Counted from the first letter of the whole stretch, positions 1 to 58,331 are shown. The stretch is DNA of 58,331 nt, filler included, from Sphacelaria rigidula (GCA_964200075.2; 5 parts of 5 records of this genome joined end to end with filler, not necessarily neighbours in it), one strand, 5' to 3'. A program made the numbers and translations. The notes: generated by a model from the letters alone, not told the origin.

Positions 1-439
1 AGTCAACTTAGTATACTAAAACCAAGTAATTTCCTGACGAATCATTATTTGTCCTAACCGTGCAACGTAGCCAGGGCATTTTGACACGAAATCGCGGACT
101 GGTTGAAGTAACAGCTACGAAGCAAGGGTTCTACTGCTGTGCTAACCAATAGGAGTCGCGGTATCTACCCAGATGACCAGGTTGCGGTATGAGCAGCAGC
201 TATATATTCGACAGCCTTGACTGATGCGAACCCCTGGAGTTGTGATTGAGCGATGGCTGCCACTTTCGTCAGACGCTACAGGACGTTAGACGAGGAGAGT
301 ATACCTGCCTCATGTTCCATCAGGCATCACGTCGCGCGCGCGACGGGATAATTCAAGGTGTTTCGTAAATCCGAGCCATTGCGCTGTCTCTTTTGAGCCA
401 CTCCGAGGCAAATATTTACCGTGCATTGGAATATGGCAG

Positions 440-3400
440 GGCCGTTGGAGAACCATTGATGGTCCTTTCCTGCATCCCAGACGGAAGTACCACTCTCCAG
501 CAATGCGTTGCACCCGACGACATGAGCAGCATTTCTACAACGCAGACGTCTACTTTTGTGGGGGAAGGGGTACCGCGGGGCGTTTCAGGTATAAACAGCG
601 AGGGCAGAGAGATTCGCGGCGGATTGCAGAGGACTGGAGAAGAAGCGTTTCATACGCTCGAAACCAACAATGAGAGGACCTCCGCCACGCCCACAGTGGG
701 AGATGGAAGCGCTTGGGAAGAGGTCCGTACCGGTGGTGTATACTCCATCCGACTAGGGCAAGAACTTGCTCAAGGGGGGATAGATACTGGGGGTCAGGAA
801 ATTTCTTCTCCTGTGCTCCACCGGTGGCCTGCAACCAAACCCGGCGCAGCTGGTACTTCCAATATGGCGGAGACGGGTCGCACGGCGACACTGGATCATG
901 ATAACTCTGGTCGCGTAGAAAATGAAAGGCACGCCACTCACGAACAACATAGAGGAGATGGTGTCGAAGTTTCCCCCGCTTATGTCGGTCTTCTTGAGAA
1001 GCTGAGAGAATCGATTCGCAGCCGTGTTCGCACGATTCCACAGCCATCATCGCATGCTGTCAACCAGGAAGTGCGAGCTTCAGTCAAGTGCATATGTCTC
1101 TGTCCCGAGAAAGATACCAATACCACCGCCCCGGACCGTGCTTTTGTGATTAAGCAACAGGAGTCTGGGGTAGGGCAACGTGAGAGCGCAGCATCGGAAG
1201 GCAAAAATTTGGACCATTTCAGCAAGAACCAGTTCACTGACATACCGGAATCATTAATTTCAGATAGAGCAGAGTCTGCAAGTCTGGAGGGAAATGTATC
1301 TTGGAACAGCGACGCTCACGAGGAATCATTCAAAGGGGATCGAGTTCACCAGCAGGCCAAGCCGCTTGCCGCAGGCAGCGTGACCGAAACATCAGGGGAG
1401 CACAATGATGGAGAGCTGGATGCGGGTGACAACATTCCCGCTCGAGTAGGTGTTCTGTTTTCCGGCGGATTAGACTCTGTGGTCGTGGCAGCGATGCTGG
1501 CGGAGGAGGGAGCGGGACCGGCGGCGGTTCCCAGGGGAGAGGCTATCGATCTCATCAACGTGTGCTTCGACAGGTAAGAGAGAACATACTGCTATGTTTT
1601 GTATACGTATTTCCCTTTATTCGCGGTGTAGGGATCGTAACAGTCACACGATCAGCGCGAACGGCACAGCTCATAAGAACAAACATCGTACGCGTTGGGA
1701 TGGAACAAGCAATATGCAACATTTTCGTTTGACGTCAATATTTCGTTGTACTTGGGGAAAATAACAGGAAACCGAATTACTGCCGCAGGTGGCCATTCGT
1801 TTGCCACTGTGTACAGCACAGCAATACGTGCGATCGAGACATTCGCCACTTCTGTTGCCACACCTACCGTAGCTGTGGCATATAGCGATACCCCAGCTAT
1901 TGCTGCGGTCCTATTCTCCCTTTTTTTGGCGTTCCGGTGCTTGCGTTCTTCTGTCCAACCACGGCAGTCCCAGCGGGCACACCTCTCCCGATCGCGTAGC
2001 ATCCATGGTTGCGGTGGACGAACTCCAGACGCTTTTCCCGTTCCACCGCTGGCGACTGTTGTGCGTCGACGCCAGCTACGAAGACGTACTAAATTTGGCC
2101 GAGCCTGTTTGGCGAGTCATGCAGGCAAGTTGGCTCTGGCCGTCTTTAGCCACTGTTGCTAGGTAGAGCAGCGGGTTTCGTCTATTGGTTCTCTTCGCTG
2201 AAGGTGATGGGTACATATTTGTGCTAAGCATGCTGCGGATACTGTTGTCTTTGAGGGGTAGGGTGACAACCAAAAATAAAACACGAAACACCCACGTGAT
2301 GTGCATTTTCTGTTTCCTGCATGTTGGGTTGGGACAAGATCATATAACGTAGCGAAATGGCATGAATACTCCACTCGAATGATTTACGAAGTGTCCACCA
2401 CCGAAATCGGTCGCACGTTGAAACAACAGCAACGACTTTTCTAAAGTTGTCCATGAGAGATAATATTTCCCAACTTTGTGTTTTCATGTGACGTCACACA
2501 CCGCTGTAACGCACCCACATGCGCTTGTATACCTATCTCAACCCGACTACCGCTGCTTGCATGTAAACGTGTTTCGCTGTAGCCATGCAGCACAACGATG
2601 GACTTCAATATCGCGTCCGCATTCTGGTTCGCTGCTAGGGGCGTGGGGCGACTCTACCAGTCTCAGCCTGGCCCCCGAACTCCTCCGCCGGGTGCGCCGC
2701 ACCCCTTCGATAATTCACGATCACCCGGTGCAGTTCCCGTTGCCAACGGTGATATTGGCTGCGAAACCTCGATCCCGTCATCGAAAGATGTCTGTCGTAC
2801 ACGATACAGTCCGCTGGTAGTCGCCCCTTCTTCCCGAGAGCTCGGTGGCGGAGTTGAAGTTGTGCCTTGTGAAGACCAAAGGGTTGCGCCGCTGCCGGCG
2901 ACGGTAAGTGCTCCGGCCGGTGATGAAGAAAACATTGAGAGTCATGGATTGAAGGAAAATATGGCTGGCCTCGGTTCCGAAGGTGAACATCGAATGCTGG
3001 GCGGGCTTCCTCGAACTATTGTCGCTGGTGCCAAGACTATGGTTCCAGGGAACGATCGCGGAGTGGGGCAGGAGGGAAACAAGAAGGTCAACAAGAACAT
3101 GGACGAGCTGTGTCCGGTGGAGGGCTGCCGGCGGCTCCTCAAGCCCGGATGCGTCTTTGGCTCCTGCAGTAAGTGCTGTCTGAAAGCACAACAGCTGGTC
3201 TCCACAGCATCCCCCGCGAATTTGTCTGTAGCAAGCGCTCGTGGATCGCCGTCGAATGCGGAGTTTTTGACACCCTCGACCAGCCAGGGATGTTCGTCAA
3301 AGCATGAGGCACGTCGGACAACAAATTCTCAAGATGGCGCCACGAGTGTCGAGCGAGAGTCTGGTTTGGCAGACGAGCATGGAGTTAATTCGTGCTTACC

Positions 3401-6400
3401 TGGGGCAAGACCGGGTGTTGAAGGGAAACAAGAACGCTGTAAGGCGCGTGCCGCGGCTCAGACTATGCGCGCTCTGGAAGACCACCTGGTGAAACACTTC
3501 GAGGAGCTGTCTCCGCCCTTCCACATCAATCATCTGTGCGCGGTGTTGCGAGGGAAGCTATCCACCCGCGAAGGCAAGACCGGACGGGACTTGCACGCCA
3601 GAACACGAGCACAACAGCCCACCAAGCTATGCGTCGTACATAAACGTAATACATTTGCAGGCCATATGGTGGGGAAACATGGCGCCAATATTTTCGGCCC
3701 CGGGGAGATGAATGGTCAAGGGCTTGCTAGTCGGGGGAAGTTGGGGGCGGGGCAGACTGAAAAGGGTACAGCTGTTGGAAATCGGAATGCTGTGCCGGGA
3801 TCGGGTAGCGTGTCTTGGACGAAATACAAGTCAGAGGCGAGGGTTCTGATGGTGGGAATTGGAGCTGATGAGTTCATGGGGGGCTACAGCCGTCATCGAA
3901 ATGCCTACACTAGGGGAGGTGAGTAACCACGGCATGGCAAGGTACTGCTGTGATGAATGCTGGAGTTCCGGCTTTCTCTGCCGTCGGCACGGACGGTTGA
4001 GGTTATGTTCGGCTATTCCGGGCACAACTGTGCTGCTCGTCGTGGCGGTCGGATGTAAGCTTGTGTTCGCAGCTGATCGTTGTCCTTCATGTACGAGCTG
4101 TAGCCGAGGCAGGAGAAACTGGAGCAAATCGCTGCAGTACAATCGCGGTGCCTATTGATTTGAGTTCTTTCGCAGCACGTTAACGACGCACAGATAGATT
4201 GATGGCGGAAACAGGGGCAATGAAAGTTCTGGGGCATCATATCAGGAAGCATGACTCTGGTGCGGTGGCTTCCGTGTCGCGTCGCCGATTGCTGTACATG
4301 AGCATTACATTTATCTCGCTGCAATCGACATATGTCTTCGGTATGATTTTGCCTGGGTTGTTCATGGTTTTCAGGCACAGAGGCCTTGGTTGCGGAGTTG
4401 ACGAAGGATCAAGGGCGACTCTGGACGCGCAACCTCGGGCGGGACGATCGTGCCATTGCGGACCACGGGCGAGAGGCAAGATTTCCCTTCCTCGACGAGG
4501 GGGTGTTGGACTACATCAGGTACTGTCCGTTTGGGGGAATACGCACGAGTGAGAAACATCCGTTCACATGATTTATGCCGTAGTCTCCTGAAACGTATAC
4601 CGCGACAGCGTGCCATCTCGAACCGATGCGTTGACTGTACGCGTTGTTGGTTGAGAGGTCTCGGCCACGCAGCTGCCGCGCCTCGGTGGCCATATTTGTA
4701 CCTCGACCCTAGCTTCGAGCTCATGGCGTGGTCTGGAATCCAGACAGTCCATGCCTTTTGTTGGTGTCCGTCTTCAGTAGCGTGAGGCGACAAAATCAAG
4801 AAAATATTTGACGTCAGTCGACGGGCTGCGGGAGAGCTGAACCAATGCACAATAATCGTTTGTGGGGCAAGTCCCAGGGGAGCAATGGGTTGATGCCTCC
4901 AGACTGGGAGTTCATCCCGAGGAAAAAGTGGCGTTGGCTGCGCGTAAGAAATGAAGGTACCCCTCAGCTCCCCCCTTGTCAGCTTTGCTTTCAGCGCTGT
5001 TGAATATTGCAGCAACCGATTTTGGGTAAGATTTTCTTCACGTGGGATACGTCTATGGCCCCCGAAATGTATGTCATGTACATGAGCAGCCTCTCAAGAC
5101 ACAATTGAAGCATACGGCATGCTCGAACAGTACTCCACGTGTACCCGTGTAGGACTTATACAAAGCGCATTTCAATAATGAAAGGTTGCAGTCGAGAACC
5201 AGGGGTGCGCGTCGTGTATGTGGTTTGATGTCTGTACACGTTTCTTGAAGATCATGCCCCTTGTGTCGGGCGGGCCGGTATAGATTGAAAGCTACGAGTT
5301 AGCCCATAATCGTCGTGTGGCAGCAGCTTCGAATCCTAAAAGGTCCTTCGGCAGTCCTCAAAATCAGCTCGGTGGCAAACCGAGGAACATCACAGTATGT
5401 TTCGATACTACTGTGGTATCGCAAATATTCAAGCTTGGTGTGTACAAACTGCGCCGCAGCATAGCTACAAGCATTTTCGTACCTCGAAATATATATTTCG
5501 ATGTTTGCACTTCTCCAAAATTGCCCATTGGGCTCAGCACTAGCGCTTCTCCATCCACGCTGTGTCGGCGTTGAACTTGCGCCGCGCGCGTCCCAGTGTT
5601 CGTTCACCGATCAGTATCAAGTTGTATTTTTCTACCTTGTGTGAGTAGTTTTTGCATCTCCCGGAGGTCTTCAACCTTGTTTTTGTAGTGCCGAAGATGT
5701 TTTTTTTCTGGTAAAAAAACAAGAAATGAGGGATGTGGCGGGTGTGGCGGGGTGTGAAATGTGCGCATCTTATAACTTTCCTTGTGAAATCTTGTACGAA
5801 TATGTCAAGTGGTTGGTTCTCCGTAGCTCGATGTACGTATGCTAGTCAGCCTCTTATAGCTTCGTAGCATGTTCCCTCACATTTCCGTCTAGACAGTTTG
5901 ATGTGTTGTTCAGTAGAACCACGTGTCTTCCAAGTGTCTTCAAGAACATGATCGCCTGCCTCAATCCTGCCGCGTAGAATCATGTTCCGTGGCGTAGGCG
6001 TGACACCCTTTTTGTCCACGCCCACAAGTACCAAACATGCCGCGGTCGACGTGCCACACGGAAAACCTCCATCGTAGTCAGGTGGTTTCCGTGTACCTTA
6101 CAGTGTTTCAGAGAGTGATTCCATTCTTTTCGCTTGGACTTGAAAGCAAACAGTGAAGCCTCGTTTGTGCTGAATGATGTCGATTTGCATGATGTGTGAG
6201 TTGATCCTTTTTAATGGCGCCGTTCGTTAGATATGAGAATTCACGCGTATGCTCTACTTCTACAGGTGAAGACGGCTCACAAAAAAACTACCCAGATGTA
6301 CAAACTACAACAGTACAATAATACAACTGCAGTACAGTGCAGTACGGTGCAGCACACTATAGCTTGTATTGCGTCCGAGCTCTGTGTGTGTTGCCGAGGT

Positions 6401-9400
6401 TATCGTTGTCGGCGGTCGCCTGGTATGCGGTAGTGTGAAGCCAATATGCATCTAAGGTGTGCTGAAATCAAGGGAGATTTGATACCAACAAGGCGGTTCG
6501 AGAGTTCGTTTGTAACTCGCCCAAACGTCATGAACGTGACTATCAAGTCACAGCGATAGATATGCAAAACAGTCTCCTGGAGTTGCAGCCCGAAACGTGG
6601 GCTTTCGCGAAGCACAGTCAACTAGGACAAAGGACCGACGCAGTCTACTTGCAAAGGGCCATGCTGCAGGGGCCGCTCATTCCTCGTTCCTGTTGAGCAT
6701 TACCATGATTAAAACCGGACCGAATTTTTCGTTCTTGTTTGCTTTTCTTTTCTTTTCTTCCTGTTATATTTCTTTTATCCGTTTCGTTCATTTTTACTCC
6801 GTCTGTTCTTTCTCTTTCCCGTTTGTCGAGGTTTCTTCAGCGAATTTTGGTTTTGATCACCTTGAGTACTCTCATCATCTGACCACGGCTGGATCCATTG
6901 AAGATCAGTTGATGTGCGACAATCACTCAACCAATTTACTAAAACCACGTGACAACAAGGGACATTTGGAAGACAGTGACCGTGCCCACCCCTCTGATCT
7001 GCGGTCGCGGTTTCTGTTTCTGTGGATACGTACTTTCATAAGGAATATTCCCTGGAGATCTTAGTCCAAAAGCACGATACTTTTGGTTTTAGCTTCAATG
7101 TTCATGATCGTCCACAGAGCTCCCACTACTGACATCTTGACTGATATCTGGACTGAAATCTGGTTTCCACAGGCACCGTAGGTAAGGTATCGTACCGAGC
7201 GTACCCCCGGTATTTGCCGGGTTATCTCATACCGTGGTATGCGTAGGTATCGTAGGTATGACATTTGAAAGTGCCGCATCGGGCGGCTACGGTAGGTATT
7301 GAAATCTCGAAATACCGTGGTATCGTAGGTATTGTAGGTATCGTAGGTATGACATTTGAAAATACCGGATTTGGCGGGTACGGTAGGTATTGAAATCTCG
7401 AAATACCGTGGTATCGTAGGTATCGTAGGTATGACATTTGAAAGTACCGGATCGGGCGGGTACGGTAGGTACTGAAATCTCGAAATACCCTGGTATCGTA
7501 GGTATCGTAGGTATGACATTTGAAAGTACCGGATTGGGCGGGTGCGGTAGGTACCGAAATCTCGAAATACCGTGGTTTGCGTACGTATTGTAGGTAGACA
7601 TTTGAAAGTACCGGATTGGGCGGGTACGGTAGGTACTGAAATCTCGAAATACCATGGTATCGTAGGTATCGTAGGTACGAGTATGGCATTTAAAAATGCC
7701 GGATTAGGCGGGTACGGTAGGTATTGAAATATCGAAGTACCGTGGTATGCGTAGGTATCGTGGGTACGACATTTGAAAGTACCGGGTTGGGCGGGTACGG
7801 TAGGTATTGAAATCTCGAATTACCCTTGTATGGTGTGTATCGTGGGTATGACATTTGAAAATACCGGATTGGGCGGGTACGGTAGGTATTGAAATCTCGA
7901 AATATCGTGGTATCGTAGGTATGACATTTGAAAATACCGGATTGGACCGGTATCGGTAGGGTATGAGATATCCCAAATACCGGTACCGGGTACCTACCTT
8001 ATCTGCGGTGCCTGGTATCAGTCGTACATTCAGGTTTCGACGAATCGATCGCACGTGCGTAGCCCCGCTCCGGTGTCACTGACTAATCACCAAGGCAAGC
8101 AACAAATGAGTACGCCCCCCGGTGTCACTGACTGGTCGATCGATGGATTGTTGTTCATGAACATTGAGTGCTGAGATGGAATACGAATACAGCCGTGGTC
8201 ACAAGATGGACGTTCCCGAAGTAAACGAGCGGAAGCGCATCTTGGCCCCAAACATTCGACACGCCGGACAACTCATGAATCACCTCAGTTGTACGGTAAA
8301 CTCAGCAAGTAGAAATACGTACCGATGAGTTGAATAATATACCTCATACAGTGTACCTCAACCAGTGGAAAACGGTCCCGCTGTTATACCGCATAATTCA
8401 GCCACTAAAAATACGTACCGCGGAGTTGTACCGCATAACAGCCGGTGATAATACGTACCTCTGAGTTGTACCGTATACCTAATCAGGTGCAAATAGGTAC
8501 CGCTGAGCTATATAATGTAACTCAGCCAGTAGAAATAGGTACCGCTGTGTTATACCCTATAACTCACCCGCTGAAAAAAGGTACCGCTGAGTTCAGCGCT
8601 GAGTTATACGAAAATGAGTCATCTCGAGGTAAGGTGAGTTGAGTTGTCCGACGTGTGCAACATGCCACCGTTGCCTGAGATCACGACACGCTACCCGCAC
8701 GTGATATCAGGTCTTTGGCATTACAAGACATCTGCGACATGGAGCAGCCGGCTGGATACGGCGACAAGAAAATATTGCGTGAGGTGAACGCCTGGGAGAC
8801 GCACTAAACGCAATCCCGTCGCGAGTAGCAACAGCCATGATAGCGCACATGGTGGCCTGGTATAGGTATGAGTAGTTCTTAAACGTTTGACCGCAAAGCA
8901 GTCAGTCCGATTCCACTAACGTCAGCGCATAATTCGTGTACTGACTCTCGTTCACAGCTGGTGTGGCTGCAGTGACGATTCCAAACTCCACGTGATCAAT
9001 GGGTTGCATTACAAAGCAGCTGCACGAAACTCTTGTTTTCTATGTCCGATGTGATGCTGTCCAAGCAGGAAGTCTGTATTCTGCTTTGTCTTCGAGTGAG
9101 CGTCTTGTTGTTGCTCAAATCCTGCTACGAAGCCACTCACGATATTTTTGCAGCCGTGATTGTACTTCCGACCAGTAAGTAGTCATGCCTCTCAATTTTG
9201 ATACTGGTGCAATTTCAGCGTGTTGGGTGGGTAGCTCACGGCAACGGGCAGTACACCAGGCCGAACCAGGGCTAATGGGGTCTAGCTTCTCGACTCCCAA
9301 CGTTTTCACTGGTAATAGAGCATATTCCAGCTCACAAAAAGGATATTGCATCAATACTCATTCCCACCGGTAACTCCCAACACCACGTACTGCTGCGCCG

Positions 9401-9574
9401 TGCTCTGATCAGGTTGCTGCACATCTCGGACTCGACAGTTGTCGCGCGCTGCCGAAACGAGCGATCCAGTTCGGTAGCCGAATCGCTCAGCATTGCTCTC
9501 GGCACACTTATGGTAGTCACCGTAGGGGAAGCGGCTCTGTCCCCGCGTCGGCTAATCCACTACGCTTCATGTAG
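440..9574 (+). CDS. ASNSD1: Asparagine synthetase domain-containing protein (ASNSD1/YML096W-like), 5'-partial, spliced. Exons ~440-1573, 1968-2124, 2583-3918, 4375-4519, 8711-8783, 9413-9574
   Basis: Manual splicing gives a phase-consistent chain with family motifs in order: WEEVRTGGVYSI; VGVLFSGGLDS (PP-loop); IDLINVCFD; SPDR; MDFNIASAFWFAARG; ARVLMVGIGADEFMGGYSRHR; LWTRNLGRDDRAIADHGREARFPFLDE; ICDMEQPAGYGDKKILRE; LGLDSCRALPKRAIQFGSRIAQ...FM*. All acceptors are AG; donors are GT except one GC. The last two exons are absent from the ORF track. No N-terminal glutamine amidotransferase exons were seen; the 440 start is a presumed acceptor. Confidence 0.92.
6715..6935 (+). mobile_element. 5'-truncated non-LTR (RTE-like) 3' end
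   Basis: T-rich stretch ending in TGACCACGGCTGGATCC...CAGTTGATGTGCGACAATCACTCAACCAAT. The same terminal motif and (ATCA)n-like tail end the RT-bearing element at 23030-23092. Confidence 0.6.
7170..8014. mobile_element. Non-autonomous TIR element with an internal ~82-bp tandem array
   Basis: Left end CAGGCACCGTAGGTAAGGTATCGTACC matches the reverse complement of the right end, CAGGCACCGCAGATAAGGTAGGTACC. The interior (~7229-7945) is about 8-9 copies of an ~82-bp unit carrying a variable number of 9-bp GTAGGTATC subrepeats. Confidence 0.75.
8085..8118 (+). mobile_element. 34-bp LINE 3'-end insertion with 15-bp target-site duplication
   Basis: CAAGGCAAGCAACAAATGAGTACGCCCC matches the LINE end at ~52188-52215. 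It is flanked by direct repeats CCGGTGTCACTGACT at 8070-8084 and 8119-8133. Confidence 0.8.
8259..8656. mobile_element. MITE-like element with a degenerate ~39-40-bp internal tandem repeat
   Basis: Terminal inverted repeat ACACGYCGGACAACTCA (left from 8259; right TGAGTTGTCCGACGTGT to 8656). Interior repeats resemble AAATA(C/G)GTACCGCTGAGTTGTACCGTATAACTCAGCCAG. Confidence 0.6.
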
Positions 9575-10774
9575 CTGATGTGCATGCAGAAGCAGCTCGT
9601 CATTAAGCAGCAGATAGACGAAAAGCGAGGCTCCGATTCTTTGGAAAATGGATGAAATGCCCGACTAGGTCATGCCTTTTGGGACGAACTACGCATGGTT
9701 ATAGAGAGTAAAATCGTGATTCTTGCATACAACCAGCAAAGAAGATTTTGCTCAACAAAGTAAGTTTTGTCTAGATGTGCACGGCTACCAAGAGTTGTGG
9801 GTTCTTGAATTGACTGTTGCTCCAACAATGCTGGAACTCGAACGCGGCGGAAATATACGGTACGCACAATAGAGACCCATAGCACACAACACCCCATTTC
9901 TAATAGAGCGCAACCCGAGCGCATTGGCTCCAACGTTCACCTTTCCCCACCTACACACAGCAGGTTTTATCAGTCTACCGCATGTATTGAAGAAGAGACG
10001 GCTGTGTGCGCGAAGAAAATGCACAAGTAGCCGATTAATTGCCGTTCCTTGTCGTTTGTGCGTCTCATCTGGTGCACAGTTGCTACGAAGACCGCGGTTA
10101 TTCAATTGCGGGTAGAGTTTTGGTCCCGACCGGGCTTGGATGGTCAAAGATGAAAATCGAGCCATGGTTTGAGTCCTTCAGAGAGGAAGACTGTAACAAT
10201 GATGAGTGATTGTGCTGTAGATCGTGTCGCATCGTTGAACGCGCCGCCAGTGGATAATAGCTAAGCGTATCCTCATGAGGATCCAAGAGCGGTTCACTAT
10301 GATTCCATGGCCTATTTCGGAATTTCTCAATCCGCAACAAAAGTTACCTGTCAGTGCCGCTCGTGTGGAAAAGTGATGAGTCATGCAGAGAGACTTGTGG
10401 TGGTGCTCTTCTCGTACAGGGTAGTTATCCACACCACTTTCACCCCGTTTTTTTGGTAGTTGCGCCGCGTTTTCCAATTCCAATTTTCAAATTGGTTGTG
10501 GTCTCAGGCTATTCCAGATTCGGCTTTAGATTTCTGTGACAGAAAACACTCTCGTTTTTTTCGAAATACTTGAAAAAAACAAGCAGAACCTTCGAAAAAA
10601 CAAGCAGAACTTTTTGAAAAACTGCTAAAAAAATGACCCCGTTATCTTGACTACAGGGTGGTACACTCAGCACCAGATAACTCTGCAGTGGTATATGAAG
10701 TGCAGAGTACTACTCTCAACACCAGACAAGGCAGTTCTGCAGTGTTTTCTATTTTCAGAACCTGAACACGGACC

Positions 10775-10868
10775 TTCAGTGTGTGTGACCCCGGCTGGTG
10801 CGCCCACATATACCAAAAGGTCTAGACCGGCGTCCAGAATAGATCGGACGACAACACACACACGCACA
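10775..10868 (+). mobile_element. SINE 3' fragment
   Basis: GTGTGACCCCGGCTGGTGCGCCCACATATACC...GGCGTCCAG...ACAACACACACAC, homologous to the 3' part of the SINE at 14174-14541. Confidence 0.7.
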
Positions 10869-11589
10869 GTGTACAAACAAATACTGCACAGCAGACAGCA
10901 GACAACTTGTAGTCTGCCGATGTGGGAGGGTGTTGCTCTATTGCAGCGGAAGCTTCGAGGCGAGAATACCACATCAAACCCAAGAACAAAGGGAAGAGGC
11001 GGATGCCCCCAACAGCAGCTGTCCAAAGTGGAGATGACTGACGAGTGCCGGAAACGGAGCGCACACTACTGACGGCCCAGAGCGGAAGGAGAAGAAGGAA
11101 GAGATCGTGGATCGGGGGTGGGGGTGGGGTTATGGGCAGAGACGATCGGCTGCGTACCATTCGTCGGGGTGAGGCGCACGCAGCATGGTCTTACTCTGTG
11201 ATGTTTATGGTCTACCGCGCTTTCGTCGTTCGGATGGTATATCAGGCACAGCCTGTACATGTTGATATACCATGCTTTCTTCGTCACATTTCAGTTTTGA
11301 GCACGTGTTCTTCGAAGTGAATTGAATTTTGTTCAGCCTTGACTGCATTACGTCCGGCGATGTGCTGATCTTGCGTGCGAGAGCGCACTGTGGCCAACAC
11401 CACGCATCGACACCAATAGCTCCGTGCCTGTTGTGTCGCAGAGGTTGATCTTGCCCGTTTGTCGGCGAATGTTTCGTGTCAGAATCCCAGCGCAAAATAA
11501 TCGAAAGGGCAGACAGTGATATCAATGTTTCTGATGAAACATAGCGTGGACAACGTGGACACGACTTTGTCCAAGACAACACGCTGTCT

Positions 11590-11689
11590 NNNNNNNNNNN
11601 NNNNNNNNNNNNNNNNNNNNNNNNNNNNNNNNNTTAATTAATTAANNNNNNNNNNNNNNNNNNNNNNNNNNNNNNNNNNNNNNNNNNNN
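11590..11689. other. Artificial contig linker (44 N + TTAATTAATTAA + 44 N)
   Basis: Six-frame stop linker inside an N-run; identical structure at all four gaps. Confidence 0.97.
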
Positions 11690-11831
11690 TTTTGCATGCA
11701 TGATCATGAGTGCACCCCCCCCCTCAAAAAAAAAAATGAAAGAAAAGCAAGCGAGCACATGGCTCTCTGCGGCACCGCAGAGTACACATACAAACAGCAT
11801 GCGCACACCAAAGCGTGACTCGGTCCTTTAC

Positions 11832-14800
11832 CTGGTCCTTTCGCGTGAGGTAAAAATCGTCGATCGACAGCACGGCGCACGGATGCCCGGCCTTCTCCAG
11901 CATCCTCCGCATTTCCTCCACCAGGGTAGTCTTTCCGCACCCCTGAGGGGCACTAATCGCTACAATAAGGGGGCCGCTTCCTTTCCTGTGTATCGTATAA
12001 TAGTGATGTCGTGCACATCGAGCGACGGTGTAGCAAACATCAGTATCGTAATGTGAATACATACTTTAGTGAAAAAAAAAAGGAAAAAAATGAGAGAAGA
12101 AATTGAACTCGTGATACAGAGTACAAGAGTAGCGGCCCGCTGATATAAATAAGAAACTGAAAATCGAGCTTAGCGTGAGTTTTCTCCTCTAATGTAAAGG
12201 CCTACTACTGTTGTAATGGACCTAGTGTCGAAAGGCATGCTGTACCTTACACAGGAATCCTTTGCACACGTCCACCTACCGTGCTATATATCGTAGTATG
12301 TACCGTCAACCACCGGTATCGAGAGTCTTCCGTGTGGCGTATGCATGTAGGGCTTCCGAGTGGTGCTATGGTGGGAGTGCACAAATGTTTTTCGGGGGTT
12401 CGAATTGCTAAGAGGCACTCTATCTCATCCAAAAAACGACTGACGGAATATATGAGAGCAGGCCACGATTGGCATTCCACTGTGGTGGGGATATCCCGAA
12501 TGGATTTTGAAATCGGGAATATCCTGACGCGTATCCTTGTGTAGCTCTCAACTTGAGGAGCACCTGATTGAGAACGATGTGGGCCCCAGCGTGCAGCCTC
12601 TACCGTAGCATGACTCATACCACGTAGTACTGTAGGGTGCTGTGTCGTGCACAACACAACGGTAGAGCATACCAGACCATGTAGGTCCGGGCTACTTGCA
12701 GGCACAATACTGCTCAAACATGCTCAGGATAGGGTACAGCTCGTGTACGGGTAATTTGACGTGATGATACTCTAAGAGCTCTGGAATACGCGGTAGTTTC
12801 GGTGGTCAATACTCCAGGTACTCTGGCATGCCCAGTATCCTTCTCGACAGTCGATACCCCACGTACTCTGGAGTACCTAGTACTTTCGGTCGACGTTACT
12901 GCAGCTACTCTGGAATTCCAGAGGGAGGGGGGGGGGGTCTTTGTTTTCGTTATGATCATTATTTGTATGTACCTATATATTAATTTATTTTCCAAGTCTA
13001 CCCTGTCTGTTCCACCCCCATGTTTTTTTCACTTTCCTTTAGCGAGTGTTTTACTTCTTGTTTTCATCTCGAGGAAGTCTATCATGTGGATAATGACCAC
13101 GGCTGGATTATGACTACCTGGACGATCGGTTTAAGTGCGACCATCAAACAAATCAATCAATCAATCCATCGAATCTGGACTACTTAGTATTTTCGGCAGT
13201 CGAAACTCGAGGTACTCTGAAATACTTGGTATTTTCGGCTGTCGCCTCATGCAGATACTCCGCAACACCTACTTTCACGGCACTCGATGCTCTGTGCTTG
13301 TGGGTACTCTGGAATCCCCAGCAATTTCGCCGGTCGATACTCTCGGTATTCTAGGCTACCAAGTGCTTCGCTGGCGTCAATACTTGGTAATAGGTAGTCC
13401 AAGATACTCAATATCTTCCGCGGTCGTCCATCTCCAGGTGCCAAGTGCCCAGCGTACTCAATAACGTTCCACAAGGTATGCAGCACGCACAGGGTTTGCT
13501 GCTGTGCTGCTGCTGCTCCATTGCTGCCCATGTACCTGCTCGGTCTGAAGCACTCTCTACTTCCACTACGAGAATTCCGGGGGGGTTTTCAAGCCAACAC
13601 TTCCAACCCTCCACTTCCTCGGGTTGAGTCCGTGATCTCAAGGGATCAATAAACTCATTATCTTCCCCGATCCGCGCTTGCATTTTTGCCTCGCGGGTCG
13701 GATCCGCACCCCCCCGCACCGCGTCAACGCTCACCAAACAGAACTCACTCACACTCTTGTTTCGTCTACTCGGGGGGGTCCTGACGCCGCCAACTGCAGG
13801 AATTAGATACTTGCGAAAAAAACAAACAAAGCACGTGTGTCAGGTGTCGAATTTGCGTCTTCTTCACCCTATTGCTGCCAGTTGGACCAAAAGACCAGCG
13901 GGGCGCGGGCGAATTTACCATGTACTGGATACATGCTGCGGTCTGCACGACCTCGTACCACGTCACGTCACCACACGCTGTACTGTACTACCGAACTTCG
14001 GATTCGTGGATGCCATGATACTTGGGGGGAAGTCTGGAGTTCGGCGCGGGTTCCATCGATTGTCGAAGTATCCGCACTTGAGATTATACCGCACGCTGCA
14101 TCTGTCCTGAAGAGAGACCACCTTTGCGTGTGTCGCCGTTTACGAGACGTCACCGCACGGTACCCTACCCAGTGTTGTGTTGTTCGTGTGTTGCCGTCCA
14201 ATTTACCCTGGACGCCGGTCTACACCTTTCGGTATATGTACGCGCACCAGCCGGGGTCACACAGGAGTAGGGACAACACAGGGTTTTATCGTCTTTTCTC
14301 GTTGTTTTAGTTCTCCACCTTTCTAAGGTGCTTGCCTTGATTTTTTTATCGCGAGAGGGGTTCAGCGGTCCATTCCCCTCGTCGACTGTTGGGTCGAATT
14401 TTGTGTACCCACGACATGGTCGCTCTCCATTGTTGTTGGGCATTGTGTGAGAACAAATCCCGCATCACTCCGAGATTCGAACCCACGACCCAACCGTCAG
14501 AGGGTTTCGAGGTTACCAACTGAGCCATCGGGGCGACCGGCACCCAGTACAGGTAGTTTTCCAGTATTTGGGGGATGGGTGCTTCACATATTCCCGTAAT
14601 ACTCGGTATTACGGCACTCGATACTCTGGATACCCGACCTGGAATACCTAGTATTTGTGGCAGCTGATGTCCTGAGTACTCTCTGAAATACCCGGCATTT
14701 TCGGCAGTCAACACTTCCAGGTACTCTGAAATGCTCAGTACCCAGAGGACCCAACACTCGACGTGCTCTGGAATACTCGGTGCCTTTGGCGGTCGATATT

Positions 14801-15286
14801 TCAGGATTTTGAAATACCCAGTATTTTCGGCCGTCGATACTCACTTCCTCTGGCACACTGAGTACTATCAATACTCTGCATACCTAGAGTGTACCCGGAG
14901 TACAGTGTCGTTGTCATTCCCAACTGAGCATCTTTTTGTAAATAGTAGTATTCTCCGATACTTGTGTTGCGTCAGTACCAAATGATGAGCGTACACGTGC
15001 ATTTAAAGCGCACAAAGACCATCGCCTGATTTCACCCTGAGAGTTTGTGTGCGTGTTTTTGTATTATCCTTCCGTTTGTTGCCACAACCACGCTTATCTA
15101 CCTGGAGCAGTCTCCTCCTTCGCGGAGGAGGTCCTTGAGCCAGAAAAACACCGGCAGATATAGCCGGAAGACGCGCTTGTGCTCGGGTTCGGTGGCATTC
15201 GATGGGTCGATACCCAGGGAATCCGCGAGGTCTCCCGAGGCTGCTAACCAGTCTTCTTCGCTCTTCTCCGACCCTGCGGATGCCAT
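11832..15286 (-). CDS. GLYK: D-glycerate 3-kinase (GLYK/Tda10-type P-loop kinase), 3'-partial. Exons 15286-15102 and 11985-11832
   Basis: Exon 1 has an acaATGG start and reads MASAGSEK...RVFRLYLPVFFWL. A phase-2 GT donor joins an AG acceptor giving R-KGSGPLIVAISAPQGCGKTTL (Walker A)...VLSIDDFYLTRKDQ|GT, motifs typical of plant/algal GLYK. The rest of the gene is lost at the contig end. Confidence 0.88.
12935..13170 (+). mobile_element. 5'-truncated non-LTR (RTE-like) 3' end in the GLYK intron
   Basis: T-rich body followed by TGACCACGGCTGG...GTGCGACCATCAAACAAATCAATCAATCAATC tail; similar to 17340-17520 and 23030-23092. Confidence 0.65.
14174..14541 (-). mobile_element. Full-length tRNA-derived SINE with 7-bp TSD
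   Basis: Minus-strand head GCCGGTCGCCCCGATGGCTCAGTTGG (A box)...GGTTCGAATC (B box), a non-tRNA body and an (AC/AAC)-rich tail. Flanked by ACCCAGT at 14167-14173 and 14542-14548. Confidence 0.85.
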
Positions 15287-17324
15287 TGTCGTGAATGTTT
15301 TTTGTGCTTTTTGTGGTTATTGTTGTCGTCGCCGTTGTCTTCAGTTTTTCCTCTTCAAGTGAAAAATAGGCAATGGTTATTGTCGCCTGTTGTCCCACAC
15401 GATATTATGTGATAACACAAGCGCATTGCAGCCAGCGAGCACATGAACTACAGTAGTTCGAAAATCCTACTTTCACTTCTCGCGGGAGGAGCGAAACATT
15501 GACAATTTTCTGCATCTCTTCATCTCCCCCCCCTCCCGGTAACAGCGACTACCGCACTTCCATTATGGAGTAATGGATCATCCGGGATAATAACAGACAC
15601 TATGAAATCCAAACTTGATTTCCTCGCAAACTGCAAAATTGAGGACACGCTGCCGAACTGATCGTCTCGTGGAAAACATCTCATCTATATGTTATGGATG
15701 GAAGTTCAGGGCCACATTCACAGAAAAAAAAACGATTATTCATTTTTACACAGTTTGTTTTCCTTCGCCCCGGGTGCTTGAAAGTGAAAGCTCCGTAAAA
15801 ACACCTGTGGTACTCTCGGGGGGTGTCGTTGCGTCATCACCCAATGTCGCAAAACGCACATCAGGAATCCCTGGGTCTGCAAAATGCAGGCAATCGAAAC
15901 CACATCCTGAACAAGACACTTCATTGTAAAAAATGTGCTGCGTACAGTATGGAACACATTATGTGTTGAAATAGGCGCGATAGTCGATACTGTACGCAGT
16001 GCACTTTCTGACAGTATATTATATTGCCATCATCCAGGATGTGATTCAAACATTGAATGGCTACAGTTTATGCATGTGAAAAGGGGGGCTGTCTGATCAT
16101 GGATTGTTCGTCGCATACAGCACGGCGTACACAAAATGGTTCTATCGTGAAGACCAGCTGTCCTCCCTTCCCACCGCGTTCTGGATCATCTCTGTGCACC
16201 TTTCAGGGAATACGCACGCACGCTCGTCAATCATGTGGAACTGCGTGAGAATATCTGCTACGGGACATGTACAGACCGTCAGGACATACAGGCTCCACTG
16301 TAGTCGAGTGTGGGTCGAGTGGTTCTTGTTTTGCGGTGCGAATGGATTTCTCTGATAAAAGACTCATCAAGGGTAGATGAAATCCACACACATCGACTGA
16401 AGGACGGAGTGTTCTCTTCGGCAACTCATAGAGTTTCCGCCACGAGTTCTGTGGGTCGGAGCGAAAAACCGTGGGAAGTCCATGGACCGTTACTCTCAAC
16501 AACCGTACATAGTTGTGGGATGCACATCCTGTTGTGGGCGTGAACCCACATGAAATGCACCGAAGGTGGCCACGGTGGGATCCCTCACCCAAGGTTCTTT
16601 GGTTTTCCAGAATATTTGCAGTACTGAGTACTGCAAAGAACCCTGGAGTGTCTTCCTCTCGTAGTACTCAGTCTGGGACGGGCAGTACACAGTGTTGTAC
16701 TCGGAGTACACTGGGGTACCTAGAGTACCGTATCCTCCAAGGGTCTTGATATCATAGTACCCGGAGTGCTGAGTACCACACTGAGTACTCTAAAGTTCTT
16801 GTAGTGATAATTTATCCAGGGAATCAAGTACACAAAGTGCCTGGAGTGCACACGTCCCAGTACTACACCAAACGATGGAACCTGTGCTGCGTACACGGGT
16901 AAATAGGTGGATGGTGTTACACACGGTAAATACCACGTGCGGTGGAAGCCATACCGCAAAATCCTTGGCGGCATGCTCCACGCGAGAGAGACCACACTAG
17001 GTTCACCTTCATCAGCAACTTCAATGGCACGCAAATCGCTTGCAGACCGCAGTTCATGGCCAGTGTAGGGGATAGCACCCAGCAGTCGGTGGTACCCAGC
17101 ACGCACTGTGTACAGTGATGATAAAATGAATGCCGTGTCCATGCTACGCGTATTTTAGGGCTCAAAGTTCAACACGCAACGATGTTCAGTGTATTCATCC
17201 GTTTTTTATATAATTCCCATCATTGGAGCTACGTATTATAACATCATTACTTTTTTCTCGATGGGGTATGAATGCGTGTGCTGTTGCGCGAGATCTTGTC
17301 CACCTAAAGCCATGTATGTTGCAG

Positions 17325-17520
17325 AGGCCGGCGACTTGATAGTTTTTTCGTCCCTGTATTTATATTTGTTTTTCAGTATACTCTTCGAGTCTGTTCCACC
17401 TTCATGTTTTCTTCATGTTCTTTCAACGAGTGTCTTCATTTCATCTTATCTCGGGTGCGTCTATCATGTGACCTCGGCTGAATCCACGGGGGAATCAGTT
17501 AATGCGCGACAATCAATAAA
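17325..17520 (+). mobile_element. 5'-truncated non-LTR 3' end
   Basis: TCTGTTCCACC..CATGTTTT is shared with 13005-13025; ends GTGACCTCGGCTG...CAGTTAATGCGCGACAATCAAT. Confidence 0.6.
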
Positions 17521-17835
17521 ATTAAAAGTAAAAAGCAAGGGGTATTATGCACGCAACGTTGTGTGCGTACTGCTCACTACATTCACTGTTATTAGTGCCC
17601 TCGCATCACAGACAGTGTGGCTCCAGTAATGCTTACGTGAGTCTCCCCAGACAGAGAACGGACCCGCCAAAAGTACTGGGGTATGACGTCGCTCAAACCA
17701 AAAGGCCCCACAGACCTGTTTTTTTTTCAAGCATCGCGAGTATTTATCTGCCGCAAATGGTGAGCATTGCTGGATTATGTTGAGGAGTTTAGTAGCACAA
17801 CACTCGTATCCTCGAGCACCTGGAGTACAGTATAG

Positions 17836-18160
17836 ATGGCGCCCGGATTCAAACATTTTTCCCTAGTCAAGAACTTGAGGCTCGTCTTTCCCCGATGGGA
17901 TTTTTCGCGCAAGAAATTCGCCGCATACAAAAATTCGACTTACAGACTTGAAGATCGACGAGGGAAAGGGGCCGCTGAACCCCTCTCGCGATACAAAATC
18001 AAGGCAAGCACCGCAGAAGGAAGGTGGAGTACTACAAACAAAAAAATAAGAAGAAATTCCTGTGTTGACCTTCCTCCTGTGTGACCCCGGCTGGTGCGCC
18101 CACATAAACCGGGAGGTGTAGACGGGCGTCCAGATTAAATGGGATGGCAACACACACATT
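17836..18160 (+). mobile_element. SINE copy lacking most of the tRNA head
   Basis: CGACGAGGGAAAGGGGCCGCTGAACCCCTCTCGCGATACAAAATCAAGGCAAGCACC...GTGTGACCCCGGCTGGTGCGCCCACATA...CAACACACACA is the reverse complement of the body of the 14174-14541 SINE. Confidence 0.8.
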
Positions 18161-20394
18161 GGGTAACAAGATGAGACACGAGGTCGCCGCTAAGCGTGGC
18201 ATGGAATACTGAGTAGCCGGGAATCTGGGGCCAAGGTGACATGTTGGGGGCTGAAAGCTCAGAGTGAAAAATTGTGGCAACGGTTTTCTTGCTGAGACTG
18301 GCCACACATGAATGACGAAGGAGGAACAACAGACAGTGTCACAGCTCTTTGAGGAAGTGTGAGTCTGAGCGGGGTACCGTGCTCCACCGTATATACGCAG
18401 TACACACGATTACGCTTTCCATCGTCTCGCTGAACGGCTCCACAAGGTTTGACAGCCGAAAAGATCAGAAATCGATTACTTCAAAATCAACGCGAAGCGT
18501 GACTTGCGCGCCAAGTATGGACGCAGCCGTGAAAACAAGAAATAAGAACCGGGAACTATAGCGTGATGACGCCCATAGAAACAGAGGAACTGCGTTTCAA
18601 GCGATGCACTTGGTGCGGGACCGGACACGAAAAAAGTGAGCCTCGAGGCGAAATTGATGCTGTCAGCTGCGGGCGGAGTCTGTACTTGCCCCCCTCAAAT
18701 ACACGGTATTATGTTGGGATGTGAAGAGGTTATTCCTCGACAGACACTTGTCGGAATTCTCGCCTTCCATGCGGTGGTTCCCACATCGCCTCCCCCTTTC
18801 ATTAGCGTCTTCTTTCGTCTTTTCAACGAGGAGAGGTTTGTAGGAGTAACCTTTTTTCACCAGCAAACGGCGAGGACGTACACCATCTTCCACATATCGT
18901 CAACGTGTGCTGGGTCCCCAAGCCAACAACCTCTACTCAAGATTTTACGGTGGGTTTCTGAACACTGCTTTGAAGTTATCCTCTACAGTTGTGTGATCCT
19001 CCACCAGTCTTCACGACTTTTTTGTCCCGACTTGACTTCAAGACGCTTTTTGGAAGGACCCGGAATTCGAACCTGATACCTACTGTTCATGAAGCATATG
19101 TGCTATCTCATGGTGTCGCCAATGTGCGAAGGTGATCCCTCGACGGACACTACAGTAGTGGCGATTTTTCCTTTCCATGTGGTGGTTCTCAAAGAGAGAA
19201 CGAACCCCAGTACAACACACTACCAAGTTTTTCAGAGTTCCTGGAATATCGGATCTTCGAAGGACTGGGTCAATGAGAGCACCTGGAGTCCCCACCTTGA
19301 AAAATACCCAGTCTGATTCTGAAATACCCGGTCTGGTACTAGCAGCACTCAGCTCGATACTGGGTACTCTGGAGTACCTGAAGTATTCAAGTCATTTCAA
19401 CCATTGAGGGCGTACCTGAATTTCTTACCTCCTGAACATACCCGGTCTAGTGTCGGGAGTGCTCACTACAGTGCAGTACTGAGTGTATTGAGTACTTCAG
19501 AGTACCTCGAGCATCGGCTGCCGAAAGCACAGAGTGCTCCGGAATACATGGAGTATTGACACCCAGAAATAAATTATGATCGCTTTACCCTACGCTACCC
19601 TACTCCGTCACCATCGGGCCATCATTAACGGGTTTGATTCTTCATACTTTTCACCCATTTTCGGAGAATTTCAGACACTTGAAGGAAAAAAAAACGCAGA
19701 AATAAATCCCAACGCTAATTTTTCCGAGTATTATGTTGTCAGACTTACACTTGACTTGTTCAATTCTTTAACCTGGATGAGAAATCTGCTGTCACATTTT
19801 TGGGAGAGGTGGTATTTTTTCTCCCGGAAACAGTCCAAAACGTTTGAAAAACAATCAGGCCCGTTAATAATGGCCCTTATAATAGAAGCGTATCCCATCA
19901 GCTCCTCCAGAGCATGACCGTACCCGTAACCATTAAAACCTAGGGGTAGAGTGCCTTGCAAGGGTGCGAAAAATATTCCGATGGTTGGCCCTTCCTTTCC
20001 GGAAATGATATGTAGAAATGCTTCGTGTGATTAGGGTACTGTTAGAGGTGACTGAATATCGAACTACACGAAGATAAATACATCGAATTCCATTTTTTGC
20101 CGGGGGAAAGGCGCGGCCACGACGCCGAAAATTTGTACCATCTTGCCCGACATCTGTCGACCAAAATTAGTTGCAGATATTTATCCGGAAACAGTAAAGA
20201 GTTCTGTGGATTCTCGAGAAAATGAGGTTGTTATGAAACATTTGACATGTCAAAAACAAAAAAAAGTGTACGAGATTGTACGAGTACAGAAAAAAAAAAT
20301 AACATCTGGCAGTCGTGCGGCAATGCAGGTAATTGAAAGATGTGTTAGGCCGTAGTTGAAAGATGTGTTGGACCACTTCTTTCAAGCCCCGAAG

Positions 20395-20830
20395 AAAAAA
20401 TGTTGTTGATAAGTGCCTTTTTGGCTCTTCTCTGTCGTTTTTCGCCCGAAAAGAGGGCTAGGCGAATGTTGACACCTTGGAATGACTTGCTGTACTCGTT
20501 GAGACTATTGTTCCAGTTCACCTCTGCGTTTTCTGCACTCCTAGCTCACAGTTTTGTTTTGGCCAAAATTGCATCTTCAATAACAAACGGTCAAGTTATA
20601 TGAAAAAAAAGGGGAAGCAGCCAGTTTTTTTTTCATAAGTTGACCGTTCGTTGTTGAAAATGCAAGTTCGGCCAAACACATTACTGTGATCGATGGAAAA
20701 TGCCAAGTTGCCGTGGAACGGTCTCAACGAGTAGAGCAAGTTATTCCAAGGTGTCAACGTCCGTTAAACCCTCTTTCCGGGCCAAAAACTACGGAGAAGG
20801 GCCAAAATGGCACTTTTCAACAAGATTTTT
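20395..20830. repeat. Imperfect ~435-bp palindrome (fold-back/MITE-like)
   Basis: Arms of about 210 bp (e.g. TGTTGACACCTTGGAATGACTTGCTGTACTCGTTGAGAC versus GTCTCAACGAGTAGAGCAAGTTATTCCAAGGTGTCAACG) around a ~14-nt loop at ~20611-20624. Confidence 0.8.
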
Positions 20831-20872
20831 CTCGACACAAGAGAAGTGGCGTTTTACTAGGGTCGTCATTAG

Positions 20873-21743
20873 CCCTTAGACAGCGACCCCCCGCTGGTAG
20901 ACTGAGATAGACACTCCACTTTTTGGGTTCAGAATATTTCCTTTGTCACAACTCAATACGCCTACTCTACGGCGGAAGGGGCCGGGAGTGCATAAGAGGC
21001 ACATGGTTCTGAGAGTCATAACACAGACGGTGGTGTGGTTGTCGACCACGTCATTATTACGCCTCATATTTTTGCTGTGCAGTCTGCAGTTCGTGTGCGG
21101 CTGCACGTGCGGTCTGCAGCCTACTGGATCTTACAGTGTTGAATATGCCGAGTGTACGCAGCGTGCGTTTGGGTATCGGACCATGACTACCGCCGCGAAC
21201 GCCACTGACTACCGTAGAGCAAATGCTAGGCGATGGTGGTCGCCTCACCATCGAAGTACTTTTTTACATCAACGTGCGTAGGATACTCGTGGCCGTCGCT
21301 CGCGTGTTGCGCCATGACGTTTCATACCAGATGGAGGTGTGGAGCTAGTAGGACGCTTATGCAGTACTAAACAGACAGGCACAGTGTATCGAAGATGCTC
21401 AAACACCTGCTTTTTGGCCATATAATATATGGTTGATTTGGAATGATCAAAATGAGATTTGAGGGTAGACGGCTAATGTGTCCACCAGATGTCTACATCT
21501 ACCGGAACAAGAGTGCTCATTCTGACGACCGTGATTGGTCAGAATGGTCATCCCGCGCCACTCGTGCCTCGTGCAAAGCTCGTAATTTTCCGCGAGAAAC
21601 TTCCAAACACACATGGTTGAGTCCGTGAGCTTCTCCGATGCTGCGCGGAGAGACCCCCCCCCCCCCGAGCCCTGGAAACCCCCGGATGTCTCGGGACTGT
21701 CAGCCTGTACAACTGTTCTGAGGCGACGCTCGTCGTCCAAGGG
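20873..21743. mobile_element. Possible piggyBac-like non-autonomous element
   Basis: TTAG|CCCTTAGAC ... GTCCAAGGG|TTAA: CCC/GGG termini with a TTAA-like target site; non-coding interior. Confidence 0.4.
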
Positions 21744-21849
21744 TTAACAGGGCTGTTTTTTTTCAGACTTTCCCACTTCTTCGGGTGAAAAAAACCTGCC
21801 CGAGAAGTGTGACAGCAGATTTCTCGACCAGGTGAAGAAATAAAACAAT

Positions 21850-23092
21850 TCGAGAACAAGACAGAGTCCATGGGCCTTTGGTCAGTACCCAGTCCCACGG
21901 AGGCCGCCCTGGATATCAAAGCTGCTGGTCAACGGTATGAGCAGACGGGGAAGTTCATCTACCTTGGTGGAGCTATCAGCGCGGGTGCGAAATTGTCCAT
22001 CGAAATCAACCGCCGTACCAGCGCGGCGTGGGCGCGTATCCGAAAATATAGCTCCCAACTCTACGACCGACCCGACGCCGAGCTATCCTTGAAAGTTCGG
22101 CTGCTCAGGCGGAGGTGGTGGAAGCTCTGTTGTATGGGTGTGCCACAGGGACACCACGTTCTGAGGACCTCGACAATCTGCCCACTGGCAATCAGAAGCT
22201 CTTGCTGCGAGTGGTTGGATCCCGCAGGAAAGATCGAAATGGCTACAAGACTCTATCGTACAGAGCGGTGCTCGAGATGACCAACTGCGAACATACCGAG
22301 ACGACTATTCGCGAACGCCAAATTTGGTTCGCGGGAGCCCTTGTCCGGCAGAAAGACACACGCCTTCCCAAGCTCGTCATGAACGGTCGGCTTTCCACAC
22401 GAGGACCCGAGGGGGTCGGCCGTCCCCCCAAGCGATGGGAGGATACCCTACAGAAGAAAATACGTGCGCTAGGAGCTGTCCCACGCAAAGGAGCCCGACG
22501 GAAGTGGTTCGTCTATGGCGTAGAGGTTAACGATGGAAACGATTGGGTCACTGCGGCGAAGAACACGGGCAAATGGCATGTTAGAGGCGAAAAGGGAGCG
22601 AAAGAGTTTGAGAACACGTGGCGACGCCCGGACAAGCGAGAATCAGACCGCCTTAACAAGCGAGAGGCTGCTGCGTCGAGGGCCGCCAATCGAAGGATCC
22701 TGTCTGCTCATATCGGTTGTTGCTTACGTCCTCAGTCGGTGGCTCTGCGGTGCCCACTGGTTGTGTATCTGTATCTACTCTGCTGCCCTGAATCCCTTGG
22801 GCTTTTTTTTCTTTTCGTCCTATTATTTTATTTGCTCTTTACTTTCCTCTTTTCCTTTTCTTGTTTTAGGTCGGCCATTTCTTTCTGTGTTTTGCTTTTG
22901 TCGATTTTTTTTTCTCTTTCAACATATTTAGCCTACTGTGTGGTTCTGTTAAAGTTTTTTCTTTCTTTCTGTTCTTTTTTTCTTCAGCGAGTGTGTCAGT
23001 TTTGTTTTCCTTGGGTGCGTCCATCATGAGACCACGGCTGAACCCCTGGGGCGTCAGTTCAAGTGAGACAATCAATCAGAATCAATCAATCA
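21850..23092 (+). mobile_element. 5'-truncated RTE-like LINE: RT C-terminal part (frameshifted), 3' UTR and (ATCA)n tail
   Basis: ENKTESM...YEQTGKFIYLGG...EINRRTSAAWARIRKY...LSLKVRL / VVEALLYGC...RQIWFAGALVRQKDTRLPKLVMNG...GRPPKRWED. Followed by a T-rich UTR and CAATCAATCAGAATCAATCAATC. Confidence 0.88.
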
Positions 23093-23276
23093 AGAACGAC
23101 TTCATACTAATCGGAGAACCTAGTGTTGGATTTTTCATTAGCTTTTTTTCGAGAAGTAGGAAGCTTTCTCGAAAAGTAAAAAAAAAAGCCTGAGAAAAAA
23201 GTCCCGTTAAAAGGCCGGATGTTATGGCACACAGATTTTTGGCCCATGGATTGTTCACTTTTGGGACGTTTGACAC

Positions 23277-23376
23277 NNNNNNNNNNNNNNNNNNNNNNNN
23301 NNNNNNNNNNNNNNNNNNNNTTAATTAATTAANNNNNNNNNNNNNNNNNNNNNNNNNNNNNNNNNNNNNNNNNNNN
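23277..23376. other. Artificial contig linker
   Basis: N-run with TTAATTAATTAA. Confidence 0.97.
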
Positions 23377-24462
23377 TATCGCCATCGACACGCGTGTACA
23401 CCGCATTCGTTGGGTGCACCTAGCTCGAACTGCCCAACTCCTCCTGCGGAGTGTTGGGGGAAAATACCTTCCTTTTGTGTTACTGTTTGGTATTTTCCTA
23501 ACGAAAGCGATTGGCGGGTTGAACCTCACTTTATAGTTCAACCCCAAAAATTAGGATCGGTCATTTTGTTGCGTTTTCAAGCGAGCACTGTCTTGCCGCT
23601 GATGCTCGAAGACGTTTTTTACTCATAACTGCAGGGAATGGGCGTTTTGATTGCTATGTTTCCTCTTCAAAGGGGGTCGTACGTATCTGTAGTTAAGTAT
23701 GTGCACTATCCCTCGATAATAGTTAGAGAGATAACGCGTGTTTTGTGTGACTCCAACGTAGTGCATATATTTTAAATTATATGAAGTTCTGCTCCGTCCC
23801 GGGAGATGAACTTGTCACGGTATATATTCGATCTTAAATCTGCGGCGACCACGCCTCTAAATGTTTACTTCTGGGAAAAGGTCTAATACAAAACTGTCAA
23901 TAACAGTCTGGACTTTCCGTGAATAAGGGGTTTTGCTCATCGCAAGCCTCGAGGCTGCAACGGCTAGTCATCACTTCCAGGGGGGCAATTCCACTTGGTC
24001 ATCTACGGGACTTCTTCCCTCACCGATGTTGGTGTTGTGCGAACAGAAAGGTTTGGTCTACGAAGAAAACAGAACGAGAAGAATTTGTTTCCTGACACTT
24101 CTCCGTTTTTGTTTTGAAGAACTCGATTACCGCGTCGTCCTACGAGGACAAAATGGTGAGTCGATTGATTGGTTGTAGCACATGAAGTGGTCCGCTACGA
24201 ATTCAACCGTCAAGATAGCATAGAGATATCGAATGTGAATTGTCGGAAAAATCTTGCTACAGGAGAAAATGAGAACAGGGTGAACTGCGAACGAAAAACA
24301 CTAAATCGGACAGGAAATATGAGGGGGAACGCAAGATACTCTGTCGACCGGTCTCCGAAAAAAAAGGTTTGAAAAATATAAAGAATAAAAAATTGCTGGC
24401 CTGTCACATGGCTTTAGATATGGGGGCCATACAAGAATAGGACAAAACAGGACAAAACAGAA

Positions 24463-27400
24463 CTCCACCGCGCTCAACCGAGCTATCGACCACATCGGCA
24501 AATGCAAAGGCCCCGGGGACTTTTGCGAGTGGTCCGGGAAAATTCGTCAAGCGATCAGCCTGTACGCGCGGTAAATGCTTCTCATCCTGGACGGATCAGC
24601 TTGTCCTAACGAGCAGGAGAAACGTGAGGTCTGGCAGGAGGCTAACAGCGACTTGTTCTCCATCCTGTTCTTTGCAACCGAGGGATCCGCGCTCGTTACC
24701 GTGAAAGAGCACGAGGGCAAGACAGCGGGCGTAGCGGGGGACGGTGCTGCCGCCTGGAACGCCTTCAAGGAGCGTTTCGACTCAAACACCAAAGAAGCCC
24801 GCCGTGCTTGTCGCGACAAACTGTTCAACAACCCCATGAAAACAGGTAGCAATCCAGTGGACTACTTCGCCACCATGGACGAGATGCGGTTGCGGCTGAA
24901 GGACTTTGGGGAGGAACTCATCGATGACAGCTACGCCGATGTTCTGCTTCGTTTTCTTCCCAAGGAGTATGATTCTATCACACAGATGAACCATCGCGAC
25001 CGTTCCTTCAGCCTGGAGGACATAAAACGGACAGCTATTAACTTCCACATAGACGAGTTGTCCCGCAAGTCGTCTCATCCTCCCGTTGCTGGGCGTGGAT
25101 CGGCGATGGCCGCTGCTTCAGGCAGCGACCAATGCCACCATTGCCAAGGCTACGGACACTTTCAAAAGGACTGCCCTAAGCTTGTGCAGAAGAAGCGGCC
25201 CACGAAGTGGAAGAAGAAGAGGGGCCCGAAACCTGGCGGCGGCGGTGGTTCTTCGCAAAGGTGGTGTCCGTACCACAAAACCGCAAGCCACGGCGACTCC
25301 GACTGTCACAAGCAGAAGGAGCTCAAGAAAAAGGAGCTTAATCAGCTGGCTGCCAACTTGGCTCTTCTCAACATAAAACCGCAGGCTGGACAATTCCCCA
25401 ACATAAGCAGTGCGCTTGTCGCACAAAACCCACAACCGGAACCTGAACCCGAGCCGATAACTTTCGGGTTCTCGTACTGCGCGATGGGTACTTGCTTGGC
25501 TGGGGCGCAAGCGGGCACCACTACCACCGCGGCACCTTCTGCGGCATCAGCTGGGAAACCGGCAGCTCCCGCGACACCACCGGCACAGGTCGGATCTGCT
25601 CCCACGAAGGAATCCCAGAAGATTAGCGGCACGCCTGGAGGGATCTTCGGTGCGTTCATGGCATCCACTGCTCTGCCGGCCGGGATCTTCTGGTCTGGTG
25701 GGGACAAGGTCACCATGCTAGTGGACAGCGAAGCCACCGAGCACTTTGTAGACCCGCTCCTCACTCCTGGATTGCAGGACTCCATGCGCGACTTTCGCGC
25801 TCTCGACGTACCGTATCAAGTCGAAGGAATTAGAGGGAAAATTCTCAAAGGTGTCGCAACGGGTACGATCCACGGCACCGTTGTCGATGACGGAGGTTTC
25901 AAACAGCCGCTCTCCTTTCACGCTGTTCTTGTTCCAGGGCTAGGACCTAACGATTTCTATGTCTGCACCGCATGGGCGCAGGGGATAGCTACGTTAATTC
26001 ATCCTGCCAAGCCCAGGTTGGAATACAGCGAGGTGGACAACGGAGAAGTGACTCTGCCGATGAACGTGGTTGGCGTGGACAACACGACCGGGAAGCTGCT
26101 GTGCACTTTTACTTTGGAGCTTGGCGACGGCTCTGGAGGCGGTTCCAGCGCACTTGCACTGCGGGCGGTTTCTGCGGAGCTGTGGCACCGGCGGATGGGA
26201 CACGTCAACCGCAGGAGCTTAGATGTCCTTCGGAAACAACTGGGCAACGGGGTTGAGTACAACGGGGACATGGATGATTGTGACGTCTGCGCCGTCGGTA
26301 AGAGTGAACAGCAAGCTTATCCTGAGAAGGCGACGCATGATGCACAGTATCCTGTCCAGTCCGTCACCGTGGACCTTATGGGTCCCATCTTCCCTACAGC
26401 CATTAGTGGGTTCCGAATGGTCTCAAAGTTTGTCGACCAGGCCACAAAGTGGAAGGAGATTTTTCTCCGTTAACACGAAACACAAACAACGGAATCTCTC
26501 AAGCTCCTTAACGCGGGGCTTGTGATTCCCTCTGGACATCGCTTGGAACGCGTCAAAGCTGACAAAGGTTCAGAGTTCACGAGTGCTGAGTTCCGTCAGT
26601 ACTATCGAGAGGTCGGGATCAAGCTCGTGTTTGCTTCGACTAACACGCCGCAGCAGACGGGAGACAACGAGCGGGCAGGAAAGACGATCGTGAGGATTGT
26701 ACGCTGCTTGCTCGTTGACTCAGGTCTTCCCAACAAACTCTGGGGGGAGCTGATGCTGACGGCTGCATACCTCAGCAACCGGACTCCCCACGCGGCATTG
26801 AACAACGACACGCCGTACAAACGCCTCTACGGCAAGGACGCAACCCTCGGACATTTTCGGACGATCGAGGCAAGGGCGTTCGTGCACTTGGAGACACGCA
26901 GCAAGAAGCTGGACCAACGTGCCTGGGAAGGGAGGCTCGTGGGTTGCAGCATGGATATCACGTCGTACGGGGTTTACAACCCAGTGACAGGGACTGTAAG
27001 GAAAAGCAGGAACGTGATCTTCATCGAGACTCCTTCCGCCATGCCTGAACCTGACTTGGCGAATGGTCTTGAAGAGGTAGAATTCACGTACGACGATGTC
27101 GATGACATGATACGGGATGTCGGGAACTATTCATCCAACATTGACCTGAGATCGTCGCCGCTGCTGGCCAACAGGTTCGCAACCCTTCAGTTCGCGCGCT
27201 ATTCGAACACATCAAGGAGATATCCAACCGCGATGCTGGTATCAACCACACCAACTCCGCGTCTTCCGAGACCGCACCAACCGACAATCCATCGGGTGAT
27301 CCGCCTGGGGAAGGCGACCCTGGAGGAGATCGCCCTGGTGATTCGCCTGGGGGAGAAAGCCCTACCCCGCCTGAGGAAGGGAGCCCTGCAGGTACGGGTG

Positions 27401-28490
27401 GTGGTTCAGAGTCGGGCGGTAGCTCCGGTGATTCGGGGTCTGGTTCAGCGTCGCACGGCGAGGGTAGCTCCCGCGGAGGTTCCGTGTCATATGGTGGGCG
27501 TGGTGCTCACGGTGGGCGACGTGGCACGGCATCTTGTGGTGGGCGGGGTGGTTCTACACCGCAGCGTCGTACTACCAGATCGGTGACACAAGGGCCCAAC
27601 GCAAGGACTCTCCGCGAATTGAAGAAACTTGGACTACACACGAAGGGGGAGAGATAGGACATCGCCCACAAGGACGAGTTCGTGTACTTAGTCCATTACG
27701 CCTATGCAGCGCAAAACGTCCAACAGAAGGTTCCCAGGACATTCAGGGAGGCCATGGGAGCTAGTCGACGCGAAACTAAGGCTCCCGTAAGTTTCAGGTC
27801 GGGTGTTCAAAGTCTTACGGTAATGTCCATCATGGAGGCGGAGCTGGTGGCTGCAGCGCTGGCCATAAAGGAAGCAATTTTCTGCTCCACTATGCTGATC
27901 GAGCTTGGTTTCGGAAAGGAGGTCGAGAAGGTGCCGCTGTACATCGACAACACGGCGACATTGCATGTGATCGGAAACCGCGCGTACAGCTCTCGCAAGA
28001 AGCATATCGCGTTGAGGTTCTTCTACATCCGTGAACTTGTTAGCGAGGGAAAGATGACGATTCACTACGTCCCCACCGAAGACAAGCTAGCTGACATAGG
28101 GACGAAGCACTTGACGAAGCTACGTCTTCAGCAACTTCTTCACAAGTTCAAGAACTTCTGACACCTTCAACATCATCACTAACTAACAACTTCTGACGTT
28201 TTCATCAACATGAGTACATTTTGATATTTTCGTGTTTACATTTGAGTAGTCTATTATGGCTCGCATCATCACTGATCGCCAGAACACCCTCGCTTTGAAT
28301 TCAAGAGTATTCTGGTTCATGATACATTGTTTGCAGAAAGTATATTAACGCGTGTGCGTTAGGTACTCGTAGCACGTAGAAGGAAATATTATTGGAACGG
28401 AATGAATTTAGCGTTTGATTCTCATCGCGTTTCTTTTCTTATTTTTGTTCATTTGTTTCTTGATTTCACTGCACTTTCATTGAAGGGGAG
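24463..28490 (+). mobile_element. Ty1/copia retrotransposon copy 1 (internal region; 5'-truncated, RT deleted, frameshifted)
   Basis: Gag with CHHCQGYGHFQKDC knuckle and WCPYHKTASHGDSDC; protease DSEATEH; LWHRRMGH...CDVC; integrase DLMGP/DKGSEF/TPQQ; RNase H tail EAELVA...KHIALRFF...ADIGTK; PPT TGAAGGGGAG at 28481-28490. At ~27778 it jumps from VPRTFREAM directly to KAPVSF. Confidence 0.95.
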
Positions 28491-28927
28491 TGTTATGGAC
28501 ATGTTAGCTCATGTCCATGTACTAGTCAATGTCCAGTTCCGTAGCACTGCTCTTGTAGCATAGTACATCTTGTCGGTCTAATATGTGTCGCTTCGCGAGT
28601 AACGTATGGCATGCGGAGGAACTACTTTGCTGTGTTCTATCGCGGAGGTCACTCCAACTCCTCCTTCCCCTCCTCCCTGCTGATCTTACTACTGTCCTGT
28701 CTTCCAAGGACAGCTCCGTCTTCTGGACTTTAGGGTACTCTGTGATTTATATCTGTGTGTGTGTGTTGGCCACCTAAGCGCCACTTTCAACATCATATCA
28801 TCTCTGTTACACAGAAGCATCATCCTGCTTCTCTTCGGGTCTCCACTGCCGAGTGTCCCGTACCTTGACTAATCTCGAGAGGCGCAGCCTCTGCCACGAT
28901 GCCAAGGTACTAAAAGTTACCATAATA
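28491..28927 (+). mobile_element. Copia LTR (437 bp) shared by both copies
   Basis: Starts TGTTATGG immediately after the PPT and ends CCATAATA (inverted terminus with CA changed to TA). Followed by a PBS-like GGTTATTAGCC at 28928. Confidence 0.85.
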
Positions 28928-31900
28928 GGTTATTAGCCTCGAGTGTGGTGGCAAGTGGAGATTTTTGGTGAACGCGACCGGCTACCGTTGCGTGCTGCTG
29001 TTGTGCAAACACAACATCTACGATTCACGGAGTGGTGAGCTGGAAGCAGCTTTTCTGCTGGAACCAGTTTTTCTGCTGGAGATTGGACGCGGAGTCAACC
29101 CGCTTGTCATCGAGCCCGGACTACTGATCACCTGGGTTCACGGCTGCACATTCGGTACGCTGCTGTTTTGTGTAAGGCATTCGGGGTGCATAACTTCTAG
29201 GCGTTGACTCCGGTTGGCGAATAGAGTTGTGCAACGTTTGGTAGGCCGCGTGCGGAGACCTGAGTACGCGACCGACATCCAAACAGCCTGCGCGTTGTTT
29301 ATCGCGGAGTGAAGTCTTTCCAAGATATCTTCCACGTGCTGAGTACCGTCTCGGTAGCGTGTGTATAGGCTGAGGGACTGACTTCACGGGCTGGCATTCA
29401 CTTTGCTGCAGCCTCACCTTCAAATCTGGCGTGAATTGCTTCACATCAGTCGCCTGCGCGTGGTATACGCGAGTTGGAGTTGTCCAAGATACCTTCCGCG
29501 TGCTTTGTCCGGCGCCTGGGTAGGTTGAGGTATCCAAGATATCTTTAGTGATTGAGGATAACACTCGGCCTGTTAGCATATTGCTGCAGCCAAAAGGCTG
29601 CACTCAAAGACGTGTAGCAACCTAAGCAATTACACCTGACCCGTGTGATTTCAGGACGTGGCCGGAATTGATACCTCCGTCGCCAAAACACCTCAGCTTA
29701 ACCAACTGCGGTACGTCTAAACTGTGTTTTCGTCGAGCACAGGAGTCTGGGCGGACGCTGGAAGAGCATCCGACGGACAAGGGTTGTAGGCTTCCGAGCC
29801 GCCATCTGACACGCACTACGCTGCGTACAGCACTATTATTCCCCTGCACTGCTTTTGCGCGTCGAGCCTTTTTTTTGGTATTCGGGACGTTACAGGCGTG
29901 CACACGGTCTGCGCGTTCCGCGCGTTGAACCAGTTGGTCGACTTCACAGCCGTGTGAGAACTACGAAACCATGGCGGACTCATCCTCCACCGCGCTCAAC
30001 CGAGCAATCGACCACACCGGCAAATGCAAAGGCCCCGGGGACTTTCGCGAGGGGTCCGGGAAAATTCGTCAAGCGATGAGCCTGTAAGCGCGGCAGATGC
30101 TTCTCATCCTGGACGGATCAGCTTGTCCAAACGAGCAGGAGGAACGTGAGGTCTGCTGGCAGAAGGCTAACAGCGACTTGTTCTCCATCCTGTTCTTCGC
30201 AACCGAGGGATCAGCGTTCGTTACCGTGAAAGAGCACGAGGGCAAGACAGCGGGCGTAGCTGTGGACGGTGCTGCTGCCTGGAATGCCCTCAAGGAGCGT
30301 TTCGACGCAAACACCAAAGAAACCCGCCGTGCTTGTCGCGACAAACTGTTCAACAACCCCATGAAACCAGGTAGCGACCCAGTGGACTACTTCGCCACCA
30401 TGGACGAGATGCGGTTGCGGGTGAAGGAGTTTATGGAGGAACTCATCGATGACAGCTACACCGATGTTCTGCTTCGTTCTCTTCCCAAGGAGTATGATTT
30501 TACCACACAGATTAACCATCGCGACCGTTCCTTCAGCCTGGAGGACATGAAACGGACAGCTATGAACTTCCACATAGACGAGTTGTCCCGCAAGTCGTCT
30601 CATCCTCCCACTGCTGGGCGTGGAGCGGCGATGGCCGCTGCTTCAGGCAGCGACCAATGCCACCATTGCCAAGGCTACGGACACTTTCGAAAGGACTGCC
30701 CTAAGCTCGTGCAGAAGAAGCGACTCACGAAGTCGAAGAAGAAGAGGGGCCCGAAACCTGGCGGCGGCGGTGGTTCTTCGCAAAAGTGGTGTTCGTACCA
30801 CAAAACCGCAAGCCACGGCGACTCCGACTGTCACAAGCAGAAGGAGCTCAAGAAAAAGGAGCTTAATCAGCTGGCTGCCAACTTGGCTCTTCTCAACATA
30901 AAGCCGCAGGCTGGCTAATTCCCCAACATAGGCAGTGCGCTTGTCGCACAAAACTCACAACCGGAACCCGAACCCGAGCCGATAACGTTCGGGTTCTCGT
31001 ACTGCGCGATGGGTACTTGCTTGGCTGGGGAGCAAGCGGGCACCACTACCACCGCGGCACCTTTTGCGGCATCAGCTGGGAAACCGGTAGCTCCTGCGAC
31101 ACCACCGGCACAGATCGGATCTGCTCTCACGGAGGAATCCCAGAAGATCAGCGGCACGCCTGGAGGGATCTTCGGTGCGTTCATGGCATCCACTGCTCTG
31201 CCGGCCGCAGTCTTCTGGTCTGGTGGGAACACGGTCACCATGCTAATGGACAGCGGAGCCACCGAGCACTTTGTAGACCCGCTCCTCACTCCTGGATTGC
31301 AGGGCTCCCTGCGCGACTTGCGCGCTCTCGACGTACCGTATCAAGTCGAAGGAATTGGGGGGAAAACTCTCAAAGGTGTTGCAACGGGTACGGTCCACGG
31401 CACCGTTGTCGATGACGGAGGTTTCAAACAGCCATTCTCCTTTCACGCTGTTCTTGATCCAGGGCTAGGATCTAACCTTGTCTCTGTCTGCACCGCATGG
31501 GCGCAGGGGATAGCTACGTTATTTCATCCTGCCAAGCCCAGGTTGGAATACAGCGAGGTGAACAATGGAGAAGTGGCTCTGCTGATGAACGTGGTTGGTG
31601 TGGACAACACGACCGAGAAGTTGCTGTGCACTTTCACTTTGGAGCTTGGCGACGGCTCTGGAGGCGGTTCCAGTGCACTTGCACTGCGGGCTGTTTCTGC
31701 GGAGCTGTGGCACCGGCGGATGGGACACGTCAACCGTAGGAGTTTAGATGTCCTTCGGAAACAGCTGGGCATCGGGATTGATTGAGTACAACGGGGACAT
31801 GGATGATTGTGATGTCTGCGCCGTCGGTAAGAGTGAACAGCAAGTTCATTTTAAGAAGGCGACGCATGATGCACAGTATCCTTTCCAGTCGGTCACCGTG

Positions 31901-34849
31901 GACCTTATGGGTCCCATCTCCCCTACAGCCATTAGTGGGTTTCGGATGGTTTCAAAGTCTTGAAAATCGATCAGGCCACAAAGTGGAAGGAAATCTTTCC
32001 CCTTCAAGATGAAACACAAACAACGGAATCTCTCAAACTCCTTAACGCGGGGCTTGTGATTTCCTCTGGATATCGCTTGGAACGCGTTAAAGCTGACAAA
32101 GGTTCAGAGTTCACGAGTGCTGAGTTCCGTCAGTACTGTCGGGAGGTCGGGATCAAGCTCGTGTTTGCTTCAACTAACACGCCGCAGCAGATAGGAGACA
32201 ACGAGGGGGCAGGAAAGACGATCGTGGGGATTGTACGCTGCTTGCTCGCGGACTCAGGTCTTCCCAAAACACTCTGGTGGGAGCTGATGCTGACGGCTGC
32301 ATACCTCAGCAACCGGACTCCCCACGTGGCATTGAACAACGACACGCCGTACAAACGCCTCTACGGCAAGGACGCAACCCTCGGGCATTTTCGGACGATC
32401 GGGGCAAGGGCATTCGTGCACGTGGAGACACGCGGCAGGAAGCTGGACCAACGTGCCAAGGAAGGGAGGCTCGTGGGTTACAGCATGGATAGCACGTCGT
32501 ACCGGGTTTACAACCCAGCGACAGGGACTGTAAGGGAGAGCAGGAACGTGATCTTCATCGAGACTCCTTTCGACATGCCTGAACCTGACTTGGCGAATGG
32601 TCTTGAAGAGGGAGAATTCACGTACGACGACGTCGATGACATGATACGGGATGTCCAGAACTATCCATCCAACACCGACCTGAGATCGTCGCCTGCTGCT
32701 GGCCAAGAGGTTCGCAACCCTTCAGTTCGCGTGCTATTCAAACACATCAAGGAGATAACCAACCGCAATGCTGGTATCAACCACACCAACTCCGCGTCTT
32801 CCGAGACCGCACCAACCGACAATCCATGGGGTGATCCACCTGGGGAAGACTCCCCTGGAGGAGATCGCCCTGGTGATTCGCCTGGAGAAGACGGCCCTAC
32901 CCCGTCTGAGGAAGGAAGCCCTGCAGGTACAGGTGGTGGTTCTGAGTCGGGTGGTAGCTCCGGTGATTCGGGGTCTGGTTCGGCGTCGCACGGCGAGGAT
33001 AGCTCCCGCGGAGGTTCCGCGTCACGTGGTGGGCGTGGTGCTCACGGTGGGCGACGTGGCACGGCATCTCGTGGTGGGCGGGGTGGTTCTACACCGCAGC
33101 GTCCTACTACCAGATCGGTGACACAAGGGCCCAACGCAAGGACTCTCCGCGAATTGAAGAAACTTGGACTACACACGAAGGGGGAGAGACAGGACATCGC
33201 CCACAAGGACGAGTTCGTTTACTTCGTCCATTACGCCTATGCAGCGCAAAACGTCCAACAGAAGGTTCCCAGGACATTCAGGGAGGCCATGGAGCTAGCT
33301 GACGCGAAACTATGGCGAGCGGCTACCCGCAAAGAAATGGACAGCTTGGAGGAACTTAGAGTCTTCACGCTGGTCCCGCGCAAGACCGTCCCTACTGGCT
33401 CCAGGATCTACAAGCCTCAATGGGTTTTCAAGATCAAAACCGACAACAGCCACAAAGCGCGCTTGGTACCCGGAATTCGTCGCTCTCGGGTTCGTTCCGT
33501 CCAGTCTGACACGTGTGTTTACATATACAGGAAGAACGACGTAGTCATCATCCTGACTCTCTACATGGACGACCTTCTCCTCGTTGGAGCTGACATCCAG
33601 GTCATCCAGAGCATTAAACAGAAGTTGGTGAAGTGGTTCAAGATGACGGACATGGGAGACGTTTCACTCGTGCTTGGGATGCAGGTTACGCGTGACCGCC
33701 AGGAGAAGACGATCACGATCAGCCAGGAGAAGTACACCAGATCCATCCTGGAGAAGTTTGGCATGGTGGACTGCAAGCCTGTGAGCACCCCCGGTTTCGG
33801 AAAGGAGCTGTCCACCAACCAGCCGGAGGGAACTCTTCTCAACGAGGAAGAACGCAGAGGTTCCAGGCCATAACAGGCTCGGTCATGTACCTAGCCCAGA
33901 TTACGCGCTACGATGTCATGTACAGCACTTGTCAACTTGCTCATGCGATGTCTAAACCGTCGAAAGCGCACATGGGTGCGGCCAAGCACTTGCTTAGGTA
34001 TCTGGCGGGAACCCTAGATTTTTCCCTGGTCTACAAGAAGGGAGGGTTCAAGCTGACAGCCTTCTCTGACTCCAAATGGGGAAACAACCCCGACAGCGGC
34101 AAGTCGACGTCGTGCTACATCATGATGTTCTGCAAGGCTCCCGTAAGTTTCAGGTCGGGTGTTCAAAGTCTTAGGGCAATGTCCACCATGGAGGCGGAGT
34201 TGGTGGCTGCAGCGCTGGCCATAAAGGAAGTGATTTTCCGCTCCAATATGCTGATCAAGCTTGGTTTCGGAAAGGAGGTCGAGAAGGCGCTGCTGTACAT
34301 CGACAACACGGCGACACTGTATGTGATTGGGAACCGCGCGTACAGCTCTCGCACGAAGCATATCGCATTGAGGTTCTTCTACACCCGTGAACTAGTTAAC
34401 GAGGGAAAGATGACGATTCACTACGTCCCCACCGAAGACAACCTAGCTGACATAGGGACGAAGCACTTGACGAAGCTACGTGTTCAGCAACTTCTTCACA
34501 AGTTTAAGAACCTCCGACGCCTTCAACATGATTACTAACTAACAACTTCTTCTGACGTTTTCGTCAACATGGGTACATTATGATATTTTCGTGTTTACAA
34601 TTGAGTAGTCTGTTATGGCTCGCATCATCACTGATCGCTAGAGCACTTTAGCTTTGAATTTAAGAGTATTCTGGTTCATGATACGTTATTTGCAGAAAGT
34701 ATATTAACGCGTGTACGTTAGGTACTCGTAGCACGTAGAAGGAAATATTGTTGGAACGGAATGTATTTAGCGTTTGATTCTCATCGTGTTTCTTTTCCTA
34801 TTTTTATTAGCTTGTTTCTTGATTTCACTGCACTTTCATTGAAGGGGAG
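28928..34849 (+). mobile_element. Ty1/copia retrotransposon copy 2 (PBS, ~1-kb leader, gag-pol pseudogene 29971-34538, PPT)
   Basis: ATG at 29971 (MADSSSTALNRAID), gag knuckles, DSGATEH protease, integrase, RT (KPQWVFKIK, KARLV, YMDDLL) and RNase H (FSDS, STMEAE, ADIGTK), with several stops and frameshifts. Highly similar to copy 1. Confidence 0.95.
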
Positions 34850-34893
34850 TGTTATGGAAATGTTAGTCAATGTTCAGTTCCGTAGCACTGCTA
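34850..34893 (+). mobile_element. Truncated 3' LTR of copia copy 2
   Basis: After the PPT, TGTTATGGAAATGTTAGTCAATGTTCAGTTCCGTAGCACTGCT matches the start of the 28491 LTR (with a gap), then diverges. Confidence 0.75.
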
Positions 34894-34961
34894 ACAACAA
34901 ATTGTGCGAATTGAGGTTTAACTTCGAGATGAGGTTCAAGCCTAAAACAGTGCCTTCCCCA

Positions 34962-35061
34962 NNNNNNNNNNNNNNNNNNNNNNNNNNNNNNNNNNNNNNN
35001 NNNNNTTAATTAATTAANNNNNNNNNNNNNNNNNNNNNNNNNNNNNNNNNNNNNNNNNNNN
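34962..35061. other. Artificial contig linker
   Basis: N-run with TTAATTAATTAA. Confidence 0.97.
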
Positions 35062-35165
35062 CCCCCCGCGGCTTCGTTGCCCCGGCCACGGGGGCTTCCG
35101 TCGGTGCCCCCGAATGCGTCACGACCCCCCCCCCCCCCCCCCCCCCCCTCCATAACCATTCGCGC

Positions 35166-38100
35166 ATGAATTACGGAATGGCCACTTTTGGATGCAGGTC
35201 TTCGCCAGAACCGTCGGCGACATCCGCCTCGCCGCAGCTGGATCCTGCCCTGAAGGATCCATCGAGCGCCCCCATCATACCAACGTGGGTCAGTCCTGCA
35301 ACCACCTCACACCGGAAAGCTGCGGGAGCCCGGCTGCGCGTGCGCCGAAGCGGACGTCCCAGGTCCTGGAGGGGGGCGGATGCCAAACTGGGTCAACCGC
35401 CCGGAAGCTGAAGCAAAAGACGACGGATCCCGATGCAACAGATAGTTCTGAAGCCGCTTGGGCTCTGCAGGAGGGGACACCCCCGGCTGCCGTGCCCGCA
35501 TCGACGTTGAGATATAGCCCTGATGCGGGTACGGCAAATAGTCCATCCCCTGCCGCCGACAGCACCCGCCGTCCATCAAAATCGCGGCCGCGATCCACGC
35601 CGGCACGCTTGGAACGGCCGACGACGGCGGCAGATGTAACTAACAATGACGGCGTCGGGCGGCGGTTGAGGCGGAGGGTGCGTGACGGGCAAAACGAACA
35701 GTATACGAGCCTCCCGCCCCCTGAAACACAATAATTTTCACCCGTGCGTACCACAAGGGCAACTTCGGTGCCTGCGAGTCGGAGGGGTGCGCGGAAGCAC
35801 TGCGGCAAGGCGGAACGTGGGGAAGCTGACGGCTGGGTTGTCGGTCTGTGCAGTTGGTGTAAAACCCACCACGCCGAGCCAGACAGACTCTGTGCTGCCT
35901 GCCATCGCCCCGCACGTAAATTCACCCATCTCCTTCCGGCTTCACACGGTCCTGCGGCGGATTTCTTGAACGCGAAGAGGGAACACGGGTCACCAACTGT
36001 GGTCGCCGCTACGTACGAGCCGAAATCGGATATTCTGTGCACGCGCTCCGACTGCTTATATTCCCTGTTTCGGAGTTCAGCTAAAGTAAAGTCAAGGACG
36101 CAGTGGAAGAGGTGTGCCGTGTGCGGGCAATCGCAGCGAAGTAAGGCCGGGGGTGAGACCCGTTGGATCGCCGCCGGTGGTGCAAGCGCCGCTATAACGC
36201 ACTTCTTCACCTTAGGGGTGGGCCACAGCCGGACGACCTTGCTCCTGTCTGCACAGGAGTGCGTGCTGGAGGCGACTAGGACATTGTGCGACCCCTGCTG
36301 CGCCGCGTATCGTAGAAACGTGAAGAACGGGAACGTTAAGCATCAGCAACATACATCTGTCGCCCGTTAACAGCTACCGGCGAAGAAAGGAAAGCTAGTG
36401 TGCCGCACCACAGAGCTCGTGCAGGCCGCGGGGCGTGCGGGAGGTATTGTTCGGAGCGGGGAGGTCGAGGCCTGGGTGGTGGAAACTCGGGAGGAAGAGA
36501 AGCGGCACAAGCTTGGTGCAAAGAGCTTGCGAGCGACTGCTCAGTCAATAATGACAGATATCGGTCACCGCCTCAGCGACGTCACGTTGGTTACTCTGCG
36601 GAAAGACCAACGCTCAGGGGGTGATGCTCGGGAGGTTTACAGGTACCTCGTGCCTCGACTGTCCCGGGCTGAGGGCATTGCGAAGCTCGACCTATTGGCG
36701 ACTAACGCGGCAGAAAAAATTGCCGATCTCGAACGGAGGATCGCCGCGATTAGGGAGGGAGGTGCGGCGGTGGGGACCTCGGCGAATTCGGGCGCTCCCG
36801 TTGCCGCCGCTACTCTTTCTGCCGGCCACCGCTAAGACGTGGTGCAGGAAACCGGTCGGATCGTGCGCGAGGATTTAATAACTTCTGTGACACTCAAAAG
36901 CGTGAGGAGAGCAACAACACACGAGGACGACATCGCCGGGGATCTGCCGCCGCTGCGTGACTATTTCGCGGAGCTACCCCTCTCGCTACGCCTTTCGTTC
37001 CGAGTCGTCTTCCGTTGTGCATTGGCTTTGATGATGCGGGGAATCCTTCGCGGACATAGAGCGTGAGTGAGGCGGACGGCAGCCCACCGGATCCAGTCCC
37101 TCACGCGCGGGGAGACGACAAGACAAAGAAGGAAGAAGTGATGTGGTACGTCCTGGCGACGATCTTCGTCAAAGCCGTGCTGGGGCAGTCGTACAGGGCG
37201 CTCCACGAGTTGATGCTCGCCCAATTGCTGAAATGTCATGGAGGTACCAGGAGAGTGAGCGATTTCCTCGGGACTATTGGCCTGTGCTTGTCTGACAGTC
37301 AATGTGCCAAGCGTGATAACCTCATCATGCGGGCGGCGCTGGACCATGGCGTCATCCCACCATGGATGGACCTGGTAGCCTGCGTCTTCGACAATTGCGA
37401 TATGAAGGCAGAGATGAACCTCATCAGCTCGCAATATTGTCCCTTCATCGGCGCTTTAAGTGTCGGCTTAAAACCCGGGGGCAGAGTTCTCCGGCTGTCT
37501 CCTTACTCTGACTGGACCCCGGTAGATAAACTCACAATGGAGAAAGTCGGGGATGGATTGCCCCGAGACGATACCAGTAACGTGTTCCAGGAGTTTGCGA
37601 TGGACCTATCGGTGAGCGCATGCAGGAGCGCAGATGGATTCCGGAAGGGCGAGAAGACATGCGTGGAGGCAGAGTTCCGCAAGGTGAGGTCTACACGTGA
37701 ATTTGGGTGTTGCAGCCTCGTCTCATCGCCATCTTGGGAGTTACAGTTCCGTAATTTGGGGAGGGGTAGTTTTAGTGCGTGTCGTGATGATGTATTTGTC
37801 GACCGATAACTTTACATGCGCTTGTTGATGAGTCACAAAACCATCGTGTAGCAGCATCGTTTGCGGCCCTGAGTACGATGTCATGGGGTCATGGAGTACA
37901 TGAGAAAGATATGAAAAGCAGCTCCGCCCCAACTTCGCCTACCATGCAAGGTGATGACTCCGCCCCAAATCTCGGAGCTGTAGACGTCGGAATTTGAGTG
38001 GCAATGGCGACGTTTGACTCCAGGCCGGGCGAATTCAGGATCCATTTTTGTGAACTCCTGCGTCAGTGATCGGGTGATGCACATGTTCTTCTGCACTTTC

Positions 38101-41100
38101 TTGCGTGAAGACACCGATTTGAACCACGTCGGGCACGCACACATTTCCTTACAGTTTTCTCGTATTTTTTGGGCAGTTCTGTACCGTATAAACCATTTCG
38201 GAATGACTGCGCGGTTACGTTTGCGATTCAACATCTTTTGACCGTTCATGTACGTTTCGACTGCAGCACGCCTTGCGCTGAACCATCGCAATAGACGATG
38301 CAAGATTGTACAATCCCAGCTAAAAACGGGTACCCCGTCGGAGTACCAACCAAGGCCACATTTCCTCCAACGGATCGCAATGAACTATACACATATTAAT
38401 CAAGTGCAGAAGTTGTCGGCAACCTCATTCTGAATCGAGGCGACGACCACCGCTGACACTTTCTACGATAGCCCCCCCCGAAAACCAGCTTAGAAGTGTC
38501 ACGAAAGAAAAGGCCATACAACGCGTGATCTTTGATTTCAGGCAGCATGAAGCGCCCCATATTGACGACATCGTCTAGAACGAACCCAAGCGTGGAAATT
38601 CCCAGCTGTTCGCTGTGTTCGGCGTTTCCCAATTCGGTTTACGTGAAGATTTTGCCCATCAAAACCATGCACTTTTGGGGGGGGGGGGCATCGTAGAAAG
38701 TGTCCGCTGTTCCGCCGTTCATTTGCGGTCAGGATCATGAACCAGAGGAGCGCATGCCGCAAGAAACCGTGCACATGTTCATCCAAGAGGGGTCCACAAA
38801 GGATTACAATGCCATGGAGCGCGCTCTTCAACGGATATGCCATATGCGGCGTCTGGGCGAGCCCGGTGGCCGCAATCGTGCGGTCTTGGGCAGGGGACGA
38901 GGAAACGTTCACTTGGGTCAGGCGTTATTGCGAGATGCATCCCGAGTATTTGGAAATGTTGCTGGTATGGCCCGGCGACTTGCACATCCTCTTCCAGCTC
39001 GCGAAGGCGTCGCTGAAACACAACTGGGGAGCCAGCATTGAACTCGTGGCCAACGACCTCGGGGGTGACGACGCCAAAGCCGCAGATGGAAGTAACTACC
39101 GGCGGGCGCACCACCACATCTCCGTACTGTACGAGTGTTCCATGATCGTCATCACGGAGGTAGTGTAAAATGAGTTGGGGTCTAGCGAGAAGGCGCTGAG
39201 GGCGCTCAGCAGGTGAAGGAATGGATCGAGTGCCGAGCGCAAACACACAAGACCTTCAGGTTTTGGTCCCGATTCCTTCTCGTAGACTATTCCGCATACG
39301 CAGGTGTTCGCATGAGTGTACGCACTGAAAATCTCAAGCTGCGGAAAGCCTGTTTGCGTTTGGCGGCGGCGATATGCTGCGGATACGGGAAAGAAAATAT
39401 CAGACGAAAATCGCCGGTCACCTCGGAGACGTGACACGCATGACTGACGGCGATCACGAAGCGATGTCGGAAATGTTTCCCACGTCGTTGGGCGGCGACG
39501 CTTTCTCTCGCGTCGTCTTGGACGAGCGGCAAGAAATAGCCAATCGCGGCTACAAGGGAGCGACGAAGAAAATCATCCGAGACTTCGTGAACTAGCTGGC
39601 CGCTATTGTCGGCGAGCGGGAGAGCACCATCGCTAAGATCGAGGAGGCTTTCTTTCCGGGGACAAGGCAGCGCGATGGGGAGGCAATGCTTGTCAAGAAA
39701 CGTCAGCCTGCCGTCGTCAAGGCCATGAAAGTGGTGCCGGGGTGCCTGGCGTTTCGTGACGACGGCGCAGATGCCCTCGTGGCGCTGGACGGTCGGGTGC
39801 TCACGAGTCAGGAAGGAGACGAGATCCTTGACGTTGCGCGACGCTGTGACGAGCTCTGGGCCGGTGTGGTCAAGAGGGTAGTATTGAAGGACAAGTCGGA
39901 GAAGGGCGCGACGAAAACCAAACTGAAGTCTTTGCCCCCTGCGCGCACTAGCAACAAGCCCACAAAAGAGGAGAGGTGATCTTCCGCCTTGAAGAAGAGC
40001 GTGAGCAGTATCACCGTGCAATCCCTCGACCAGCATCGGATCCTCACTTCGATCCTGAGCCGTGGCCAGGACCTGAAGCCGGACGCGTTGATGCGAACTG
40101 TGCTGGAGATCGGGGCTGTTGTTCCGCAGTCCATCGCCACCGAGCATGGAGGTAAATGACGTGAATGTGCATTTTGTTGCCTCGTGTCTGTACTGTGTCC
40201 CGTGAGGACAAGATGTCACCAACCTAGTGACCCTCACCCGTGGTCGCACAAACGTTGCGCATGGAGTGGAGTGCAGTTCGTGCACCATAGGTGTATCGCG
40301 CAAGGTACACACTGCCAAACAACCAGTATAGGTGCCTCAGCGAGGTACGAGAAACGTACTTATTTTCACACGCTCCCAGTGATTTACCTGCGTGCATATT
40401 TTGGGGGATTCGCAATTTACAGTAATTTGCGAGAGTAGCTTCCCTCGTCGCCATTGAAACAGGATTTCACAGATTCCGGGTAGAGCACCACCTCGGCCGT
40501 GCGGCAGCTCACTTGTTACTTACGCGCGGTGTGCAGGTGGTGCGGGGCCGATCCTCACGGCCCCTGTGCTGTAATCATTTCGCATTTTGGTCACGATCAC
40601 CACTGCGCGTTCACGGACCGCTTTGCAAAACTCAAATGACAAATTGTATAGCTACAGCGATTTACGGTTGCTTCCCGGTGGCATGTGTCAGCCCCGTGGC
40701 ACTGGAAGCACGAGGGAGTAGTGACGCGATCCCTCTATGAACTCAACACCGGGAGTAGCTAAACACTACACTGTCGCCCTCATCGTCCCCTTCCACAGAT
40801 GAGACACGGCAACAGACCACTGGGGCCAAGAACCTTCATCGAGAAAACGTGCTCGGATGCCGTCCAAGAATATTTGTTCCATGCATCAGAGGGACACGCG
40901 ATAGATTTTGCCGTGTGAGCTCCACAAGCCGCCGCCACTTGGTATTCTCGCCGGCGGCGACGCAGCTGTCGTGGAATATCATCGCCGGAAGATCATGGCG
41001 AACTGCGGTGATGGTGTGAAGTTTGTCGCCGTCTGTTACGACCGGGCGGAATTTGTGCCGCCAATAAAGGCGCATGAGCAAGCTGGGAGAAAGGCAAAAG

Positions 41101-43456
41101 TGAAGACATGCGACCGGGAGTTTGACCCGAGGAGCACTGACGGGCTACCCTCCGGTCCAGATTTTCAGGCATATACCCGGGTGCCGGGGAACCGATCCGC
41201 CATGGCAAGGGCCATCTGCGAGTATACTCTCGGCCACCCGGGTGCGCTTCTCGCGAAAGGGACGGTGCTGATGTTTTATGGGGTGGACACTCCCATAATG
41301 CGCCCGGGAGATACCCGTGGAGAAGAGCAGACACAATCCCCGATTGACCACGGATCTATAGCTGGCGGCACCTCCTCGGACCGGGGAGGCAGAGCAGGGG
41401 GCAATATTGCTCCAATGCTGTCACATAGTGCTATGATTCCACCCAGCACGCGGGCGGATGGGTGAGTTGGAGTCGCGGAGACCCTCCGATATGCGCCTGA
41501 CACCGAGAACACTGCGCCGGGCATACGGAGCACCCCTCTGCGACTGGCCCCCGCGACTGCATATTGCTCGCTGGCCGTCGCGGGTGCGACGCCGAACCGC
41601 CTCATGCCCCACCCCAGCGCGTGGTTTGGGGCAGGGGAGGAGACTGTGCAACCGGTGGTCGTAATCCCGCTTGTAGACGATCGCCCGCCACTGGGTCATT
41701 TCCCCGCGAACACTCCCCCCGGCCCGTGGTGTGTTACTGGAGGCAAAGAGCCGGAGGCGGGTCTCCGGTCGAGGGCGACCTCCAGTGTTCCGATAACTTT
41801 GTCTCCGGTGCTGGGTGTACTCGCTCCATCACAAGCGAACTACGGCGGTAATTACATGCCCGCGGCCATGTTCTCAGGGGACATGGCATGCGCGTTCCCC
41901 AGCCCTCTCCTTGAAGATGAAAGGATCGCTAATCCGCGGAGGGGAGAACAGGATATCGCGATGACATCCTCCGCCGATGGAACGCACCCTAGGGTTATGT
42001 CAGCGGATTCTACGGCCGGCACCCGCCCGAACGACGCCGGTTCTAGCAGCGCAGGGGAGGCGGGTGAGGATGGCGCAGCGTCTCCGAGTATACTCCTTTG
42101 GCGCAACGGTGGAGACGAGGACGGGCTCGTCCATCATGCACTTGGTCCGCAAATTGGGGAGGGAGAGCTGGCAGCCGTGCATTTCATGATTCACCAAGCG
42201 AAATACGGAGGTGATGGCGAGACCAGGATCCGGAGATGGACGCTGACGTCTATAGACACAGATATACTCATGATTGTATTGCTTGTTATGGCGACGGGCG
42301 AGATCGCCGCCGAGGGCCATAAACGCACGAGCGTCACCCTGCGCCGTTGGCTGTGAAAGGCACGGAATATATCTTCATAAATCGAGTCTATGGAGCCGTG
42401 ACCGATCTCGCCGACGGCGCTCACGGCGCTTGGGAAGGAAGCAGCACGTGGGTTCATGAAACGCCGGGGATGAGGGTTACCCCCTTCTTGTTGGTGTATT
42501 TACTGAGTGGGTGTGACTTCCTCCCTTGCTTCCACGTGCTATCTTTCCTCGCTACGTCGAATGCTTTCCTGAGAGGTCTGCGTGTCCCGGATCTTTTTCC
42601 GAAGCCGATCCTGTGGATCGAGGGCAGTAAGGTGACAGTCGACGAGGACGAAGTGTTAGAGTTCCTCGCCGTCGCCTTCCACTACAAGACAGAAACGGCA
42701 TTCGCGGCAGAGAAAGGAAGCGCGGAAGACATCCCCCGCAACCGGGCGGGGAAGGATATTACAGTGTTCGTGAACTGGGCGCGGATTTTGAGTTGGGAAA
42801 TGAGCTATAAGAAGCCTGCTGAGTTGGTGCCGCCCGCCGAGTCCTTGCGCTTCCAAGCGAACCGCGCGGGTGCCGTCACGGAATACTGGATGGGGGGGAT
42901 GGCGGACTCCATGCCCGCCGCGGAGTTTTGCGGTCGAGGATGGAATACGACCGGCGAACGCAGAGGGAAGCGTCTTGTGAAAAAGAATATTGTTGTTAAC
43001 CTATCGGATCACGCGTACATCGACCCCGCGGGGAAGACCAAACGGTTTTTGTGCAGATGTAACCCCGTGGCCTCCGAGAAGCACAAATGCGAGCGATCTT
43101 GTACGTGCGCCAGGCTGGGTGAAGATCATCACCCCTTCTTGTGTAGGTGCGAGGGGCGGTGCCTTGCGCCCGCTCCTGAGACGCGCGGATCGCCCCCTGA
43201 AAGATTACGAAGTGAAGGGTCACCAACTTGAGGTATCTCCAGTCGAGAACTGCCGACCGAAGGGATATCCAGTGATGGGTTCCCCAGTCGAGGCTCCCAG
43301 ACCGAAGGGTTGCCCACTGAAGGGTCACTCATTGAAGGGTTATTCGAGGAAGGATTTGGAATAGAGGAGTGGGATCTCAGCGAGTCGGGGGATAACAGGA
43401 GCTCGCCGGGCTCAACGGGTGAAGATACAGGATCCGAGTTTGGTTACGGCTGGTGA
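35166..43456 (+). mobile_element. Degenerate AcademX-like DNA transposon gene (Cys-rich N-terminus, Academ-type DDE transposase, XPG/PIN nuclease, Cys-rich zinc finger), with spliceosomal introns
   Basis: ORFs 35192, 35744, 36398 and 36839 share one frame broken by stops. Transposase motifs: VACVFDNCD, AGDEETF, WPGDLH, GSNYRRAHHH, FWSRFL, YGKENYQ, VVLDERQEIANR, VPQSIATEHG. Nuclease motifs: VAVCYDR...PIKAHEQ, GEGELAAVH, TSIDTDIL, LLSGCDFLP. C-terminus CRCN...CERSCTC...LCRCEGRC. Probable introns 37684-38732 and 40152-40798. Confidence 0.8.
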
Positions 43457-43983
43457 TCGGAGTCGTGTTGTGATTCCGAGGGACCCGGGGGCGGGGACGA
43501 GGGGGTTAGACATTTGGCACGATCTACACTCGCGTGACAGAGTGGAAGTGATGCTGAAGTGAGTTGCTGCTCAAACACGAGGTAATACGGAGGCGCCGTC
43601 ATGAAGATCATGTGCTACGCACATGTATGATTTGCTGTATTTGTGTCTTGAGGTCGGTATCGCACCCGTAGCAATGCTGTGTCCAACTACTCGCCAGATG
43701 GTGGCTCGGTGTGAACAGATGGGGTTCCGTTGATGTAGTTCTAGACTATCCACGCATCGGTTTGGCTCAAGCCTGAAAATCAAAGAGTATCTACACACCA
43801 GCGCCGCTCAAGCCAGAAACAAATCCGTGTTTTTGCTTCTGGAACTGAGAATGTCGGCAGGGAATATGTCAGGAGAGTGTACCTTACAAGAAGCAACAAC
43901 AAATTTATGTACAAATGCTTTTATTTTATCGTTGTGCGTCGATTCACGGCCCAAAAGAGAGGTAGGCGAAGTTTGACAATCTA

Positions 43984-44461
43984 AGGCCGCTTCTTATAGA
44001 CTGAAAGAAATCTGTCTGATGACTGCCCTTTTGAACCCTTCATCACGGAGTATTGGCGGAATACGGGCCTTGGCGGATTTCCCCCCTCGGAAAGATTTAC
44101 TATATGTTTCACGAGGATTCTAGCGCACTTTTCCGATTGCTTGTACGCCCAGTTTTACCTTTGACCGGATCCTGACTTCGTACAGTCACCCCAAAAAACT
44201 TCGAGTTGTCGGTAAAAAGTACGTATTTTCCCCGACAACTGGACGGTTTTCGCGGCGACTGAAAAAATTCGAGATCCGGTCAAAAGTAAAACTGGGCGTC
44301 GAAACAATCGGAAAAGCGCGCTAGAATCCTCGTGAAGCATGTAGCAGATCTTTCCGAGGAGGCCAAATCCGCTAAGGCCCGTATTCCGCCAGTAATCCGT
44401 GATGAAGGGTTCAAAAGGGCAGTTATCAGACAGATTTTTTTCAGTCTATAAGAAATGGCCT
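43984..44461. mobile_element. MITE with ~190-bp TIRs and TA target-site duplication
   Basis: TA|AGGCCGCTTCTTATAGACTGAAA...TGACCGGATC (43984-44171) is the imperfect reverse complement of GATCCGGTCA...TTCAGTCTATAAGAAATGGCCT|TA (44273-44461); ~100-bp spacer. Confidence 0.85.
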
Positions 44462-46064
44462 TAGGTTGACAAGCTCTACTCCTAGACGCGGTTTCACGAT
44501 GTATTGGTGTTCGGCGATGACCTTTTTTTTCTTGGTGCACAAGCATACATTTCTGTCGAAGTATGATCTCGAACATTCGAATCTAGAAAATATCGCCATT
44601 TTTTTGGCAGTCTTTACCGTCTGTGGACCAGACAGCTGGTTTCGTAAAACAAATTACTGCTGCCACCGGAGGATGCTTCTCCGTCGTAAACCCCCCAACA
44701 CGAGGCGAGGATCTCATTCCCACATGTAAGACTCCGCTTCTTTCAGGGCATCGACCGCTGAAGAAGGACCGTAAAAACATTCACCCATAACGACCACCGT
44801 CAGCTGCGCCACGGAAAAGCAAAGAAGACCGCGCAAAATTTGCGGATCCACTCAAAAGTGCAGACATCGTCTGCGTCACTTTCCTCGTGATACGTAATAC
44901 TACGCTGTTGCGCTTTTCTCCATCCATGGATTCTGTGCTTACAACGACGGATCCGAAGTGGTCGCGGGGTGGGGGGTTCTGTGAACGGAATACTTGCGCC
45001 CTTTCGCAACAGAGAATACACCTCACGAACTTCACACGTGATGCAAATGAAGAACGGATCGCACCGAGGGGGAGAAAACACAATCAGTTGCATCGTTTGA
45101 AGGAGTCGTTGGAGGGGAGCTCCAGCGTCATTTCGCTGTTGCAGCCATGGAGACACTGGCCATGTCGGTACCATCCTCTTGTGTGACACCCGTGATGCAT
45201 GATTTCAATACGAGATAGCACTCGTTCCATCGTCCGACTGCATTGCCCCGTGCTTGCCGTCGATCGCGCCTTTGCCGTCAGGTGACCACAGGGATGGGCG
45301 CCGAGGGGTGTCGCGGATGATGTACATAAGCTCAGAATGGCGCCAGGCTGGGTACGGTGTGCGTTCCTACCTACGCTCAACGAATTGATCACCCGTGTTT
45401 GAAGCGTTGGTTAGGCATGTGGTTTATGTTTCTGCGGCTTTTGTGACGGAGTCGGTGAAGACAGGTCTACCGGGTGTCCTTTATCGTGCGATTATGCGGT
45501 TACAGGCGCACGCAATAGCCCGCTATCGATCGACGCCGGAGCGGAGTCCGTCCTGGCGCCGCCACTTAAAATACAGGTCGCAGTTGTTGTTGCCATGGCT
45601 ACGGTTTGAGGGCTAGGTGAAGTTAAGTCGGAGAGTCAGGTCCTTTCTGGCGAAAGTGAAGGCAGCACATAGGGTTGACTTCTTCTGGAAGTGCTCTGTG
45701 GGGTATATCGTCTTCATTCATGGTGCTTCCTAAGAAGGAAAAAAAAAACACTGGCAAATCTCCTTCCGAACCAACGCTGGCATGATCGGAGCGCGCTTCC
45801 ATGCTCCGACAGACGGCCGGACTAGAATGTTCGAAAATAAAAACGTGCAGTCGTTAACCTCGCATCAATCGACAGTTTGTCCGCAGACACCCCACGGGGC
45901 GGCGAAAAAATAAATTCTGGACACGTAAGCCCCAAAATCGAAATTTCGACATTTTGAGGGGGGGGGGGGGGGAGGACCCCCAGCCGTTCGTCCCCTGCTT
46001 TGTTGCCGAAGCGTTGGCGGATGCGGGCAGCCGCCGTAGACAGAGGTCCTTGGGACGAAGACCT

Positions 46065-46530
46065 GATGCCATCGGGACAGAACAGGTAAGGAGCAGGAGC
46101 AATTATATAACCCCCGAAAAGCCTTGGTGGCTTTTCTGTTTATGTCAGTGTTCATTGATCAATTTCTTGCAACAAAATTAACGGGAAAAATAAAAAGCAG
46201 GAGATTTTTCGAAAAGATGCCCTCCGGCATCTGAGCTAATCGGGGCAGAGGGGGCAAGGAGCAGGAGCAGACAAACAAACCCCGCAAAGCCCACCAGATC
46301 TTTCGGCTTTGTCAGCGTTTATTGATCAATTTCTTGCAACAAACTTAACGGGAACAATAAATCAGGGGATTTTTCGAAAAGATGCCCTCCGGCATCCGAG
46401 CTCATCGGGACAAAGGGGGCAAGGAGCAGGAGCAGACAAACAAACCCCGCAAAGCCCACCAGACTTTTCGGTTTTGTCAGCGTTTATTGATCAGTTTCTT
46501 GCAACAAAATTGACAACGTAAATAAAGAAA
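46065..46530. repeat. Tandem repeat, ~2.7 copies of ~170-185 bp
   Basis: Recurring AAGGAGCAGGAGCA...CCCCG(C)AAAGCC...TTGATCAATTTCTTGCAACAAA...TTTTTCGAAAAGATGCCCTCCGGCATC. Confidence 0.85.
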
Positions 46531-46646
46531 ACCATGAATATTTCGGGAAATTGCTCCCCGGGGGAGGGTGCGGGGAGGTAGGGGGGGGGGGGGGGGGACA
46601 GGGGTCCCCAAATTTTCTCGCCGGTGCCCCCTGAAAACACCCACCC

Positions 46647-46746
46647 NNNNNNNNNNNNNNNNNNNNNNNNNNNNNNNNNNNNNNNNNNNNTTAATTAATT
46701 AANNNNNNNNNNNNNNNNNNNNNNNNNNNNNNNNNNNNNNNNNNNN
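46647..46746. other. Artificial contig linker
   Basis: N-run with TTAATTAATTAA. Confidence 0.97.
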
Positions 46747-49700
46747 AAAGCCACTCTCAATCGTATCATCTACTCTCAATCTCACGAAAACACTGTTAGG
46801 CGCCGATTTCAACGAAAATGCATTGCGCACCCGAGGAGCACACGGGACTGTCAGCCCTACTGAGAATCCGATTCTCGTTGTACACACCCAAATCCAGTAA
46901 TATCGAACATTTTTAGCCCAACGCCGGTAACTGAAACGAGGACTCTGAACCATTTTGGGGCGTGCGGATCGAAATTTGGCCAAGACAATGTGCTCAACAT
47001 GCGACAGAGCCATATCTACTGATGAACTTCAGCGAAGACGGTCCTTACACAGACGAGTGGAGTACAAATAGTCACCGGGTTTGTGATGTGGGCTGGGTGG
47101 GTGTTGGTCGACCACCTCGTCATGTTTTGAGGAGCTTGGTTTTCGATTTATCGGATGCCATCGTTCCACGAATTTCGACGGATAAATAGCTCGCCTTGTG
47201 CAAGTGTATTTGTTATTCCGTGGGCATGGCTTTTCATTTCATGAATATTATATTAACCCTTTGACCGCGAGGGTTGGTCACCTGCTGTATCGGCATCAAT
47301 TTTCACTTGAAAAAGGTACGCATGGTCCAGATGGACTGCCCTCGCGGTCTAGAGTTTAGCCGGACTCAAATATATGATATTGTGTTCCAAGAGGGAATGA
47401 ATACAAACCGTCGTCCTTCACCTACCAGGGCCGATACAACAGACGCGTGTCTTGGGACGGGTGGGTCCACTGAAAGACATGAATGGAGCTTCGGTGCCAT
47501 GAGGCTTCAGCGAAAGACGGCCGACGACTTGATGCTGTATTTTGTGTCGTCTTGACGCAGTATAGTTTACCATTCGGGAGGGTAAGTTGGTCCATCTTGA
47601 TCTTAGTGTGGAAACCCAATCCGGATCTGTCATGGGGGCTGTGCTCCCAGCATGCTCCTAGCGTGCCCAGAGCGCGCTTTCATCTAAATCGGCGCCGATT
47701 TGAGGTCTGGCAACGCACCCTTCGCCTGGGGAACACGTTGCACCCCCCTTGCCCGAGGATTCTCGGTATGCCTTCGTTGTGGTTGAGGTTAGGGTTGGTG
47801 TTACAGTTTGTTCTCTTCGCCGCTGCAAGGTCGCGAAGATGATTCTTGCTTCTGACGTTCGGTCGAAGGTTCAAATTCTACACCTGTCGAAAATTCCACA
47901 TATCCGATGTATCAGCCATCTGCACTATCAATAGCCATTCATGGGTCATCTATTCTGAGGCCGTTGGACAGGGGTGAGGATTTCGCGTCTTGTGGAAACC
48001 GCTGAGGGTTGGACGCGCTTGTTTGCGATCATCGCCAAAACTGGGGGGCCGATTACTCATCGCCAAGGCCATCGATTGGGATGCGACTTTTTGCATCATC
48101 TGCGCCAAGACAAGAGCTACGACTTGACCGGAGAAATTTTTTTTTCATCAAGATGCGAGTTTCATAAGCAATCAAGTGGGGAATATATGGGTTTTTCGCG
48201 AATTTCTCGATCACCGTAGCTTCTTTTGTGAAACGTGAAACCATTCAGTCAGACTATAGCTTGGACGAATACACGCCGGTGAGTAGCCGAGGCACGCCGT
48301 GGTTCGTAGTCCGTGACGACGAAAATGGGAAATCGTCAAGTGGAAACCCCACTCAGATCACAAGTACTTTGAGGGATTTTACGGCATGTAAAATCAAGGG
48401 ATGAACAGGATCTCCGGTCTGTTCGTGCTTTTGGTCGGTGACACGTTTTTGGCTCATCTTGGGGGGTCAGGTGCGCCCATAACAATGATATGCTTACATC
48501 GGGTTCATTCGGGAAACTGTGAAAGCTATGGTGTGAGCAACTTTCAGTCGCTTTTAAGCTGGCCCAGCTCGTAGTGTCGCTATGTCCCCTAGGAGCAAGA
48601 GACATTGCTTGCCAGTAAAAGGCTCACTCTCCAAGTAGAACGAATAACTCCGTATTGCATTCTTGTCCAAGCTCCATTTCGCATACACATATCTACGTTG
48701 AGGTTCAGTCTGGAACGCGGACATGCACCTAGATAAAATATCCATGTGAGATCTCGGATTCATCTGGAATACGCATCTGAGATATGGCAGGTCTATGTTA
48801 ATAATGATAGGTGCTGGAATATTACTCATGGACGTTCCGCATGGGCATCCATACTCCAAATTGTGAGAATACTCTAGACGGATATCCGTATCCCAGATGA
48901 ATATCCATATTTCAGACGGATAGACACATTCCAGATGGATGTTCGGGATGAACCTCAGGTGCTAGATGGGTACGAAAGATGGGTACGCAAGTTCCAGACG
49001 AATGCGAGATCCCACATGGGGCGTCGCCCCTGGTGGATACGAAAATCTCAGATGTAGTTTGCACGGTCAAGACCTGCCGCGATTTTGCAGACCTTCGCTT
49101 GGGAAGGCGGAGTGGAAGTAATTCTGCATTGCGGGTCACAGTAAGGACGTAAGTAAGGCGCCAACAGGTCCTGACATGCGGTTGGTTCAGCGATGGCGTG
49201 TTCATCCTCGATGTTCTGTACTCCCCTTGATTGCTACATGCGGGGACACGCAATCTATTCCGCCATTGGTTTCTGATTCGGTGCCCGTCTCGTCGAGGTA
49301 TTTTGAGGGGTAGGCTCTGCTTAAGCTTCATGATCTTATTCACTGGGAAAATCGCGGTGAAAAACGTCTTTTTACCGGAAAATGTGCTCTGCTTCTTACT
49401 GCGATAAGATTTGTGAAAACCCCCGCCATTCGGTGTTGATACTAGCTGCAGGTTGACTAACATTCCATCTCTTGTAGTTCATCAAATGTCTTGCATGAAC
49501 CCTGGTGTCACGCAAGACGGCCTCTTATGAATACCCTCGTTCCGTGCACTATTTCTTGAACGTAGTTTGCAGAGACGTTGGCCTTTTGTTTCCCACTCGA
49601 TCATTACGCCTCGTTAGTGTCAATACGCCCTTACATATACTATTTCTACGCAGTATGTAGTACACTGCGCTGGCTTGAACTCACGCAGCGCCAGCCCCAA

Positions 49701-50746
49701 GTCGGCAAACTCGGCGCACTTCGACCCATCAGGAAGCACCGCTATAAACACGTTACCTGCCTTCACGTCCACATGCACTATGTTGTGCTGGGGCATGTGG
49801 TCCAAATCTTCGGCCGCTTCGCCCGTGTACCTGCATCAGTTAGAGTCATCATCAGCAGCAGCAATAACACCAGCTACAGCAGCAACAACGACGAAAAACG
49901 CATCACCACGTAGAACAACAACACGCAACAGCAAAGCCCTCCCCAGGACAGCTACCACCCCATACCGATGGGAGAAGCACATTGACGTTGGTCAGCACCA
50001 GTATACCATCAACGTCATATATGGGGCTGTGGTCGGCGGTATACAACAGTTCGAGCGAGCTCGTTCGATCAACTCGTTGGCAGCGGGCAAATGGATCAGT
50101 TCGGGTAGCTGAAACGATCTTCCGACAGCGTAAAACGGATGCCAATTCAACCGACGAAGCATGGCCGCCTTCGCGGCTGAGGGATTGAGGCGTCTGAAGC
50201 TCTCGTGACATGCAACTTCTGCATCATCTTCAATATGGGTCACGCAGCTCTATCGTGAACTGGTCCGCTCCTCCACAACTAATGTCTTCAAGGGTGGTAT
50301 GCAAGGATTTCACTCATCGTACAAAGGGTCACCGGCCCTGGAGTGAGTGACCTCCCAAGCGTCCCTTGAGCGCGTGTCATAGTCGGTGCAGGGCAGCGGC
50401 GGTAGTTGATGTGCTTTAGCGAGGGACGGGGGCATACAGCACATACTTCGATGAAAACGTGCCTTTGAAGTCAAAGACTGGCCACATTATTAAAACCCCA
50501 TGCTGGGCCTCAGGCACGCCCTCTTGCGGGGGGAGTACATGTGGACTGCTCCATGTGGTCGTGTCGAACTAGTGGCAGGAAGGAAGTAACAGCATTCACT
50601 TGCGGTTTGAAGATGAATGCAGCGACGAAATTCCCAGAGAAGGCGAAATCAATATCTACCCGCTGATCTATCCAGACATCATCTGGCTCATCACCTGTTA
50701 TATGATTGATTTCGCTCGCATTCACTAACTCGTCGTCTTCTGGGGC

Positions 50747-50848
50747 ATGTATGTATGTCTGTATGTCTGTATGTCTGTATGTCTGTATGTATGTATTATG
50801 TATTATGTATGTATGTATTATGTATGTGTATGTGTGTATGCATGCATG
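50747..50848. repeat. (TATG/TATGTC)n microsatellite
   Basis: Directly visible simple repeat. Confidence 0.9.
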
Positions 50849-51871
50849 TACAATTGCTATATTAACTCTGTACTTTGAATACTATCGGGCAGAAATCGGT
50901 TGACTCCTTCATGCCTCGATATTTTCGCCGTTCACATACATGCTTTCCACGCCCCGCCCCCCATTAACCTGTGACCAGTCCGTAGTCTCAAAGGGGAAAC
51001 CTATCTCTCCCCCTCACATGCGTGACTATCGATTATCGTGATTTGAAGAAGCTCCCCCCCAGCCCTGACTCTTTTTCAATTTTTGTTCAGCCACTCATGC
51101 CTTCCTCGTGCGTTCCACGACGGACACCAGATTCTGCATAAAACCACCATATCTGCCATGATTGGAAGCGACGAAATTCGTCCAAACTGGCCGTAGCGAT
51201 ACCAGCTTCACCACTGGGGCGCCGCGGTCAATCGTATATACATAAAGTAAAAGACTGGTATCCAGTATTGCAACGCACAGCATGTGCCGTGTGTCTTGAA
51301 GAGGGAGTGCATGCTGACCGTGTATATCATCTGTATACGTCTTGCTGTTCTATCTGATTGTTGGGACGCTTGCCCTGCCACATGTACCGCACAGTCCTAC
51401 CCAACCGGGCTTGGCTCGGAAGGACACATGCTGAGACACGGTATTGCCGTGAATATCAGCGATGACGTGTGGATTCAAGGTGGAGTGCAGTCGAAGCGCG
51501 TTCCAGAGGCTTCCGTACCTCAAGATATCCTCCAGGCTGCAGCCCAGAGGGTTGCCTTCGTACATCACATTGTCGACTGTGCCAGCACATAACTCGAGGA
51601 GGAGCAGCAGCTGTGTCGGACGATCGTCTATGCCGACGAGCTTGATCACACTCTGGTGGGCTTGGGCTCTGAATACGGGCTAGAATACGAATCTGTGCTC
51701 GACCAATTCGTATTCTCGCCCGTATTCAGAGCCCAAGCCCACCAGAGTGCGATCAAGCTCGTTGGCATAGATGATCGTCCGGCACAGCTGCTGCCTCATC
51801 GGGTTACGTGCGGGAACACTCGACGACGTCATGTACGGAAGCAACCCTCTGGGCTGCAGCCTGGAGGATAT

Positions 51872-52220
51872 AGAGAGCAGAACTCACAAGTTGCCAGGAT
51901 GTGCACTATACAAAGAGGAACGGGATGTGCTAGAGGGGGATATACGGGACGTGAACGAAGGTGGCGTGCAGTCATTTGATGCATCAGACAGTAGCGAAAA
52001 ACGATGGCTATACAAGGAGTAGATGGTGGCCACATACGGCGAGACACGACGGGGATGAGATAGGTAAAAGGTGTCTGTGTGGTGTATGGAGGATACGTGA
52101 TGAGCACCGAAGTGTTGGAGGTGTCTCTATTAGGAGTAGGAAGGGCGCTCCGTCTCGAACTTGATGCGTGATCTGTGGTCGAACGACCAAGGCAAGCAAC
52201 AAATGAGTACACCTCCCCTA
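51872..52220 (+). mobile_element. 5'-truncated LINE 3' end (RT C-terminal tail)
   Basis: ESRTHKLPGCALYKEERDVLE...SSEK, RWWP..., VGGVSIRSRKGAPSR..., ending AAGGCAAGCAACAAATGAGTACACCTCCCC. The same terminus occurs in the TSD-flanked insert at 8085-8118. Confidence 0.7.
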
Positions 52221-52433
52221 CCGCCCTACCCTCTCACCCCTTGACCCTTAACCCGTGACCAATCCGTAGTCTCAAAAGGAAGATCCATCCCTGCCCCTCA
52301 CATGCGTGACTATCGATTATCGTGAATTGCAGAAGCTCCCGTGCAGCCCTTGCTCCTCCTTGTCAAAGTTTGTTCGGCCACTCATGCCCTCCTCGTGCGT
52401 TCCACGACGGACACCAGATTCTGCATACAACCC

Positions 52434-52760
52434 CAAGCCGCCGCGCTCCGGTGGTGTAATGGTTCGACTGTCGCATTAGGGTGGAGAGAACGGGAGTTCG
52501 ATTCCCGATTCGTTGGGGGGGGGTTCGTAATGTATCATTTCCACGGTGGAAAGCGTGAGAACGTGAGTAGACAAAGTAGTCGATTGGGTTTGTCAAAGGT
52601 GAGTTGACGCGGTGCGGGAGTGCTGACCCCATCCACGAGACCAAAATGAAAGGCACGTACCTGGGGAAAGATGGGTTGATCCCTTGAGACCACGTACTCA
52701 TCCCGAGGAAGGGAAGAGGTTCGAAGTGTGAGGGGAAAACACACACACACACATACACAC
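52434..52760 (+). mobile_element. tRNA-derived SINE (second family) inserted in one copy of a duplication
   Basis: A box GGTGGTGTAATGG, B box GAGTTCGATTCCC and (CA)n tail. Absent at the homologous site of the other copy (CTGCATAAAACCACCATATCTG at ~51134-51155). Confidence 0.85.
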
Positions 52761-55700
52761 ACCATATCTGCCATGATTGGAAGCGACGAAATTCGTCCAA
52801 ACTGGCCGTAGCGATACCAGCTTCACCACTGGGGCGCCGCGGTCAATCGTATATACATAAAGTAAAAGACTGGTATCCAGTATTGCAACGCACAGCATGT
52901 GCCGTGTGTCTTGAAGAGGGAGTGCATGCTGACCGTGTATATCATCTGTATACGTCTTGCTGTTCTATCTGATTGTTGGGACGCTTGCCCTGCCACATGT
53001 ACCGCACAGTCCTACCCAACCGGGCTTGGCTCGGAAGGACACATGCTGAGACACGGTATTGCCGTGAATATCAGCGATGACGTGTGGATTCAAGGTGGAG
53101 TGCAGTCGAAGCGCGTTCCAGAGGCTTCCGTACCTCAAGATATCCTCCAGGCTGCAGCCCAGAGGGTTGCCTTCGTATATCACATCGTCGACTGTGCCAG
53201 CACATAACTCGAGGAGGAGCAGCAGCTGTGTCGGACGATCATCTATGCCGACGAGCTTGATCACACTCTGGTGGGCTTGGACTCTGCATGCGGGCGCGAA
53301 TACGAATTAGGTCGAGCACGGATTCATGGGTGCCCGAGGTAGCGGAGGATGGCATGATACATTGATGTTCAACTGTGGTGGAGTGTTGCCGTTTGACCAA
53401 GTGACCGAGAGGGGAAAAATCTGCTCTGCCAACCTCCTCCATGCTTAACATTCTCAAGCAGCGCCAGCAGAAATCCTTTTTTGGGCGGTCTTTCAGTCAC
53501 ATTCAAGAGGGAATACTAACAAATAAACGTGTCCATGACCCTACCATTACCGAGCGTAGACATGTACACACCCCTAAGTTGTGTTTGCATCAGCCGACGC
53601 TCAGGATAGGAGTACTTGGCACAAGAGACGCCGAACAAGGATGGTACTCCCCAGCCCATATTTGTTTCGCTGAAAAAATGAAATGGTATACACTCACAGG
53701 CTCGTTGCCAGCATCTCCACGGAAAGCGCGCGGAGGTCTGCCTCCTGCATATGATATACCGTGTATACCGTCCGAAGCGACGGATAGGCACAAGAAAGCA
53801 CCGTAACGTGGGGGTTCTCTTCGGTTTCGGAAATGACGATTAATATCTTATCACGCTGCAATAGGGAGCACGATGAAATCCACACCGCGATAGAATGCGA
53901 CCAGTATCCCAACGTGTTAGAATGTTTGCCTTGCTTGATTCGAACGAGACTCGACTTGACTCCACAAAAATTAGAAGGTGATCTCGACTACTGGATTAAT
54001 TTCCTTGTAGATGCGGCTTTCCCTGATTCGATACATCGTCCACATCTCGCAGATGCGGACCCCTCCCAATCCATTCGTGCTGAGGAAAGATATCGTTTCC
54101 CCGGGGCTACACGTGTATACCTAGAGAAGCAGAGAAATCATATCTTGATGATAGTGCTGCCAGTAATCCCTGGGGTGCACATTTCTGCAAGTTGTGTGGA
54201 GCTTGGACGAGTAGACGTGTCGCTCTCGAGCAACATATCTGCCCCATCTCTGATTCTCGTGCGTTAAAAATACACCCCGAGACAGCTTTATCGGCCGAAA
54301 TCTCTGCTCAACCGTTGAAACCTTGAGAATGTCTGACGTTGTGCGCAAGAAGTGGCCACCAGTGGTCAGGCCTGATCCACTTTGCGCACCAGTCCATGCA
54401 AAACGATGGCGATACTTGCAGGACATGTCGCAGGTTTGAGGAACGTCAGGCGTTCATACATGCAACGGTCCTGTCGGCTGCGCTATATCCTCAATGCATA
54501 TTAGTCCAACGTGTCGGAACGTTTGGAAATCGATTCACCTCGGTGCTGGTGCTCTTCTTGAGAGCATATCGCGTTCCCAATGTTCTATAAACCACCTTGC
54601 GGACCATGCCGAATGATCCATTACCCAGGTGGCCTTCGTCCTGCGCATCAGTGCACCAAGAACGTTCATCACCGCACGACCCACAACATCTTAGAAGTCA
54701 GAAAGCGTACCACATTGGTCCGTCATCATTACTGACCGATGGAGTCGAGAGAGAGAGAGAGAGACGCGCGGAGAAACGATCAAGCAAAAAAAAATGAATG
54801 TATAGATGAGACGAGGGCGAAGAAATAATACTGCTGCATCACCGCAATCAGGAGAAAGACAATGAAATGCCTTCCATCATGAAGCCTTGCTGTTGACTGT
54901 TTGGTCTCAACCGGCGGTGGGTGGCGGGGCAATGCACAAGGGTACAAACACAGCAGCAGTAACGTACGATGCAGGGCGACGACGATGACTTCGAAGCCGG
55001 TGAGCATCATTGGTTGACAGCCGGACGAGCCGAGCACAAAGAGAACAACAAAAAAAAACATTATTTGCAGGGTACCTGGGAATTCTGTACGTTGGAGCTT
55101 TGGGCGGTATCTCCATCATTATGCTTGTTTTTTTTCATGATAAGCTCGTGAAACAATGGGGCGTCGTAGACTGCTGCCGAGATAGCCCCCCCCAAAACCG
55201 GCCAAAAAAGTGCACGGGGGCGATACTTATAAATGTCGTTAGAGCTGGTTTCTTGCTGCCCGACGCGACTCATTTGGGCGTCATAGCTGATTTCGCACTG
55301 CTACACGCCTCTCATGTGGGCGAAGTTGCTGTAAACGAGCCCAACAGTGGAATCGCAGCCGGTTTGCCGGACGGTCTTCGGTGCACTTTTTGTAGGGGGG
55401 CTATCTCCGCATTATTCCGTACGTATAAGTAGTCAATACTGCAACATTTTTTCCCCATCTTGGTTTTGTTTTTGTGACGCTTTCAAGGGAGATGTTTGCA
55501 CCATGTTGGCAGGCTTTACCCGAACGTTTGCGAGCACGGAGGCGTTATGAACAGGATTAGGTCATGCTCAGAACACATTTGGCAACTTTGAGCTGTCGAG
55601 ACAATACGGAGTAACACCCCGTTCAGAGGGGAGGGGGGGGGGGGTGATACTCACCACATATGGTCCAAACCCAACACGTTTTTTCGGCTATGAACATCAA

Positions 55701-56342
55701 GAATATGCAATATTGGACCACATTCTTGTCGGTTATGACGATCCGGATGTATTCGGTCGAAAAAGCATAATGACAAGCGAGAACCTTGCGCTGCGCACTC
55801 GTAGAACTTCCGAAGACCGGATAACCCGCATGTCGTTCAAACTTCGCCGTAGAATATATTTTTGTTTCGGAATCTGTGTCGGGCGGGTACTCACCGTATA
55901 TCTCGATTTCGAAGTTCAGGGATCAACCAGCCTTGGTGAACGAAAATCTTGAAACAAATCGCTTGCAATCGAAACGAAAGAAGATGGTGACTCCTTAGCT
56001 TTGCCGACAAGAAAAATTGAACCCACATCTCACATCTGTCGGGTTCCAACTCCCCCTCTTCCGCCCAGTCCGGTTTCAGTTGTACCATTTGAGCATGCAC
56101 CACCGGGGCGCGGCGGTAATTGGGATAATTGTTTTCAGCTTTTCTGCTCACCAAGAGGTGTGAGGTTGAATGTTGAATCTAAGCTTTGGGAATCGAGAGG
56201 CAATACAGGTAATCTAGTACCCAGCCCGAGGGGTGGTAAATCCTTCAGTCCATCCACCTTCCCCTTCCTTCCTCGCCTTTTTGACCCTATAGAGGCATCC
56301 GAGACGCCGGCCGAAACCACTGTACGCTGTAGGCAACTTGGA

Positions 56343-56478
56343 AGCTCAGTTTGAGAGTTGTGCTTTGACATTTGATGTGAACAATTGCCAGGGCATAGAT
56401 GTCCTAACAGGTGTTTTTATTAGTATGCCCTTGATGTTCTCTCTTCTCATTTCAAAGCACAACTCTCAAACCTGAGCT
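56343..56478. repeat. ~135-bp hairpin / inverted repeat
   Basis: AGCTCAGTTTGAGAGTTGTGCTTTGA...AGGGCATA versus TATGCCCT...TCAAAGCACAACTCTCAAACCTGAGCT. Confidence 0.8.
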
Positions 56479-57095
56479 GCTAAATATCGCTTCAACGTAC
56501 CATGAGGTATTGGCGAAAAAAATACCCACCTTTAAAAAAAACGTCCTTAGCTCATGAAAACGAAATAACTCAATGTGCCGAATTCAGTTTCTTCATTTGC
56601 CCTTGGACTACATGCCAAATTTCGGAGTCCAACTCTCAGCACTGAGACCAACTTTAGTGGCAGTCACCAATCTTGATCTGTACGCAGATCGGGGGACCTA
56701 AAATCGGAAAACGCATTTCATGGACCCCATTCGGAATCGGGGCAGCGAAAATCGATATGTCACGACTTGAGAACGATTGTTGTCAGAAAAAGTTTAGATT
56801 CCCCCGATTTTGAGGAAGGTGACGTGCGTACATTCATATACGATGGTAGGGTAAAAACCAAGGGCGTTTGATAACTTTGCAACCGCAGCAGCAGCCAGTC
56901 TCGTGACATCGCATAGGGCATGCCTGCCAACGCCAGCTGCTAGAGCAGCTTCTCGCGGGGTTTGACAAGCGGATCCCAAGCGTTGACGCCGTACCCTGCG
57001 GCGATGGTAATATTTCATGCTGCACTGCGCTGCCGTCGGTATCTCCACAACGACCGGTACTCTACTATCCCACTCTGATGTCGCCGTATTTGCAG

Positions 57096-57172
57096 GGTGA
57101 TATGCGGTACTTCACAGCTGAACTCTTCTCGAGCACTGTTCACGGTTCTTGCAATACCGACTGTGCCATCAG
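57096..57172 (+). pseudogene. Possible kinase subdomain VIII exon fragment
   Basis: TTGCAG|GDMRYFTAELFSSTVHGSCNTDCAI-AG|GTACG resembles the GD-RY-APEL activation-segment end. Short match only. Confidence 0.35.
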
Positions 57173-58331
57173 GTACGACCACGCGGCATCATCTTGTACT
57201 GTGATGATGGAGTATCCTGCACTGCGTTACCCCGGGGTACCAACGTACGACACTGTACTCGAAGGATTGTTCACCGCCTGCCTGCTATCTGGCTTCACTA
57301 GTACGCGGTACCACCCTAATGCAGAAAATGACCATCCGCGTACACAACCATTTCACAAATCTACGAGACTATGAAACGGTCCCCCACGGATATGATTTTC
57401 ACAAATATGAGTCCCTCAGAGTTTCCACAAATAGGGGTCTCCACAGAATCGAGATTCGTAACCATAAAGTAGTTGGTCCAAGACACGAAATCCACATTTA
57501 GTGCGTTTAGTATCTCTCCTCGTAGTATCATATCTTTGGCAGAGGATACTAAAAACTTCACATCTGCATAGGTTCAGAGAACAAATTAGGTGAAGCTTAG
57601 GATATCGGTGGCTTCCTCGTGCCTTAGGGAATGTTGGCACCAAAACATGTAATAGCGCCATCCGCTCCAAACATCGTTTGGAGTCTCGTATAAACTTTAG
57701 TATCTAGATATGTCCCTTCACCTCTGATGGGAGATGCTTGACATTGGCATGGCGTTTGATCAACGAGAGATAATTTGATTGGGATATTGAGTAGATTGCC
57801 ATCTTCCCCTTGGTGAAACGATTAGTCAGATGTTCAGATCCCGACGTAACTCGTCTGCGTCGATGAGATATGGCTGTGACAGCTTCGCTCCGTTTTTAGG
57901 CTGGCCCAGCTCGCGGAAGCAGAACGAACGCCCCTACAAGCCACTGACATGAGCTGTAGGGGTTACTCAACCTACGCAGACAACTCGTTACAATAGGTAA
58001 AACGATCGTCTCCTACCCCCCCCCGTAGTGGGTGTGGTGTGACTTCCAGGAAACTCAAAAAACCGCTCCCACTGGTGTTTTCTATTTCTGCGTAAGTGTG
58101 ATCTTTCCGACTCGCGGTCAACCCGTCCCACTGTCTCGCGGGCAGTCAATGCACATCGTTGCTGCCAGTCCAGGTACGTGCTTCCAATATGTGAGCCAAC
58201 AACTGGTTTTAATGTCTGGCTACGTATGAGGGTATTTTCACTTACCTAGAGACTACCCAACAGCTGACACCCATGAGGCAGTGTGTTACCGGTGGCTGTC
58301 TCTGGAAGTGGCGATACCAGAAAATATAGCA

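Follow-up and report, generated by a model that had tools for sequence, protein, structure and literature searches.

The gene remnant and its reading frames

The DNA analysed here, termed the window, is a 58,331-nucleotide stretch of the Sphacelaria rigidula genome (GCA_964200075.2) made up of five contigs, each of about 11.6 kb, connected via N44-TTAATTAATTAA-N44 linkers, and the gene remnant described below sits on contig 4 (35063-46646). Three-frame reading of the + strand at 35156-43456 joins 15-16 ORF pieces into one remnant of about 2,000 codons, damaged by at least seven in-frame stops and at least six frameshifts and interrupted by two putative introns; the initial annotation had likewise joined these pieces into one decayed gene, which holds, and had counted about 12 of them, which does not. 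The chain runs in frame 1 at 35156-37063, interrupted by three in-frame TAA stops, in frame 0 at 37060-37806, in frames 2, 0, 2 and 1 in turn at 38733-39592, in frame 1 until 40156, in frame 2 at 40905-42353, and in frame 1 again at 42323-43228, with a tail as far as 43453. Such a chain is far beyond chance, because phmmer finds the protein P0001 (742 aa) at E 1.4e-84, its identity with 35519-37704 being 49% and 64%, and 65 proteins match 40905-42356 at E ≤ 1e-3. P0064, a bacterial cadherin-repeat protein, is a spurious entry among these 65. At the 3' end a TGA at 43229 is followed by an in-frame Glu/Gly-rich tail (43229-43456), and the true stop is uncertain; the tblastn match of P0013 reaches 43285, beyond this TGA.

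The layout supports a single large decayed gene with a zinc-ribbon-like N-terminus, a transposase-like core, a 5'-nuclease and a cysteine cluster, its parts all lying on one strand and in order, and the sole intergenic-looking gaps being the two intron-like stretches. That two or more adjacent genes, one transposase-like and one encoding the nuclease and CXC-like cluster, merely look fused where stops and frameshifts have blurred their boundaries is very improbable. No protein found in the databases covers both halves, and the NCBI nuclease gene models P0013 and P0009 begin within the linker, as separate genes would have it; against this, a single frame extends from the core's putative Glu motif (39518-39547) into the linker (39596-40151, frame 1), where residues 18-172 of P0008 align at 39689-40153 (BLASTP E 3e-12, 26% identity), and P0008 itself continues unbroken from linker into nuclease in one ORF. 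P0001 similarly has one ORF running through the N-terminal region into the first part of the core. The linker of the single large gene has in-frame stops at 39593 (TAG) and 39977 (TGA).

N-terminal region and transposase-like core

The N-terminal region (35519-37030, frame 1) aligns in tblastn with residues 4-506 of P0001 at 49% identity, and contains CxxC..CxxC zinc-ribbon-like motifs at 35849-35905 and again at 36107-36127 with 36284-36301, a coiled-coil-like stretch at 36677-36751 and the three TAA stops, at 35732, 36368 and 36833. A DZR_2 match on P0001 was weak and fell under the Pfam cut-off. Near 37015-37063 the frame shifts from 1 to 0, at a point where P0001 is an uninterrupted ORF, and the first part of the transposase-like core follows (37015-37683, frame 0; P0001 residues 501-729, 64% identity, tblastn), with a putative first catalytic Asp in FDNCDMK at 37387-37407. 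The second part (38733-39592), whose frame path implies at least three frameshifts, carries AGDEETF at 38890-38910 with the putative second Asp, WPGDLH at 38968-38994, and LDERQEIANR at 39518-39547 with the putative Glu. This second part was delimited by motifs and frame continuity, because database searches found no homologue of 38733-39592; two additional homologue searches with the core returned nothing, and P0001 is the one close relative of the transposase half. The spacing of the core motifs is compatible with a D, D, E arrangement, and structure prediction for the core reached a pLDDT of 37, too low to show an RNase-H fold.

A lead to the family of the core came from the ESM Atlas, where the 30 clusters nearest to 37060-37809 comprised 24 unnamed ones and six bearing DUF6589, with scores of 0.94-0.97 and 213-218 of 256 features in common. 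The DUF6589-bearing clusters score 0.96-0.97, and in the best of them (0.96) 29% of the members carry this domain, which is the sole Pfam family among the 30; neither KDZ, hAT, MULE nor any other transposase appears there. A search of the same resource with the second transposase fragment gave no match. DUF6589 (PF20231), to which Pfam assigns no function, is taken here to be the Academ transposase. In contrast to the cluster neighbourhood, hmmscan of the window pieces and P0001 gave no match to DUF6589 even at E ≤ 10, no match to any transposase family, homologues included, and no match to Pfam KDZ or CxC. Support for the transposase half is therefore weak, and the ESM Atlas lead is its one link to DUF6589.

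Putative introns

Two gaps in the chain are probably spliceosomal introns rather than products of decay, judging from the sequence at their borders and from the homologues. The first (37684-38732, 1049 nt, GTGAGG...CAG, phase 0) begins precisely where homology to P0001 ends at ...EAEFRK; the P0001 ORF enters GTGAGG and stops 16 codons on, and in the window the reading frame is open again from 38733. The second (40152-40798, 647 nt, GTAAAT followed by a polypyrimidine tract and CAG) has no counterpart in P0008, and the spacing between the flanking conserved blocks fits splicing (21 vs 22 residues). Because of a 1-nt phase mismatch, splicing of this second candidate would need a further indel or a different acceptor.

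The 5'-nuclease and the cysteine cluster

The N-terminal part of the nuclease (40799-41440), which has more than 30 tblastn homologues, contains HAIDF at 40895-40909 and the segment VCYDRAEFVPPIKAHEQAGR at 41031-41090, which reads VCYDR..VPPIK..EQAGR. A 1-nt frameshift at 40906 is private to the window copy, since copies in runs X1 and X3 are one base shorter and restore ...AIDLPCELH.... Alignment with homologues places a low-complexity spacer at 41441-42140, interrupted by an in-frame TGA at 41463; at about 270 residues it is far longer than the spacer of the Ectocarpus homologues (about 50), and P0002 aligns with 41646-42167 ungapped at 62% identity. Beyond it, the catalytic ‘I’ part and a helical domain (42144-43050), delimited by tblastn, alignments and the fold of P0010, carry GPQIGEGEL at 42144-42185, TSIDTD at 42246-42284 and LLSGCDFLP at 42500-42526. 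A second private frameshift lies near 42354-42358, where other copies have a C added after 42358.

Conservation of the nine acidic and basic motif residues, which we take to map onto FEN1 residues, is D 16/20, D 32/37, K 33/44, R 37/44, E 33/51, E 32/52, D 37/44, D 32/42 and D 15/19; across the D, D, ExE, DxD and GCD columns this amounts to 62-86% of the covering sequences, misaligned fragments included. The window copy keeps the last eight of the nine, and the first Asp is readable in HAIDF across the 40906 frameshift. The conserved cluster of acidic metal-binding residues expected of the FEN/XRN superfamily is present.

Fold was assessed on an AlphaFold2 model of the intact homologue P0010 (pLDDT 75, pTM 0.76) instead of the broken window copy. 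Foldseek returned 14 matches at E ≤ 1e-3, every one of them XRN1, XRN2 or Rat1 (best E 1e-5), and in a second look (VIA) all 50 of the 50 entries shown were 5'-nucleases, the model scoring Z 13.0 against Rat1, 11.9 against EXO1 (260 aligned, rmsd 3.9), 10.4 against FEN1 and 9.1 against XPG. In a Foldseek-independent search of 48,161 chains, the 17 chains with Z ≥ 5 were without exception 5'-nucleases, the next chain having Z 4.6. Over the two comparisons Z ranged over 11.5-13.0 for XRN/Rat1, 10.5-11.9 for EXO1 and 8.7-9.1 for XPG, and GEN1 had 8.3. The modelled fold therefore gives good support to a 5'-nuclease of the FEN/XRN superfamily, which is characterised by a PIN-like domain plus H3TH, in this half of the gene. 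The initial annotation had called it PIN/FEN-like, which agrees with these matches, and had named XPG/PIN; the 5'-nuclease fold stands, while an XPG sequence signature is missing and XRN fits equally well. Structure ties XRN with the XPG-family nucleases, so membership of the XPG family specifically is not established. Pfam XPG_N/XPG_I and XRN_N gave no match with the window pieces, with P0001 or with 17 nuclease homologues (among 19 proteins scanned), and sequence and profile searches of the PDB found neither a nuclease nor a transposase.

Compared with the Rad2/XPG family (FEN1, EXO1, XPG, GEN1), the nuclease shares the fold and the D, D..K..R, ExE, DxD, GxD acidic residue set and, as in XPG, its N and I regions are separated by a spacer; it differs in having no detectable sequence-profile similarity, in a domain of about 450 residues against a FEN1 core of about 330, and in having a transposase and a Cys cluster joined to it. 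XRN1 and XRN2 (Rat1) give the best Foldseek matches, the top Z and the longest alignments (340-360 residues), but with an rmsd of 4.6-5.5 Å and a Z within about 1 of EXO1, and what an RNA exonuclease would do in a DNA transposon is not obvious.

The C-terminal cluster of nine cysteines (43052-43162) has the pattern CxC-x9-C-x3-CxC-x7-H-x3-CxC-x3-C and is kept in P0010, P0013, P0027, P0030, P0034 and P0059. It is termed ‘CXC-like’ here, and not filed under the Tesmin/TSO1-type CXC domain, because the resemblance is one of Cys spacing and Pfam CXC and TCR gave no match at E ≤ 10 with P0010, P0013, P0034 or window 42323-43231; in the P0010 model this part has pLDDT 45-59. All the motifs listed in the initial annotation (DN-D, GD, G-LH, D--E--NR, YDR..PIK, GEGE, DTD, GCD and the Cys cluster) could be located, and the profile comparisons it had proposed, with DUF6589, XPG and CXC, gave no match in Pfam.

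Relatives, copies and decay of the window copy

Of 30 clusters looked up, nine were named and all nine are from brown algae (Phaeophyceae), as the suggested brown-algal origin would have it; one sequencing run containing the stretch is labelled ‘algae metagenome’. The family is diverse: compared in pairs, the 39 sequences that cover the catalytic block (37 from databases plus two window pieces) have a median identity of 40%, and paralogues number at least three in Ectocarpus sp., two in Pylaiella and two in Sphacelaria. NCBI homologues are 148-582 aa long and annotated ‘unnamed’ or ‘hypothetical’, which is the fragment-wise annotation that had been foreseen. No related loci were found in metagenome and viral collections.

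Diverged additional contigs, at 88-90% identity, occur in the same runs, and neither of the two private frameshifts of the window copy is found in other copies. The summed depth of these contigs is about 1-6 times the exact-contig depth of 56-81 (up to 10 times at 42803-43189) and is greater at the two ends of the gene region than in between, summed contig depth being no copy number. The window copy is dead, and the element is low-copy.

Searches for element ends gave no above-chance inverted repeat linking 35063-35560 to 43232-44000 (score 22; shuffle mean 20, maximum 30), and between 35063-35560 and 43200-46646 poly-C/poly-G matches only. The TIRs and 3-4-bp TSDs anticipated for the element were thus not detected on contig 4; the ends of the element could be beyond the edges of this 11.6-kb contig, which carries the single copy available, or be masked by nested repeats. 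No insertion polymorphism or empty site was found.

These results bear on the distinctly unlikely reading that the remnant comes from a host gene family rather than from an active or recently active transposon, as the pseudogene of a paralogue that either was domesticated from a transposase or had never been mobile. Such an origin would suit the lack of detected TIRs, TSDs and insertion polymorphism, the putative spliceosomal introns, the low copy number and the source label ‘expressed unknown protein’ of one Ectocarpus homologue. It fits less well with a large family that is highly diverse within a single algal class and has several paralogues in each genome, with diverged additional copies in the same sample and with a window copy that is decaying freely; the end-heavy depth, as expected of internally deleted transposon copies, adds weak evidence, because summed contig depth does not measure copy number.

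Probable relationship to Academ elements

We favour, with modest confidence, the reading that 35519-43456 comes from an autonomous DNA transposon of the cut-and-paste type in a brown alga and is a dead copy of the one large gene which that element carried. Undamaged, the protein would have been about 2,000 residues long, from a gene with at least two introns. Its N-terminus, zinc-ribbon-like with a coiled-coil stretch, would presumably serve in DNA recognition. After it would come a transposase core of DDE type (DNCD ... GD ... E..NR), probably of the Academ/DUF6589 kind, then a linker and a metal-dependent FEN/XRN-superfamily 5'-nuclease split by its low-complexity spacer, and finally the CXC-like cysteine cluster. 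In mobilisation, the DDE core would cleave and transfer the 3' ends, and the fused 5'-nuclease may process the other strand or flaps at the donor or target, much as has been suggested for the XPG nuclease in AcademX.

AcademX, a lineage of the Academ superfamily of eukaryotic DNA transposons, is reportedly due to the work of Kapitonov and Jurka in 2010 and of Kojima in 2020; the known hosts of Academ are animals, fungi and a red alga. According to PMC10045372, AcademX elements encode a nuclease and have 3-4-bp TSDs, AcademH elements encode a helicase and have 9-10-bp TSDs, and the pairing published for AcademX is that of a DDE core with a FEN-type nuclease. The remnant resembles AcademX in joining a putative DDE-type transposase with a FEN/XPG-like nuclease within one large element and in the DUF6589-type feature signature of its transposase piece, but differs in its stramenopile host, in a nuclease that lacks the XPG Pfam match and lies equally near XRN, in that neither TIRs nor the diagnostic TSD were found, and in its long zinc-ribbon-like N-terminus, two putative introns and coding length of about 6 kb. 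Should the Academ assignment be correct, its transposase would be of one superfamily with that of AcademH; it has no helicase, and its second enzyme is a 5'-nuclease. Of the proposed AcademX-like transposon, the architecture is borne out, and membership of the superfamily itself is probable, if only just, the ESM Atlas lead to DUF6589 being the one link.

An alternative is that the gene belongs to a transposon outside Academ, of another or undescribed superfamily, in which a FEN/XRN-like 5'-nuclease was recruited independently in brown algae; the Cys-cluster-associated KDZ/Zisupton-type elements are one possible candidate. We regard this as unlikely, although it would account for a core that sequence profiles do not connect to DUF6589 or Academ, for a nuclease without XPG signature whose best structural matches are XRN1/Rat1, for named relatives that are exclusively brown-algal, and for a coding length exceeding the 5,565 bp mean given for full bivalve Academ elements in PMC10294476. 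Set against it are the standing of DUF6589 as the only Pfam family among the 30 nearest ESM Atlas clusters, the lack of a Pfam KDZ or CxC match, and the AcademX precedent for the two enzymes. Full-text literature searches found no brown-algal description of this architecture, and the combination of transposase, flap-endonuclease-type nuclease and Cys cluster, known from animal AcademX elements, is apparently new for brown algae.

Other mobile elements in the window

Within the first putative intron lies a high-copy MITE of 250 bp (38455-38704), seen as an inverted repeat and located at both ends. The repeats at its termini match perfectly over 15 nt (GACACTTTCTACGAT), over 21 of 23 nt or, read as a 31-nt arm, at 87%, and CGCT stands on either flank. 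Summed depth over the MITE is 120,000-299,000, compared with about 60 in unique sequence, and loose ends fall at 38455, 38490 and 38704. A copia-type remnant at 31936-34538, 5' of the gene in window coordinates, belongs to another contig, because the window consists of joined contigs.

Coding ancestry and host

The initial annotation had joined a series of ORF fragments in an apparent brown alga into one large decayed gene. Stop-to-stop ORFs on the plus strand do chain across this region (35166-43456), and all of the motifs it had named could be located in the window. The chain begins in frame 1 (35156-37063, +), with three in-frame TAA stops, passes to frame 0 (37060-37806, +), then through frames 2, 0, 2 and 1 (38733-39592, +), and continues in frame 1 to 40156 (+). 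It is taken up again in frame 2 (40905-42353, +), where a TGA lies at 41463, and ends in frame 1 (42323-43228, +), from which a tail continues in frame to 43453. P0001, a 742-aa ENA protein, aligns to 35519-37030 with 49% identity and to 37015-37704 with 64% (phmmer E 1.4e-84), and in an exhaustive phmmer search 65 proteins match 40905-42356 at E <= 1e-3, 17 of them at E <= 1e-10. Given the P0001 matches and these hits, the chain reflects genuine coding ancestry and not an effect of GC content. One of the 65, the cadherin-repeat protein P0064, is spurious. Two ORFs on the opposite strand, 35290-36342 (-, 350 codons) and 39287-40336 (-, 349 codons), probably owe their existence to the GC richness of the coding strand.

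The family is a diverse one: its catalytic block is covered by 39 sequences (37 from the databases and two window pieces) with a median pairwise identity of 40%. Of 30 clusters looked up, nine carry names and all nine belong to the Phaeophyceae, namely Ectocarpus sp. CCAP 1310/34 (three loci), E. siliculosus, Pylaiella littoralis (two loci), Sphacelaria rigidula (two loci) and Hapterophycus canaliculatus, and a run labelled 'algae metagenome' contains 75% of the words of the stretch. The proposed brown-algal origin is thus upheld, and contamination from a non-algal organism is unlikely, since the named relatives are all Phaeophyceae and the run carries an algal label. Scans of metagenome_contigs and viral_contigs with the alignments A4 and A5 returned no related loci.

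Putative introns and inactivating lesions

Homology to P0001 ends precisely at ...EAEFRK (37683), with GTGAGG directly after; the ORF of P0001 itself enters the GTGAGG motif and terminates 16 codons on. In the window the open frame restarts after CAG at 38733, and the 1,049-nt stretch between 37683 and 38733, inside which a MITE lies at 38455-38704, would be a first intron. For the second gap, GTAAAT is found at 40152 after ...ATEHG, and at 40798 a polypyrimidine tract and CAG precede ...RHGNRPLGPRTFIEKTCSDAV..., while P0008 (a 414-aa relative from a Logan contig) passes directly between the flanking blocks with 21 residues, compared to 22 in the spliced window. The stretch between 40152 and 40798 is therefore a putative second intron, with a 1-nt phase mismatch remaining, and both gaps look like introns rather than decay. 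Two other candidates fell away: a third intron at 41463 (GTGAGT context) with the spacer 41466-42140 was dropped, P0002, a further relative, matching 41646-42167 evenly at 62% identity, and GTGAGT at 37063 was ruled out as a donor, P0001 reading through it.

Outside the putative introns the gene carries at least seven premature stops (35732, 36368, 36833, 39593, 39977, 41463 and perhaps 43229), and the window copy has at least six frameshifts. Two of these are private to it: in other contigs of the sequencing runs X1 and X3 one base is missing at 40906 and an additional C follows 42358, variants which recover the frame of the homologues, e.g. ...AIDLPCELH.... The window copy is dead and without functional significance of its own.

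A divergent 5'-nuclease

Sequence profiles give no hint of what the nuclease is. Pfam returned nothing relevant for the 13 ORF pieces of the window, including its nuclease pieces, nor any match for the 17 nuclease homologues among 19 proteins scanned, and nothing relevant for nine proteins even at E <= 10. A profile built from 16 sequences found no nuclease among PDB sequences, and PDB sequence and profile searches yielded spurious weak matches only.

Structure does identify it. The intact homologue P0010 (605 aa) was modelled by AlphaFold2 from a 67-row alignment (pLDDT 75, pTM 0.76). All 14 of its Foldseek matches at E <= 1e-3 were to XRN1, XRN2 or Rat1. On a second look at the same model with VIA, all 50 of the entries displayed were 5'-nucleases, with Z scores of 13.0 for Rat1, 11.9 for EXO1 (260 residues, rmsd 3.9), 11.8 for XRN1, 10.4 for FEN1, 10.0 for T5 exonuclease and 9.1 for XPG. 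A search independent of Foldseek, over 48,161 chains, found 17 with Z >= 5, again all 5'-nucleases, the next fold following at Z 4.6; here the scores were XRN1 11.5, EXO1 10.5, Rat1 9.9, T5 9.7, XPG 8.7, GEN1 8.3, FEN-1 8.2, T4 RNase H 7.2, ExoIX 6.8 and the Pol I 5'-nuclease 6.2. Across the family, acidic and basic residues typical of 5'-nucleases are conserved, and the window copy retains them.

The initial annotation had called this region a PIN/FEN-like, XPG-type nuclease. The fold of the P0010 model bears out the assignment at the level of the superfamily but not XPG specifically, as XRN-type and XPG-family enzymes score within about one Z unit of each other. The nuclease is divergent, with a clear fold in this model, no sequence-profile match, and XRN and XPG equally close. 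The low-complexity spacer between its N and I parts is variable, from ~50 residues in Ectocarpus to ~270 in the window. The C-terminal Cys cluster is kept in six long homologues and poorly modelled in P0010, and has no match to Pfam CXC.

The transposase-like core and its probable fusion to the nuclease

The order and spacing of the motifs FDNCDMK, AGDEETF/WPGDLH and LDERQEIANR are compatible with a D, D, E core. An ESM Atlas feature search with 37060-37809 gave 30 nearest clusters with scores of 0.94-0.97 and 213-218 of 256 features in common; 24 had no common Pfam family and six had DUF6589, which we take to be the Academ transposase, and the commonest taxa among the 30 were Cnidaria and Basidiomycota. 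Support for the DDE transposase of the initial annotation was not forthcoming from Pfam, where the core has no match to DUF6589 or to any transposase even at E <= 10, and there is no PDB match for it either. The second fragment (38713-39168) had no usable match in the ESM Atlas. Homologue searches for the core found none beyond the P0001 cluster, 'longer' mode returning P0001 only, and nothing for the second fragment, and 'near' mode returning none. For the transposase piece P0072, AlphaFold2 working from an alignment of just two rows reached pLDDT 37, too low to be usable. The transposase identity, which would follow from motif order and feature similarity, is the weak point of the case.

Whether the pieces formed one gene or several can be judged from relatives that span them. 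A single ORF of P0001 extends from the N-terminal region into the core, of which it covers the first half. P0008 joins linker and nuclease, aligning to 39689-40153 by BLASTP (E 3e-12) and to 40908-41264 at 43% identity. Where the P0008 match starts, the window is still in the frame of the putative Glu motif (39518-39547), with one TAG between the two. A transposase–nuclease fusion is thus well supported; it falls short of proof because no single database protein covers both halves.

Probable relationship to AcademX

According to PMC10045372, the AcademX lineage has an encoded nuclease and 3-4-bp TSDs, the AcademH lineage an encoded helicase and 9-10-bp TSDs. The window gene likewise pairs a transposase-like core with a nuclease, and its architecture therefore matches AcademX. 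Membership of the Academ superfamily is probable, not demonstrated. A full-text literature search turned up no report on Academ in combination with brown algae, algae, Ectocarpus, stramenopiles or XPG, although a Repbase or Dfam entry is possible; the Fanzor paper merely lists Academ in passing, and a search for DUF6589 gave one irrelevant mention only.

A bolder reading, which we regard as rather unlikely, is that brown algae possess a deep DDE transposon lineage of their own, whose XRN/FEN-like nuclease was acquired separately from the XPG nuclease that animal AcademX elements carry. There would then be one intron-bearing gene of ~2,000 codons combining transposase, 5'-nuclease and a CXC-like zinc cluster, and second-strand or flap processing by a fused nuclease would have evolved convergently. 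Some copies that are intact and expressed, the Ectocarpus 'expressed unknown protein' for example, could have remained active or been domesticated.

In an intact copy, the N-terminal zinc-ribbon-like region, and perhaps also the Cys cluster, would bind the element ends, the DDE core would cut and join the 3' ends, and the fused 5'-nuclease may process the complementary strand or flaps. Such a role, linked with short TSDs, has been suggested for the AcademX nuclease (PMC10045372), and the same is proposed here.

Should the Academ assignment be true, brown algae, and with them the stramenopiles, would join the range of one of the least studied superfamilies of DNA transposons, and 'unnamed' or 'hypothetical' proteins of Ectocarpus, Pylaiella, Sphacelaria and Hapterophycus would be fragments of one transposon gene. 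The divergent nuclease family offers a test case for the recruitment of a second nuclease by cut-and-paste transposases and its relation to target-duplication length, and genome annotation would gain an improved brown-algal repeat library.

Copies, element ends and neighbourhood

In X1, contigs identical to the window have a depth of 56-81; over the gene, depth sums to 57-603. Runs X1 and X3 also contain diverged contigs at 88-90% identity. This suggests a few paralogues in the sample, although summed contig depth is not a copy number. Depth over 35063-35836 and 42803-43963 exceeds that over the middle of the gene, the pattern expected of internally deleted copies, for which it is weak evidence. 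The terminal repeats and target duplications anticipated in the initial annotation did not emerge: a TIR search for the element ends gave nothing above chance, and no TSD was definable at the gene flanks.

The window consists of five pieces of 11,589, 11,587, 11,585, 11,585 and 11,585 bases, split by four identical linkers (44 N, TTAATTAATTAA, 44 N) at 11590-11689, 23277-23376, 34962-35061 and 46647-46746. Judging by their lengths, these may be contigs that stood next to each other in an assembly sorted by length. Features on opposite sides of a linker have no physical linkage, since the linkers join separate contigs. The gene remnant lies entirely within the fourth piece, 35063-46646 (a range of 11,584 bases, stated as 11,585), and tblastn with all the retrieved proteins found no further gene copies in the remaining four contigs. 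The pol remnant of a Ty1/copia-type retrotransposon that lies upstream (31936-34538, +; Pfam rve, SH3_retrovirus, RVT_2) is on contig 3; it therefore gives no context for the transposon gene, to which it is unrelated.

The MITE in the first putative intron is 250 bp long, with TIRs of a perfect 15 nt (21/23 matching) running into poly-C/poly-G, and CGCT at both flanks as a possible 4-bp target duplication. Its summed depth in X1 is 120,000-299,000, compared to ~60 for unique sequence, and its termini are not repeated at the ends of contig 4 or of the transposon gene. Long poly-C/poly-G runs at 35126-35151, 45958-45975 and 46581-46597, ~50-60 nt inside both ends of contig 4, could belong to the MITE family or have arisen as artefacts of sequencing or assembly; X5, an unrelated 'algae metagenome' run, matches the poly-G run only.

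Directly downstream of the gene, a foldback-like repeat of ~500 bp (43970-44475) has arms of 111 nt (91% complementary) and 137 nt (82% complementary) and a summed depth of ~23,000 in X1; it may hide the 3' end of the element. Further on, the stretch 44738-45898 is moderately repeated (summed depth 1,000-2,500 in X1, ~15-40x unique depth). A tandem repeat at 46070-46526, with a period of 165-168 bp, ~3 copies and a summed depth of 35,000-67,000, is probably a satellite, and many run contigs jump between its copies.
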